Shown in pieces: positions 1 to 60,130 of a DNA stretch of 60,130 bases (positions within the stretch are counted from its first letter, which is position 1; each line of letters begins with the position of its first letter). The stretch spans positions 1-60,130 of the forward strand of contig PTKO01000002.1 of NCBI GenBank assembly GCA_002937775.1. Reading direction: 5' to 3'. Origin of the DNA: Alphaproteobacteria bacterium MarineAlpha6_Bin4. Lineage in GTDB: Bacteria; Pseudomonadota; Alphaproteobacteria; GCA-002720895. The notes below the pieces were generated by a model, which saw only the letters and a program-made list of their open reading frames with translations, was not told the origin of the DNA and searched no databases. A program made the translations under genes and the position numbers.

Positions 1-285
1 AATCAGTCTTGAAATTAAAGTTTCTTTTTCAGAGGGTTTGGCTTCTCTTTTAAAAAATCCGCCTGGTATTTTTCCAGCAGCAAAAGTTTTTTCCTGATAA
101 CTAACTGTTAATGGTAAAAAATCTACTCCTTCTTTAGGTTCCTTAGATGCCACAACTGTACATAATACTGTAGTATCACCGTAAGTAGCTAAAACAGCTC
201 CATCTGCTTGTCTAGCAATTCTTCCAGTCTCAAGAATTAATTTCTTACCGCCCCATTCGATTTCTTTTTTATTGATATTAAACAC
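1..285 (-). CDS. pnp: Polynucleotide phosphorylase, N-terminal fragment (gene runs off the left edge)
   Basis: Not in the ORF track. Reverse-strand reading from GTG (283-285) gives [95 protein letters not shown]. This resembles the conserved PNPase N-terminus. It lies directly after rpsO, as in the canonical rpsO-pnp pair. Confidence 0.85.
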
Positions 286-289
286 TAAT

Positions 290-559
290 TTATTTACGTA
301 AGTTGAGTTTTTTTATTATTTCCTCGTACCCTTTTAAGTTTCTTTTCTTTAAATATAATATTAATTTTCTTCTTCTGCTAATTAATTTAATCATACCTTC
401 TCTTGAATGATTGTCTTTTTTATTCTTTTTAAAGTGCTCTGTTAAAGAATTTATCCTTTTTGTTAACAATGCTATTTGAACTTCAGAAGATCCTGTATCA
501 TTCTTTTTTTTCTGAAATTCATTTATAATTTTATCTTTTGTTAAATTATTTTCCAACAT
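290..559 (-). CDS. rpsO: 30S ribosomal protein S15
   Basis: 89 aa with S15-like sequence ([33 protein letters not shown]). ATG start confirmed. Overlaps the truB end by 14 nt. Position truB-rpsO-pnp. Confidence 0.95.
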
Positions 560-1289
560 ATTTAATTTTGTTTAAAACAGAATATATAGGTAAAAAAAAA
601 TTTTTCCAATCATTCTTTTCATATAATTTTAAAAAATCTTTAATTGATATAGAACTTTCTAAATTAAAAGGGACTGATTCTATCCTTTTTAATTTAACTA
701 TATAGCCATCAACATTTAGATTTTTACAAATATCACGTGCCAAGCTTCTAACATAAAAGCCTTTTCCACATTCTATTTCAAAACTTGTACAATTTTTTTC
801 TATTGCTTTTTTTTCTATTATTCTAATTTTTTTTAAAAAAACTTTTCTTGGTTTTAACTTAAAATTTTTTCCTTTTCTTGCTAACTTATAAGCTCTAATA
901 CCATTTATCTTTATTGCTGAAAATTTCGGTGGTGTTTGTTCAATATATCCAACTAAATTCTTTATAAGATTTTTAATTTCTTCTTTTTTAGGTTTTTTTT
1001 TTGATTCTGAAATAATGCTCCCTTCAGCATCTTGTGTATCTGTTGAAATACCCCACTTGATGGTAAATTCATATTTCTTCATGCCATCCATAATATATTT
1101 AACTGTTTTAGTTGCCTTACCTAATGCTAAAGCTAACACTCCAGTAGCTAAAGGATCTAAAGTTCCTGCGTGGCCGATTTTTTTTACATTTAATTTATTT
1201 TTTACTATATTTACAACTTGTCTTGAAGTCATCCCCAAATCTTTATTAATAACTAACCATCCATCCAATTCATTATTTTTAATATTCAT
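546..1289 (-). CDS. truB: tRNA pseudouridine-55 synthase
   Basis: GHAGTLDPLATGVL motif with the catalytic Asp. Lies between rbfA and rpsO. Confidence 0.93.
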   Translation of the reverse strand: MNIKNNELDGWLVINKDLGMTSRQVVNIVKNKLNVKKIGHAGTLDPLATGVLALALGKATKTVKYIMDGMKKYEFTIKWGISTDTQDAEGSIISESKKKPKKEEIKNLIKNLVGYIEQTPPKFSAIKINGIRAYKLARKGKNFKLKPRKVFLKKIRIIEKKAIEKNCTSFEIECGKGFYVRSLARDICKNLNVDGYIVKLKRIESVPFNLESSISIKDFLKLYEKNDWKNFFLPIYSVLNKIKYVGK

Positions 1290-1291
1290 GA

Positions 1292-1657
1292 TTATAAGTC
1301 TTTAAGTACTTTTGGCTCTTTTAATATTTTTTCTATTTTATTAGCATATTCAAAAGTTTCATCAAACAAAAATATTAGGTCAGGAACAAATCTCAATTTT
1401 AACTTATTTGCTATTTCTTTTTTAAAAAGAAATTTTTTTTCATTTAAAAATTTAATAAAACTCTTCTTGTTATCTCTAGAAACTACATATATGTAAGCTT
1501 GTTTTAAATTGGGACTGACGCTTACTTCAGTTACTGTAATTGAGAGATTATCAATTTTTTCGCTTTGGAAATTTCCAATTGCTATAACCTCAGAAACTAA
1601 ATGTTTTAGTTGTTGGCCTACTCTAAGTTGCCTTTGTGATTTTATATTTCTTTTCAT
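1292..1657 (-). CDS. rbfA: Ribosome-binding factor A
   Basis: 121 aa. Size, sequence character and position between infB and truB fit RbfA. Confidence 0.85.
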   Translation of the reverse strand: MKRNIKSQRQLRVGQQLKHLVSEVIAIGNFQSEKIDNLSITVTEVSVSPNLKQAYIYVVSRDNKKSFIKFLNEKKFLFKKEIANKLKLRFVPDLIFLFDETFEYANKIEKILKEPKVLKDL

Positions 1658-1677
1658 GATGTGTGTTTAAAAAAATT

Positions 1678-3732
1678 TTATAAACTTCTTTTTTGTTCTT
1701 CTATAAGATAAGATTCTAAAATATCATTTTGCTTTATATCTTGAAAATTATCTAATACCATTCCACAATCACTTCCTTCTTTTACTTCGGAAGCTTCTTC
1801 TTTAAATTTTTTTAAGCTATTTAATTTTCCATCGTAAATTACTTTATTGTCTCGTAGAAGTCTAATTTTAGATTTTTTATCTATTTTTCCTTCTATAACT
1901 TCACAACCTGCTATTTTCCCGATTTTGGACATTTTAAAAATTTCTTTAATTTTAGCTTTGCCATTTAAAACTTCTTTTTTATCTGGAACTAAAAGTCCGC
2001 TCATACTATCCTTTATATAATCTAACAATTCATAAATAACTGTAAAAAATTTAATATCTATTTTATCTCTTTTAGCTAATTCCCTAGCTAAAGTGTTTGG
2101 TTTTACATTAAAGCCTACAGTCAAAATTGAAGTTTCTGATGCTGCTGCAAGAGCCACGTCCGATTGATTAATTTCTCCAACTCCCTTATGTACAATTTTG
2201 ATCTTTATTTCGTCATTCTTAAATTTATCAATGCCGTTTATAATTGCTTCTAAAGATCCTTGAACATCTGATTTTAAAATTAATCCTAATTCTTTAATTT
2301 TTTCATTACTTTTATCGCTTAATTGTTTTTCCAAATTTTCTTTTGTTAAAGGTTCTGTTACTTTGATTTTTGATTTACTTAATCTATAACTTGCTATTTC
2401 TTTTGCTTTAGCCTCATTTTCTACAACCTTAAACTCGTCTCCTGCAACAGGCACTCCAGTTATTCCGATAATTTCAACAGGAATTGCTGGTCCAGCAAGA
2501 TTAACTTTCTTTCCTAAATCATCATTCATTGCTCTAACTTTTCCATATGCCGGGCCGGCAACAAATAAATCTCCTACTTTTAATGATCCTTCTTGTATCA
2601 AAACTGTTGCCGTAGAACCTTTTCCTTGCAATACTTTTGATTCTACAATAATACCGCTAGCTTTTTTTGATGGATTAGATTTTAGATTTTGAATTTCAGC
2701 TTGTAATAATATTGCTTCTTCTAATTTGTCTAAGTTAGATTTAGATTTTGCAGAAACTTCTACAAATAAGTTTTTACCACCCATCTCTTCAGAAATAATT
2801 TCATATTCCATTAATTGGTTTTTTACATTTTGAGGATTTGATTCATTTAAATCAATTTTATTTATACATACAATAATTGGCACACCTGCTGCTTTTGCAT
2901 GATTTATAGCTTCTATAGTTGTTTCTTTTACACCGTCATCTGCCGCTACAACTAGAACTACAATGTCAGTAACTTTAGCTCCTCTTGCTCTCATAGCAGT
3001 AAATGCTTCGTGTCCTGGTGTATCAAAAAAAGTTATAAATTTGTTTGATTTTGTTTTAATTCTATAAGCCCCTATATGCTGAGTTATTCCTCCATGCTCT
3101 TTAGAAACAACGTTACTTGAACGAAATGCATCTAATAAAGTTGTTTTACCATGATCTACGTGTCCCATTATTGTAACTATTGGAGCTCTTTCAACTAGAT
3201 CTTCTTCTTTATCTATTTCCTTTTTTAAATTTATGTCTAATTCATTGTCATCAACTCTTTTAACTTTATGTCCAAATTCCTCAGCTATTATTTCCGCTGT
3301 ATCTGCATCTATGTTTTGATTAATAGTTGCCATTACACCATTTTTCATAAGCGCCTTTATAATATCCGATGATTTTTCTGCCATTCTCTTGCCTAACTCT
3401 TGCACTGAAATTATTTCAGGAATTTTTACTTCTTTGATTATTTTTTTCTTCTCATCATTGTTTGATTTTACTTGTTCTCCTTGCCTGTTTTTTTCTTTAT
3501 CTTCGAAAATCTTTTTTTTAAAGGATGTATAGAATCTTTTATTAATTGTTAATTTTTTTCTTGGCTTTTGAGAAACTTCTGATTTTTTTTCTACTTTTTT
3601 TTCTACTTCATTATTTAAAAGATTTTTATCTTTATTTTTCTTTTTTTGTACTACTTCAACTGTTACGGTTTTTGACTTACCATAAGAAAAAGTTTGTTTA
3701 ATAGTTGTTGTTTTTCTATTTTTATCATTCAT
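1678..3732 (-). CDS. infB: Translation initiation factor IF-2
   Basis: GTPase motifs [20 protein letters not shown] and NKID. Follows nusA. Confidence 0.97.
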
Positions 3733-3736
3733 AAAA

Positions 3737-5269
3737 TTATTTTTTAGAAGTTTCTTTTATATTTTCCTTTTTATCTTCTTTGAACCAATTTTCTCTTGCT
3801 TTCATTATTATTTCATCTGCATCCCCTTTCTTTAGACTTTCTGTATTAAGCATTTCAATTAATTCATCACTCGATAATTCTGCTAAATCATTTAAATTTT
3901 TAATATTATTTTCCCCTAAAGTAATTAAATTGTTTAATGTTAATTTTTTTATTGCTTCTAGCTCTTTTGAAATATTTAATTCAATTTTCTTTTTTTCTAA
4001 TTCCTTATTTTTCTTAACGAGATTTTGTGTTGCTCTATCTTTTAAATCTTTAATAAGATTTTCATCGAAACCCTCAATTGCTTTAAAATCGGTATCACTA
4101 GCATTGCCTATTTCATCTATAGATAAAAAACCTTCAGTTGCTAATAAATGTGCTATAACTTCATCTACATCTAATTCTTTCATAAAAGTTTCTGAAATTT
4201 TCTTTATTTCTTCATTTCTTTTTTCTTTTTCATCTTTTTCATCTATTATATCTATTTCACAATTCGTTAATATTGAAGCTAATCTAACATTTTGGCCTTT
4301 TCTACCTATAGCAAGACTTAATTGATCCTCTGGAATTATTACTTTAATTTTATCAGTGTTATCTTCTTCGAAAATAACTTTACTAATTTGTGCTGGTGCT
4401 AAAGAATTAACTATATAAGTGGCTTTATCTTCCGACCATGTGACTATATCTATTTTTTCTCCCTGTAACTCTGTAACAACTGCTTGCACTCTTGAACCTC
4501 TCATACCAACACATGCTCCTACTGGATCAATTGTTTGATCAGCAGAATGTACTGCTATTTTAGCTCTAGATCCAGGGTCTCTCGCAACAGATTTAATTTC
4601 TATAACATTATCATTAATTTCTGGAACTTCTTGTTTAAATAAATTTGCTAAGAATTGTGGATGGGATCTAGATAAAAAAATTTGTGGCCCTTTAGTATCT
4701 TGGTTTACATTATACAAATATGCTTTTATTCTGTCTCCTCTTCTTAAATTCTCTCTAGGTATCATTTCATCTTTCTTTATTACACCCTCGGCATTTCCAA
4801 GATCTATTATTATATTACCAAATTCCATTCTTTTAACTAATCCAGTAATAGTTTCTCCAATTTTATCCTTATATAACTCAAAATTTTTTACAGATTCTGC
4901 TTCTTTAATATTTTGAACTAAAACTTGTTTTGCAACTTGAGCAGATATTCTGCCGATATCAATATCTGGTAATTCTTCAATAACAAACTCACCAATTTTT
5001 ATATCTTTTCTTTTTTTTTTTGCATCCTTTAGACTTATTTCTATCAAATTATCCTCTACATCTTTTTTTACTTCTAAGTATCTCGCCAAACTAATTTTAC
5101 CAGTTTTTCTATCTATATTTCCTCTTATATCGTAGTCATTTCCATATTTTACTTTACCAGCTTTTGATATAGCTTTCTCAATTGCTTGAAAGACTAATTC
5201 TTTTTCTATGCCTTTTTCTTCAGCTATATTTTCTGCTGTCTGTATTAATTCAACATTATCTAATAACAT
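3737..5269 (-). CDS. nusA: Transcription termination/antitermination factor NusA
   Basis: The ORF-track start at 5281 is a TTG. The first ATG (5267-5269) gives MLLDNVELIQTAENIAEEKGI, a typical NusA N-terminus. S1/KH-type core and a C-terminal HhH-like extension. Precedes infB. Confidence 0.95.
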   Translation of the reverse strand: MLLDNVELIQTAENIAEEKGIEKELVFQAIEKAISKAGKVKYGNDYDIRGNIDRKTGKISLARYLEVKKDVEDNLIEISLKDAKKKRKDIKIGEFVIEELPDIDIGRISAQVAKQVLVQNIKEAESVKNFELYKDKIGETITGLVKRMEFGNIIIDLGNAEGVIKKDEMIPRENLRRGDRIKAYLYNVNQDTKGPQIFLSRSHPQFLANLFKQEVPEINDNVIEIKSVARDPGSRAKIAVHSADQTIDPVGACVGMRGSRVQAVVTELQGEKIDIVTWSEDKATYIVNSLAPAQISKVIFEEDNTDKIKVIIPEDQLSLAIGRKGQNVRLASILTNCEIDIIDEKDEKEKRNEEIKKISETFMKELDVDEVIAHLLATEGFLSIDEIGNASDTDFKAIEGFDENLIKDLKDRATQNLVKKNKELEKKKIELNISKELEAIKKLTLNNLITLGENNIKNLNDLAELSSDELIEMLNTESLKKGDADEIIMKARENWFKEDKKENIKETSKK

Positions 5270-5280
5270 TATAAGTACCA

Positions 5281-5306
5281 AAAAAAAATGGGCTTTAGGC
5301 CCATTT
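5281..5306 (-). terminator. Rho-independent terminator-like hairpin after trmB, ending 12 nt before the nusA ATG
   Basis: Minus-strand RNA reads AAAUGGGC-CUAAA-GCCCAUUU followed by UUUUU. The 8-bp stem is 5286-5293/5299-5306, the 5-nt loop is 5294-5298, and the U-run extends to 5281. Confidence 0.6.
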
Positions 5307-5362
5307 ACAAAAAAACAATGAATATATAATCTATATTAATCTAATGTTTTGTATCCAATTGT

Positions 5363-6022
5363 TCAACACATTTTTTTAAATTTTAAAAAATATTTTTTAT
5401 TATTTTTTAATGTAGCTTTTTTTTCATATTTACTCTCGATTAGTTCTTTTGGCCTTTTATAGCAATCTGCTGTTTTTCTATCTACCCACAAAAAATTTTT
5501 GTTTAAAAAAAATTCTTTTAATATTGATTTTAAATAATTTTCTGAATCTGTTGATATGATAATTAATCCCTTTTTTTTTAGAATTTTACAAACTTGTATT
5601 AAAAATTTATTAGAAATCAATCTTCTTTTAAAATGCTTTTTCTTAGGCCATGGATCTGGGAAAAGTATAAAAACCTTATCAATATAGTTTTTTTTTAATT
5701 TTCTTAATAAGAAAAAAATATTTTCTTTGAAAATGAAAGTATTTTTCAAACCTTCGTTATTAATTTTCTCAACAGCGCTTGCTATTCCGGGTTCATAAAT
5801 TTCACAACCAATAATTAATTTATCAGAATTTTTTTTTGATAAATTTATTAAATTTTCTCCATATCCAAAACCTATCTCTAAAAATTTTTTTTTGCTAGTC
5901 TTGCTGTTTTTAAACAAATATTTTTTTAACGTATATTTTAATAAATACTGCTGTTTTTTACTTAATTGACGTCTAAGTTTTTTATAAAATACAGGGTATG
6001 AATTTGTTTTATTTTTTTTCAA
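5363..6022 (-). CDS. trmB: tRNA (guanine-N7)-methyltransferase
   Basis: [15 protein letters not shown] motif and [11 protein letters not shown]-binding region. There is no in-frame ATG near the 5' end; the only candidate start is TTG at 6020-6022. Overlaps metK by 14 nt. Confidence 0.85.
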
Positions 6023-7178
6023 AAATACTTTTTAAAGAATTAACTAAATCTATTTTTTCCCATGGAAATTCTCCTTTATCGGTAGGTTTTCTTCCAAAGT
6101 GTCCGTACGCAGCAGTTTTTGTATAAATAGGATTATTTAATGATAGTTTTTTTTTTATACCATAAGGAGATAAATCCATAATTTGAGATATTTTATCAGA
6201 GATTTCATTACCTTTTATTTTGGTTTCTCCATGTGTGTCGATATATATTGATATTGGTTTTGCAATTCCAATCGCATATGAAAGTTGAATAGTACATTTT
6301 TCTGCAAGTTTTGCGGCAACAATATTTTTTGCTAAATATCTAGCAGCATATGCACCCGATCTATCAACCTTGCTAGGGTCTTTTCCTGAGAAAGCTCCAC
6401 CTCCATGTGGCGCTGCACCTCCATAAGTATCAACTATTATTTTTCTTCCTGTTAAACCTGAGTCACCAACTGGGCCACCAATAACAAATCTACCAGTAGG
6501 ATTTACAAAAAAATTATCTTCATCACACATCCAACCTTCAGGTAAAGAATCAATTACATATGGTCTAACAATTTCCTTAACATCCTCTTGTTTTAAACTT
6601 GGATCATGTTGTGTAGACACAACAACAGCACTTGCCCTAAAAGGTTTACCATTTTTATAATCTAAACTTACTTGACTCTTAGAATCTGGAAGTAATAATT
6701 TATTGTCACCTTCATGTCTCGATTTAGCAAGTGACTCTAAAATTAAATGAGAATAATAAATAGGAGCAGGCATTAATTCTTTTGTTTCATTACACGCATA
6801 TCCAAACATAATTCCTTGGTCACCAGCTCCTTGTTCTTTTTCATTTTTTTTATTTACACCAATTGCAATATCTGCAGATTGTTGATGAAGATTATTTTCA
6901 ATTGATACTGTTTTCCAGTTAAAACCTTCTTGTTCATAACCAATTTTTTTTATGGTATTTCTTACTAATTCCTCTAGTGGTGTTTCTTTAAACACATCAG
7001 GGCCATTAACTTCTCCACTAACAATAACTTTATTAGTTGTAACCATTGTTTCTGCAGCAACTCTAGAATTAGGGTCTTTTGATAAAAAAAGATCTACAAT
7101 ACTATCAGAAATTAAGTCGCATACTTTATCAGGATGCCCTTCTGAAACTGATTCACTTGTAAATGTATAATCTTTCAA
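6009..7178 (-). CDS. metK: S-adenosylmethionine synthetase
   Basis: Motifs [23 protein letters not shown] and GGGAFSGKD. The start codon is TTG (7176-7178), in a TTGA overlap with the lnt stop. Confidence 0.97.
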
Positions 7179-8707
7179 TTTATATTCCTATATCGAATTA
7201 AGTATTTTAAAATACAAAGTACAAAAAACAAAATTATTAATACTAAAAAAATTAAATTATTTTTATATTCACTAAAAAAAGTATTCATAATTTTATTATC
7301 TTTTTTAAATAAAAAAATTTTAGTATCAAAATATCCTGAAGTATTTAGTGGTATTTTATTTAATATCTTTCCAAAAGGATCTATGGAGGCTGAAATTCCT
7401 GTGTTGGCTACTCTAATCAAATGTCTTCCTTCTTCTATTGCTCTAAATATAGAACTATCGAAATGTTGGTGTGGACCTATTGTGTTTCCAAACCATGCAT
7501 CGTTTGTAAAATTAATTATTAACATAGGTTTATCTTTTTTTACAAATTTTCCTGGAAAAATTACTTCATAACAAATTAATGCTTTAAAACTAGGAAGATC
7601 TTTATATTTAATTATATTCTGATCAAAAGACCCGCTTTTTAAACTAAAAAAATTAAAACCTAAGCTATTAAAAAAATTTGAAAAAGGAACATATTCACCA
7701 AATGGAACCAAATGTACTTTATCATACAAAAAACTTGTAGATAAATTTTTATTTATAACCCCGACACTATTATAAAAATTATTTTTTTTATTTCTAAATG
7801 TACCAGTTATAACATATTCTTCGTCTTTTAAATTTGTATTTAATTTTTTAAAAACCGAATAAGTTTTTAAATCATTAAAATCGTGTAATGCTGTTTCTGG
7901 CCATAAAATATTTAAGTTTTCAGAAATATTTAATGCTCCCATTTTATTTTTAAAACTTAGTTCAACCATTGCTTTATAGTTTTCTTCTAATTTTTCTAAA
8001 TTAAGTTTATCTTTTTGACTTATATTAGGCTGTACAACTCTTATTACTTTATTCTCAACTATATCAAAATTAGAATTTTTTATTCTATTTGAACCGTAAT
8101 AAAAAACTGAAGAAAATATTAAAAAAAATGAAATTAGTAGAAACAAATTTTTTTTGATACGAAAGTTTAAAACAAAAATACTAATAGATAAAACTGAATA
8201 TATAATAAGAAAACTTAGCCCATAAACACCTATTACTGAACAAATCTGTATTAAAGCTTTATAGTTTGATAATGTGTAAGCTAATAAGTTCCAAGGAAAA
8301 CCTGTAAAGATGTGGCCTCTTAAAATTTCACTAAATGTCCAAAATATCGAGAAAAATCCAATATTTAAAATTATATTATTAGATTTAAATTTATAATTTA
8401 AAAAACTTATTAATCCAACAAAAGAAGCTAAGAAGCCAGAAAATAAAAAAAGGCAAATCGGCATTATATATATAAATATACCTTCACGAATTATGAATGA
8501 GTTAAATATCCAATAAAAACCAAAAATAAAAAAAGAAAATCCAAAAAACCATCCTATAAAAAAAGCTTCTTTTTTGGATACGGAATTATAGCTTTTTATA
8601 AACAAAAAAGTTAAAGAAGGAAAAAGAAAAAACCAAAAATTAAAAGGAGAAAAAGATAAAACTAAAGTAGCTCCAAACAAAAAAGAGTAAAAATATTTTA
8701 AATTCAT
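7175..8707 (-). CDS. lnt: Apolipoprotein N-acyltransferase
   Basis: 510 aa. Polytopic N-terminal half plus a CN-hydrolase-like C-terminal half ([10 protein letters not shown]). Lies in the conserved ybeZYX-lnt string. Confidence 0.85.
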
Positions 8708-9546
8708 TTATGATTTCTGATTAATATCGTCCTTATTCTCCTAGAATCTGCATCTAAAATTTCAAATTCACAACCATTTGCATGTTTTATTACCTCGCCT
8801 TTCAAAGGAACCCGACCAAAAATATGAAAAACTAACCCCCCCATTGTATCAATATCCCTGATATCATCTTTATCAGAAAAAATATTTCCGTATTTTTTTT
8901 CAAATTCCTCAATTAACATTCTAGCATTTATTTTTATAGCCCCGTCATCTTTTATGAAATCTTTAGTTTTTCCTTTACTTTCTTTTTGTGCTTCATGTTC
9001 ATCCTTAATTTCACCAACTATTTCCTCTACTAAGTCTTCAATTGTAACTAACCCATCAACTCCTCCGTGTTCATCAACTATAATCGCCATATGAATATGT
9101 GAAGTTCTCATTTTTAATAGTAAATCAAGTACAGTCATAGAATGGGGGGCAAATAAAATTTTTCTTACTAATTTCCTAATATTTTTAATTTTCTTATTTT
9201 CCCAACATGAAATTACATCTTTTATATGTATCATGCCTATAATATTATCTCTACTTTTCTCAAATACCGGATATCTTGAATGACTAGTTCTTCCAATAAT
9301 TTTCACTAGTTTATTAATATCTGTAGTAGCATCGACTGACATTATATCAGTTCTAGGTATCATAATGTCGTTAACTAATTTTTCAGGTAACTGGAAGACA
9401 TTTGAAATTATTTTTTCCTCATTAATCTTTAAAGGTTTTTCTTGTTTTAATCTTTCATTTAATAAACCTTCAATATTATTTTGGAGGTTTTTATTTTTTT
9501 TCTTTACAAAAAGATTTAACAGCTTATTTATGAATTTTTTGGGCAA
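8704..9546 (-). CDS. corC: CBS-pair / CorC_HlyC domain protein (YbeX/CorC, TlyC-like)
   Basis: IMIPRTDI start of the CBS pair and a C-terminal transporter-associated domain. Lies between ybeY and lnt. The start is TTG at 9544-9546, so it is uncertain. Confidence 0.8.
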   Translation of the reverse strand: MPKKFINKLLNLFVKKKNKNLQNNIEGLLNERLKQEKPLKINEEKIISNVFQLPEKLVNDIMIPRTDIMSVDATTDINKLVKIIGRTSHSRYPVFEKSRDNIIGMIHIKDVISCWENKKIKNIRKLVRKILFAPHSMTVLDLLLKMRTSHIHMAIIVDEHGGVDGLVTIEDLVEEIVGEIKDEHEAQKESKGKTKDFIKDDGAIKINARMLIEEFEKKYGNIFSDKDDIRDIDTMGGLVFHIFGRVPLKGEVIKHANGCEFEILDADSRRIRTILIRNHK

Positions 9547-9562
9547 TAGTAAAATATAAAAA

Positions 9563-10066
9563 TTAATAATAATTAATTCCTAAGAAATTTAATATCTTTG
9601 ATTCAACAGCAATCATTTTCTTTTCATCTTTTTTTGTTTCGTGATTAAAGCCGAAAAGATGTAATATTCCGTGAATTATTAAATGTCCGCTTCTCTGTTT
9701 TTCATTCATTTTAAATTTCTTTGCTTCTTTTTTGCATAGTTCGTAAGATAAATAAATTTCTCCTAAAAAATTTTCTTTTTTTTTGAAAAAATTCTCATTT
9801 GGAAATGATAGCACGTTTGTACTTTTTTTTTTATTTAAAAAATTTGTATTTAATTTCTTTAAAAAATTATCATCAGATAAAATTAAATTAATATTAATTT
9901 TAACATTTCTAAATTTTTTAAATTTTGGTTTTAGTAAACATTCTTTTATAGTCATTGTTGCGAGACTTTTAAAATAATATTCCATGATTTTTTTTGAATT
10001 AAATATTTTTTTATTTAACCATTTTTTATTTTCTAAAAAAATATTTATTTTATAATTAGACCTCAT
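9563..10066 (-). CDS. ybeY: rRNA maturation endoribonuclease YbeY
   Basis: Zinc motif HGILHLFGFNHE (HxxxHxxxxxH). ATGA overlap with the ybeZ stop. Confidence 0.92.
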   Translation of the reverse strand: MRSNYKINIFLENKKWLNKKIFNSKKIMEYYFKSLATMTIKECLLKPKFKKFRNVKININLILSDDNFLKKLNTNFLNKKKSTNVLSFPNENFFKKKENFLGEIYLSYELCKKEAKKFKMNEKQRSGHLIIHGILHLFGFNHETKKDEKKMIAVESKILNFLGINYY

Positions 10067-11004
10067 CTATCATATGCTTTTACTATTTTTTGTACCAATG
10101 GATTTCTTACCACATCTTTTTCTGTGAGATAAACAAAAGAAATATCTTTTATTTTTTTTAAATTGTTTACTGCGTCTGTTAAACCGCTTTTACTTTTTAA
10201 AGGCAAATCAATTTGTGTTAGGTCTCCTGTAACAACCATTCTTGAATTTTCCCCTAACCTAGTTAAAAACATTTTCATTTGAATTGGAGATGTGTTTTGG
10301 GATTCATCAAGTATTATATAAGAATTATTTAATGTTCTTCCTCTCAAATAAGCAATAGGAGCTATTTCTATTTTTTGGTTTTCTATTAATTTTAATACTT
10401 TATCTTTTGGTAAATTCTCATCTAGACAATCATATATAGGTCTTAGGTATGGATCAATTTTTTCTTTGAGATCCCCAGGAAGAAAACCTAATTTTTCTCC
10501 TGCTTCAACTGCTGGTCTAGAAATTATAATTTTTTCAATTAATCCATTAGTAAGCATATAAACAGCATGGCTTACAGCTAAAAATGTTTTTCCTGTACCC
10601 GCCGGACCTATGGCAAAAACAATTTCTTTATTTAAAATTTCCTTAAGCAATTTAGATTGCCCTTTTGTACGTGGCCAAATTTCTTTTTTTGGTGTTTTTA
10701 TAGAATTTTTAAGATAATCTCTATTTTCATTATTTTCTTTCATGTTCTTTATTATTGATTCTACATCTCTTTTTTCAATTATTTCAGAAACTTTTGCTCT
10801 TTCATACAATTCAGAAAGAGCGTTCTTTGTAATTATAATGTTCTTAGAATTACCATTTATTGAAATAATATTTCCTTTTGGTGATAATGTAACATCTAAC
10901 TCGTGTTCTATAATATCTAGATTTTTATGAAATACACCAAGCATAGTTCTTAAAATGCTATTATCATCAAATTCTATTATATTTTTTCCTAAATTTTTTG
11001 CCAA
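10063..11004 (-). CDS. ybeZ: PhoH-like ATPase (YbeZ)
   Basis: Walker A GPAGTGKT and PhoH-family C-terminal half. TTG start at 11002-11004. Follows miaB. Confidence 0.9.
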   Translation of the reverse strand: MAKNLGKNIIEFDDNSILRTMLGVFHKNLDIIEHELDVTLSPKGNIISINGNSKNIIITKNALSELYERAKVSEIIEKRDVESIIKNMKENNENRDYLKNSIKTPKKEIWPRTKGQSKLLKEILNKEIVFAIGPAGTGKTFLAVSHAVYMLTNGLIEKIIISRPAVEAGEKLGFLPGDLKEKIDPYLRPIYDCLDENLPKDKVLKLIENQKIEIAPIAYLRGRTLNNSYIILDESQNTSPIQMKMFLTRLGENSRMVVTGDLTQIDLPLKSKSGLTDAVNNLKKIKDISFVYLTEKDVVRNPLVQKIVKAYDR

Positions 11005-11022
11005 ATACTTGTATAAAAAAAT

Positions 11023-12366
11023 TTAAATTAAAGGAGTTGCCTCTAAACTTTTATAAAAACTTTTTTTTATTTTTATGTTTTTAATTTTTCCCAGTATGTC
11101 TATTTTATTTTTAACCCTTACTAATTGCATATACTGAGAGTATCCCATTGATTGGATTTTTTTCTCATTTGATGTATTACTAAAAAGAACATTCAAAGAT
11201 TTTTTTACAAAATTTTTATTAAAATCTTCTTGATAAGATTTTAACTTATTTTGCAAAATACTAAGTCTTTCTTTTTTTTCTTCTTGTTTAATAGTATCTT
11301 TTAAATTATATGCTGTTGTGCCTGGTCTTGGACTATATATAAATGAAAAGGATTGAACAAACTTTACCTTATCAATTAAATTAAGAGTTTTTTTAAAATC
11401 ATCTTTTGTTTCGCCAGGATATCCTATTATAAAATCCGATGAAAAAACTATATCTTCTCTACATTTTTTTATTCTATTAATTATTTTTAAATACTCTTCT
11501 ACTGTATAATTTCTATTCATTGCTTTTAAAATTTTATTTGAACCAGATTGTATTGGTAAATGTAAAAAAGGCATTAGTTTTTTTACATTTTTATGTGCTT
11601 TAAATAAATCTTCATGCATATCTTTTGGATGTGCAGTCATGTATCTTATTCTTTTTAAATTTTTTATTTTTGCTAAAAAATAAATTAATTTACCTAAATT
11701 AAACTCTTTTTTATTGGGACCTACTCCATGATATGCATTAACATTTTGGCCAAGTAGAATTATTTCTTTTGTACCATTTTTGGTTAATATTTTAGCCTCA
11801 TTAATAATCTCTTCTACTGGTCTGGAATACTCCGGCCCCCTTGTATAAGGAACTACACAAAACTTACAAAATTTATTACATCCTTCCTGAATTGTTAAAT
11901 AACTAGAAATTTCCTTTTGAATATTTTCTTTTGGCAAATTATCAAATTTAGATTTAGGTGCAAAATCAAGCTCTATACTTAATTTTTTTTTAAGTTTTAA
12001 ATTAATATTTTTAATTAACGAAGGTAATTTATGGTATGCCTGACTCCCGACAACTATATCTACAAATGGAGCTCTTTTAAAGATTTCTTTGCCTTCAGCC
12101 TGTGCAACGCATCCTGCAACAACACAAATTGTGCTAAGATTATTTTTTAATCTATTTTTTTTTATTTTATAAATTTTACCTAATTCAGAATAGAGTTTTT
12201 GCTTTGCTTTTTCTCTTATATGGCAAGTATTAATTAAAAAAATATCAGAATCTCGGTCGATAGATGTTTTTTTATATCCTAACTTATACAAAATTTCACA
12301 TATTTTTTGGCTGTCATAAACATTCATTTGGCAACCAAAAGTTTTTATTTTAAATTTTTTTAACAT
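11023..12366 (-). CDS. miaB: tRNA-i6A37 methylthiotransferase
   Basis: Radical-SAM CNKFCKFC (CxxxCxxC). N-terminal MTTase domain (KTFGCQMN) and a TRAM-like C-terminus. Confidence 0.93.
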   Translation of the reverse strand: MLKKFKIKTFGCQMNVYDSQKICEILYKLGYKKTSIDRDSDIFLINTCHIREKAKQKLYSELGKIYKIKKNRLKNNLSTICVVAGCVAQAEGKEIFKRAPFVDIVVGSQAYHKLPSLIKNINLKLKKKLSIELDFAPKSKFDNLPKENIQKEISSYLTIQEGCNKFCKFCVVPYTRGPEYSRPVEEIINEAKILTKNGTKEIILLGQNVNAYHGVGPNKKEFNLGKLIYFLAKIKNLKRIRYMTAHPKDMHEDLFKAHKNVKKLMPFLHLPIQSGSNKILKAMNRNYTVEEYLKIINRIKKCREDIVFSSDFIIGYPGETKDDFKKTLNLIDKVKFVQSFSFIYSPRPGTTAYNLKDTIKQEEKKERLSILQNKLKSYQEDFNKNFVKKSLNVLFSNTSNEKKIQSMGYSQYMQLVRVKNKIDILGKIKNIKIKKSFYKSLEATPLI

Positions 12367-12388
12367 AAAGGCTTATTAAATAAAATAT

Positions 12389-13153
12389 TTATTTTCTATT
12401 CAAACTATTTATTAAATTATTATTTATTCTATTCCAACAATATCTAGCTATTTTTTTTCTATTATTATTTTTGTTAGGTAAAAATTCATCATTAAAAATA
12501 ACGTCAACTTCTATACTAAATTTTTTTAAAACATCAAAAATATTTGTAATCAAATTCATATCAGAATGCCATGTTATTTTTTTTCTATCATTAAAACTCA
12601 TAGTCTTCCCATTTATTTTTTTATAAACTATAGTTATAGTTTGTAAAAAAATTTTTGTGCCTTTATTTTCTTCAAAAATATTAAATAACGAACTTTTGAA
12701 TGGTAAAACTTTATTTCCATCACTACTAGTGCCTTCTGGAAAAATTATTAAATTTTTTTTTTCTTGAAGATGTTTTATAATTTTATTTTTTTGCATAGTT
12801 AAAGATGATATTTTTCTATCAATAAAAATTGTGTTTTGTAATTTTGCCAATATTCCTAGTAATGGCCAGCTAGAGACTTCCTTTTTTGCAACAAATGATG
12901 TTTTAATTAGACTCCCTAAAATTAAAATGTCCAGATAGCTAGCATGATTGCATACTAAAAGTTTAGGAAAATTTTTTGGAACTTTGCCGTAAGTATTTAT
13001 TTTAATTCCAAAAATTACACTACATATTTTGTGAAAAAAATAAGGTATTAGATAGCTAAATTTTTTAATAAATATAAAAATTATTAATTGGAAAGGAAAA
13101 AGAACCAAAGTAAGTGCTAAAAAAATTATTAGTCTTATAAATATTAAAATCAC
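12389..13153 (-). CDS. PlsC-family lysolipid acyltransferase (OlsA candidate)
   Basis: NHASYLD (HxxxxD) and FPEGTSSDG acyltransferase motifs. Lies 7 nt downstream of the OlsB-like gene. GTG start at 13151-13153. Confidence 0.6.
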   Translation of the reverse strand: MILIFIRLIIFLALTLVLFPFQLIIFIFIKKFSYLIPYFFHKICSVIFGIKINTYGKVPKNFPKLLVCNHASYLDILILGSLIKTSFVAKKEVSSWPLLGILAKLQNTIFIDRKISSLTMQKNKIIKHLQEKKNLIIFPEGTSSDGNKVLPFKSSLFNIFEENKGTKIFLQTITIVYKKINGKTMSFNDRKKITWHSDMNLITNIFDVLKKFSIEVDVIFNDEFLPNKNNNRKKIARYCWNRINNNLINSLNRK

Positions 13154-13160
13154 TATTAAT

Positions 13161-14105
13161 CTATTTTTTTTTTAGAAATTTTTTTAAAAAAATTATTTTT
13201 GAATCTTTTTTCTTAATTTTATGTAAGTTTGCATATCTTTCTTTTAACGCATTAGATTTTAAAACTATACAAATATCTATTGTATTAAATTGTTTATCTA
13301 TGAACGCTCCATTGCTAACTTTGGCTCCTATTCTTAAATAACCTTTTAGTAATGGAGGTAAGGTTTTAAAAATTTTATAAACATCCAAGTCTTTTTTTTG
13401 GCAATAATTTAAATTAATATTATTTGGTGGCAACGCAGTAGGTAAAATTGTTTTTTCTGCCAAATGATAATGATAAAGATATGATAATTGTTGCTTATAT
13501 TTTTTATAATTTGTCCCTGGAAAACTAGCACAACCAAATAAAACTTTAATTTTATAATGTTCCATATACGCAGAAATTGCTTTCCAAAGCAATTTTATAA
13601 TTGGTTTATCTCTATAATTTTTATGAACACAAGATCTGCCTAATTCTAAAATCTCTCCTTTTGATTTTAAAACTTTGTTAATATTAAATTCTCCTTCCGT
13701 GTAAAATTTACCATGAACCTGGGTCATAGATCTTCTTATTAGTCTATATGTTCCAACTATTGATTCACGAGAAGGTTTTTTGTTGTGATCGATTACTAGT
13801 AAATGATCACAAAAAGGGTCTAATTCATCAAAATCTTTCTCATATAAAATATTTTTTATTGTTGGTTTTGCTTTTAATTCTTCATAAAAAACTCTATACC
13901 TTAAATTTTGTGCAGCATCAATATCTCTAAAATTTTTTGCTAGGCGTACTTCAAAATTTTTAAATCTAGCTGATTTTAATTTTTTTTTAATTCTTCTTCT
14001 GTCTAGAATATATGAATTTTCTATTAAATTTTTTATTGAACTAACCGGTTTAATAAACCAATCTTTTTTATTTGTAATTTTTTTTTTTGAAGGGCCCAGA
14101 CACAT
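13161..14105 (-). CDS. olsB: GNAT-type N-acyltransferase resembling ornithine-lipid synthase OlsB
   Basis: VGTYRLIRR, ELGRSCVHKNYR and PPLLKGYLRIGAKV segments, as in OlsB / hemolysin-like acyltransferases. Paired with a PlsC-type gene. Confidence 0.6.
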   Translation of the reverse strand: MCLGPSKKKITNKKDWFIKPVSSIKNLIENSYILDRRRIKKKLKSARFKNFEVRLAKNFRDIDAAQNLRYRVFYEELKAKPTIKNILYEKDFDELDPFCDHLLVIDHNKKPSRESIVGTYRLIRRSMTQVHGKFYTEGEFNINKVLKSKGEILELGRSCVHKNYRDKPIIKLLWKAISAYMEHYKIKVLFGCASFPGTNYKKYKQQLSYLYHYHLAEKTILPTALPPNNINLNYCQKKDLDVYKIFKTLPPLLKGYLRIGAKVSNGAFIDKQFNTIDICIVLKSNALKERYANLHKIKKKDSKIIFLKKFLKKK

Positions 14106-14167
14106 TCGTCTTTTTTTTGCCTGATTATATTTATGTCTTAATATAATTTTTTTATCCCAACTAATTT

Positions 14168-14611
14168 TTATTTTATTTTTTTACATGCTTCTTCTAGAGC
14201 AAAAAGTTCTAATTTATATCCCACCATTTTATGTCCTTTTTTTTTACAAATTTGGTGTGCTAATTTTTCAAACCCAGGGTTTTGGAATTCAGTTACCTTA
14301 CCTGTAATCACATTAATTAAATGATTGTGTTCCCATTGGGAAGCAGCTTCATATCTAGCTTTTTCATCACCAATCTTAAAATCATGTTTTATAATAGCAT
14401 TTGCTTCTTCAAATAACTTTACAGCTCTATAAACTGTAGCAAGGCTTATTTTTTTATTTTTTTTGTAAGCTCTTTCATAAATCTTATCAACATCAGGATG
14501 ATCTTTAGATTTATTTATAACATCAGCAATTATTTCTCTTTGCTGTGTCATTTTTACGCCATTTTTTTTGCATATTTCTAATACATCTAAATGTTTAATT
14601 ACTTTTTCCAT
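14168..14611 (-). CDS. fur: Fur-family metalloregulator
   Basis: Winged-helix region (LATVYRAVKLFEEANAI) and H-rich metal site (WEHNHLIN). The track start 14617 is a TTG; the first ATG is at 14609-14611. Confidence 0.85.
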   Translation of the reverse strand: MEKVIKHLDVLEICKKNGVKMTQQREIIADVINKSKDHPDVDKIYERAYKKNKKISLATVYRAVKLFEEANAIIKHDFKIGDEKARYEAASQWEHNHLINVITGKVTEFQNPGFEKLAHQICKKKGHKMVGYKLELFALEEACKKIK

Positions 14612-14655
14612 AACCAATATTTATATTAATAGTTAATTGTTAAATTAAAATAAAA

Positions 14656-15303
14656 TTAATTTTTTTTAGCATAATGTTCATATACATATATAGGATCTAA
14701 AGATTTAGTTACTTTTATTTTTTTTTTTCTAAATAAATTAATTATTAATTCAGAATTATAAAATTTATTTTTATGCAAATATAATTTTTTTTTTCTTAGT
14801 TCTTTAATTAATTTAATATTTAAATTTCCGCAAAAAATTAAATTTTTGTTAAAAAAATATTTAGGCAAATTACTTATTGGAAAAGATGATACCTTTTTTA
14901 AGGGCTGTCTATTTGAATTAAATGATTGAAAATAAAAATCCTCTTTTTTACTTTTAATTAAAACAACTATTTTTCTCCCGTTAATATTATCATTTATAGA
15001 ATGAGCTAAAACGTTCATATTGTTATATCCAGAAATTTTTATTTTATATGGGATACCTAAACCCTTAGCAGCAGCAATCCCTAATCTTATTCCAGTAAAA
15101 GAACCGGGACCTAATGATACTAAAATATGATTTATTTTTTTCACATCTAGCTGGCTTTTAAACAATGATTCTTTTATTAATGGTATTAAGAATTTAGAAT
15201 ATGTTTTATTTAAAATTTTTGATAAATTCAAAACAATTTTATTATTTTTTAATATAGATAAGGAAAATTTATCTGTACTTGTATCAAATGCTAATATATT
15301 CAT
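14656..15303 (-). CDS. tsaB: tRNA t6A modification protein TsaB (YeaZ)
   Basis: N-terminal ILAFDTST and GPGSFTGIRLGIAAAKG, typical of TsaB. Confidence 0.8.
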   Translation of the reverse strand: MNILAFDTSTDKFSLSILKNNKIVLNLSKILNKTYSKFLIPLIKESLFKSQLDVKKINHILVSLGPGSFTGIRLGIAAAKGLGIPYKIKISGYNNMNVLAHSINDNINGRKIVVLIKSKKEDFYFQSFNSNRQPLKKVSSFPISNLPKYFFNKNLIFCGNLNIKLIKELRKKKLYLHKNKFYNSELIINLFRKKKIKVTKSLDPIYVYEHYAKKN

Positions 15304-15337
15304 TCTTATATTATTTTAAATTTCTTATTAAAAAATT

Positions 15338-15889
15338 ATGAGTTTAATAAAAATAACCAAAAAAAAATACCCCGTAGAAATAGATTTATTATACGCTACT
15401 AAAAAAAATTTTACTGGTAAACAGATTTATAAAAGAAAAGATTGCTATTTGAATAAAGCGGCATTACCTATTTTTGAAAAAAGTGTAGAATTAGCATTAA
15501 AATTAGATTTAAAACTAAAAATATATGACGCTTTTAGACCAACTGAGGCTCAATGGAAATTATGGGAACATACACCTGATGAAAATTTTATTGCAAATCC
15601 TAAAAAAGGATCTCCACATTCAAGAGGGGTGGCTATCGATTTAACTTTAATTAATAAAAAAAATCGTGAATTGAATATGGGTACTAAGTTTGATGATTTT
15701 TCTTCAAAATCATTTCATGGAAGCAATAAGATACCCAGAAAAGCACAAAAAAATAGATATATTTTGCTTGGAATAATGTTATCCGCAGGATGGGATTTTT
15801 ATAAAAATGAATGGTGGCATTATCAATTATTTGATTCTAAAAGATATAAATTAATTAAAAATAATATGTTAACAAAACCAATAATGTAA
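15338..15889 (+). CDS. ddpX: D-alanyl-D-alanine dipeptidase (VanX/DdpX family)
   Basis: SPHSRGVAIDLTL zinc-ligand segment and the C-terminal EWWHY motif of VanX-type dipeptidases. No signal peptide. Confidence 0.8.
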   Translation: MSLIKITKKKYPVEIDLLYATKKNFTGKQIYKRKDCYLNKAALPIFEKSVELALKLDLKLKIYDAFRPTEAQWKLWEHTPDENFIANPKKGSPHSRGVAIDLTLINKKNRELNMGTKFDDFSSKSFHGSNKIPRKAQKNRYILLGIMLSAGWDFYKNEWWHYQLFDSKRYKLIKNNMLTKPIM

Positions 15890-15890
15890 A

Positions 15891-16898
15891 ATGAATGATT
15901 TTAAGAAATTAAGTTTAGCTTTAATAATTTTTTTATTAATTATTTTTAATACAATTGAAGCCAAAGAAAATTCGGCTGCTGTTTTTGTTTATCATAGATT
16001 TGGAGAAAATAATTACCCATCAACTAATGTAAAGCTATCTCAATTTAAGAAGCATCTAAATGAATTAACTAAAAATGATTATAATGTGATCCCTGTAGAA
16101 AAGATTGTTGATTCTTTTATAAATAATACTGATTTACCTGAAAAAACAGTTGGAATAACAATTGATGATGCGTTTTTAAGTATATATAAAGAGGCTTGGC
16201 CCCTGCTTAAAGAAAAAAAATTACCTTTTACAATTTTTGTTTCAACAAAACCCGTAGGATCTAAATCTTCAAATTATATGAATTGGTCACAAATAAAAGA
16301 AATGGTAAATTCTGGCGTGTCAATAGGCCACCATTCAAAAAGCCATCATCATCTTGTTAGTAAAAATCAAGAAACTCTAGTTGAAGAAATAGAAGACGCA
16401 AGTAAAGACTTTTTAGAAAACATTGGTTTTGTTCCAGAAATTTTTGCATATCCTTATGGAGAATATAGCTATGAAATAAAACAAACTGTAAAAAAATATT
16501 TTAAAGCCGCTTTTGGCCAACATTCTGGTAGTTTCTTTAATGGTATTGATATTTATGAAATGCCAAGATTCTCTCTTAATGAAAAATATGGTGATATAAA
16601 ACGGTTTAAATTTGCTGCTAATTCTTATGGTTTAAAAATAAATAATATTTTACCTAAAGATAGGGCAATAAAAGATTTAAATCCTCCATTGTTAGGATTT
16701 ACATTGATAGATAGTTTAGAAAGTAAAATACAATGCTACCCTTCGCACAACATAAAAGCAGAATTAAAAAAGATAGGAAAAAATAGAATTGAAATTCGTT
16801 TTGATAAAGAATTTCCTAAAGGCAGAACAAGAATTAATTGCACAACTAATGATAATGGAAAATGGAGATGGACTGGATTTCAATTTACCAATCCCTAA
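15891..16898 (+). CDS. Secreted polysaccharide deacetylase (NodB homology domain)
   Basis: Signal peptide. ITIDDAF (TFDD-like) and HSKSHHHL (HxxxH) motifs. 1-nt gap after ddpX. Confidence 0.75.
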   Translation: MNDFKKLSLALIIFLLIIFNTIEAKENSAAVFVYHRFGENNYPSTNVKLSQFKKHLNELTKNDYNVIPVEKIVDSFINNTDLPEKTVGITIDDAFLSIYKEAWPLLKEKKLPFTIFVSTKPVGSKSSNYMNWSQIKEMVNSGVSIGHHSKSHHHLVSKNQETLVEEIEDASKDFLENIGFVPEIFAYPYGEYSYEIKQTVKKYFKAAFGQHSGSFFNGIDIYEMPRFSLNEKYGDIKRFKFAANSYGLKINNILPKDRAIKDLNPPLLGFTLIDSLESKIQCYPSHNIKAELKKIGKNRIEIRFDKEFPKGRTRINCTTNDNGKWRWTGFQFTNP

Positions 16899-17803
16899 CG
16901 TTTAGCAGTTTTATAACTAATATAATCGAATTTTTTTAAATTATTTTTTTCAATAATTTTTTTTATACTTTCAACATATTCTGTTCCTAATTCTGAATAT
17001 TTATTTAATTCATTAGCAAGAATTTCTCCTTGGAGTGTTTTTCCAAATGATCTTAATTCGGTTCTAGACTTTCTAAAACTTTTATATGCATAGTGGGTGT
17101 TCAAATTATTCAAATAAGCTTTAACTGAATGATTAATATTTTCGAAAGCTCTAACTTTAATTAAAGGATTAGTGTTTTCATAAGGTTCTATACCATTTAC
17201 TTTTTTTCCAATAACTTTTTGTCCAAAATATGCATTTCCTTCAATTGCAAATCTAGATGTTCCCCAACCACTTTCAATGGCTGCCTGCGCAAGCACGAGT
17301 GAAATTGGAACGATATCAATTCTTTTTTTTAGTTCTGATAAGTCATTATTTTTAACTTTATACTCTTTAAACATTTTTTTAAGAATTGATGCTTCCAAAA
17401 CATTTAAATTGTTGTTTTGTATTTTTTTTTCAATTTTAAAGAAAAGTTCTCTTTTTTCTAAAATATCATTATTAGCACTTTGGGCAACTGGAAGTAAATT
17501 AGAAATAAATTGTTGTTTTCTTTTATGTATCGGAAGTTTTTTTAAATCTTTATTTTTATTTTTTTTTGAAACCAAACTTATTTCACGTTCTGAGAATTGG
17601 CCTTGGGTTTCATCAAATCTTGTATTTGTAATTTGGGGATTATTCTTTCCCTCATACTTATTTGCAAGTTTTTCAACAAAAAAGTTTAATACGATAAATG
17701 CAGAACAAAATCCTATAATATACTTATAGGAATTATGTTTATTTTTTTTAACCTTTTTCTTACTCATTGTACTATATATAGTAGACATAAAATAAGATAC
17801 CAC
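16895..17803 (-). CDS. Membrane-anchored N-acetylglucosaminidase-domain protein (Bax/FlgJ-like)
   Basis: LAQAAIESGWGTSRFA...NAYFGQK glucosaminidase motif and an N-terminal TM segment. The track start is GTG; ATG alternatives are at 17788 and 17767. Confidence 0.75.
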   Translation of the reverse strand: MVSYFMSTIYSTMSKKKVKKNKHNSYKYIIGFCSAFIVLNFFVEKLANKYEGKNNPQITNTRFDETQGQFSEREISLVSKKNKNKDLKKLPIHKRKQQFISNLLPVAQSANNDILEKRELFFKIEKKIQNNNLNVLEASILKKMFKEYKVKNNDLSELKKRIDIVPISLVLAQAAIESGWGTSRFAIEGNAYFGQKVIGKKVNGIEPYENTNPLIKVRAFENINHSVKAYLNNLNTHYAYKSFRKSRTELRSFGKTLQGEILANELNKYSELGTEYVESIKKIIEKNNLKKFDYISYKTAKR

Positions 17804-17845
17804 AATTATTTGTTAATTTCAATAAAAACTAGTAAAAATAAGCAA

Positions 17846-18400
17846 TTAATCAATTGCTCTTACTTCTATTACTTCATCAAAATAGTGCTTTAGTAAATTT
17901 TCTATTCCTTGTTTTAAGGTTGCAGTTGAACTTGGACATCCGACACAAGCACCTTTTAATGTCAAATAAACTATTCCTTTATCGAAATTTTTAAAAACTA
18001 TATCGCCACCATCCTGGGCAACTGCTGGTCTAACTTTTTCATTTATTACTTTTTCAATTTTCTGTTCAATTACGGTTTTAGTTTTTTTTCTATTTTCTTT
18101 TTTTTCTAAAACACTTTTTTCAACTAATACTTTGTTAGAAGATATATAGTCTAACAAAAAAGTTAATATTTTTGTTTTAAGTAAATTCCATCTAGCATTT
18201 TTTTCTTTTGTAACTGCAACAAAATTACTTCCAATAAAAAAACTATTTATTCCTTTTATTTGATAAAAACTTTCAGAAAATTTATATTTTTTTGCTTCTT
18301 TTTCATTTTTAAACTCTAAATTACTATTTTTAATAAATTCTTTTCCAACAACAAATTTTAAAGTTTCTGGATTTGGGGTTAATTCTGTTTCTATATTCAT
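17846..18400 (-). CDS. NifU/Nfu-type Fe-S cluster scaffold protein
   Basis: Nfu_N-like N-terminus (ELTPNPETLKF) and C-terminal NifU domain with CVGCPSS. Confidence 0.8.
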   Translation of the reverse strand: MNIETELTPNPETLKFVVGKEFIKNSNLEFKNEKEAKKYKFSESFYQIKGINSFFIGSNFVAVTKEKNARWNLLKTKILTFLLDYISSNKVLVEKSVLEKKENRKKTKTVIEQKIEKVINEKVRPAVAQDGGDIVFKNFDKGIVYLTLKGACVGCPSSTATLKQGIENLLKHYFDEVIEVRAID

Positions 18401-18423
18401 AATTCAGATATAATATATTTAAA

Positions 18424-19422
18424 CTAAATAATCAATAAGCCAATAATTTTTTTTATTTCTGATAAATTTTTTGACGAAATTTCATCAGCTTTTTCCTTAC
18501 CTTTATTTAATATTTTTTTTAGATAATCTTTATTATTTAAATAATCATTCATTTTTTTTGATATTGGTTCAATTTTACTAATAGTTAAATCTGTTAATAT
18601 TTTTTTAAAACTAGAAAAATCTTTACCTCCTACTTCTTTTAAGACTTTATCAAGTTTTTCATTTTTGAAAGCTCCATAAATTTCCAATAAATTAGCAGCC
18701 TCTGGCCTATCCTTAAGATCCTCTTTTTTTGATGGCAGAGGATATGCATCAGTTTTAGCTTTTTTAATTTTTAAATTAATCAAATCCTTATTATCGGTAA
18801 TATTTATTCTAGAATAATCTGAATCATCAGATTTACTCATTTTATTTTTACCATTCCTTAAACTCATAATTCTTTTTGCTTCTTCAAAAATTTGTGGTTC
18901 AGGCAATGGAAAAAAATCATTATTATATGTTTGATTAAATGCTCCGGCTATATCCCTTGCAAGTTCTAAATGTTGCTTTTGATCCTCCCCTACAGGAACA
19001 TGTGTAGCTTTATATGCTAAAATATCAGAAGCCATCAATACTGGATAACTAAAAAGACCTAAAACTGCATTTTCTCTTTTCTTTCCAGCTTTTTCTTTGA
19101 ACTGGGTCATTCTATTAAGCCAACCAATAGGTGTAAAACAACTTAGCATCCATGTTAACTCTGCATGAGCTGAAACTGAGCTTTGATTAAAAATTATAGT
19201 TTTTTCAGGGTCAATTCCAGAAGCTAGATATGCAGCAGTTACCTCTAAAGTATTTTTTTCCAACTCTTTTGGATTTTGTTTTATTGTTATTGCATGTAGA
19301 TCAACAATACAAAAAATACATTCAAAACTTTTTTGTAAAGAAACCCAATTTTTTATTGCACCCAAGTAATTACCTAAATGCAAATTGCCTGTTGGTTGGA
19401 CTCCTGAAAATATTCTATTCAT
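18424..19422 (-). CDS. trpS: Tryptophanyl-tRNA synthetase
   Basis: Class I motifs (PTGNLHLGNYLGA; KMSKS). 332 aa. Confidence 0.95.
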   Translation of the reverse strand: MNRIFSGVQPTGNLHLGNYLGAIKNWVSLQKSFECIFCIVDLHAITIKQNPKELEKNTLEVTAAYLASGIDPEKTIIFNQSSVSAHAELTWMLSCFTPIGWLNRMTQFKEKAGKKRENAVLGLFSYPVLMASDILAYKATHVPVGEDQKQHLELARDIAGAFNQTYNNDFFPLPEPQIFEEAKRIMSLRNGKNKMSKSDDSDYSRINITDNKDLINLKIKKAKTDAYPLPSKKEDLKDRPEAANLLEIYGAFKNEKLDKVLKEVGGKDFSSFKKILTDLTISKIEPISKKMNDYLNNKDYLKKILNKGKEKADEISSKNLSEIKKIIGLLII

Positions 19423-19436
19423 TTTATAAGTATTAA

Positions 19437-20966
19437 TTATTTTAACTTAAATAATCTAAATTTTGGAAAAATAAAAATTTTAAAAAAATTTAATAATAAA
19501 ATATATATAAAAAAACTTAAAAAAACAAAAATAGATAAATTTAAGAACTTATATATTGAAAAAATATTAATATATTTCATAGAATAAAAAATTAATAAAC
19601 CAAAAAATATATTAATTAAAATCAGTTTTTTAAATTTTTCTTTAATAACTTTATCAAAAACAATCTCTCGGTTTCTTAATAATAGGTAAAGAAGTAATAA
19701 ACAATTTACCCATGATGCTATAGCAGTAGCAATTGCAATTCCTACGTGCTGATAAAAATACATTAAAATAATGTTAAGAAAAAAATTAATAAATACACAA
19801 AAAATCGCAATTTTTACTGGTGTCACAGTATTTTGTCTTGCAAAAAAAATTGGTGTCAAAATCTTAACTAATACATAAGCTGGAATCCCAATTGCAAAAG
19901 CCTGTAAAGCTTTTGCTGAAAGTATTCTATCATTTAAATTAAATTCCCCTCTTTCAAAAAAGGCGCTAATAATTGGCTCTGCTAATATGAATATTGCTAT
20001 GGTAGATGGAATTGCTAAAAAAAGAGAAAATTCAATTGCTCTATTTTGCGTAAATAAAGCTTCGTTCTTTTTATTTTTGCTTATTTGTTTTGATAAAGTT
20101 GGTAAAAGAGCAGTGCCTAATGCTACACCTATTAATGCTATTGGTAATTGATTTATACGTTCTGCATAATATAAATATGAAATTGAACCAGTCTTAAGAA
20201 AAGAAGCAAGAATAACATCTATTAATAAATTTATTTGAATGACTCCAGCGCCAATTGCTCCAGGAATAATTAATTTAAATAATTTTTTTATATAACTGGA
20301 ATATTTAGGTTTAATAAAAAAAATTTTTAAATCGTTTTTATATATTACAAATATTAAAAAAATTAATTGAAATAACCCTGCAAAGAAAACAGCCCAAGAT
20401 AACATGTGGCCTTTTGTTTTAAAAAATTCTTCAAAACATAATATAAATATTATAAAAGTTAAATTTAAAAGTATTGGTGCAGCGGAACCAGCTGCAAATT
20501 TGTTAAATGAATTTAGTATCCCAGTAAATAAAGAAACTAAAGAAATAAAAAAAAGGTACGGAAAAGTTATTCGAGATAATTCTATTAACAAGTTTAATTT
20601 TTCTGGGTCTTGAGCAAAACCAGGAGCTAGAAAATATACTACTAGTGGCATTAGCAGCTCAAAAATTATAACTACTACAAAAAGAATAAAAAAAAGTAAT
20701 GATAAAACTTCTGAACCAAACTCCATTGCTTTTGCTTTTCCTTTTGTTTTTAAAATTGAAGAGAAAATTGGTATAAATGCAGCAGAAAATGCTCCTTCAG
20801 CAAATAATCTTCTAAAAAAATTTGGAAGTTTAAAAGCAACAAAAAAAACATCTGCAATAATTCCTGCTCCAGCAATAGCTGCTATTAAAACATCTCGTAT
20901 AAAACCTAAAATTTTACTTAAAAATGTAAAACTACTTATTGCTATAAAGGGTTTTATTAATTTCAT
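19437..20966 (-). CDS. murJ: Lipid II flippase MurJ (MviN)
   Basis: 509 aa polytopic protein with FLSKILGFIRDVLIA and RRLFAEGAFSAAFIPIF, typical of MurJ. Lies downstream of glnD as in other alphaproteobacteria. Confidence 0.9.
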   Translation of the reverse strand: MKLIKPFIAISSFTFLSKILGFIRDVLIAAIAGAGIIADVFFVAFKLPNFFRRLFAEGAFSAAFIPIFSSILKTKGKAKAMEFGSEVLSLLFFILFVVVIIFELLMPLVVYFLAPGFAQDPEKLNLLIELSRITFPYLFFISLVSLFTGILNSFNKFAAGSAAPILLNLTFIIFILCFEEFFKTKGHMLSWAVFFAGLFQLIFLIFVIYKNDLKIFFIKPKYSSYIKKLFKLIIPGAIGAGVIQINLLIDVILASFLKTGSISYLYYAERINQLPIALIGVALGTALLPTLSKQISKNKKNEALFTQNRAIEFSLFLAIPSTIAIFILAEPIISAFFERGEFNLNDRILSAKALQAFAIGIPAYVLVKILTPIFFARQNTVTPVKIAIFCVFINFFLNIILMYFYQHVGIAIATAIASWVNCLLLLYLLLRNREIVFDKVIKEKFKKLILINIFFGLLIFYSMKYINIFSIYKFLNLSIFVFLSFFIYILLLNFFKIFIFPKFRLFKLK

Positions 20967-20981
20967 TAAATTTTATGAAAA

Positions 20982-23654
20982 CTATTTTTTTAATAATTTT
21001 TTTATGCTTCTTTTTAAGCTATTAATATTATTGCTTAATTGTATTTTTTTTCCTTTATAATCCTGAATATAAAATATTTCACTTGCACCTTTTCCCATGG
21101 TCAATATCTTTGCACTACTTATTTTTAATTTTAAATTATACAATTTTTTAGTTAAATCATAAATTAAACCAATTCTATCAAGAGTATTTACTTCCAATAT
21201 TGTATGTTTTTTGCTCATATTATTATCAACAAATATTTTTGTATTTATTTTAAAGAGTTTTTCATTAAAATTTTTCCTTACTTCATTTATTTTTTTTTCA
21301 TTAATTGAAATTTTTTTTTCCAAAACATCATATAAAGTATTTTCTAATTTCGAAAAATGATATAATTTGTCTAACATATCATTATTTAAATCTCTAACCC
21401 ACAGTACATCTAAAGCCATGCCATTTTTAAGAGTTGACACCTTTGCTTCTACAACATTAAATCCCGAGATAGAAACTGCACCAGCTAACTTATAAAGCAA
21501 TCCTATATTATCTTTAGTATAAATTATTATTTCTGTTGCTAGTTTTTTTTTATTTTGTGAAATTTGTATAAAAGATTTTTTTTTAAATTTATTAATTATT
21601 TTTAGAAACTTTATTATTTTTTCCTTTTCATTATTTAAAAATATTTCACTAGGCAGGATTTTTATTAGATTTTCTATTTTCTTTTTTGATAATAAATTAT
21701 TATTTTTTGTTAGTTTATATTTCATAGACTCAATTAAGTTTTCATCTTTATTAATCTTTCCACCTAACAATAAATTTCTAGTTTTTAAAAATAATTGCTG
21801 TAAAGGAAATTTATTCCAAGAATTCCATATTGCTTTGCTTGTTGCTTTCATGTCTACAACTGTAAAAATAAATAATAATTTTAATTTTTCTAAAGATTGA
21901 ATTTTTTTTGCAAATTCAAATATTGTATTTGAATCATCTATATCTCTTTTTTGAGAAATTTTGTTCATTAACAAATGATTTTTAATTAACCACACAATAG
22001 TATTTTTTTCAGACTGATCTATTTGTAGATCTGTACAAAATTTTTCTGCAATTCTACTAGAAATAATCGAATGATCTTTTCCGGTACCTTTGCCTAGGTC
22101 ATGAAAAAACATTGCAACATAAAGTACTCTTGATGAAATAATTTCAGAAAAAATTTGTTTGTACAATAAATCCTCTTTAAATAAATTTTTTTTATGAAAT
22201 TCATCTATGAATCCTATAGCTTTAATTGTGTGCTCATCAACAGTATATTTGTGAAAGCCCCCAAACTGAATTTGGCCTGAAACTCTTTTGTAATCTGGAA
22301 TCAAAATTCCTAAAATTCCTAAATCAGACATCAACTTAATAAATTTTTCTTTATTGTTTTTTTTAAAAGTTAAAATTCTAAAAAAAACCTCTAAAAATTT
22401 TTTTCTGCCTTTTATTTTATTTTTTAAATTTTCTACATTTTCTAATATTAATCTTATAGCCTTTGGATTTATATTTAAATTTTTTTGCTGAGCAACCTCT
22501 AAAATTTGGAAAATACTATTACAGCTATTTATATCATTATTCCTTAATTTAAAATTATCAAAAAAATTAATTTTCTTGTTTTCTATAATAAAATTATCAA
22601 TTTTTATCAGTTTTTTATTTTTATTTGTTTTAACTAAATTTTCTTTATCTTCAATAAGCGTGTAATAAATTCGTATTAAATCACTAACTCTTTTTGCAGT
22701 AAAAAAATAATCTTTCATAAATTTTTCTACATCTAATAATTCAATTTTTTTTTTGTAACCAATTTTTTTTGCTATTAATTTTTGATATTCGAAATTTAAT
22801 TGTTCATTGGGTCTTCCACTAAGAATATGTAAATAAGATCTTACAGTCCAAAAAAACTTTTTTGCTTCTACTAATGATTGTGCAGAATTTTTATCTAAAA
22901 TTTTATAATTTACTAAATCATTTATTTTTTTTACTTTGTAAAAAAATTTTCCAATCCAATCCAATGTTTGTAAATCTCTTATTGCACCTTTTCCATTTTT
23001 TATGTTTGGCTCTAATAAATTTCTAGACTCTCCTATTTCTTTAAGACGTTTTCTTCTTTCAAAAAAAATGGATTTTACAAAATTTTTTCCATATTTGCCG
23101 ATAATATTTTTTTTATATTTTGTAATTAATATTTTATATAAATCATAATTTCCCGAAATAAATCTGCTTTCTAAAATAGATGTACAAATATCTATTTTTT
23201 TTTTGCTATAGCGTATACATTCTTCTACTGTTCTTGTTGCATAACCAACTCTTAATCCTAAATTCCATAGGATATGTAAAATTGGTTTAACAAATTTTTC
23301 CAAATTACTTTTTTTTTTAATGGAATGAAGAAAAAGAATATCGATGTCAGAATATGGTGCTAATTCCACTCTACCAAAACCTCCTGTTGCAACTATGCAA
23401 AATTTTAAATTTTCTTTTTTTTTAAGATTTAATAAATAACCGTCGTAACATTTACAAATAATTTTATCTAAAAGAAATGAACGCTTTTTGGCTAGATTTA
23501 ATCCGTTGTTTTTTTGTTTAAAATCTTTTATTAATTTTTTATTCTCATTTTCATAAAATTTTTTTAATTTTTTAGAAAATAGTCCAAAATTAGGGAATTC
23601 TATTTCTTTTTCATCTCTATTTAAGTTATTGTTTAAACTTAATTTTTCTGGCAT
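20982..23654 (-). CDS. glnD: [Protein-PII] uridylyltransferase/uridylyl-removing enzyme
   Basis: NTase motif GGFGRVELAPYSDIDILFL, HD motif HKYTVDEHT...FFHDLGKG, and two ACT-like C-terminal repeats. The track start 23663 is a TTG; the first ATG is at 23652-23654. Confidence 0.88.
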   Translation of the reverse strand: MPEKLSLNNNLNRDEKEIEFPNFGLFSKKLKKFYENENKKLIKDFKQKNNGLNLAKKRSFLLDKIICKCYDGYLLNLKKKENLKFCIVATGGFGRVELAPYSDIDILFLHSIKKKSNLEKFVKPILHILWNLGLRVGYATRTVEECIRYSKKKIDICTSILESRFISGNYDLYKILITKYKKNIIGKYGKNFVKSIFFERRKRLKEIGESRNLLEPNIKNGKGAIRDLQTLDWIGKFFYKVKKINDLVNYKILDKNSAQSLVEAKKFFWTVRSYLHILSGRPNEQLNFEYQKLIAKKIGYKKKIELLDVEKFMKDYFFTAKRVSDLIRIYYTLIEDKENLVKTNKNKKLIKIDNFIIENKKINFFDNFKLRNNDINSCNSIFQILEVAQQKNLNINPKAIRLILENVENLKNKIKGRKKFLEVFFRILTFKKNNKEKFIKLMSDLGILGILIPDYKRVSGQIQFGGFHKYTVDEHTIKAIGFIDEFHKKNLFKEDLLYKQIFSEIISSRVLYVAMFFHDLGKGTGKDHSIISSRIAEKFCTDLQIDQSEKNTIVWLIKNHLLMNKISQKRDIDDSNTIFEFAKKIQSLEKLKLLFIFTVVDMKATSKAIWNSWNKFPLQQLFLKTRNLLLGGKINKDENLIESMKYKLTKNNNLLSKKKIENLIKILPSEIFLNNEKEKIIKFLKIINKFKKKSFIQISQNKKKLATEIIIYTKDNIGLLYKLAGAVSISGFNVVEAKVSTLKNGMALDVLWVRDLNNDMLDKLYHFSKLENTLYDVLEKKISINEKKINEVRKNFNEKLFKINTKIFVDNNMSKKHTILEVNTLDRIGLIYDLTKKLYNLKLKISSAKILTMGKGASEIFYIQDYKGKKIQLSNNINSLKRSIKKLLKK

Positions 23655-23744
23655 ATTTATCAATATTAAAAATTTTTATATATCTTTTTATTTTTCTTAT
23701 TTAGTTTATAAATACTAAACCAGTGTAATAAAAAAAAAATTTTA

Positions 23745-23779
23745 ATGTCATAAAACTGTAATGTTAAAATGTACATAAT
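23745..23779 (+). promoter_or_regulatory. Pho-box-like site plus -10-like hexamer upstream of pstS
   Basis: ATGTCATAAAACTGTAAT (23745-23762) matches the E. coli Pho box CTGTCATAWAWCTGTCAY at 16/18 by my count. CATAAT (23774-23779) lies 11 nt downstream. The ATG is at 23820. Confidence 0.4.
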
Positions 23780-23819
23780 TACTTTGTTTTTTATAAATTT
23801 TTTATTAAAAGGCATTTAT

Positions 23820-24866
23820 ATGTTAAAAATTTCAAAATATCTTTTAACGGCCACAACAATATTGCTAACAGCTACTGTGGCTCAAGCCCGTGATCAAATT
23901 AGAATTGTGGGTTCAAGTACCGTTTATCCTTTTGCAACTGTTGTTGCTGAAAAATTCGGTATTTCATCTAGTTTTAAAACTCCTGTAGTAGAAAGTACAG
24001 GTTCAGGTGGTGGTTTAAAAATATTCTGTCAAGGTATTGGCCCGACACACGTGGACATTACTAACGCTTCTAGACGTATTAAAGGTAAAGAAATAAAAAA
24101 ATGTGCTAAAAACGGCATTACTGAAATCACTGAAGTAAAAATTGGTTATGATGGTATTGTTTTAGCGAATTCAAAAGGATCTGAACAAATGAAAATTGAA
24201 AGAAAACACATTTGGTTAGCTCTTGGAAAAAATGTTATGGTAGGTGGAAAAATTATTCCTAACCCGCACAAAACATGGAAAGATGTTGATGCATCTCTTC
24301 CAGACGTAAAAATTGAAGTGCTTGGCCCTCCGCCAACATCAGGAACTCGTGACGCTTTTGCAGAACTTGCATTGCAAGGTGGGTGTAAAAAATTTGATTC
24401 CATCAAAGCTATGAAAAAAGCTGACAAAAAAGCTTTTAAAAAACTTTGTCATACAGTTCGTGAAGACGGCGCTTATATAGAAGCAGGCGAAAACGATAAT
24501 TTAATCGTTGCTAAACTTGAAGAAAATCCTAAAGCTTTTGGTGTTTTTGGATATAGTTTCTTAGACCAAAACAAAGATAAGCTTCAAGGTTCAATAGTTG
24601 AAGATAATTTTCCAACTTTTGAAAACATATCTTCAGGTAAATATCCTATATCTCGTTCTTTATATTTTTATATTAAGAATGCGCATGTAGGTAAAATCCC
24701 TGGTATAAGTGAATATGTTGCTGAATTTACTAGCGAAAAAGCTGTCGGCAATGATGGTTATTTGCAAGAAAAAGGTTTAATTCCAGCACCAGATGCTGAA
24801 AGAGCTGAGATAAGATCAAATGCTTTAAGCACTTCTACAGCATGGTTAGCTGATTTTAAAAAATAA
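23820..24866 (+). CDS. pstS: Periplasmic phosphate-binding protein (PstS/PhoT family), with no adjacent pstCAB
   Basis: Signal peptide, then IRIVGSSTVYPFATVVAEKF and TGSGGG segments typical of PstS-family binding proteins. The internal ATG at 23820 is preferred over the track start 23769. Confidence 0.8.
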   Translation: MLKISKYLLTATTILLTATVAQARDQIRIVGSSTVYPFATVVAEKFGISSSFKTPVVESTGSGGGLKIFCQGIGPTHVDITNASRRIKGKEIKKCAKNGITEITEVKIGYDGIVLANSKGSEQMKIERKHIWLALGKNVMVGGKIIPNPHKTWKDVDASLPDVKIEVLGPPPTSGTRDAFAELALQGGCKKFDSIKAMKKADKKAFKKLCHTVREDGAYIEAGENDNLIVAKLEENPKAFGVFGYSFLDQNKDKLQGSIVEDNFPTFENISSGKYPISRSLYFYIKNAHVGKIPGISEYVAEFTSEKAVGNDGYLQEKGLIPAPDAERAEIRSNALSTSTAWLADFKK

Positions 24867-24890
24867 AATATTTTTTAACTAAACCAAATA

Positions 24891-24924
24891 AAAAACCAGT
24901 AAATTAATATTTGCTGGTTTTTTT
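24891..24924 (+). terminator. AU-rich terminator-like hairpin after pstS, ending 5 nt before the arsC ATG
   Basis: AAAAACCAG (24891-24899) pairs with CTGGTTTTT (24914-24922). The loop can extend the stem (AAAT/ATTT around a TAAT tetraloop). The T-run runs to 24924. Confidence 0.45.
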
Positions 24925-24928
24925 CTAT

Positions 24929-25351
24929 ATGAAAAAAGTTTTATTTATATGTACCGGTAATTCTGCAAGGAGTATATTAGCAGAATCTATATTAAACAAA
25001 TTTGGTAAAAAAAAGTTTAAAGCACTTAGTGCAGGATCTCACCCAAATGGTGTGGTACATCCAGAAACTTTAAAGTTCTTAATGAAAAAAAATTATTTAA
25101 TTAAAAATCTAAAAAGTAATTCAATTAATGAAATTTTAAAATTAAATCCTAAAATTGATTATATTATAACCGTATGTGATAATGCGGCTAGAGAAGGTTG
25201 CCCTGTATTAAATTATAAAGGTAAACAAATACATTGGAGCATAAAAGATCCTGTTTCAGAATTTATAAAAACAAAAAAAAATATAGAATTTAGAAATGCT
25301 TATTATGAATTAAAAAATAAAATATTAAAATTTATAAAAATAAATGAATAA
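24929..25351 (+). CDS. arsC: Arsenate reductase, LMW-PTPase (thioredoxin-coupled) type
   Basis: P-loop CTGNSARS (CX5R-S), a downstream Cys pair in VCDNAAREGCP, and the KDP acid residue. The track start 24911 is a TTG; the ATG is at 24929. Confidence 0.85.
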   Translation: MKKVLFICTGNSARSILAESILNKFGKKKFKALSAGSHPNGVVHPETLKFLMKKNYLIKNLKSNSINEILKLNPKIDYIITVCDNAAREGCPVLNYKGKQIHWSIKDPVSEFIKTKKNIEFRNAYYELKNKILKFIKINE

Positions 25352-25982
25352 TACAAAAAAATTAATATGTGAATTCATTGGAACATTTGCTTTAGTGTTT
25401 ATTGGCGCTGGTTCAGTTGCAAATGGCAATGTTTTAATTTCTGTAGCTTTAGCTCATGGATTTACTGTTATTTTCTTAATATACATATTTGGCCATATTT
25501 CAGGAACTCATATAAATCCTGCAATAACTTTTGCTATTTATCTTGCTAAGAAGATATCGTCTAAATTAGCACTCTATTATATTATAGTACAATTGTTGGG
25601 TGCTTCTTTAGCAGCGTTAACATTATTTTATATCCATAATCAAGATCCAAACATAGATTATGGTGCAATATCACCAAACCTTGAAAGAATAACTATATTT
25701 AATGCTTTTATTTTAGAGGTTATCTTAACCTTTTTTTTAGCTAACTCCGTACTAATAGCTGCAGTTTCAAAAAAAGCAGGCCCCTTAGCAGGAAATGTAA
25801 TTGGGTTTACGTTAATTGCATGTATTATGGTAGGAGGACCTTTAACAGGTGCAAGTTTAAATCCAGCGCGTAGTTTTGGGCCAGCTCTAATTTTAGGTAA
25901 TTTTGAATTTATCTGGCTCTATATCTTAGCGCCATTAACAGGTGGATTTATAGCTTCAAAAGTATATAAAAAATTAATTTAA
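25344..25982 (+). CDS. MIP-family channel (aquaporin/aquaglyceroporin; arsenite channel candidate)
   Basis: Two NPA boxes (HINPAITFA; LNPARSFGPA) and six predicted TM segments. 8-nt overlap (ATGAATAA) with arsC. Confidence 0.88.
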   Translation: MNNTKKLICEFIGTFALVFIGAGSVANGNVLISVALAHGFTVIFLIYIFGHISGTHINPAITFAIYLAKKISSKLALYYIIVQLLGASLAALTLFYIHNQDPNIDYGAISPNLERITIFNAFILEVILTFFLANSVLIAAVSKKAGPLAGNVIGFTLIACIMVGGPLTGASLNPARSFGPALILGNFEFIWLYILAPLTGGFIASKVYKKLI

Positions 25983-25995
25983 AAAGGAGAAACAA

Positions 25996-26217
25996 ATGCT
26001 GTCAATAAACAACTTAAAGTGGCTATCAACTACTTTGGTTTTAAGTGGAATATTGCTTACTAATCTTAATATCTATCCAGTAAATATTTTCTTACATGGC
26101 ACAGGAGTAGTTGGATGGGCTATAGCTGGTTTTGTTACTAAAGACAAACCAATATTAACAAATTTTGGTTTGCAAATTCCATTATTTATAATCGGATATT
26201 TTAAATTATTTTTTTAA
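25996..26217 (+). CDS. Small (73 aa) integral membrane protein, unknown function
   Basis: Two to three hydrophobic segments. A strong Shine-Dalgarno AAGGAG (25984-25989) lies 6 nt before the ATG. Starts 13 nt after the MIP gene. Confidence 0.5.
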   Translation: MLSINNLKWLSTTLVLSGILLTNLNIYPVNIFLHGTGVVGWAIAGFVTKDKPILTNFGLQIPLFIIGYFKLFF

Positions 26218-26250
26218 AATAGTTTAATTTTTCTGATATATAAGATACTC

Positions 26251-26727
26251 ATGTTTGCTCGCACATTAAAAATTATTTTTACATATTTTATTATAAGTTT
26301 TAGCTTTATAAATTATGTAATATCAGAAGACCTTACAAAACAAGAATCAATTGAAAAGGTTGTTTATTTTAAAGGCATATCTGGAAAATCACATTATTAT
26401 GAACCGAGTGAATTAACTTTTTATACTGGCAAACTATACAGATTAATATTAAAAAATGTTAGTGATTCAAAACATTATTTTTCTTCAAACTCTTTTTCTA
26501 AATCCATTTTTACGAGAAAAATACAAATTAATTCTAATGGTAAAAAACTAGCGGAAGTAAAGGGTATAATTAATGAGGTTGAAGTGTGGCCTAATCATCA
26601 AATTGAATGGTGGTTTATACCAATTAAAACAGGTCGTTTTGAAGATTTGTTCTGTAAAGTAAAAGATATGAAAAGTGGTCTAAAACATAGTGAAATGGGC
26701 ATGCAGGGAGTTATCATTATTAAGTAA
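26251..26727 (+). CDS. Secreted protein with cupredoxin-like ligand pattern (tentative)
   Basis: N-terminal signal/anchor. A beta-rich sequence with H (SDSKHYF) and a C-terminal C...H...M...M arrangement (FCKVKDMKSGLKHSEMGMQG), reminiscent of type-1 copper sites. The C-H spacing is atypical. Confidence 0.4.
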   Translation: MFARTLKIIFTYFIISFSFINYVISEDLTKQESIEKVVYFKGISGKSHYYEPSELTFYTGKLYRLILKNVSDSKHYFSSNSFSKSIFTRKIQINSNGKKLAEVKGIINEVEVWPNHQIEWWFIPIKTGRFEDLFCKVKDMKSGLKHSEMGMQGVIIIK

Positions 26728-26734
26728 AAGTAAA

Positions 26735-27994
26735 TTAAAAGTCTAATCTCCAATTTAATTGAAATACATCAGCTTCATCAGAAGTATTTGTAGCATCAGA
26801 ATAATCTGCTTCAACTGTATAGTATTCTACTTGAACGCTATGATGCGAATTAAAAAAATAATTAAGAGTAAATGTATGATCTACTATGTCACCTCTAGTT
26901 TTATTATTAGCAGCATCCGCGTAATCTTGGTACCCATAACGATATGCAATCATTGCAGCATTACTAGCTTTAATTCTTTCATACCTACCTTTGTTAGAAT
27001 TATAGGCTCTCATTCTTTTACCTGTACCAATTGGTAAAAAATAAGAAGCAGTAACATAATGTGCCCATGCACTAAAATCATATTCAGCGGCAACAGAAGT
27101 GCAAGATCCACCTGTTAAAGCATCTCCACCACAACCATCAACTGACATCCACATTCTTTCATATTGAACATCTAATGGTCCTTGCCCGAAAGCAAGTTCA
27201 ATGCCGTAACGTGTGGCATCTTTATGTTCGCCAGTTTTCAAAATATTTAATCTTGGGCCAGAACTTATAAAACGAGATGCATCAGTGCTACTAGAACCCC
27301 AATCATTATCACCTCCATCGACTTTATTGTATCCCCACATAAAACCTGTATGCAACCATTGTTTTTCTTTTTTATTAAATGCTAGTGGTGAATAAGTAGC
27401 ACGGACACCATAAGTCCCATGTGTTAAATCAATATCAGAATTTTGACCTTCGCCAACAGAATAACTTAAATGTGTTGTCCAATTTTTTCCACTAGATAAC
27501 AATCTATATCCTTTGCTACGCTCACCCTGACACCAAGAACTTAGTGTTCCATGACGCTCAATATGATTCGTAAAACGACTACTGTTTTGAACTTCCAAAC
27601 CACAAGGTACTTGGTCGTTACCAACTATAAATTTATGTTTAATGTCATTCATTTTAAATTGATAGCCGATCCAGACATCTTTAAAATCAATATTGCCATC
27701 TAAAACAGTCTCCATATATGGTGCAAAATCAGGTTCAATTTTAAAAGAGACTGAACCAATTTGACCTGATGCACCAAGCCTAATTCTTCTATAATATAAA
27801 TAATCACTATTAGTGGTTATTGTATTTGCGTTATCATCAGTATCGGCAAACCCTGATTGAATGTTAATTCGACCAAAAATTTGACCTTTAATATTTTTAT
27901 TTTTAGACTCCCACTTGAGCTCTGTATCTGCACTAACAACTGATATTAAATTAATTGCAATTAATGCTGGAACTATTATTAATTTTTTTTTCAT
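26735..27994 (-). CDS. Outer-membrane porin, OprO/OprP (phosphate-selective) family-like
   Basis: Signal peptide, YRRIRLGASG segment, aromatic-rich beta-strand pattern and a terminal ...NWRLDF (C-terminal Phe). Confidence 0.7.
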   Translation of the reverse strand: MKKKLIIVPALIAINLISVVSADTELKWESKNKNIKGQIFGRINIQSGFADTDDNANTITTNSDYLYYRRIRLGASGQIGSVSFKIEPDFAPYMETVLDGNIDFKDVWIGYQFKMNDIKHKFIVGNDQVPCGLEVQNSSRFTNHIERHGTLSSWCQGERSKGYRLLSSGKNWTTHLSYSVGEGQNSDIDLTHGTYGVRATYSPLAFNKKEKQWLHTGFMWGYNKVDGGDNDWGSSSTDASRFISSGPRLNILKTGEHKDATRYGIELAFGQGPLDVQYERMWMSVDGCGGDALTGGSCTSVAAEYDFSAWAHYVTASYFLPIGTGKRMRAYNSNKGRYERIKASNAAMIAYRYGYQDYADAANNKTRGDIVDHTFTLNYFFNSHHSVQVEYYTVEADYSDATNTSDEADVFQLNWRLDF

Positions 27995-28140
27995 AATTAT
28001 TCCTTATCAAAGTTATTAATAAACTCAAAATTAAAAATAATAAATTTGTACTACAATAAATTGTCAAAACTGTTACAAGTTTATTACATATGACATTTGA
28101 AAGTCAGTGCTGTAATTGTGTAATAAAAGATAAAATTAGC

Positions 28141-29409
28141 TTAAAATTGACTATTTTTCCTTTTCAAATAAATAAGAAAATAAATTCCAGGAATTGCAGC
28201 GATAGATGTAAAAATAAAAAAAGGTATCCAATTAAAAGTATCAACCAAATATCCGCCTGGAGATGATAAAAAAGTTCTTCCTAAAGAAGCAAACGCGGAT
28301 AAAAGAGCATATTGCGTTGCTGTGTAACGTATATTACATAAACTAGATAAATAAGCGATAAATGCCGCGGTCCCCATACCGCTTGCTAAGTCCATAAAAC
28401 CAATTGTTACAATTAAAAAACCAATGTTATAACCAATGTAAGCTTGTATTGCATAAAATAAATTAGATAACAATTGTAAAATTCCACATATTAATAAGCT
28501 TTTAAAAATACCTGATTGACTTACCAATATTCCACCAATAAAGGCTCCTACTAATGTTGCTGCTAATCCAAAAATTTTACTTACATTTGCAATTTCAATT
28601 TTACTAAAACCCATCTCTATATAAAAAGGATTGGCAACTACACTAACTAAAGCATCTCCAAATTTATACAAAACAACAAATAATAAAATTACAATCCAAT
28701 TTCCTTTAGTCATAAAATCTTTAAAAGGATTTATTACTGAATTTTTAATCCATCCAAAAAAATTTTTTTTATTTGTTTGAATCAATGAACTTAACTCAGG
28801 TTCTTTAGAAAATAAAATTGCCAATGATCCAATTAAAATTTGAGTAGACATTAAGAGATAAACTTTTGACCAATCATAAAATGAAGCTAAATATAAAGCT
28901 CCCGCACCAGCTGATAACATTCCTATTCTATATCCAAAAACTATCATTGCTGCTCCTGCTCCATATAATTTTTTTTCTAAACTTTCTACTCTAAAAGCAT
29001 CAATTACAATGTCCTGACTAGCTGAAAAAAAGGCAACCATAAGTGCTGCTACAGCAGTTAACTTTGGATCTACTGAAGGATTGCTATAACCTAAAAATAT
29101 CAAAGAAAAAATTAATAGAATTTGTGTTAATAAAATCCAACTTCGTCTTCTACCTAGAAATTTTGTAAAAAAAGGAATTTTTAAATTATCCATAAAAGGA
29201 GCCCATAAAAATTTTATGCTATATGGAAGTCCAACAAGAGCAAAAAAACCTATTGTTGTTTTGGTTACACCAACTTCAAATAACCAAACTGAAAGTGTTG
29301 ATAACGTAAGTAAAAGAGGAAGCCCTGAAGCATATCCTAAAAGCATTATCACTAACAATTTTTTATTTGTATAAATAGAAAAGTTTTTTAATTGCTGATG
29401 TAAAATCAT
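28141..29409 (-). CDS. ampG: AmpG-family MFS permease (muropeptide transporter-like)
   Basis: 12-14 TM MFS protein with the characteristic KFLWAPFMD segment. Confidence 0.8.
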   Translation of the reverse strand: MILHQQLKNFSIYTNKKLLVIMLLGYASGLPLLLTLSTLSVWLFEVGVTKTTIGFFALVGLPYSIKFLWAPFMDNLKIPFFTKFLGRRRSWILLTQILLIFSLIFLGYSNPSVDPKLTAVAALMVAFFSASQDIVIDAFRVESLEKKLYGAGAAMIVFGYRIGMLSAGAGALYLASFYDWSKVYLLMSTQILIGSLAILFSKEPELSSLIQTNKKNFFGWIKNSVINPFKDFMTKGNWIVILLFVVLYKFGDALVSVVANPFYIEMGFSKIEIANVSKIFGLAATLVGAFIGGILVSQSGIFKSLLICGILQLLSNLFYAIQAYIGYNIGFLIVTIGFMDLASGMGTAAFIAYLSSLCNIRYTATQYALLSAFASLGRTFLSSPGGYLVDTFNWIPFFIFTSIAAIPGIYFLIYLKRKNSQF

Positions 29410-29410
29410 T

Positions 29411-30403
29411 TTATTGATCTTTTAATTCTTTTTTAATTAACTCATTTAGGTTTTGCTCTGATCTTGCACCAAAATGGCTAATTATTTCACCTGCTGAAAT
29501 AGAAGCTATATTTCCACTTTTTAAAATTGAAAATTTATTACAAATACCATATAAAAAACCAGCGGCAAATAAGTCTCCTGCACCAGTTGTATCTTTAACA
29601 CTTCCTAAAACTCTAGGTTTTATTTCACAAGATTCATTATCATAATAAATTTTTGCCCCATCTTTTCCTCTAGTTAAAACTGCAATTTCAACCATTGAAG
29701 ATATTTCTTTTGCGGCATCTTCAAAATTGTCTGATTCAAAAAGTTCTTTTATTTCAAATTCATTTGCAAACAAAATATCAACATGCTTCTTTATTAGTTC
29801 TTTAAATTCATTTCTATGTCGTTTAACACAAAATGGATCAGATAATGTTAATGAAACTTTGTTATCACTTTTATGTGCAATTTCAGCTGCTTTTACTAGA
29901 CTTTCTTTTGCTAATTGCTCTTCCCAACAGTATCCTTCTAAATAAGAAATTTTTGAATTTTCAACTAATTTTTCATGAATATCTTCGGGGCTTAGAAGGG
30001 AACAGGCTCCGATATATGTATTCATAGTTCTTTGAGCATCAGGTGTTACAAAAACAAAACATCTAGCTGTTCCTGGCCCATCTTTAATTGGTTTAGTGTC
30101 ATAAAAAACTCCTAAATCTTTTAAACTTTTTGAAAAAGATTTTCCTAAACTATCGTCCTTAATTTTTCCGATAAATGCTGGATTACCTGACAAAGATGCA
30201 AAGCCAACGGTAGAATTAGCAACTGAACCTCCTGCGATTTCTAAACCATTTTTTAGTGAAGAATAAAATTTTTCTGCTTTTTCATCATTAATAAGAGTCA
30301 TAACGCCTTTATCAAGTTTGTTTTTTTTAATAAATTCTTCATCAACTTGATATAAAACGTCTACTACTGAATTTCCGATTCCTAAAAGGTCAAATTGTTG
30401 CAT
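29411..30403 (-). CDS. PfkB-family kinase (adenosine kinase-like)
   Basis: DTTGAGDLFAAGFLYG ATP/anion-hole motif and an N-terminal GNSVVD segment. Confidence 0.75.
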   Translation of the reverse strand: MQQFDLLGIGNSVVDVLYQVDEEFIKKNKLDKGVMTLINDEKAEKFYSSLKNGLEIAGGSVANSTVGFASLSGNPAFIGKIKDDSLGKSFSKSLKDLGVFYDTKPIKDGPGTARCFVFVTPDAQRTMNTYIGACSLLSPEDIHEKLVENSKISYLEGYCWEEQLAKESLVKAAEIAHKSDNKVSLTLSDPFCVKRHRNEFKELIKKHVDILFANEFEIKELFESDNFEDAAKEISSMVEIAVLTRGKDGAKIYYDNESCEIKPRVLGSVKDTTGAGDLFAAGFLYGICNKFSILKSGNIASISAGEIISHFGARSEQNLNELIKKELKDQ

Positions 30404-31046
30404 TTTTTTTTAAATTAAAATTTTTATCTTTAAAAGTACATAAATCATTTACGACACATTCATAACATTCTGGGTTTCTTGCTTTACAAACATACCTACC
30501 ATGTAAAATTAATAAGTGGTGCGCTTTTTTCTTATATTTATCTGGAACATTTTTTTCCAAACCTAGTTCTACATCAATTGGCCTTTTTCCAGTCGCTATT
30601 TTAGTTCTGTTTGATACTCTAAATATATGTGTATCAACTGCAATAGTAGATTTTTTAAATGCTATATTAAGAACCACATTTGCAGTTTTTCTTCCTACTC
30701 CTGGTAAGGTTTCTAGATCTTCTCTTGTATTTGGAATATTTCCATTAAATTTTTTTATCAAAATTTTACTTAAGTTTATAATATTTTTTGCCTTTGAATT
30801 ATAAAGACCTATTGTTTTTATTAAAAACTTTAATTTATTAATTCCTAAATTTATTATTTTTCTAGGACTATCTGCAACTAAAAAAAGTTTTTTTGTAGCT
30901 TTATTAACTCCGGCATCAGTTGACTGCGCTGATAAAACTACTGCTACGAGTAAAGTAAAATTATTTTTATACATAAGATCTGATTTAGGATTTTTAATTT
31001 TTTGTGACAATCTTTTAAAAAAAACTTTTATTTTATTTTTTTTCAT
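30390..31046 (-). CDS. nth: Endonuclease III
   Basis: HhH-GPD (LPGVGRKTANVVL) and 4Fe-4S loop CKARNPECYECVVNDLC. Confidence 0.93.
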   Translation of the reverse strand: MKKNKIKVFFKRLSQKIKNPKSDLMYKNNFTLLVAVVLSAQSTDAGVNKATKKLFLVADSPRKIINLGINKLKFLIKTIGLYNSKAKNIINLSKILIKKFNGNIPNTREDLETLPGVGRKTANVVLNIAFKKSTIAVDTHIFRVSNRTKIATGKRPIDVELGLEKNVPDKYKKKAHHLLILHGRYVCKARNPECYECVVNDLCTFKDKNFNLKKNATI

Positions 31047-31114
31047 ATTTTTATAATTAATGTCTATATAATAGTTTTAATTTTTTTGATTAAAATTACT
31101 AAGTTATTTCATTT

Positions 31115-32056
31115 ATGAAGAAAAATAAAAAAATTTTAGTACCTGGTGGCGCTGGATTTATAGGTTCTCACTTGTGTGAAAAATTATTAAATTTTGGTAA
31201 TAAAGTATATTGTGTAGATAACCTCTTAACTGGTAAAAAAAGAAACATAAGTCATTTAATTAAAAATTATAATTTCAAATTTATTAAAAAAGATGTAAAT
31301 AAAAAAATTATATTAAAAGTAGATGAAATATATAATTTAGCTTGTCCAGCTTCGCCAGTTAAATATCAAAAAAATCCTATTGAAACAATAAAAGCATCAG
31401 TTTTAGGCTCATTAAATCTTTTAGATTTAGCAAAAAAATATAATGCAAAAATATTACAAGCATCTACTAGCGAAATATATGGTGATCCAAAAGAACATCC
31501 ACAAAAAGAAACTTATCATGGAAATGTAAACCCAATTGGATTTAGATCTTGTTACGATGAAGGAAAAAGATGTGCAGAGACATTGTTTTTTGATTATCAC
31601 AGAGAAAAAAAAGTAAAAATTAAGGTTGCTAGAATTTTTAATACTTATGGACCTAAAATGGATTTCTTAGATGGAAGAGTTGTTTCAAATTTTATAATGC
31701 AGTGTCTTAAAAACAAAAATATAACAATTTATGGAAAAGGTCTTCAAACGCGGTCCTTTTGCTATATAGATGATATTGTTGAGGCTCTAATTAAATTTAT
31801 GAATTTAAAAAATAATTTTACAGGCCCACTAAATCTAGGTAATCCATATGAAGTTAATATTTATGAAATTGCAAAAAAAATAAAAAAATTAACGAATAGT
31901 AAATCAAAATTAATTTTTAAAAAATTACCTGAGGATGACCCAATTAAAAGAAAGCCAGATATTTCATTAGCAAAAAAAACTTTAAAGTGGGTACCAAAAA
32001 TTACTTTGAATAAAGGTTTATTAGAAACAATTAAATATTTTCAAAAAAATATATAA
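31115..32056 (+). CDS. UDP-glucuronate decarboxylase (UDP-xylose synthase)-like SDR
   Basis: GGAGFIGSHL Rossmann motif, and SCYDEGKRCAETL containing the YxxxK typical of UXS/ArnA-decarboxylase-type enzymes. Confidence 0.75.
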   Translation: MKKNKKILVPGGAGFIGSHLCEKLLNFGNKVYCVDNLLTGKKRNISHLIKNYNFKFIKKDVNKKIILKVDEIYNLACPASPVKYQKNPIETIKASVLGSLNLLDLAKKYNAKILQASTSEIYGDPKEHPQKETYHGNVNPIGFRSCYDEGKRCAETLFFDYHREKKVKIKVARIFNTYGPKMDFLDGRVVSNFIMQCLKNKNITIYGKGLQTRSFCYIDDIVEALIKFMNLKNNFTGPLNLGNPYEVNIYEIAKKIKKLTNSKSKLIFKKLPEDDPIKRKPDISLAKKTLKWVPKITLNKGLLETIKYFQKNI

Positions 32057-32096
32057 TAAAATTTTTTCTTATAAGTTTAATGATTTATATAAATAA

Positions 32097-33167
32097 ATGA
32101 AAATTAATATACTTTCACCAAATAACTTTTTTAAAGATCATTGTTCTTATAGTTTTGCGTATCCTATTATAAAATCAATTAATTTAATAAGAGAAAGTGG
32201 CGTTAATATAAGATTTCTTTATTCTGCTGAAAAAAAAATTTTTGATTGTGATATTCTAATTATAGATAGTAGATTCAGTGGTAAAAAAAATAAAAAAAAA
32301 TTTATAAATTTTTTACAAAAAAATAAAAAAAAAAATTTAAAAATAATTTTTGCAGATACTGCAGATAATAGTGGTCAAATTCAAAATAATTTTTTGTTAT
32401 TTGCTGATGCTTATTGGAAAGGTCAAATTTTAAAAAATAAAAAAAATTATTTAAAATCTCATTATGGTGGAAGATTATTTACAGATTTTTATAAAAAAAA
32501 ATTTAATATTATTGATACAAAAAAACAATTGAGCGATAAAGTTAGTAACAAAAATTTATTAAAAAAAATAAAGGTTTGTTGGAATATGGGTTTGTGTGAT
32601 CATGGTTATTTATCTCATTATAAGCAAAAATTATTTTCAATTTTTAAATTAAAAATATTTATAAATAATTCTAATAAATTTTTCCTTCCTTCAAATAAAA
32701 GAGAAAATCCTATTTCTTGTAGGATTGGAACAACCTACGAAAGAAAAACCATAAAATTTCAAAGAGAAAAAATAAGTAAAGTAATAAAAAATTTAACAGA
32801 AACCACAAAATTGAATCGCTATAAATATTTAAATGAAATTAAAAATTCAAAATGTGTTATATCTCCTTTTGGTTGGGGGGAGTTATGTCCAAGAGATTTT
32901 GAAACATTTCTTAATGGAGCAGTTTTAATTAAACCGAATATGGAAACAATTGATACTTGGCCGAATTGGTATAAAGTAAACCAAACATACATACCCTTTG
33001 ATTGGGATTTAACTAACTTAGAGCAGAAAATTGAAAATACTATTAAAAATTATGAAAATTTTAAAAATATTGCCTTTGATGCACAAAAAACTTATTTACT
33101 TTATACTACAAAAAGTGACTCAGAAGAAATTTTTGCTAATAGATTTTTAAAACTTATAAAAAAATAA
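32097..33167 (+). CDS. Unknown protein with GT-B / exostosin- or CgeB-like C-terminal motif (putative glycosyltransferase)
   Basis: CVISPFGWGELCPRDFETFLNGAVLIKP resembles the nucleotide-sugar-binding end of GT47/CgeB-like transferases. The rest is not recognisable. Confidence 0.4.
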   Translation: MKINILSPNNFFKDHCSYSFAYPIIKSINLIRESGVNIRFLYSAEKKIFDCDILIIDSRFSGKKNKKKFINFLQKNKKKNLKIIFADTADNSGQIQNNFLLFADAYWKGQILKNKKNYLKSHYGGRLFTDFYKKKFNIIDTKKQLSDKVSNKNLLKKIKVCWNMGLCDHGYLSHYKQKLFSIFKLKIFINNSNKFFLPSNKRENPISCRIGTTYERKTIKFQREKISKVIKNLTETTKLNRYKYLNEIKNSKCVISPFGWGELCPRDFETFLNGAVLIKPNMETIDTWPNWYKVNQTYIPFDWDLTNLEQKIENTIKNYENFKNIAFDAQKTYLLYTTKSDSEEIFANRFLKLIKK

Positions 33168-33662
33168 ATGATAAAAGAAAATAAATTATATGAAATTTCT
33201 TTATACCCATACAGAAGTTTAAATAAAACCGGTTTTTTTATACTTATGTTTGTCTTAGGTATTATTAGTTTTGTAGCAGGAGTTGTTTTTATGATGATGG
33301 GTGCTTGGCCAGTATTTGGTTTCTTTGGATTAGATGTATTATTAGTTTATATTTTTTTTAAAATAAATTTTAAAAGTGGAAAACAAAAAGAAATTTTAAT
33401 TTTAACAAAAACTAAATTAATAATTAAATTCTATAGTTCAAACAAAATTCTAAAAACAAGTCATTTGGATGCTAACTGGTTAAATATTAATTTAACAAAA
33501 TCTAAAAATGAAATGAGTAAATTAAAAATATCGTCAAAAAATAAATCTATTATTGTAGGATCATTTTTAAGGCATAAAGAAAAACTAGATGTTATTAAAT
33601 CTTTAAAAACAGCCTTAAAAAAAAACCATTTCAACTATGCAAAAGTAAATGTTACAAATTAA
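33168..33662 (+). CDS. DUF2244-type two-TM membrane protein
   Basis: YRSLNKTGF and GAWPVFGFFGLDVLLVYIFF segments. TAAATG junction with the upstream gene. Confidence 0.6.
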   Translation: MIKENKLYEISLYPYRSLNKTGFFILMFVLGIISFVAGVVFMMMGAWPVFGFFGLDVLLVYIFFKINFKSGKQKEILILTKTKLIIKFYSSNKILKTSHLDANWLNINLTKSKNEMSKLKISSKNKSIIVGSFLRHKEKLDVIKSLKTALKKNHFNYAKVNVTN

Positions 33663-34539
33663 AAAAAATAATCTAAGTTATGTTTTGTTATTTTTGCTTG
33701 GATTAATTTGGGGTAGCTCTTTTCTTTTTATTAAATACACAGTTCTTTCATTACAACCTTTAACCGCAGTTTTTTTAAGAATGTTGGTTGCTACAGCTTG
33801 TTTATTTATTTATTTAAAAATAAATAAAATAAATCTACCAAAAAAAACTACTGATATTACAAATTATTTTGTTATTGCAATTTTAGGTAATGTTCTACCT
33901 TTTTTTTTGGTGAGTTGGGCTGAAATAACAATTAATACAAATGTAACAGGAATTATTATGGGACTTATGCCAATAATCACTGTATTTCTTGCTTATTTTT
34001 TTGTTAAAGAAGAAAAAATTAATATCTATACTTTTATAGGAATATTTTTAGGGTTTTTCGGTCTATTTTTTCTTTTAGATATAGTTGCAAATAAAAATAT
34101 TAATTTAAATTCCTACTATGCGGTAATTATTGCTACCTTAAGTTTTGCTATAGCAACAATTTATGCAAGAAAAATACCTAAATTTAATCCTCTATATATA
34201 TTAAGTGGTTCAACTTATTTTGCTTGTTTCATTCTAATACCTTTAGTATTTATTTTTGATGATCCTTTTAATGCTTCTCCAACTAATCAAAGTATTTTTT
34301 TTGGTATTATTTTAGGAATTCTTAATACAGCTATTGGAGGATTAATTTTTTTCAAATTAATTAAATTATCAGGAGCTGCATTTACATCTACTGTAAATTT
34401 TATTACACCTTTTGTAGCTATAGTTTGGGGCTATTTTTTTTTAAATGAAACTTTAAACTCAAATCAAATATTGGGGTTTATTTTTATTTTATTAGGAATA
34501 TATTTAGTAAAAAAATCAACTAATACCCAAAACATCTGA
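33649..34539 (+). CDS. EamA/DMT-family transporter
   Basis: 10-TM pattern with duplicated EamA halves. 14-nt overlap with the DUF2244 gene. Confidence 0.8.
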   Translation: MLQIKKNNLSYVLLFLLGLIWGSSFLFIKYTVLSLQPLTAVFLRMLVATACLFIYLKINKINLPKKTTDITNYFVIAILGNVLPFFLVSWAEITINTNVTGIIMGLMPIITVFLAYFFVKEEKINIYTFIGIFLGFFGLFFLLDIVANKNINLNSYYAVIIATLSFAIATIYARKIPKFNPLYILSGSTYFACFILIPLVFIFDDPFNASPTNQSIFFGIILGILNTAIGGLIFFKLIKLSGAAFTSTVNFITPFVAIVWGYFFLNETLNSNQILGFIFILLGIYLVKKSTNTQNI

Positions 34540-35301
34540 CATTGTAAAAAACCCTTTATTTTTCTTTTTCAGCCAAATTGCTGCATTTATTGCTCCAATT
34601 GCATAAATCGATCGATTGAACCCTTTATGTTTTAATTCTATTTCCTCGCCTTTATTTTTAAATACAACAGAATGATCTCCGACAATATTACCTTTTCTTT
34701 TACAATAAAAATTTATTTTTCCTAGCTCTTCTTTTCTTTTTTTATTGGGTTTCATTGAAGATTTTTTTTTCAAAATATAATTTTTTCCTGAAGCAACTGC
34801 TGATCCAAGTGCTAAAGCTGTTCCTGAAGGTGCATCTTTTTTATGTTTATGATGAATATCTAGTATTTCAACAGAAGTATTATCGCTAAACAAAATATTT
34901 GATGTTTTTTTTACAATTTCAATTAGCAAGTTTATGCCAATACTCATGTTAGGGGCAAATACAATACTAATTTTTTTTGATGCAGTTTTAATTTTTTTAA
35001 CTTGGCTATTGTTAAAACCAGTTGTACCAATAACCAATTTTTTTTTAAGCATTTGCGCATATTTTAATGTTTCTAAAGTACTTAATGGCAAAGAAAAATC
35101 TATAATTAGATCGGCTTTTTTAAAAGCAACTTTTTTATCATTTGTTATTTCTAATTTTTCAATCGTTTTTCCAATACTATTAGAATTTTTATTTTCAATT
35201 ACTGCTACTAATTCTAAATTAGGAAAGTTTTTAATTTCTTTAATAATTTGCTGACCCATTCTTCCAGCACTTCCGACTATCGCAAGTTTAATTTTTTTCA
35301 T
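34516..35301 (-). CDS. dapB: 4-hydroxy-tetrahydrodipicolinate reductase
   Basis: N-terminal KLAIVGSAGRMG, HHKHKKDAPSGTA motif and C-terminal MSDVLGI. Confidence 0.9.
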   Translation of the reverse strand: MKKIKLAIVGSAGRMGQQIIKEIKNFPNLELVAVIENKNSNSIGKTIEKLEITNDKKVAFKKADLIIDFSLPLSTLETLKYAQMLKKKLVIGTTGFNNSQVKKIKTASKKISIVFAPNMSIGINLLIEIVKKTSNILFSDNTSVEILDIHHKHKKDAPSGTALALGSAVASGKNYILKKKSSMKPNKKRKEELGKINFYCKRKGNIVGDHSVVFKNKGEEIELKHKGFNRSIYAIGAINAAIWLKKKNKGFFTMSDVLGIS

Positions 35302-35316
35302 AATTTTAAGTATATA

Positions 35317-36462
35317 TTATTTTTTTTTCCAAAGATCTTTTAATCTATCAAAAAAACCTTCTGATTGAGGACTGGTTGTTTTTTTATTATTATCTCCACT
35401 AAATTTTTTCAATAATTCTTTTTGGTTACTTGATAAATTGACAGGCGTTTCAACAAAAGCCTCCAAGTATAAATCTCCGCTTCCATTTTGTCTTACAATT
35501 GGCATTCCTTTGCCTGATAAACGAAAACTACTACCTGATTGGGTACCGGGTGGTATTTTTACCTTTACTATTGACCCATCTAGAGTTGGAACCTCTATGT
35601 TTCCTCCTAAAGCTGCATCTGTCATTGTTATGGGAGCTCTACAAAATAAATTTTCACCTTCTCTTTTAAAAACAGAATTTGGCTTCTCTTTAATAAAAAT
35701 ATATAAATCTCCAGGTGGGCCTCCTTGGTAACCTGCTTCACCTTCGCCAGTAAGTCTTATTCTTGTTCCATCTTCTACACCTGCTGGTATTTCAACTGAC
35801 AAACTTTTTTTCTTATCAACTCTTCCTTGCCCTGTACAATCACTACAAGGATTTTTTATAATTTTTCCATGTCCTCTACAGTCTGGGCAAGTCTGCTGAA
35901 TTGTAAAAAAACCTTGAGAAGCACGAACTGCCCCATGACCTTCACATGTAGGGCAATTTTCTGGTTGTGAATCTTTTTGATGTCCTTTCCCATCGCATGC
36001 TTTACATTTAATTTTTGTTGGAACATGTATAACAATTTTTTTTCCTGAAAAAATTTCCTCCAAAGAAACATCCATATCATATCTTAAATCTGAACCATAT
36101 TCTTTTGTATTAGAAGTTCTTTTTCTTCCACCTCTGCCGCCAAAAATACTACCTATATCATCATCAAAATCTCCAAACATTTCTTCAAAAATATCTGAAA
36201 ACCCGCCCTTAAAACCTTGAAAACCGGTTCCTCCATTCTCGAATGCCTGATGTCCAAATTGATCATACTGTGCTTTTTTTTCTTCATCTTTTAGGACATA
36301 GTAAGCTTCATTAATTTTTTTGAATTTTTTTTCTGCTTCTTTATCACCTTTATTTCTATCTGGGTGATATTTCATAGCTTTTTTTCTATAAGCTTGCTTT
36401 ATTTCATCGTTGCTGGATGCCTTGCTTACTCCTAATGTTTCGTAGTAATCTTCTTTGGACAT
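35317..36462 (-). CDS. dnaJ: Chaperone DnaJ
   Basis: J domain (HPDRN), G/F region and four CxxCxGxG zinc repeats. Confidence 0.97.
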   Translation of the reverse strand: MSKEDYYETLGVSKASSNDEIKQAYRKKAMKYHPDRNKGDKEAEKKFKKINEAYYVLKDEEKKAQYDQFGHQAFENGGTGFQGFKGGFSDIFEEMFGDFDDDIGSIFGGRGGRKRTSNTKEYGSDLRYDMDVSLEEIFSGKKIVIHVPTKIKCKACDGKGHQKDSQPENCPTCEGHGAVRASQGFFTIQQTCPDCRGHGKIIKNPCSDCTGQGRVDKKKSLSVEIPAGVEDGTRIRLTGEGEAGYQGGPPGDLYIFIKEKPNSVFKREGENLFCRAPITMTDAALGGNIEVPTLDGSIVKVKIPPGTQSGSSFRLSGKGMPIVRQNGSGDLYLEAFVETPVNLSSNQKELLKKFSGDNNKKTTSPQSEGFFDRLKDLWKKK

Positions 36463-36501
36463 GCTAAAGATATAAGGGTTTATAATGAAAAAATGAAGGG
36501 G

Positions 36502-38454
36502 TTATGCGGATTTTTTATTATCTTTTTTTTTTACTTCTTCAAATTCTGCATCTACCACTTTTTCCTCTTTTTTGCTAGCATCCTTCTTTCCGCTATTTGG
36601 TGTCTCAGCTTTACCTTGATTAGGCTGTTGTTTTTGCGCTGCTTGTTGAGCTTCTTTATAAATAATTTCACCTAGCTTCATAGATGCTTGAGTTAGTGCA
36701 TCAACTTTTGTTTTTAATTCCTCTTTATTATCACTATCTTTTACTTTTTTAAGAGCTTCCAAACTATCTTCGATTTTTTTCTTTTCCTCGGAACTGATTT
36801 TTTTACCATGTTCTTTTAAACTTTTTTCGGTTGCATGAATTAAAGAATCTGCCTGGTTTTTTAGCTCAACAACTTCTTTTTTATTTTTATCAGTTTCTGC
36901 ATGTTTTTCAGCATCTTTAACCATTTTATCTATTTCTTCTTCTGAAAGTCCTCCCGAATCTTTAATTGTAATTTTTTGCTCTTTATTTGTTCCTTTATCT
37001 TTTGCTGAAACATTTAAAATACTATTTGCATCTATATCAAAAGTTACTTCTATTTGAGGAACTCCTCTTGGTGCTGTAGGGATGTTCTCTAAATTAAATT
37101 GTCCTAAAATTTTATTATCTCCGGCCATTTCTCTTTCTCCTTGAAATACTCTAATTGTAACTGCTGATTGATTATCTTCTGCCGTTGAAAATATTTGACT
37201 TTTTTTTGTTGGAATAGTTGTATTTTTATCAATTAATTTTGTAAATACACCGCCCAATGTTTCAATTCCTAAAGTTAAAGGAGTAACATCTAATAGTAAA
37301 ACATCTTTCACATCTCCTTGCAATACTCCGCCTTGAATCGCAGCGCCAGTTGCTACAACTTCATCTGGATTAACTCCTTTATTAGGTTCTTTATCAAAAA
37401 TTTTTTTTACAGTTTCAATTACTTTTGGCATTCTTGTCATGCCTCCTACAAGAATAACACTTTTAATATCACTAGCTTTTAAGCCAGCATCTTTTAAAGC
37501 TGTTTCACATGGTTTAATTGTTTTTTCTATTAAGTCTTCAACAAGTGATTCTAATTTAGATCTAGACAAAGTAACATTAAGATGTTTTGGCCCAGATTTA
37601 TCTGCTGTAATAAACGGTAAATTAATTTCTGTTTGTGAAGAATTAGAGAGTTCAATTTTTGCTTTTTCAGCACCCTCTTTCAATCTTTGTTTTGCAAGCG
37701 GGTCTTCTCTTAAATCTACTCCATTTTCTTTTTTAAATTCATCTGCTAAATAATCTATAATTCTATTATCAAAATCTTCTCCTCCTAAAAAGGTATCGCC
37801 AGATGTAGATTTAACTTCAAAAACTCCTTCTCCTAATTCAAGAATAGAAATATCAAAAGTACCTCCACCTAAATCATAAACTGCTATTGTTCCTGATTCT
37901 TTTTTATCAAGTCCATAAGCAAGAGCTGCGGCAGTTGGTTCATTAATAATTCTTTTAACATCTAGTCCTGCGATTTTACCTGCGTTTTTTGTAGCTTGGC
38001 GTTGGGAATCATTGAAATAAGCGGGCACTGTAATCACCGCTTCTTTTACCTCTTGGCCTAGATGCTTTTCAGCAGTTTCTTTCATTTTTTGTAAAATAAA
38101 TGCACTAACTTGTGCAGGAGCATATTTTTTGCCATTGGCTTCAACCCACGCATCGCCATTATCTCCCGATACAATTTTATACGGTACTAAATCCTTATCT
38201 TTTTCAACTTCTTTATCATCAATTCTTCTACCTATTAATCTTTTAACAGCAAATAAAGTATTTTCAGGGTTTGTTACTGACTGTCTTTTAGCTGCTTGTC
38301 CAACTAAAGTTTCTTTTCCATCTTTAGAAAAAGCAACCATAGATGGCGTCGTTCTAGCACCTTCAGTGTTTTCAATAACTTTTGCACTTTTTCCATCCAT
38401 TATAGCTACACAAGAGTTTGTAGTTCCAAGATCTATACCAATTATTTTACTCAT
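36502..38454 (-). CDS. dnaK: Chaperone DnaK (Hsp70)
   Basis: [18 protein letters not shown] and [11 protein letters not shown] Hsp70 signatures. Confidence 0.99.
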
Positions 38455-38498
38455 ATTTATTTAACTACCTTTCTTTATAAATTCTAAACTGGTGAACT

Positions 38499-38527
38499 AT
38501 ATAATAATTTTCATCTTAATGTACAAG
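38499..38527 (-). promoter_or_regulatory. Candidate RpoH (sigma-32)-type promoter for dnaK
   Basis: The minus strand reads CTTG (38527-38524), an 18-nt spacer, then ATTATAT (38505-38499). The alphaproteobacterial heat-shock consensus, as I recall it, is CTTG-N17-CYTATNT. The site is 45 nt upstream of the dnaK ATG. Confidence 0.3.
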
Positions 38528-38543
38528 TGTTTGAGGAAAAAAA

Positions 38544-39107
38544 TTATGTACTCTTTTTTTCTCCCTTTTTAGTTATTATCACAGAAGCTGGCCTTAGTAA
38601 TCTATCTTTTATAAGATAACCGTTTTGAATAATTTTTATTATTTCTCCTTCTTCTTTGCTATTATTTAACTCTTCAGATACGGCTTCATGGAAATTTGGA
38701 TCGAATTTTTTTCCTAAACAATCAATCTCTTTAATTTCAAATTTTTCTAAAGTTTTAAGAAAATCTTTAAAAATAAGATCTATACCTTCAACTAGTGGTT
38801 TAACACTATTGTTATTATCATTTTTAATCAAAGATATGCTTTCTTTCACTCTTACAAAATTATCTAATACTATAATTATTTCATTTGCAAACTCTGTTAC
38901 AGCATATTTAAAAGTATCTTCTTTTTCTTTTTCGAACCTTTTTCTCAAATTTTCAATGTCAGCTAAATATCTTAAATTATCTTCTTTTGCTTTTTTAAGC
39001 TCATTTTTTAAACTAACTAAATTAATTTTTTGATCTTCATTATTTTTTTGATTAACTTTCTTTTTAGAATTAGCTAATTGTGGTTTATTTTTTTTTAATT
39101 TATCCAT
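38544..39107 (-). CDS. grpE: Nucleotide exchange factor GrpE
   Basis: Coiled-coil N-terminal half (RYLADIENLRKR) and a C-terminal beta domain (GYLIKDRLLRPA). Confidence 0.9.
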   Translation of the reverse strand: MDKLKKNKPQLANSKKKVNQKNNEDQKINLVSLKNELKKAKEDNLRYLADIENLRKRFEKEKEDTFKYAVTEFANEIIIVLDNFVRVKESISLIKNDNNNSVKPLVEGIDLIFKDFLKTLEKFEIKEIDCLGKKFDPNFHEAVSEELNNSKEEGEIIKIIQNGYLIKDRLLRPASVIITKKGEKKST

Positions 39108-39166
39108 TATTATCTGTAAATATAATTAAAATGTATGTAAGATAATTTTCAAAAAGTTCAATATCC

Positions 39167-39760
39167 ATGAGCAAAAACAAAAAAAAAATATCCTCTATTG
39201 TTATTGCAAGTCATAATCACGGTAAGATCAAAGAAATGTTACCATTTATAAAAGAATTAAATTGTAAAATATACCTTGCAAAAGATTTTAATCTTAGTGA
39301 ACCAAAAGAAGATGGCTTAACTTTTATAGAAAATGCTTTAAAAAAATCAAGATATGTTAATAGTAAAACAAAAAAAATAGCAATTTCTGATGATTCAGGA
39401 TTAGTTATCCCTTCCCTTCAAGGAAGGCCTGGAATTTATTCAGCTAGGTGGGCTGGTAGAGAAAAAAATTTTAAAGTTGCTATGAAAAAAGTTAATAATC
39501 TGCTTTATAAAAAAAAAACAATTGCGTATTACATATCCGTAATTTCAATTTCATGGAGTAAAAATAAAGAAAAAACATTTGTTGGAAAGATATATGGTCA
39601 CATAACTTGGCCTCCTAAAGGTAAATTAGGTTTTGGATACGATCCTATTTTTATACCATATGGATATACTAAAACTTTTGGAGAGCTTCCGGAAAAAGTT
39701 AAAAACAAAATTAGTCATAGAGTAATAGCTTTTAAAAAGTTATTAAATTTTTTAACTTAG
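39167..39760 (+). CDS. rdgB: dITP/XTP pyrophosphatase
   Basis: IVIASHNHGKIKEM start, DDSGL, FGYDPIF and SHR motifs of the Ham1/RdgB family. Confidence 0.88.
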   Translation: MSKNKKKISSIVIASHNHGKIKEMLPFIKELNCKIYLAKDFNLSEPKEDGLTFIENALKKSRYVNSKTKKIAISDDSGLVIPSLQGRPGIYSARWAGREKNFKVAMKKVNNLLYKKKTIAYYISVISISWSKNKEKTFVGKIYGHITWPPKGKLGFGYDPIFIPYGYTKTFGELPEKVKNKISHRVIAFKKLLNFLT

Positions 39761-41127
39761 AAAGATTTTTTTTTGGCTAGTTTTTCTATTTTAAAGCTAT
39801 TTTGTTTAATTTCTAATATAGAAAGTTTTCTTTCAACTGTTCCATTAGATAGAAATCTAAAATTACCATCAATACCAGTAAAACCGTAAGAATTTTGAAA
39901 ATCATTATAATTTAATTCTTTTATACCATCATTCTTTTTTACAATTGAAAATACAGCTGTTATTGAATCATGAGCTAATGACGACAAACGAATAGGTTCG
40001 TACTTATATAATTTATAGAATTTTTTTTCAAAGTTTTTCCACAAATTTGGATTTGGTGCAACAAACCACGCGCCTACCAAGCCTGGTTCTGATCCTATAT
40101 TATCAATATACCATTCTCCAGTACCAATTAATTTAACTTTTTGAAAATCTACACCATAATATGTTAATAATGCCACTGCTTGACGTAATCTATTTCCAGT
40201 TTCAATTAACAGCAAAACATCAAAGCCAGGATCAAAGTTTTCAAGTGGATTTTCTCCTGTATCTTCATCCTTTTCAATCTGTGGATTTTTTTCAAGACCA
40301 ACTAATTTTTGAATTTCTTTTTCAAAATCTATGCCTTCAGGGTCGTACAATTCAATTCTATTAATTGATAATTTATTTTTGTTTAAAACTTTTCTATAAG
40401 TATTTAAAACTCTTTTCCCGTACTTAGATTTAGGTAGCAAGGCAGCATATCTTTTATAGTTTTTTTTTATAGTATGCTCGGTTACATCTATAATTTGTTG
40501 TTCTGGTTCAAAACCCATTAAATAAATACCATCTTCTTTTTGATTCCTATCGCTTGAAAAAGATATTAAAGGAACATTTTTATATTTTGCTATTTTTAAG
40601 GATTGATTTAAGGAGGATGAAAAAAATGGGCCTAAGATTACGTCTACATTTTGTTCAATTAACTCTTTTGTTAATTTTTTTGCAAGAGATGGATTTGCTT
40701 TTGTATCTTTAATAATAAGTTCGCTATTTATATTTTTATTATCAAAAATTACCATTTGCATAGTATCTAAAAGAGATTGCCCAATATATGAATGTTTGCC
40801 GGTTAGTGGTAAAAGAACACCTATTTTAAGTTTATCAGAAATAACTTTTTCTTTTACTTTTGCTTCTTTCTTTATTTTATTTTTTTTTACTTTTTTTTTT
40901 ATACCAAAAAAACTAAAAGGGCTTTTTTCTTCTTCTTTTTCATCTAGATCTTCATATTCTATGTAATCTTTTTCAGCAGAATCTTTTCCATTTTGTGATT
41001 CTATATATTTTAATTCTTCCTCTGTTAATACTCCAGCTGAAACGGAACTATTGATAAACAAAAAAAATATAAAAGAAAAAAAAATTAATTTAAAATATAA
41101 TTTAATTGGCACATTTTTTACTAACAT
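39757..41127 (-). CDS. Periplasmic LppC/LpoA-like protein (penicillin-binding protein activator-like, type-I PBP fold)
   Basis: Signal peptide, an acidic linker, then KIGVLLPLTGKHSYIGQSL...VDVILGPFFSS, typical of Leu/Ile/Val-binding-fold LppC proteins. Divergent from rsmI, as lpoA is in E. coli. Confidence 0.5.
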   Translation of the reverse strand: MLVKNVPIKLYFKLIFFSFIFFLFINSSVSAGVLTEEELKYIESQNGKDSAEKDYIEYEDLDEKEEEKSPFSFFGIKKKVKKNKIKKEAKVKEKVISDKLKIGVLLPLTGKHSYIGQSLLDTMQMVIFDNKNINSELIIKDTKANPSLAKKLTKELIEQNVDVILGPFFSSSLNQSLKIAKYKNVPLISFSSDRNQKEDGIYLMGFEPEQQIIDVTEHTIKKNYKRYAALLPKSKYGKRVLNTYRKVLNKNKLSINRIELYDPEGIDFEKEIQKLVGLEKNPQIEKDEDTGENPLENFDPGFDVLLLIETGNRLRQAVALLTYYGVDFQKVKLIGTGEWYIDNIGSEPGLVGAWFVAPNPNLWKNFEKKFYKLYKYEPIRLSSLAHDSITAVFSIVKKNDGIKELNYNDFQNSYGFTGIDGNFRFLSNGTVERKLSILEIKQNSFKIEKLAKKKSF

Positions 41128-41145
41128 AGTCTATTATTTAATTTA

Positions 41146-42006
41146 ATGTTAAAAATTGATAATATTTTATTACCAAATGGATTATATATTGTTTCAACCC
41201 CGATTGGTAACTTAAAAGATATAACTATAAGAGCTTTATCAGTTTTAAAAAATTGTGATTTTATTAGTTGTGAAGATACACGTGTAACAAAAAAACTATT
41301 ATCAAAATATCAAATAAAATCTAAAAAACTAATTTCGTTACATAAATATTCAAATCAAAATAAATTAATTTTTTTAGTTAATAAAATTAAAGAAGGAAAA
41401 TCTATTGCCCTGGTAAGTGATGCTGGAACTCCAATAATTTCAGATCCAGGTCTTTCTTTAGTAATTTTAGCTATAAAAGAAGAAATAAATGTTTTCCCAA
41501 TACCAGGACCCACAGCAATCGCAGCTTCCTTGGTTGGTTCTGGTCTTAAATCAGATAATTTTTTTTTTGTTGGTTTTTTACCAAACAAAAAAAATCAAAG
41601 ATTAAATATATTGAAAAAAATTAAAAAAATTAATTCATTATTAATTTTTTATGAAAGTCCAAAAAGAATCCGAAAAACTTTAAATGATATGTTTTTAATA
41701 TTTGGAGATAGGAAATGTGTAATTGCAAGAGAATTAACAAAATATTACGAAACTTTTTATAGAGGAAAATTAAGTAAATTAAAAGAAATAAATAAAGATT
41801 TAAAAGGAGAAATAACTATTATCATGTCTCCTCCAGAAAAAGAGCATGTTGTTGAAGAAAATAAAATTGATGATGAGGATATGGAAAAAATATCAAAGTT
41901 TGTAGAAAATAAACTTAGTAAAAAAGATTTATCAGAAATATTGTCAATAATATATAAAAAACCAAAAAAATTTTTTTATACAAAATTAATTAAAAGTATC
42001 AGATAA
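41146..42006 (+). CDS. rsmI: 16S rRNA (cytidine1402-2'-O)-methyltransferase
   Basis: LYIVSTPIGNLKDITIRAL and SDAGTPIISDPG motifs (tetrapyrrole-methylase fold). Confidence 0.9.
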   Translation: MLKIDNILLPNGLYIVSTPIGNLKDITIRALSVLKNCDFISCEDTRVTKKLLSKYQIKSKKLISLHKYSNQNKLIFLVNKIKEGKSIALVSDAGTPIISDPGLSLVILAIKEEINVFPIPGPTAIAASLVGSGLKSDNFFFVGFLPNKKNQRLNILKKIKKINSLLIFYESPKRIRKTLNDMFLIFGDRKCVIARELTKYYETFYRGKLSKLKEINKDLKGEITIIMSPPEKEHVVEENKIDDEDMEKISKFVENKLSKKDLSEILSIIYKKPKKFFYTKLIKSIR

Positions 42007-42020
42007 TAAAATTATTAATT

Positions 42021-42629
42021 ATGAAAGCATCATTAAAAAATTATCTTTTATTAATCTTTGTAAGTATCTTTTTAAACTCTTGTGCAGCAGTTAACGTAAC
42101 AACTTCTAGTGTTAAAGAAAAAGGTATAAAAGAAGCAATTAGTGATGGAATCATTGATGCTGCAATTAATAAGGAGTTTATTAACCACAACGTAAATATG
42201 TTTATTAATGTTGAAATAGAAGTTGTAGAAGGAAGAGTGTTATTAACAGGGAGCGTAAAAATACCTAAACATAGATTAGACGCTGTCAAATTATCATGGA
42301 AAGTTTTGGGTGTTAGAGAAGTTATTAATGAAATTGATGTAACAGAAAAAGGTGGAATTAAACAATACTTAATTGATGTAAAAATTAAAACTCAAATTAG
42401 ATATAAAATTATCGCAGATAAAAAAATTGCCTCTATAAATTATAACTTTGAAGCAGTTAATGGTAACTTATATATTATTGGAATTGCAAATAATAAAAAA
42501 GAACTAAAAAGAGTAGTTGATCATGCAAATACCATAAATGGTATTATAAAAGTTGTAAGTCATGTTATTATGAAAGATGACCCACGACGTAAAAAATATC
42601 AAAGAAAGCTTCAAAAAAAAAATGAATAA
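42021..42629 (+). CDS. Dual-BON-domain lipoprotein (OsmY/DolP-like)
   Basis: Lipobox LNSC. Two BON-like repeats (VEVVEGRVLLTGSV; AVNGNLYIIGIA). Confidence 0.65.
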   Translation: MKASLKNYLLLIFVSIFLNSCAAVNVTTSSVKEKGIKEAISDGIIDAAINKEFINHNVNMFINVEIEVVEGRVLLTGSVKIPKHRLDAVKLSWKVLGVREVINEIDVTEKGGIKQYLIDVKIKTQIRYKIIADKKIASINYNFEAVNGNLYIIGIANNKKELKRVVDHANTINGIIKVVSHVIMKDDPRRKKYQRKLQKKNE

Positions 42630-43575
42630 ATTGCTAGTAGCAATTCAGATGGATCCTTTGAATGAACTACATCATGATTCTGATAGCTCTTTGTTAATGG
42701 CTAAAGAAGCGCAAGCTAGAGGGCACAAAATTTTAATCTATGAACCAAAGGATTTATCTCTAAAAAATAACGAATTATTCGCAAATGTATCGTCATTAAA
42801 AATTTATAAAAAAAAAAAATATAATTTTAAAAAAGGAAAAAAAAAAATAATTAATTTAAATTCTATAGATATTTTACTAATTAGACAGGACCCGCCATTT
42901 AATATCAATTATATAACTGCTACATATTTGCTTGAACATTTAAGTTCAAAAATACTTATAATAAATAATCCAAAAAGTATAAGGGATGCTCCTGAAAAAT
43001 TGCATGTTACTTTTTTTAAAAAATTAACGCCACCTACATTAGTTTCTCAAGATGAAGTTGAAATTAAAAAATTTATTAAAAAAAATAAAAAATTAATTGT
43101 AAAACCACTTTACGAAAAAGGAGGTAAGGGAATTTTTAAAATTTCATCAAATGACAAAGAATTAACAAAAAAAATAAAAATTTTTTTAAAAAAAGAAAAT
43201 CTACCTATAGTAGTACAAAAATTTATCCCTGAAGTAAGAGATGGAGATAAAAGAGTAATTATTATTGATGGAAATCCGGTCGGTGCAATGAAAAGAGTTC
43301 CTGCAAAAAATGAGGTAAGAGCTAATCTAAGTAGGGGAGGAACAGCACAAAAAACTGTTATGACATTTAGAGATAAGTTAATTTGTAAAAAATTAAAACC
43401 ATGGTTAAAAAAAGAAAAAATTTTTTTTGCTGGCATTGATATTATCGGAAAATACTTGACTGAAATTAATTTAACCTCTCCAACTGGAATGGTTGAAATT
43501 AACAAACTTGAAAATGTAAGATTAGAAAAAATTTTTTGGGATAGAGTTGAAAAAAAATATAAACTATTTACCTAA
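42622..43575 (+). CDS. gshB: Glutathione synthetase
   Basis: Prokaryotic GSH-synthase N-domain (LLIRQDPPF) and ATP-grasp (RANLSRGG, AGIDIIG). The internal ATG at 42622 removes most of the overlap with the BON gene (8-nt ATGAATAA junction). Confidence 0.88.
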   Translation: MNKLLVAIQMDPLNELHHDSDSSLLMAKEAQARGHKILIYEPKDLSLKNNELFANVSSLKIYKKKKYNFKKGKKKIINLNSIDILLIRQDPPFNINYITATYLLEHLSSKILIINNPKSIRDAPEKLHVTFFKKLTPPTLVSQDEVEIKKFIKKNKKLIVKPLYEKGGKGIFKISSNDKELTKKIKIFLKKENLPIVVQKFIPEVRDGDKRVIIIDGNPVGAMKRVPAKNEVRANLSRGGTAQKTVMTFRDKLICKKLKPWLKKEKIFFAGIDIIGKYLTEINLTSPTGMVEINKLENVRLEKIFWDRVEKKYKLFT

Positions 43576-44958
43576 AGCATTTATTATACTTTCACACATT
43601 TCTTTAGCATCTCCAAATAACATCATTGTATTGTCTCTAAAGAAAAGTTCATTTTCTACTCCAGCATAGCCAGCTCCAAGTGACCTTTTGCTAAATAAAA
43701 CAGATTTTGCATTTTCTACTTCTAATATTGGCATTCCATATATTGGACTTTGTGGGTCTGTCTTAGCAGCTGGGTTTGTAATATCATTTGCACCTATTAC
43801 AAAAACTACATCGGTAGATGCAAAATCCCTATTAATTTCATCTAGTTCTAAAACTTCATCATATGGAACATTTGCTTCTGCAAGAAGTACATTCATATGT
43901 CCTGGCATTCTTCCTGCTACAGGGTGAATTGCATATCTAACATTTACTCCTTTTTTTTTTAGAATATCACACATTTCCTTTAGTGCATGCTGAGCTTGAG
44001 CAACTGCCATACCATATCCAGGAACAATTATTACTGACTCTGAATTTTGCATCATAAAAGCTGCATCATTTGAATCTCCACTTTTAACTGGCCGTTGTTC
44101 TTCTTCTTTACCACCTTTAACTAAAACATCTTCTCCTCCAAAACCTCCGAGAATTACGCTTATAAAAGATCTATTCATTCCTTTACACATAACATAGCTA
44201 AGTATTGCGCCAGAAGATCCAACAAGTGCGCCAGTTATAATTAATAAATTATTTGATAAAGTAAAACCAATTCCACATGCAGCCCATCCAGAATAAGAAT
44301 TTAACATGGAAACAACTACGGGCATGTCTGCTGCTCCAATTGGAATAATAATTAAAAACCCTATAATAAATGCAAGAATAGTAAGTCCCCAAAAAAAATT
44401 TTGGTTTTGTTCTAAACAAAATAAAACAATTATAAAAATTAAAGTTATACCTAAAATAGCGTTTAAAAAATGTTGGAATTTAAAAGTAATTGGATTGCCA
44501 GACATAATTCCTTGTAATTTTCCAAATGCAATTATTGAACCTGAAAAAGTAATTGCTCCTATTGCTGAACCAAGACTCATCTCAATCAAACTTGCAATTG
44601 GTATATTGCCTGTATCGCCAATATCATATGCGCTTGGATTATGAAAGGCAGCTCCTGCCACCATGACTGCTGCTAAACCAACTAAACTATGAAATGCAGC
44701 AATTAATTGTGGTAAAGCTGTCATTTCAATTTTTAAAGCAATTGAGGAACCAATTATCCCTCCTATAATAATGCCAATAGCAATAAGTCCGTAGCTTTCT
44801 ATTCCAGGTAAAAGTAATGTTGTAATAATTGCAATTATCATTCCTGTAATACCATAAATATTTCCTCTTCTTGCTGTTTCTGGTGATGATAATCCTCTAA
44901 GAGCTAATATAAAAAAAACTCCAGAAATTAGATATGCGAGTATTGAATAATTTTCCAT
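43564..44958 (-). CDS. pntB: NAD(P) transhydrogenase subunit beta
   Basis: Polytopic N-terminal half plus the NADP(H) domain (PGYGMAVAQAQH, AIHPVAGRMPGHMNVLLAEA). Confidence 0.93.
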   Translation of the reverse strand: MENYSILAYLISGVFFILALRGLSSPETARRGNIYGITGMIIAIITTLLLPGIESYGLIAIGIIIGGIIGSSIALKIEMTALPQLIAAFHSLVGLAAVMVAGAAFHNPSAYDIGDTGNIPIASLIEMSLGSAIGAITFSGSIIAFGKLQGIMSGNPITFKFQHFLNAILGITLIFIIVLFCLEQNQNFFWGLTILAFIIGFLIIIPIGAADMPVVVSMLNSYSGWAACGIGFTLSNNLLIITGALVGSSGAILSYVMCKGMNRSFISVILGGFGGEDVLVKGGKEEEQRPVKSGDSNDAAFMMQNSESVIIVPGYGMAVAQAQHALKEMCDILKKKGVNVRYAIHPVAGRMPGHMNVLLAEANVPYDEVLELDEINRDFASTDVVFVIGANDITNPAAKTDPQSPIYGMPILEVENAKSVLFSKRSLGAGYAGVENELFFRDNTMMLFGDAKEMCESIINALGK

Positions 44959-45243
44959 TTATTTTTTTTTCTTTTTAAACATTTTCAACATTCTCTGAGT
45001 AACAATAAAACCACCAAAAATATTTACTGAGGCTAGCACAACTGCAATAAATCCCATTATTTTTGAAATACCAAAAAGTGCTGGGCCAACTGCAATAAGA
45101 GCTCCTACAATTATTACGCTAGATATTGCATTAGTTACAGACATTAAAGGTGAGTGTAAAGCAGGGGTAACGCTCCATATTACATAGTAGCCAACAAAAA
45201 TAGCTAAAATAAATACTGTTAATTCTTGTAATAAATGTTCCAT
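44959..45243 (-). CDS. pntA: NAD(P) transhydrogenase alpha subunit, membrane part (PntAB)
   Basis: 94 aa with 3 TM segments, between the alpha-1 and beta genes, as in the split alphaproteobacterial enzyme. Confidence 0.85.
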
Positions 45244-45245
45244 AA

Positions 45246-46367
45246 TTATAAGTTCATTAATTTTCCTTGATGAGATAATAGTGTTTTAGAAATAATTTCA
45301 TCATCTAAATTTACTTTTATTTTTTTATTTTCATTATCTATTAGAATTTTTATAAAATTAAAAACATTTTTTGAAAATAATGTACTTGAATCTCCAGGAA
45401 TTCTACTTGGATAATTTGTATAACCAATTATTTTTATACCTTTGTGAACAATAATTTTATTTTCTTCAGATAATTCGGCATTTCCACCTGTTTCGACTGC
45501 AAGATCAACAATGACAGATTCAGATTTCATTTTTTCTATAATTTTTTTTGAAATTAATCTTGGTGCTCGCTTATTTGGTATTAAAGCTGTACAAATAATT
45601 ATATCATTTTCAGGAATAGCTTTTTCCAAAGCTTGTTCTTGCTTTTTCTTATAATCTTCAGTCATTTCTTTCGCATACCCTCCTTCTGTTTGACTTTTTT
45701 TCAAAACTTCTTCATCAAAAACAACAAACTTTGCTCCTAAGCTTTCTACTTCTTCTTTTGCCGCTAATCTAACATCATAAGCAGATACAACTGCTCCTAA
45801 GCGTTTGGCTGTTGCAATCGCTTGGAGACCTGCAACACCTGCACCTAAAACTAATACTTTAGCTGGTGTAACAGTTCCAGCAGCCGTCATCATCATTGGA
45901 AAACTTTTTGAATATTCATGAGCTGCGTCAAGTACTGCTTTGTATCCTGCAAGATTGCTCTGAGAAGATAAAACATCTTTATCTTGTGCACGAGTTATTC
46001 TAGGAATATTTTCTAAAGCAAATGCCGAAATTTTTTTTTTATTATATATAGCATTTTCAGAAGAATTTTTTTGTGGGGATAATAATCCTATTAAAATAGC
46101 CCCAGTTTTCATTTCTTTAATTAAGCCAGGGTCAAGTTTTTGTACTTTTATAATAACATCACTCTCTTTAATCGATTTTTTTATATTATTACTGATATTC
46201 GCGTTTGCTTTTTTATAATCTTCATCTAAAAAACCTGATTTAGTTCCAGCATCCTTTTCAACTACAACTTTAAATCCAAGATCTAAATATTTTTTAATTT
46301 CATCTGGAACTAATGCTACTCTATTTTCGTTATCACTATTTTCTTTTAAAACTAAAAGGTTTATCAT
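45246..46367 (-). CDS. pntA: NAD(P) transhydrogenase alpha subunit, soluble dI part (PntAA)
   Basis: Alanine-dehydrogenase/PNT fold with [22 protein letters not shown] Rossmann motif. Confidence 0.93.
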
Positions 46368-46405
46368 AATAAATATAAGATTAATTTTTTAATCGTAGTG
46401 TTAAT

Positions 46406-46924
46406 ATGAAAATAAAGAAAAAATTTAATTATGCAACACTTTGCATTGTCCTTTTAATTGGGATAATAATTGGATATAGCCCAAATTTAATAACTACAAA
46501 AAACTTTAGTAGAATTCATGCTCCTATGGGTATAGAAATTAATATGCGTTTGTCTTATTTAGACGATGCAATTCATTATGAATTATCTGTAAATGACTTC
46601 GACCAGAAAAAAATAAAAAAATATAAATTTCCTTATACAAATAGAATACCAATTGGAATTATAAAAGATAATTTATCAAACAATCATACAATAACTTTTA
46701 TTCTTCAAGACAAGCCTGGTATTGCAGTTTTATATAAAAAAAGTATATCTGCGCAATCTTTTTTATCACATTATTGTGGTTGTACTATTTTTTTTAAAGG
46801 AAGAATTGAGGAAAGAGAAGTAACAGATTTAAAAAAATTATGGAAACACTCTAATCAATTTATAGTTCCAAGTAGTTTCTTATATGATAGATCTATAATG
46901 TTTTCTGAAAAATTATCTTTTTAG
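46406..46924 (+). CDS. Membrane-anchored hypothetical protein (172 aa)
   Basis: One N-terminal TM segment and no recognisable motifs. Fills the whole gap between pntAA and the HIT gene. Confidence 0.5.
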   Translation: MKIKKKFNYATLCIVLLIGIIIGYSPNLITTKNFSRIHAPMGIEINMRLSYLDDAIHYELSVNDFDQKKIKKYKFPYTNRIPIGIIKDNLSNNHTITFILQDKPGIAVLYKKSISAQSFLSHYCGCTIFFKGRIEEREVTDLKKLWKHSNQFIVPSSFLYDRSIMFSEKLSF

Positions 46925-47283
46925 TTCTTTGATATCATTGGTCCCAATTGCTGACCACCAAATATATGGATATGAAAATGTGGTACTTCTTGGCCTGCAT
47001 TAACTCCATGATTAGCCAATAATCTATAACCACCTTCAACTAAATTTTGATCTTCAGCAACTTTACCTACAACTTTAAAAAAACCTTCAATTTCATCTTT
47101 TGATCCATTTTTAGAAAAATCTGCGAACGAAATATACTTGCCTTTAGGAATTACTAAAATATGTAATTTTGCTTGTGGGTTTATATCATGAAATGCTAAA
47201 GCATATTCATTTTCAAAAACTTTTTTACATGGAATTTCTTCTCGTAAAATTTTTGCAAAAATGTTGTTATCGTCATATTTCAT
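46921..47283 (-). CDS. HIT-family nucleotide hydrolase (HinT-like)
   Basis: Histidine triad HFHIHIFGG. Confidence 0.9.
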   Translation of the reverse strand: MKYDDNNIFAKILREEIPCKKVFENEYALAFHDINPQAKLHILVIPKGKYISFADFSKNGSKDEIEGFFKVVGKVAEDQNLVEGGYRLLANHGVNAGQEVPHFHIHIFGGQQLGPMISKN

Positions 47284-47603
47284 ATTTTTTTTCTTTTTAT
47301 TTTTGGTTTTTTCATTCTTTTATCTAATTCATTCCAAATTTCATCTGGTTTTACTCCTAGCTTTGCCCACATAACTATTAAATGATAGAGCAGATCACAA
47401 CTTTCTTGAACTGCTAATTTTTTTTTTCCTTGAACTGCTTCAATTATTGTTTCTGCAGTTTCTTCTGAAACTTTTTGTGCTATTTTGTTCATTCCTTTAT
47501 TAAATAAGAAGGAGGTATAAGAACCTTTTGATTTTGATTTTTTTCTTTCTTCTATAAGTTTAAATAAAGTATCGATAATTTCGCCTGTTCTTTTATTATT
47601 CAT
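47280..47603 (-). CDS. hisE: Phosphoribosyl-ATP pyrophosphatase
   Basis: 107 aa MazG-like helix bundle (EETAETIIEA...ESCDLLYHLIV). Follows hisF. Confidence 0.85.
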   Translation of the reverse strand: MNNKRTGEIIDTLFKLIEERKKSKSKGSYTSFLFNKGMNKIAQKVSEETAETIIEAVQGKKKLAVQESCDLLYHLIVMWAKLGVKPDEIWNELDKRMKKPKIKRKKI

Positions 47604-47604
47604 T

Positions 47605-48363
47605 TTAAATCCTTACTGCTATTCCTTTTTCTTTCATTTTTTTTTTTACCTGTTTAATAGTATATTTACCATAATGAAAAATTGAAGCAGCTAGAACAGC
47701 TGAAGCTTTTCCAATTTTTATTCCATCTACAAGGTGTTGTATATCTCCTACTCCACCTGAAGCAATTACAGGAATATTAACAATATTAGATATTTTTTTT
47801 GTTAATTCTAGATCGAATCCTGATTTTGTTCCATCTTTATCCATTGAGGTTAAAAGTATTTCGCCTGCACCTAAATTTTCCATTTTTTTTGCCCATTTAA
47901 TTGCATTAATACCAGTTTTCTTTCTACCTCCGTGAGTAAATATCTCCCATTTATTTTTTTCAATTTTTTTTGCATCAATTGCAACAACAATACATTGGTT
48001 TCCAAATTTACTAGATGATCTTTTTATCAAATTAGGATTTTTTATTGCAGCTGTATTAATTGAAACTTTATCTGCTCCACATAAAAGTAATTTACGTATG
48101 TCAGATACAGATCTAACTCCTCCACCTACTGTTAGTGGCATAAAACATTTTTGCGCAGTTTTTTTTACAACATTATAAATAATATTTCTTTTATCACTAC
48201 TTGCAGTTATGTCTAAAAAACATAATTCATCTGCTCCTTCTCTATCATAAATTTGTGCTTGTTTTACTGGATCTCCTGCATATTTCAAATTTACAAATTT
48301 AGTTCCTTTAACCACTTTTCCATCTTTAACATCTAAACAAGGAATAATTCTTATTTTTAACAT
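47605..48363 (-). CDS. hisF: Imidazole glycerol phosphate synthase cyclase subunit
   Basis: [16 protein letters not shown] start and the (beta/alpha)8 phosphate-binding GGGVR / ASGGVG motifs. Confidence 0.95.
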
Positions 48364-48364
48364 A

Positions 48365-49093
48365 TTAATTTTTTTTCAATATTTTAATTGCTTCAATTAT
48401 ATCAATTTTACCTTCATATATCGCTCTTCCACAAATTACTCCTTCAATTCCTTTTTTTTCATTATTTTTTAAAACTTTCAAATCATTTAAGCTTGTAACT
48501 CCTCCAGAAACAATAAAGGGTTTAGAAAAAATATTTACATTTTTTATAATAAAATCTAAATCAATGCCCTCCATAGCTCCATCTTTTTTTATATTTGTGC
48601 AAACAACAGAAGCAAAATTTAAACTATTAAATTGTTGAGATATTTCAGATGCATTTTTGTCAGTTTTTTTTGTCCAACCTTCAATTGCTAATTTATCTTC
48701 TATCAAATCAATTCCTAAAACAATTTTTTTTGGATATTTTTTTATAACTTCTCTTACTAAATCTGGATTATTTATAATTAATGAACCTAATACTAATCTT
48801 TCTACTCCAATTTCAAACCATTTATCTATTGTTTCTATATTTCTAATTCCACCACCAAGCTGAATTTTTATATCAATTGAAGATATTATTTTTTTTATTA
48901 CATCGCTGTTTATAGATTCACCTTGAATAGCTCCATCAAGATCAACTATGTGAATCCATTCGCATCCTTTATCTTTGAAAAATTTTGCTTGATTTACTGG
49001 ATCCTTATTAAAAATTGTAACATCTTCCATTCGGCCCTGTACTAAACGAACACAAAAACCATTTTTTATATCAATTGCCGGAAACAAAATCAT
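48365..49093 (-). CDS. hisA: ProFAR isomerase
   Basis: [11 protein letters not shown] start and HIVDLDGA motif. Confidence 0.93.
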
Positions 49094-49094
49094 A

Positions 49095-49721
49095 TTAATA
49101 AACCCAATTAATAAAGTTTTTTAAAATTTCTATTCCATTTTTTTGACTTTTCTCTGGATGAAACTGAGTACCTATTATATTTTCTTTTCCAACTATAGCA
49201 GTAATATTTTGTTCATAATCGCAAGTTGCAATAATATTTTTTTTATCTTTACAAACAAAATTATAACTATGGACAAAATATGATTCGAATTTTTTATTTT
49301 TTATAATTGGATGTTGATTTAACATTTTTACTGTATTCCATCCCATGTGAGGAATTTTAGTTTTTTTATTTTTTTTTAGTTTAACTACTTTACCTTTAAT
49401 CCAACCCAAACCTTTGTGATTTCCTTTTTCTTTTCCTTCTGTAGCTAAAAGTTGCATACCAACACAAATTCCTAAAAAGGGTTTTTTTTTTCCAATAACT
49501 ACTTCATTTAAAATGTCAATCATGCCTGATATCGATTTAAGGCCTTTCATACAATCAGAAAAAGTACCTACTCCGGGTAAAACTATTTTATCTACATTTA
49601 ATAAATCTTTAGATTTAGAAGTAACAAAAATTTTACTTTTTTTATTTTTTGCTGCTAGTTCCAAAGCTTTATAAGCAGATTGTAAATTTCCTGACCCATA
49701 ATCTATTAAAGCAGTTTTCAC
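49095..49721 (-). CDS. hisH: Imidazole glycerol phosphate synthase glutaminase subunit
   Basis: IDYGSGNL, GICVGMQLL (catalytic Cys) and QFHPEKS. GTG start at 49719-49721. Confidence 0.93.
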   Translation of the reverse strand: MKTALIDYGSGNLQSAYKALELAAKNKKSKIFVTSKSKDLLNVDKIVLPGVGTFSDCMKGLKSISGMIDILNEVVIGKKKPFLGICVGMQLLATEGKEKGNHKGLGWIKGKVVKLKKNKKTKIPHMGWNTVKMLNQHPIIKNKKFESYFVHSYNFVCKDKKNIIATCDYEQNITAIVGKENIIGTQFHPEKSQKNGIEILKNFINWVY

Positions 49722-49727
49722 TTTTTT

Positions 49728-50315
49728 TTATAATTTACCTTTTGTTGAAGGAATTTTTCCTTTTTCTCTAGGATCAATTGAGACTGCTTCTCTCAAAGCT
49801 CTTGCTAATCCTTTATAACATGTTTCTATAATATGGTGATTATTATCTCCGTATAAATTTTCAATATGTAGTGTGAGACCTGCAGCTTGTGAAAATGCTT
49901 GGAACCATTCTTTAAAAAGTTCACTATCCATTTTCCCAACTTCTTTATTAGTAAATTTTACATTCCATATTAGATATGGTCTGTTAGATAAGTCTATACT
50001 TACCCTAGTTAATGTTTCATCCATAGGAATAAAAGCATTTCCAAAACGTTTAATAGATTTTTTGTTTCCTAAAGCTTTTGAAACGGCTTCACCTAGTGCA
50101 ATTCCTGTATCTTCTGTTGTGTGATGATCATCAACTTTTAAGTCTCCTTTTGCTTTCAAATTAATATCTATAAGACTATGTTTTGAAAGTTGTTCTAACA
50201 TATGATCTAAAAAACCAATACCAGTAGAAATATTAAATTTGCCTTTACCGTCAATTTTAATATTAACTGAAATATTAGTTTCACTAGTTTTTCTATTAAT
50301 TTTTGATTTTCTCAT
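49728..50315 (-). CDS. hisB: Imidazoleglycerol-phosphate dehydratase
   Basis: [22 protein letters not shown] and NNHHIIE motifs. Confidence 0.93.
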
Positions 50316-50333
50316 TTTTTTTTATATATAACT

Positions 50334-50361
50334 CTTACATTTTTAGAAAAATACATTATTT
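50334..50361 (+). promoter_or_regulatory. Candidate RpoH-type promoter for hslVU
   Basis: CTTA (50334-50337), a 17-nt spacer, then ATTATTT (50355-50361). The -10 core ATTAT is the same as in the dnaK candidate. The site is 32 nt before the ORF-track ATG. Confidence 0.3.
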
Positions 50362-50392
50362 ATCCAATAGTAACAAATATTAATAAATTGTA

Positions 50393-50944
50393 ATGATAAA
50401 AGAAAATTCAAATAATAATATGCATGGAACTACTATTTTAGCTGTAAGGAGAAAAAATAATGTTGTTATTGCTGGTGACGGGCAGGTAAGTTTAGGTAAT
50501 ACTGTTATGAAATCAAATGCAGTAAAAGTTAGGAGACTAGCAAATAATAAGGTTATAGCTGGATTTGCCGGTGCTACAGCAGACGCATTTACATTATTTG
50601 AACGACTAGAAGGAAAACTAGAAAAACACCAAAATCAACTTACAAGAGCATGTGTTGAATTAGCAAAAGATTGGAGAACTGATCGTTACTTAAGAAGATT
50701 AGAAGCAATGATGGCAGTTGCGGACAAGTCTGTTTCATTAATTGTTTCTGGTACTGGAGATGTTGTTGAACCAGAAGATGGTTTGATTGGTATTGGTAGT
50801 GGAGGTACATTTGCCTTGGCAGCTGCAAGAGCGCTTATGGATCAAGAAAAATTAAGTGCAGAAGAAATTGCAAAAAAATCAATGAAAATTGCATCTGATA
50901 TTTGTATTTATACTAATTCAAATTTTACTATTGAAAAATTATAG
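50393..50944 (+). CDS. hslV: ATP-dependent protease subunit HslV
   Basis: [10 protein letters not shown] with the catalytic Thr. The true start may be the internal ATG at 50420. Confidence 0.95.
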
Positions 50945-50947
50945 ATT

Positions 50948-52309
50948 ATGGATGACACAATAAATAAAGATTTTGTTAATAAACAAAAAATAGAGGAAAA
51001 AAAAAATTTTACTCCTAAAGAAATTGTTAAAGAACTAGATAGATATATTATCGGGCAAAATGAAGCCAAAAAGGCTGTTGCTCTTGCATTAAGAAATAGA
51101 TGGCGTAGACAAAGAGTCCCTGAAGATTTAAGAGAAGAAATATTACCAAAAAATATTTTAATGATTGGTCCAACTGGTGTTGGTAAAACTGAAATATCTA
51201 GAAGGTTAGCAAAATTAGCCGAAGCACCTTTTTTAAAAGTTGAGGCAACAAAATTTACTGAAGTTGGCTATGTTGGTAGAGATGTAGAACAAATAGCAAG
51301 AGATTTATTACAAATATCAATTACGATGACACAAGAAAAATTAAGAAACAAAGTTAAAGCTCAGGCTCAACATAATGCCGAAGAAAGAGTTTTAGACACC
51401 TTGGTTGGAAAAAATGCAAGTTTAGAAACAAGGTCTAAATTTAGAGCCCAACTTAGAAGTGGAAAGCTGAATAAAAAAATTATAGAAATCGATCTTGTAG
51501 ATAACCCAAGTAGTAATGTTCCTACTTTAGATATTCCTGGAATGCCTGGAAGTCAGGTTGGTATGATTAACTTAAATGAAATATTAGGTAAAGGAATGGG
51601 ACAAAAAAAGAAAAAAAAGAAAATTGCAATTGAAAAAGTTTACAAACCATTGATGGATGAGGAATCTGATAAATTAATAGATCAGGAAAAAATAATTTCA
51701 AATGCAAAAAAAGATGTTGAAGAAAATGGTATTGTTTTTTTAGACGAAATGGACAAAATTTGTGCAAGATCCGAAAGAGTAGGAGGAGATGTAAGTAGAG
51801 AAGGAGTCCAAAGAGATTTGTTACCAATAATTGAAGGTACAACTGTATCAACTAAATACGGTTCAATTAAAACAGATCACATTTTATTTATAGCATCAGG
51901 AGCCTTCCATTTATCCAAACCCTCTGATCTTTTACCTGAACTTCAAGGTAGGCTTCCTATAAGAGTAGAATTAAATGCTTTAACTAAAGATGATTTTATA
52001 AAAATTTTAAATGAACCAGAAAATAGTTTAATAAAACAATATGTGGCGTTATTAAAAACTGAAAAAGTTGAATTAGATTTTGGCAAAGATTCAATTGATG
52101 AAATTGCAAAACTCGCAACCGAAATAAACTCAAATGTTGAAAATATTGGAGCTAGAAGATTACACACAGTTTTGGAAAAATTAATAGAAAATATAAGTTT
52201 TAATGCCACAGAAAACAAAGGAAAAAAAATAAAAATTACTTCTAAACAAGTTAAAGATGAAGTTGGAAAACTTGCAAAAAATGTTGATTTAAGTAAGTTT
52301 ATTTTATAG
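50948..52309 (+). CDS. hslU: ATP-dependent protease ATPase subunit HslU
   Basis: Walker [21 protein letters not shown] and an I-domain insertion. Confidence 0.97.
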
Positions 52310-52317
52310 TTATTTCT

Positions 52318-52815
52318 TTAAAATTTTCTTAAAAATACATAGATAGCCCCGCTGCCACCATGTTTTTTTGATGCATAATTTATTGCCAAAATTTTATTAC
52401 GCAATTTTTCTTCATTTAACCAAAACAAAATATTTTTTTTTATTTTTCCTTCACCCTCTTTTCCTTTTCCAGTTATAACTAAAACTAATCTTAAATTATT
52501 TTCTACTGATTTATTTATAAAATCTTCAAGTGAATTTTTTGCTTCTATTTCGTTAAAACCATGTAAATCTAATTTATTTTCTATATGAACATTTCCTTTA
52601 TTTAAGTTTCTTAAATTTTTTTTACTTAATGCTTCTCCTTGCCCAAATTTAAGTTCATTAAATTTTTTTATATTTTTTCTATTATTTTTAGACTTAATTG
52701 AAGCTTTATCTTTTTTTTTCTTCGGGTAACTATTTAAGTTTTCAGTAAATAGATCCCACAAAACTTCATCTTCTATAGATAATTTTTTTTTTTTAACCAG
52801 ATTTTGTAACGACAA
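52318..52815 (-). CDS. Smr-domain protein
   Basis: C-terminal Smr motifs LDLHG and VITGKG. The only candidate start is TTG (52813-52815), which overlaps the upstream gene by 23 nt, so the start is uncertain. Confidence 0.75.
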   Translation of the reverse strand: MSLQNLVKKKKLSIEDEVLWDLFTENLNSYPKKKKDKASIKSKNNRKNIKKFNELKFGQGEALSKKNLRNLNKGNVHIENKLDLHGFNEIEAKNSLEDFINKSVENNLRLVLVITGKGKEGEGKIKKNILFWLNEEKLRNKILAINYASKKHGGSGAIYVFLRKF

Positions 52816-53476
52816 GTTTCCAATTAGGATTATTAGATTTTAAATCTTTGGAAAATGTCCAATAATTTGTATGATTTTCAATATACTCGTCGTTCCCCTC
52901 TAAAATTTTTCCTTTTTCATTTTTTAACAGATTTACTTGTTCAGAAACAAATTTTACGACTATATCTGCTATCGTAGATTTTATATTAATTTTTTCTACT
53001 CCTGCACTTTTTATTGAAATTAAAGTGTGTTCTAAAAAAAGTTTTTTTCGTGATCTAGATTTTATTTCTTTTAAAAAATTGTTAAAAACGTTTGTACTTA
53101 ACAAATATTTAATTTTATCAATGTCACCTTTTGCATATGAATCAATAATGGTTTGAAATGCAGTTTTAGCTCCCTCTAAAAATTTTTTTGGTGTAAAGCT
53201 TTTATCATAATAACAAATTTTTTCTACTGACGTTGCATTTTTAAGAATACCTTTTTCATCTTTTAAAGAGTCATTAAAAATTTTGCTTTTTTCTGCTTCT
53301 TTGTCATTAATAATCTTCTTTTTCTCAGTACCTAAAGAGGTAGCTTCTTGCATAAAGAAGTTTTTAGGTCTTTTTTCATTTCCTGTTCTTCTACCTAAAA
53401 CGCTTCTTAATTTTAAAATTAAGAATGCTGCAACTAGTGCAAAAAAAATTAAATCTGGTGTTAAAAATGTATTCAT
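52793..53476 (-). CDS. Tim44-like domain membrane protein
   Basis: N-terminal anchor DLIFFALVAAFLILKLRSVLGRRTG. Its position next to secB resembles the conserved alphaproteobacterial Tim44-like gene. Confidence 0.6.
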   Translation of the reverse strand: MNTFLTPDLIFFALVAAFLILKLRSVLGRRTGNEKRPKNFFMQEATSLGTEKKKIINDKEAEKSKIFNDSLKDEKGILKNATSVEKICYYDKSFTPKKFLEGAKTAFQTIIDSYAKGDIDKIKYLLSTNVFNNFLKEIKSRSRKKLFLEHTLISIKSAGVEKINIKSTIADIVVKFVSEQVNLLKNEKGKILEGNDEYIENHTNYWTFSKDLKSNNPNWKLVVTKSG

Positions 53477-53550
53477 AAATAAACTTATACTTTAAATTAA
53501 TTTTAAAGTAAACTGAATAAGAATGTAGTCGTTTTTTTTAGTAAGCAAAC

Positions 53551-53973
53551 ATGTTTTTTTTATTTTTTATAGCAATACCAATAATGGAAGTAATTCTATT
53601 TATTACAGTTGGAAAACATATTGGATTATGGAATACAATTTTAATTATAATAGTTACTGGTATTATTGGAGCAATACTTGTAAAAAGTCAGGGAATTTCA
53701 ATTATAAACAAGGCAATGGAAGAACTTAAATCAAATAAAATGCCAATATTATCTATATTTGAAGGAATTGCCATTCTTGTAGCTGGAGCCTTTTTATTAA
53801 CACCAGGTTTTCTTACTGACACACTAGGTGGTTTATTATTAATACCTAAAACAAGAAATATTCTTATTGAATATATAATTTCATTTTTAAAAAAAAGAGC
53901 AAATTTTAAAGATAAAGAAAATAAAATATTTGAAGGTGATTATGAAGAGGTTGATGATACAAAAAAAAAGTAG
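53551..53973 (+). CDS. fxsA: FxsA-family membrane protein
   Basis: PIMEVILFITVGKHIGLWNTIL and LLTPGFLTD segments, typical of FxsA. Confidence 0.8.
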   Translation: MFFLFFIAIPIMEVILFITVGKHIGLWNTILIIIVTGIIGAILVKSQGISIINKAMEELKSNKMPILSIFEGIAILVAGAFLLTPGFLTDTLGGLLLIPKTRNILIEYIISFLKKRANFKDKENKIFEGDYEEVDDTKKK

Positions 53974-54015
53974 CTTTTTTTTAACCTATGATTAATATGC
54001 ATAAACAATAAAAAA

Positions 54016-54495
54016 ATGGCAAAAAAAGTAGATAAAAAACCTGGTTTTGTTCCTGAAGGCGCGCCCGCAGGACTATTCATTAATGCCCAATATTTAAAAG
54101 ATTTATCTTTTGAAAATCCAAACCCTTTGGATGCATACAAAAAAACTGATGAAAAACCAGATATACAAGTAAATGTAAACACTGCGGTAAGGAAGCTACC
54201 TGATAACGCATTTGAAGTTATATTAGATATAAAAACTGAGGCAAAAAAAAAAGATAAAATTTCTTTTATTGCTGAAGTAAGTTATGCTGGAATTTTTACA
54301 TTAAATCAAGTACCGCCAGAACATGAAAAACCTCTACTGTTAATTGAGGCTCCAAGAATGTTATTTCCTTTTGCAAGAAATGTTTTAGCTGAGACTACAA
54401 GAGATGGCGGCTATCCACCCTTAATGCTAAATCCTATAGACTTTGCAAGTCTATATCAAAAACAAGTAGAAAAAGAAAAAAATAAAAAGAACTAG
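54016..54495 (+). CDS. secB: Protein-export chaperone SecB
   Basis: 159 aa. YLKDLSFENPN and the LLLIEAPRMLFPFARNVLAETTRDGGYPPLML core. Confidence 0.9.
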   Translation: MAKKVDKKPGFVPEGAPAGLFINAQYLKDLSFENPNPLDAYKKTDEKPDIQVNVNTAVRKLPDNAFEVILDIKTEAKKKDKISFIAEVSYAGIFTLNQVPPEHEKPLLLIEAPRMLFPFARNVLAETTRDGGYPPLMLNPIDFASLYQKQVEKEKNKKN

Positions 54496-54511
54496 TTAAA
54501 AATATCAATAA

Positions 54512-55507
54512 TCAAGTTTGGCAGTTGTATATAGGAACATTTTTTATGTGTTTTCTTAATTTTTTATAAATAATATTTTCAAATTTTTTTTTCTTTACAT
54601 CACTATATGAATAAATTCCATTTTTATTTTCAAGATCTAATAAATTTATTCTTTTACCAGAATTTTCTTTTATAATTTTTTTAAACATTTTTTTTGGAAA
54701 TCTCATCATTCCAAAACTTATAGAATGTATGCTATCATTAGGAATATTTTTAGATATATCTAGAAATAATTTTTCGTAAATTTTTGCAAAATTACATGCT
54801 GGTATTATTGGATCAAATCTTAAACCTATTTTCCACCCTTTATTTGCTAGATTTTTCATAGCAATAATTCTTTTTTTTACACTTGGAACTTTATGCTCAA
54901 TTAATTTTGAAATATTCTCCGGTGTAAAACTAAAAGCAACTATACAATTGTCTATTGGCTTGTGTTTTAATATTTTTTGAATTTGGGTACTTTTAGTTCT
55001 TAATTCTAAAATAGCATTTTTATTCTTTTTAAAAATTGGAATAAAACAATCAACAAAGTTTGTTATTCCATCAAACGCAAGAGAGTCACAGTCATACCCA
55101 GAAAAAAAGTATGATTCTTGATGTCTATTTTGTTTTATTTTTTCTTCTATTTCTAAAAAAAAATCTTCATAATTTACAAATAAAAGATAATGTGATGACA
55201 TATGCTTTCCTTGTAAAAAACAATATTCACAATCATAAATACAATTAAGCATGTGTGAAAAATAGTAATTTTTTTTTCCTCCTATGCTAAATGATTTTGG
55301 TATATCGTGGAGTTTTCTTCCTTCTTTTTTTGCTAAAATTAAAGAAGGTTTTTTTTTTTGTATTCTGAAATTTTGAGATTTAATATTAAAAATTTCTCCA
55401 TAATGATCACAATAAATTACTTCAATTTTTTTTTTAAATTTAGATATAATTTGATTGGTTCTAGGATGATTTTTTATTTGGTTTTCAATATAAATTGTTT
55501 CTATCAT
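54512..55507 (-). CDS. Radical SAM protein of the spore-photoproduct-lyase (SPL/SplB, COG1533-like) family
   Basis: CIYDCEYCFLQG (CxxxCxxC). Its layout parallels my recollection of B. subtilis SplB: IYIE start, the cluster motif near residue 90, SFGMMRFPKKMFKKII and a terminal IYNCQT. Confidence 0.7.
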   Translation of the reverse strand: MIETIYIENQIKNHPRTNQIISKFKKKIEVIYCDHYGEIFNIKSQNFRIQKKKPSLILAKKEGRKLHDIPKSFSIGGKKNYYFSHMLNCIYDCEYCFLQGKHMSSHYLLFVNYEDFFLEIEEKIKQNRHQESYFFSGYDCDSLAFDGITNFVDCFIPIFKKNKNAILELRTKSTQIQKILKHKPIDNCIVAFSFTPENISKLIEHKVPSVKKRIIAMKNLANKGWKIGLRFDPIIPACNFAKIYEKLFLDISKNIPNDSIHSISFGMMRFPKKMFKKIIKENSGKRINLLDLENKNGIYSYSDVKKKKFENIIYKKLRKHIKNVPIYNCQT

Positions 55508-56869
55508 TTATAAAACTTTCGATAATTTATTTTTAATATCTTTTATTGGTTTTTCCCAATTACTTTTTTCTTCCTGCCTAAATATTTCTAAATTTTTATA
55601 CCATGGAGACATTCTCCCATAATTTGTCCAAGGCCAGTTTGGTACTTTTGGTTCCAGCATCCAAGTTTTTTTACCAATTGCACCTGACAAATGTACAATA
55701 GAAGTATCAGAAGAAATTATTAAATCAAGATTTTTAATAATAGCAGCTGTATCTATAAAAGCATCATCTCCAATATCAATAATATCATTATTGTCATTCA
55801 TATATTTATAAAATTTTGAATCTTTTATTTGTTCGTGTCCATTTCCCTTTTGTAAACTAATAAAATCTAAATTTTTAAATTCCAGCAATATTTCTAAATC
55901 TTTTAATTTAATTGCTCTAGATTTTGAGCCTGAAGAATCAACATTTCCTTGCCAAAATAAACCTATTTTAAAGCCTTTTTTTTCTTTTAGTTTATTTTTC
56001 CATTCTTCAACTAAATTTTTTTCAGGCTTAATATAATTAAAATTGGGAATATTTTTTAAATTGGTCTTAAACAAATAAGGTAGACTCATAATAGGTATAT
56101 AAAAATCATGATTTTCAATTGTATCTTCAAAATCATAAAATTTTTTTATGCCCCCCACAGAACTTAAAATTCTAAATAATTTTTTGTTACATTGTAAATT
56201 AACTTCTTCGCTATATTCCTCTAATAATTTTACGTATCTAACAAATTGTAAAACATCTCCAAAACCTTGTTCTGCTATAATTAGTATTTTTTTATTTTTT
56301 ATTTCATCTATTTTCTCTGGTTTTTTTTTATTTTCACTGAGAATTAATGGATAATCTGATGCTTTAAGTCTATATTCATAGTTTTTTAAACCCTCATCGT
56401 AATTTCCTTCTCTAAGCATTTCTATTCCTAAACTGTATCTAATGTCTGCCTCCATTTTATTATTTAAAATAGATTTATAATTATTTTTTAAAACTAAATC
56501 ATTAAAATTTTTAATAGCTTCTTTTGAATTTCCATTTGCAGAATGTGCAACTGCTAAATTAATTTTTGCAGGTATATTGTCTAGATCTAACTCTGTAGTT
56601 TTTTGAAAAAATTTAATAGCTTTTTCTAAATTATTTTTTTCTTTGAATGCATTTCCTAAATTATAGTATGAATGAATAAATTTTTTATCAATTTCAATAG
56701 ATTTTAAATAATTTTTAATTGCTTCATCATTTTTTTTTTGCCTTAAAAAAGAATTTCCTAAATTGTAATATAACGCAGCTAGTGAAAATTTAGAATCTTT
56801 GTCATTTGGATTTTTTTTTAGTAATTCTTCTAATTTTTTTTTTATTTCAAAAAATTTTTTTTTTTCCAT
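55508..56869 (-). CDS. TPR-repeat :: GT9-like (heptosyltransferase-fold) fusion protein
   Basis: About 150 aa of TPR repeats (LGNSFLRQKKNDEAIKNY, YNLGNAFKEKNNLEKAI). These are followed by IIAEQGFGDVLQFVRYV and DTSIVHLSGAIGKKTWML...SPWYKNLEIFRQ, typical of GT9-like domains. Confidence 0.65.
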   Translation of the reverse strand: MEKKKFFEIKKKLEELLKKNPNDKDSKFSLAALYYNLGNSFLRQKKNDEAIKNYLKSIEIDKKFIHSYYNLGNAFKEKNNLEKAIKFFQKTTELDLDNIPAKINLAVAHSANGNSKEAIKNFNDLVLKNNYKSILNNKMEADIRYSLGIEMLREGNYDEGLKNYEYRLKASDYPLILSENKKKPEKIDEIKNKKILIIAEQGFGDVLQFVRYVKLLEEYSEEVNLQCNKKLFRILSSVGGIKKFYDFEDTIENHDFYIPIMSLPYLFKTNLKNIPNFNYIKPEKNLVEEWKNKLKEKKGFKIGLFWQGNVDSSGSKSRAIKLKDLEILLEFKNLDFISLQKGNGHEQIKDSKFYKYMNDNNDIIDIGDDAFIDTAAIIKNLDLIISSDTSIVHLSGAIGKKTWMLEPKVPNWPWTNYGRMSPWYKNLEIFRQEEKSNWEKPIKDIKNKLSKVL

Positions 56870-56870
56870 T

Positions 56871-58550
56871 TTATTTGATAATCAACTTTTTGATTTCAGG
56901 TAAGTATAAGTATTCAACTTTGGAATTATCTAAAAGATTTAAAGCATCTTCTAAAGTTTCTACTAATGGTTCCCCAGCTAAATTTAATGAAGTGTTAAAA
57001 AGTATTGGAATTTTTGTTCTTACTTTAAAAGCTTTAATAAGATTATAGAAATTTTCATTTTGTTCTTTATTAATTGTTTGAATTCGGCATGTATTATCAA
57101 AATGTATAATAGCTGGAATTTTTTCTTTAATATTTGGTTTGCAATTTACAGCGTACATCATAAAAGGAGTTTGTTCCATTTTTCTTAAATCAAACCAATC
57201 ATTAACATCTTCTTCAAGAATTGTTCCTGCAAATGGTCTAAACCATTCTCTTTTTTTTACTTTATTAACTAGATCTTTTCCGTTTTTAACCCTTGGGTCA
57301 AATAAAAGCGATCTATTTCCCAAAGCTCTTGGACCTGCTTCTGATGATCCTTGAAAAATTGCAACAATATTTTTTTTTTCTATAATTTCAGAAATTTTTC
57401 TTTCGTCTGTATTTTCAACTTTTCTCCCTTTTAACAAATTTCCGTATTTTTCTGATTTATATGATGGTCCCAAATAAAGATTTTTTATAGGTTTTTTTTC
57501 AGTTTTTTTTGCTAACTGATACCATAATCTTTTTGCGGCACCTAATGATGTTCCGCCATCATGACTAATTGGTTCTATGTATAAATTTTTTTTATTATTT
57601 AAATGCTCTAAATATTTATAATTAGCTACACAATTTAATGCATACCCTCCTGATATAACTATATTTTTCTCACCTGTTAAATCAAAAGCTTTATCAATTA
57701 AAAAACACATTTGTTTTTCTGTTTCTTTTTGAACAGCATATGCAATATCTTGACGGTTTTTTTCTAACTCTTTTTTATCATTAGTTTCAAGCCATTTAAA
57801 TTTTTTTTTGTTTAAAATTGCACCATTAGGAAAATCTGGAATAAAAAAATCTTTGTTAGATAAATTTTCTTTATTAAAAAGTTGCGGAATTTTTTTGTTT
57901 TCTTTACCTAAAGCTGATAATCCCATTGTCTTACCTGCCTCTAAAACATGAAAATTACAATAATTTGTTGCTGCCTCATATGTTTTTGCTATTCCTGGGT
58001 GGTTTGTAAAAAATAATTCTTCTCCTTGTGGCCCCTTTTGTTTGGAATTTTCTCTATCCCATCCTTTTACACCTATATGTTTGTAAATTGGTAGAAAATT
58101 ATTAGGGTAAGATGCTTTAAATATACTTTCAAATTCATAGCCTGTTATACCTTCTCCCAACTGGATAAAAGTACCAGCGCCATCAACAATAAGTGCTGCT
58201 GCCGAATCAAAACCACTATTATAAAATGCTAAAGCTGCATGAAGTTCGTGATGCCTATCACCCATTTTAAAATATTGATCTTTATTTTTAATTAAACCAA
58301 TTTTTCTAGCAAACCCCATATATAAATCTTCTTGTGTCCAATCAAGCGGAGGTTCAAACGTATAGGTATGGGCAACAGCTATATAGTCAACTTTTTTGGT
58401 ATACTCTTTTAAAAATAAAAGTCCTTTAAAAGGTGCTCCATCATATTTAGAACGAGTTAAACGTTCTTCTTCAATATAAAATTCTACTTTACCATCATTT
58501 ATTAAACAAACACTTGCGTTGTGTCCTCTTGATATTCCAGCAATTTTCAT
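56871..58550 (-). CDS. NodU/CmcH-family carbamoyltransferase
   Basis: N-terminus MKIAGISRGHNASVCLINDGKVEFYIEEERLTRSKYDG and a 559-aa length, typical of O-carbamoyltransferases (NodU, NovN, TobZ family). Confidence 0.85.
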   Translation of the reverse strand: MKIAGISRGHNASVCLINDGKVEFYIEEERLTRSKYDGAPFKGLLFLKEYTKKVDYIAVAHTYTFEPPLDWTQEDLYMGFARKIGLIKNKDQYFKMGDRHHELHAALAFYNSGFDSAAALIVDGAGTFIQLGEGITGYEFESIFKASYPNNFLPIYKHIGVKGWDRENSKQKGPQGEELFFTNHPGIAKTYEAATNYCNFHVLEAGKTMGLSALGKENKKIPQLFNKENLSNKDFFIPDFPNGAILNKKKFKWLETNDKKELEKNRQDIAYAVQKETEKQMCFLIDKAFDLTGEKNIVISGGYALNCVANYKYLEHLNNKKNLYIEPISHDGGTSLGAAKRLWYQLAKKTEKKPIKNLYLGPSYKSEKYGNLLKGRKVENTDERKISEIIEKKNIVAIFQGSSEAGPRALGNRSLLFDPRVKNGKDLVNKVKKREWFRPFAGTILEEDVNDWFDLRKMEQTPFMMYAVNCKPNIKEKIPAIIHFDNTCRIQTINKEQNENFYNLIKAFKVRTKIPILFNTSLNLAGEPLVETLEDALNLLDNSKVEYLYLPEIKKLIIK

Positions 58551-59134
58551 ATTTTTAAAAATTCATTAATCAGTTTATCTATAATATTAGCATTAGTATG
58601 AATCCAATTTTCAATTTTTTTTGATGAAATATTTAAAATAGAGCTTTTTTTGTTATCTGATATTATTTTTATACATTGTACCTTTTCTGGGCCTGCATAT
58701 ACCCGAGCTCCTTTAAAAAAACCTGATGCCTCCATATCATAAAGGGAATCTGTTGTATATTTTATTTTTGGAAATCCTACTGTTATTAGAGAATTTTTTT
58801 TTATTTTTGTCTTCCAAAGTAAAGATGGATACCAACTATATTTGGTTTTGTTATCGATAACTTTTGAAACTAATATAATTTCACCTAACTTATAATCCTT
58901 ATGTCCTGCAATTCCAATATTTAAAAAAAAAGAATTTTTATCGGTTTCTTCAGCTAAGTATATTGTGGCTTTCTCCGCACTTTTTTTTCCTATTCCAGAT
59001 ATTATTAAATTAATTTTTTTTTCTTTGTTAGAAAAAAAATTTCTCGAATTTTTTTTTAACTCCCATTGATTTATAAGTGGCATTGCTTCCCTCTTCATAG
59101 CAACAACAATATTTATTTGATTTTTTTTACTCAT
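58547..59134 (-). CDS. PNP_UDP-superfamily nucleosidase/phosphorylase-like protein (MTAN/HpnG/MqnB-like)
   Basis: 195 aa. IVVAMKREA start, ISGIGKKSA and LYDMEASG segments resemble MTA/SAH-nucleosidase-type enzymes. Confidence 0.55.
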   Translation of the reverse strand: MSKKNQINIVVAMKREAMPLINQWELKKNSRNFFSNKEKKINLIISGIGKKSAEKATIYLAEETDKNSFFLNIGIAGHKDYKLGEIILVSKVIDNKTKYSWYPSLLWKTKIKKNSLITVGFPKIKYTTDSLYDMEASGFFKGARVYAGPEKVQCIKIISDNKKSSILNISSKKIENWIHTNANIIDKLINEFLKI

Positions 59135-59948
59135 AATTTTTTATTTTATTTTCATAATAAATAATTTCTTTTTTCTTTTTTCTTTTTTTTAGTCCTTTTA
59201 AATATATATTAATTTTTTTTCTAATAGTTTTTTTAGCTAAGTTTTTATTTTTTTCTGTTAAAGTTTTTTCTTTAATTATATTTTCCAAAGCCACTATTCT
59301 AAAACGATCCATTCCCCAATATTTTTTTGATAGCTGGTTGAAATGACCCCCATGTTTTATAGTAAGTTTTTCGTTTAAATATAAAACTGGAAATTTGGCT
59401 GTTATTCTTAACCAAAGATCATAATCCTCACAAACAGGGAGTTTTTCATTAAAAAAACCTAATTTTTTAAAAATATCTTTATGTATTATGACGCTTGAAG
59501 GTGATATACGACAAATATCAAGAGATTTATTGAAAATCGAGCCCCCATATTTTTCATGTTTTTTATGTTGATTAACCCTAACACCTTTTCTTATCCAAAT
59601 TTCATCGGTATGGCAAATTTTGTATTTTTTTTTTTTAGTTAAATAATTTATTTGTTTTTCCAATTTTTCAGGATGCCATTTATCATCAGAGTCCAAGAAT
59701 GCTATCCAATTGTTTAAAGATAATTTAATTCCTCTATTCCTTGCAGCGCTAACCCCTTTATTCAATTGTTTGTATACTCTTACTTTAGGATATTTTTTTT
59801 TTACATATTCTGCAGTTTTATCACTTGATCCATCGTCAATAATGATTAATTCTAAATTTTGATAGGTTTGATTTAATACACTGTTTATAGCATTTATTAA
59901 AAAAAATTTTCTGTTATAGGTTGGTATTATTACAGATACATTAAACAT
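59127..59948 (-). CDS. Family 2 glycosyltransferase
   Basis: VSVIIPTYNR, IIIDDGSSD and FLDSDD (DxD) motifs. Confidence 0.85.
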   Translation of the reverse strand: MFNVSVIIPTYNRKFFLINAINSVLNQTYQNLELIIIDDGSSDKTAEYVKKKYPKVRVYKQLNKGVSAARNRGIKLSLNNWIAFLDSDDKWHPEKLEKQINYLTKKKKYKICHTDEIWIRKGVRVNQHKKHEKYGGSIFNKSLDICRISPSSVIIHKDIFKKLGFFNEKLPVCEDYDLWLRITAKFPVLYLNEKLTIKHGGHFNQLSKKYWGMDRFRIVALENIIKEKTLTEKNKNLAKKTIRKKINIYLKGLKKRKKKKEIIYYENKIKNYE

Positions 59949-59959
59949 ATTTTAATATT

Positions 59960-60130
59960 ATGAACAAATTTAAATTATCACATTTTTTTTTATTTTTATT
60001 TTTTTCATTTATAAATATTGATTTTATAAATGCTGGATATGGGAGCAAAGAAATAGGTACAGAAAAAGAAAAGAAAGGTTTTAAAGAAATAGATTTAAAT
60101 AATGATGGAAAAATTGATTATTATGAATTT
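59960..60130 (+). CDS. Secreted EF-hand protein, N-terminal fragment (runs off the right edge)
   Basis: Not in the ORF track. The ATG at 59960 gives MNKFKLSHFFLFLFFSFINIDFINAGYGSKEIGTEKEKKGFKEIDLNNDGKIDYYEF. This is a signal-peptide-like start plus a canonical DxNxDGxIDxxE calcium loop. Confidence 0.5.
   Translation, partial: MNKFKLSHFFLFLFFSFINIDFINAGYGSKEIGTEKEKKGFKEIDLNNDGKIDYYEF

Follow-up and report, generated by a model that had tools for sequence, protein, structure and literature searches.

HpnG and MqnB are the known nucleosidases that are coupled to radical SAM (rSAM) enzymes, and both are pathway enzymes. To our knowledge, rSAM enzymes in general have no dedicated MTAN partner that is translationally coupled or fused to them. 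MTANs hydrolyse 5′-deoxyadenosine (5′-dA), and characterised SPL abstracts a hydrogen atom from its substrate without adding 5′-dA to it. The logic that leads from an rSAM enzyme to a PNP-like nucleosidase and on to a GT2 enzyme has been documented for HpnH/HpnG/HpnI (PMC13459092).

Results

In the 60,130-nt stretch of DNA analysed here (the window), an ORF check found five ORFs head to tail on the minus strand at positions 54512–59948. The operon starts with a GT2-family (GT-A) glycosyltransferase (59127–59948; 273 aa), followed by an MTAN-like nucleosidase of the PNP_UDP_1 superfamily (58547–59134; 195 aa), an O-carbamoyltransferase of the NodU/NolO/TobZ superfamily (56871–58550; 559 aa), a TPR::GT9-like glycosyltransferase (55508–56869; 453 aa) and, as the last gene, an SPL-fold rSAM enzyme (54512–55507; 331 aa). 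The four junctions are ATGAGTAA with an 8-nt overlap (59127–59134), an ATGA overlap (58547–58550), TAA-A-ATG with a 1-nt spacer (56870) and TAAATG (55505–55510). The coordinates and junctions given in the first-pass annotation were all exact on re-reading, and its gene identities were right, the domain calls from Pfam and NCBIfam profile checks being in agreement with them. The same annotation took the junctions to imply one transcript and coupled translation; the junctions are real, but alone they show no more than genome compaction. The coding share of the window is 97%, the gap is ≤1 nt at 21 of its 48 same-strand junctions (44%), and further runs of three to four such tight junctions are present elsewhere in it. 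Because the window is so compact and tight junctions are common, those of the five genes are weak evidence alone, and as they do not exceed compaction the linkage of the genes rests on synteny in other genomes. A consensus scan found no terminator-like site on the minus strand among the five genes and no enrichment of promoter-like sites (34 observed versus 38.9 ± 7.6 expected). An identical locus is present in GCA_002937795.1, and an SPL-like homologue with 76% identity is found under the name Alphaproteobacteria bacterium MarineAlpha6_Bin5.

Comparison with other genomes separated the operon into two parts. The core consists of the GT2 gene, the MTAN-like nucleosidase gene and the SPL-fold rSAM gene, which anchors the module, often followed by an SDR gene, and it occurs in at least eight phyla. 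Among 83 non-redundant loci from Gamma- and Alphaproteobacteria, Opitutales, Acidobacteriota, Myxococcota, Pirellulaceae, Omnitrophica and Latescibacterota, the nucleosidase gene was found in 73 and the GT2 gene in 51. Where enough flank was available (60 loci), a nucleosidase homologue adjoins the SPL-like gene in 51, a GT2 orthologue immediately precedes the nucleosidase in 40, all three genes are together in 39 and an SDR gene follows downstream in 25; GT2 is not beside the nucleosidase/SPL pair in about one third of loci, and more than half have no SDR. Nucleosidase and GT2 precede the SPL-like gene in MarineAlpha6, in locus L004 on a 2.1-Mb contig and in Myxococcota, and no further conserved neighbour was seen across the sampled loci. 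In 62 of 75 loci the rSAM start overlaps the nucleosidase stop or is ≤10 nt away from it. The SPL-like family comprises 710 representative clusters matched at E ≤ 1e-30, and 22 of the best 150 cluster representatives (50% identity) are in-frame nucleosidase::SPL fusions, one of which has a GT4-type glycosyltransferase upstream and another an SDR 8 nt downstream.

These data establish the core as a conserved cytosolic module of many phyla in which the nucleosidase is coupled or fused to an SPL-fold rSAM enzyme. This cross-phylum coupling, together with the fusions in many lineages, strengthens the earlier suggestion that the nucleosidase and rSAM enzymes work on a nucleoside- or SAM-derived moiety. 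The neighbourhood is conserved in part only: the nucleosidase/SPL pairing with GT2 is widespread, whereas the carbamoyltransferase and TPR::GT genes join it in one clade only, and a single coherent five-gene pathway is not supported, since the core occurs without these two genes in every sampled lineage outside the clade. No published description of the module was found in a literature search, its proteins reach no NCBIfam equivalog cutoff and PADLOC gave no match, in keeping with the first-pass statement that no known pathway fits.

The rSAM enzyme matches the Pfam SPL family (PF20903, 6.3e-21), and its predicted structure (AF2 and Foldseek) aligns with SPL structure 4fhe at TM 0.85 and 17% identity, while it scores 94 and 62 bits against the NCBIfam SPL equivalog cutoffs of 400 and 437. 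The CxxxCxxC columns are invariant in the family alignment; in the window protein the motif reads C89-x3-C93-x2-C96 (CIYDCEYC; 55220–55243, minus strand) followed by the invariant F97, and its cysteines align to C90/C94/C97 of SPL. In contrast to SPL, Tyr98 is replaced by Phe and Cys140 by Tyr, the DNA-wedge hairpin W302–G308 holding R304/Y305 is deleted, and the catalytic-core fragment is more acidic (median pI 5.8 versus 9.0). With Cys140, Tyr98 and the DNA-wedge hairpin absent, the enzyme is probably not a DNA-repair lyase.

The nucleosidase matches PNP_UDP_1 (1.2e-07) and keeps every catalytic motif of MTAN. Its invariant motifs, A..E16, SGxGK, NxGxAG, M134-E135 and S159-D160, align to MTAN catalytic residues. 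The invariant D-M-E motif (Met134 codon at 58733–58735 on the minus strand, from sequence and alignment) aligns with the conserved M-E within VEME of MTAN, which we take to be M173/E174 in E. coli numbering. Identity with housekeeping Pfs was rejected for this family, which forms a distinct clade, has its own C-terminal extension and, at 23.5 bits, falls far short of the cutoff of 169. The window protein is a short form without the ~80-aa C-terminal extension found in most other lineages. The GT2 protein matches Glycos_transf_2 (1.1e-34), stays under every NCBIfam equivalog cutoff (best TuaG, 107.7 versus 400 bits) and has a dN/dS of 0.13–0.15.

The carbamoyltransferase and TPR::GT9-like genes form a two-gene cassette (55508–58550, minus strand) inserted at the exact point where the nucleosidase stop would otherwise meet the rSAM start. 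It is absent in L001 and L008–L011, where the rSAM gene directly follows the nucleosidase gene, and was not found in any of the 83 loci from other lineages. At the same junctions it is present in L088–L094, L095 and L098–L100, and it interrupts the ancestral junction ...GAATTTTTAAAAGTTTAATGATAGAAACA. Five-gene and three-gene forms are intermingled in the tree. All five-gene loci have identical junctions with start/stop coupling kept at both ends of the cassette, and in L100 the five genes stay together despite a different downstream flank. Amino-acid identity has fallen to 70–85% for the cassette proteins and to 68% for the SPL-like protein beside them; the dN/dS of the cassette is 0.09–0.21 and its dS is on a par with that of the flanking genes. 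The operon is very probably a composite of the core module and an inserted cassette, whose genes are under purifying selection and at whose two new junctions start/stop coupling has been rebuilt.

The carbamoyltransferase matches Carbam_trans_N (2.7e-23) and Carbam_trans_C (1.6e-58) and, over its full length, phrog_1601 'Nol-like carbamoyltransferase' (1.6e-169); its PDB matches include 7xb6 and TobZ. Its nearest relatives outside the clade are cyanophage auxiliary genes, the cyanomyovirus copies being 50–56% identical to it and those of S-CAM3, S-CAM1 and P-SSM2 50%. In phages a conserved upstream gene partners the carbamoyltransferase in 72–78 of 80 loci, and in S-CAM3 the carbamoyltransferase gene adjoins ADP-heptose synthesis genes. 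The second cassette protein comprises a TPR domain (about residues 1–170), with repeats matched by Pfam, and a compact GT-B, GT9-like domain (about residues 187–453). Its AF2 model has a pLDDT of 90.8, and PF01075 is matched at E ≤ 0.01 by 25 of 28 family members. The assignment to GT9 is weak, because Glyco_transf_9 is sub-threshold in the window protein (17.1 bits versus a cutoff of 22) and the best Foldseek matches, SPINDLY and OGT, reach a TM of only about 0.3.

Discussion

The explanation that we favour, with moderate confidence, is a two-unit composite operon with an adenosyl-processing mechanism. In such a mechanism, the rSAM enzyme would cleave SAM to give a 5′-deoxyadenosyl-containing species, for which we lean towards an adenosylated product of the kind formed by HpnH and MqnE; the nucleosidase would take the adenine off, the SDR, where present, would reduce the resulting (deoxy)ribosyl moiety, and the glycosyltransferase would glycosylate it. 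The cassette enzymes might add an ADP-heptose-type sugar to a protein or glycan, which the TPR domain would recognise, and carbamoylate that sugar. It is quite likely that the substrate of the nucleosidase is the adenosyl product or co-product formed by the rSAM enzyme, C-adenosylation as the specific route is tentative, and functional integration of the cassette with the core is rather doubtful. The window lineage has no SDR gene in 60 kb and no C-terminal extension of the nucleosidase, which speaks against the full scheme.

Because it is dispensable in sister lineages, the cassette may be a passenger, unrelated to core function, that landed at a permissive site of a compact genome and is co-transcribed there. 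We give this possibility some weight: sister lineages whose locus is otherwise the same do without it, no GT2, nucleosidase or SPL gene lies near related carbamoyltransferases in 80 other loci, and tight junctions are the norm for the genome. On the other hand, the cassette has been kept where coupling within the module is tightest, between nucleosidase and rSAM, while the proteins diverged, and the flank-like dS with strong purifying selection, the coupling at both junctions in all five-gene loci and the intact five genes of L100 argue against a mere passenger.

It is also conceivable, though we think it rather unlikely, that the SPL-like enzyme abstracts hydrogen from a sugar, nucleotide-sugar or small molecule, that the SDR and glycosyltransferase process the product and that the nucleosidase only destroys inhibitory 5′-dA. 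The conserved MTAN residues fit this, as does hydrogen abstraction, rather than adenosylation, by SPL-type enzymes; moreover, loss of the Cys140/Tyr98 relay suggests stoichiometric SAM consumption, which would yield 5′-dA, and fusion would put the nucleosidase at its source. A coupled or fused nucleosidase is equally compatible with simple removal of inhibitory 5′-dA. Nevertheless, dedicated MTAN partners of this kind are not a general rSAM feature, the nucleosidase family is a clade distinct from housekeeping Pfs with its own extension, and HpnG and MqnB, for which such coupling is known, act in pathways.

A role of the core in GTP-derived pterin or 7-deazapurine metabolism, for example in making a glycosylated pterin or modified deazapurine, is improbable. 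In L062, PTPS and FolE2 directly precede the SPL-like gene and SDR in one tight co-directional operon, and in the MarineAlpha6 clade the operon has queC, queE and queD immediately before it; sepiapterin reductase belongs to the SDRs, and glycosyltransferases for pterins are known. However, these are only two independent lineages of more than 60, roughly chance level, the remaining loci have no such neighbours and the nucleosidase has adenine-type MTAN residues.

The first-pass annotation suggested that the block may be the edge of an accessory or hypervariable surface-glycan region; a place inside or bordering such an island, or an LPS-core or O-antigen one, has very little probability. Two glycosyltransferases with an O-carbamoyltransferase, the variable presence of the cassette and a GT9-like domain, typical of LPS-core heptosyltransferases, would suit it. 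The upstream neighbour is indeed the secreted EF-hand gene described there (an EF-hand ORF, signal-peptide-like), but past it lie queD/queE/queC, msrB, an M48 peptidase gene and cysS, and on the opposite side secB, fxsA, a Tim44-like gene, hslUV and his genes, housekeeping flanks that are both syntenic in relatives. LPS/O-antigen genes are absent from these flanks (no wzx, wzy, waa or sugar-nucleotide genes), the window has no heptose-synthesis genes, and Pfam and NCBIfam scans report no signal peptide or transmembrane domain for the operon proteins. The GC3 of all five genes (0.12–0.17) gives no sign of foreign composition, and their overall GC is 22–29% versus 26% for the window. Least credible of all is a true spore-photoproduct-type DNA-repair lyase with the other genes incidental: the Pfam match, the full-length SPL fold and the names given to homologues ('spore photoproduct lyase' or 'DNA photolyase') are outweighed by the low equivalog scores and identity, the lost residues and hairpin, the lower pI and the obligate coupling or fusion to a nucleosidase and association with GT and SDR genes, for none of which we know a role in SP repair.

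Known SPL abstracts a hydrogen atom and the rSAM enzyme does not specifically resemble HpnH, both of which weigh against adenosylation, and to MqnE there is a generic rSAM-core match only (TM about 0.47). The HpnH/HpnG/HpnI logic, from rSAM enzyme to nucleosidase to GT2, is a precedent for the proposed scheme.

Results

Gene order and junctions of the five-gene block

All five minus-strand ORFs of the first-pass annotation were present at exactly the positions claimed, and encode a GT2 glycosyltransferase (59127-59948, 273 aa), a PNP/MTAN-like nucleosidase (58547-59134, 195 aa), a carbamoyltransferase (56871-58550, 559 aa), a TPR::GT9-like protein (55508-56869, 453 aa) and an SPL-type radical SAM (rSAM) enzyme (54512-55507, 331 aa). 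Direct reading of the sequence reproduced the four junctions as described, namely ATGAGTAA (8-nt overlap), ATGA, TAA-A-ATG and TAAATG, and the domain identities of the five proteins were borne out by Pfam and NCBIfam scans. In these scans, which are not dedicated predictors of such features, none of the five proteins showed a signal peptide or transmembrane domain.

Because 97% of the window is coding, the gap is ≤1 nt in 21 out of 48 same-strand junctions, and three or four such junctions also follow one another at other places in the window, the linkage evidence from the junctions of the block alone is weak. Start/stop overlaps are the rule in this extremely compact AT-rich genome (26% GC in the window, with a median same-strand intergenic gap of 3.5 nt) and no mark of special operons. 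Whether the adjacency is simply genome compaction was therefore settled by comparing other genomes. Many TTG or GTG starts appear in the mechanical ORF list of the window, and consensus promoter and terminator scans were uninformative in its AT-rich DNA. Rfam gave zero matches in the window and only rRNA/tRNA genes on eight diverse module loci, with nothing riboswitch-like upstream of the module; riboswitch control was rejected as far as Rfam shows.

An EF-hand ORF on the plus strand (59960-60130) is ended by the window edge. Its full form, seen in the five-gene locus L088 (5195-5548, minus strand), encodes 117 aa that begin with a signal-peptide-like stretch and include three EF-hand loops, e.g., DLNNDGKIDYYEF. 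Only 11 nt separate the start of this ORF from the start codon of the divergent GT2 gene (59948), so the promoter of each unit must lie within the coding sequence of the other. The same position is kept in the relatives L095 and L099.

A widespread core module recurs without the carbamoyltransferase and TPR::GT9-like genes

The SPL-like homologues were traced to their contigs and the neighbouring genes compared; all the module loci retrieved stem from metagenome or single-cell assemblies. In a MarineAlpha6_Bin5 relative, whose SPL-like protein is 76% identical, the operon consists of the GT2, nucleosidase and SPL-like genes only, next to the same secB/fxsA/Tim44/hslUV/his flank as in the window. 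At approximately 50% identity, these three genes with a downstream SDR gene were found in locus L004, on a 2.1-Mb contig, and in one Myxococcota MAG. A scan with one genome per species gave at least 571 loci encoding an SPL-like relative, of which 83 non-redundant ones were kept; they cover Gamma- and Alphaproteobacteria, Opitutales, Acidobacteriota, Myxococcota, Pirellulaceae, Omnitrophica and Latescibacterota. Of these 83 loci, 73 carry a nucleosidase gene and 51 a GT2 gene, and neighbour clustering among them revealed no further conserved neighbours. Synteny thus extends to the GT2, nucleosidase and SPL-like genes but not to the other two, since a carbamoyltransferase or TPR::GT9 homologue occurs in 0 of the 83 loci. 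The operon is a composite of a core module and a two-gene cassette.

Among 60 loci with enough flank, the order GT2, nucleosidase, SPL was found in 29, the same order followed by SDR in 10, nucleosidase, SPL, SDR in nine, SPL, SDR in six and other configurations in six. The nucleosidase stop and the rSAM start overlap or lie ≤10 nt apart in 62 out of 75 loci. An exhaustive profile search (E ≤ 1e-30) yielded 710 SPL-like clusters at 50% identity, and 22 in-frame nucleosidase::SPL fusions were present among the 150 best representatives; for one fusion protein (P0437), an SDR gene lies 8 nt downstream on two contigs. These couplings, fusions and partner genes therefore identify the nucleosidase/rSAM pair as the invariant core, with the glycosyltransferase and the reductase as recurrent partners. 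In one fusion locus, L183 (5127-8513), a 491-aa GT4/sucrose-synthase-like GT-B enzyme is encoded upstream of the nucleosidase::SPL fusion gene in place of GT2, and this GT4-type enzyme looks like a non-orthologous replacement of the glycosyltransferase partner. A module-specific HMM detected no SDR elsewhere in the window.

The first-pass annotation could map the combination to no known pathway, and our searches agree. No NCBIfam equivalog cutoff was reached by any of the five proteins or the long-form partners, a full-text literature search returned no description of the module, and PADLOC gave no match for the five proteins or for the long-form nucleosidase plus SDR. A known anti-phage defence system was rejected, no PADLOC model having matched, as was a phage-borne core, given that IMG/VR contained no relative of the SPL-like subfamily.

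Several neighbours of the module are restricted in distribution. In a gammaproteobacterial MAG (L062, 6784-9712), genes for a PTPS (QueD-like), a FolE2 GTP cyclohydrolase, the SPL-like enzyme and an SDR form a tight co-directional run, with no nucleosidase or GT2 gene adjoining the SPL-like gene. In the clade of the window, queC/queE/queD lie directly upstream of the operon (L001, L009, L011 and L088). Together, the two arrangements hint at a connection with GTP-derived pterin or deazapurine metabolism; they come from two independent lineages only and may be due to chance. A gene for a DSP-PTPase-like phosphatase lies between GT2 and nucleosidase in 11 loci (L061, 6729-7193, and 10 similar), one for adenine phosphoribosyltransferase approximately 4 kb upstream of the module in 12 loci (L025, 4035-4550, and 11 similar), and an adenosine-deaminase-family gene after the SDR gene in L004 (11689-13218). 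These neighbours, each in one lineage only, fit adenine or phospho-sugar handling. In a single Myxococcota lineage (L006, 1072-2923), genes for a class II aldolase (MtnB-like), an ARD and an enolase-phosphatase-like hydrolase lie approximately 5 kb upstream of the module, and this methionine-salvage trio may bear on what becomes of a (deoxy)ribosyl product.

The cassette is polymorphic and probably an old insertion

The block is not an LPS/O-antigen locus and does not border a hypervariable island. Its flanks, without wzx/wzy, waa or sugar-nucleotide synthesis genes, are on both sides housekeeping and syntenic in relatives, which contradicts the proposal that it marks the edge of a hypervariable surface-glycan region.

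The exact five-gene form was found in many assemblies, GCA_002937795.1 included, and also in more divergent relatives, with TPR::GT identity down to 70%. When nucleosidase and SPL were combined in a neighbour-joining tree, loci with three genes branched among those with five (inner clade bootstrap 100%), and the basal position was taken by a five-gene locus. The left junction (ATGA) and the right junction (the SPL start codon) are identical in every five-gene locus, and the insert splits the three-gene junction ...GAATTTTTAAAAGTTTAATGATAGAAACA. The dN/dS ratio is 0.09-0.21 for all five genes, and dS does not differ between cassette and flanks. By these data, the cassette is a polymorphic element that evolves under purifying selection. 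Based on the equal dS and the low dN/dS, we read it as an old insertion, which some lineages later lost cleanly or swapped by recombination, and not as a recent arrival. A foreign composition of the cassette was not seen and was rejected by GC3, which resembles that of the neighbours. The cassette may be a passenger relative to the core or, with slightly lower probability, functionally integrated with it; we hold either reading only tentatively.

An SPL-fold rSAM enzyme coupled to an MTAN-like nucleosidase

The predicted model of the SPL-like enzyme (pLDDT 82.8) superposes on SPL over the full length (TM 0.85 by Foldseek; 4fhe, 4fhc and related entries). Like SplB, the enzyme has an invariant CxxxCxxC motif (C89/C93/C96), keeps the Tyr preceding the third Cys and belongs to PF20903 (75 bits versus a cutoff of 27). 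It differs from SplB in being only 17% identical, in its nucleosidase partner and in several features of the active site and surface. In an HMM alignment to wild-type 4fhc, invariant Tyr138 and Phe97 stand at SPL Cys140 and Tyr98, respectively, the H-atom relay residues in G. thermodenitrificans numbering; the Y98F mutant 4k9r outscores the wild type in the HMM alignment. A 7-residue gap lies opposite SPL W302-G308, the R304/Y305 DNA-wedging β-hairpin, as placed by sequence alignment rather than by structural superposition. Its catalytic core has an acidic median pI (5.8, versus 9.0 in SPL). Both SPL equivalogs scored far below cutoff (TIGR04070, 94.3 bits versus 400; TIGR03886, 62.4 versus 437.55). 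Taken together, the low equivalog scores, the replaced relay residues, the hairpin deletion and the acidic core argue that this SPL-fold enzyme is very probably not a genuine spore photoproduct lyase, the name, and nothing more, that members of its clusters carry. To our knowledge, spore photoproduct repair in DNA is the only reaction yet linked to the SPL fold, and this subfamily no longer has the DNA-specific features of SPL.

In the alignment of the nucleosidase family (A2), the invariant columns A..E, SGxGK, NxGxAG, DME and KxxSD comprise every MTAN catalytic motif. E16, M134-E135 and S159-D160 are invariant and align to the MTAN motifs AMPEE, VEME and SDN, whose catalytic residues we take to be Glu12, Met173/Glu174 and Ser196/Asp197 (E. 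coli MTAN numbering). The protein falls outside the curated MTAN, futalosine hydrolase and HpnG equivalogs: it scored 23.5 versus a cutoff of 169 for the housekeeping MTAN (PRK05584) and 21.2 versus 124.7 for futalosine hydrolase (TIGR03664; range 21-25 bits), and HpnG is absent from its NCBIfam matches at E ≤ 0.01. In most lineages, the nucleosidase carries a C-terminal extension of approximately 80 aa, 'RWHFT..Q..QL..LL.R' (A2 columns about 282-369), with no Pfam match. Both the extension and the adjacent SDR gene have been lost in the clade of the window (nucleosidase at 58547-59134), and both are retained in the outgroup alphaproteobacterium L073.

The cassette proteins and their cyanomyovirus relatives

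The carbamoyltransferase contains Kae1-like N-terminal and YrdC-like C-terminal domains (Carbam_trans_N, 83.4 versus 24; Carbam_trans_C, 197.4 versus 27), and its PDB matches include TobZ, GdmN and 7xb6. The NodU equivalog, for nodulation-factor carbamoylation, was not reached (140 bits versus a cutoff of 1000). Its closest family is the phage family phrog_1601 (full-length match, 1.6e-169), and its best relatives outside the clade of the window are cyanomyovirus 'Nol-like carbamoyltransferase' auxiliary genes (50-56% identity); tblastn against phage genomes also finds it. In 80 phage-type loci, GT2, nucleosidase and SPL genes never adjoin the carbamoyltransferase gene. In these loci (L101-L180, marine T4-like phages), the gene immediately upstream of the latter is nearly always a conserved, unannotated one of approximately 319 aa, whose product has a GT9-like D(S/T)xxxH motif. 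The phage pair thus resembles the cassette in joining a carbamoyltransferase to a protein with such a motif, but the phage partner lacks TPRs, is encoded on the upstream instead of the downstream side of the carbamoyltransferase and shows no more than marginal similarity to the GT domain in the window protein (hhalign E 4.6e-4, probability 33%). With this marginal score and no match in Pfam or PDB sequence searches, the phage partner was rejected as a proven GT9 enzyme. In S-CAM3 (L181, NC_031906.1 106826-116493), the pair is followed by genes for ADP-heptose synthase, phosphoheptose isomerase and a sugar epimerase, near tail-fibre genes, an arrangement that points to a phage module for carbamoyl-heptose glycosylation, possibly of virion proteins; in the window, by contrast, no heptose-synthesis homologue was found.

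The AF2 model of the TPR::GT9-like protein (pLDDT 90.8) consists of a TPR superhelix and a compact GT-B domain. OGT and SPINDLY (SPY), members of GT41, are the top Foldseek matches (E 4e-10 to 1e-8; TM 0.27-0.32, with much of the signal from the TPR repeats). They share the arrangement of an N-terminal TPR superhelix and a C-terminal GT-B domain, but the catalytic domain of the window protein is much smaller. With GT9 heptosyltransferases it has in common the conserved motif D-T-S-x-x-H-L-x-G-A, although it stays under the gathering score of PF01075 (17.1 bits versus 22); 25 out of 28 family members match PF01075 at E ≤ 0.01 (best 6.2e-07).

Discussion

The module of a nucleosidase and an SPL-fold rSAM enzyme is the more interesting object, being widespread, uncharacterised and invisible from one window. 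The first-pass suggestion of nucleoside- or SAM-derived chemistry combined with glycan tailoring remains reasonable, but a single five-gene pathway does not, given that the GT2, nucleosidase and SPL-like genes recur in other lineages without the cassette genes.

The substrate of the nucleosidase is quite likely a product or co-product of the rSAM reaction that carries the adenosyl group. By analogy of gene classes with HpnH/HpnG/HpnI (PMC13459092) and MqnE/MqnB, we tentatively favour a route in which a C-adenosylated intermediate would be formed and then deadenylated, reduced and glycosylated. In the main rival explanation, the nucleosidase would merely clear inhibitory 5'-deoxyadenosine, and the rSAM enzyme, SDR and glycosyltransferase would tailor a sugar-like substrate; we consider this only slightly less probable. 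The cassette, for its part, probably transfers and O-carbamoylates an ADP-heptose-type sugar on a TPR-recognised protein or glycan. Joined to the C-adenosylation route, this leads to a speculative scheme that may well prove wrong: a previously unrecognised pathway of many phyla, defined by the coupled or fused nucleosidase and SPL-fold rSAM enzyme, in which a SAM-derived 5'-deoxyadenosyl group would be installed on, or harvested for, a metabolite, which would then be deadenylated, reduced and glycosylated, its product or carrier being further modified in the clade of the window by a phage-related carbamoyl/heptosyl-type cassette.

A coupled or fused adenine-nucleoside hydrolase offers a concrete handle on a new rSAM reaction, and the reaction may yield a SAM-derived glyco-metabolite of abundant aquatic bacteria. 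If the scheme is true, it would add another independent instance of the radical adenosylation-deadenylation-glycosylation logic that hopanoid, futalosine and arsenosugar synthesis follow, on the scaffold of a DNA-repair enzyme. Through the cassette, a pair of cellular genes is linked to the cyanomyovirus carbamoyltransferase auxiliary gene, which has long gone unexplained and likewise travels with a putative heptosyl-type transferase and sometimes with ADP-heptose synthesis genes. The cassette also illustrates operon evolution in a streamlined genome, two genes having been inserted with single-nucleotide precision between translationally coupled genes and kept or cleanly lost in close relatives.

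Memberships in the hopanoid, futalosine, arsenosugar and mycofactocin pathways were considered and rejected; the first three are compared here. In hopanoid side-chain synthesis, the rSAM adenosylase HpnH is followed by the PNP-like nucleosidase HpnG, which removes adenine, and by the GT2 enzyme HpnI, which glycosylates, so that the same three enzyme classes as in the core module act in series (PMC13459092). That pathway also needs a ribosyl reduction, for which the SDR of the core module could serve. However, the core rSAM enzyme has the SPL fold and is not of the HpnH type, HpnG and HpnI are not among the NCBIfam matches listed (for GT2, the best 25 of 29 families), no hopanoid genes occur in the Pfam-annotated flanks, and the module is present in lineages not known for hopanoids. 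The futalosine pathway likewise combines rSAM adenosylation by MqnE with an MTAN-family hydrolase, MqnB, and MqnE is a distant structural match of the SPL-like enzyme through the generic rSAM core (TM ~0.47). In contrast to the core module, it has no counterpart of the glycosyltransferase and SDR; the TIGR03664 score is far below cutoff, and no other mqn genes lie nearby. In the arsenosugar pathway, the rSAM enzyme ArsS transfers 5'-deoxyadenosyl, and adenine loss and a GT2-like step follow. The GT2 protein of the window matches TIGR04283, the family of that GT2-like protein, at 2.6e-19 (69.7 bits versus a cutoff of 182), but its rSAM enzyme is not of the ArsS family, and arsM is not among the conserved neighbour clusters of the core module. 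The enzyme superfamilies and the rSAM/nucleosidase/GT logic are already known, and what differs here is the scaffold for that logic.
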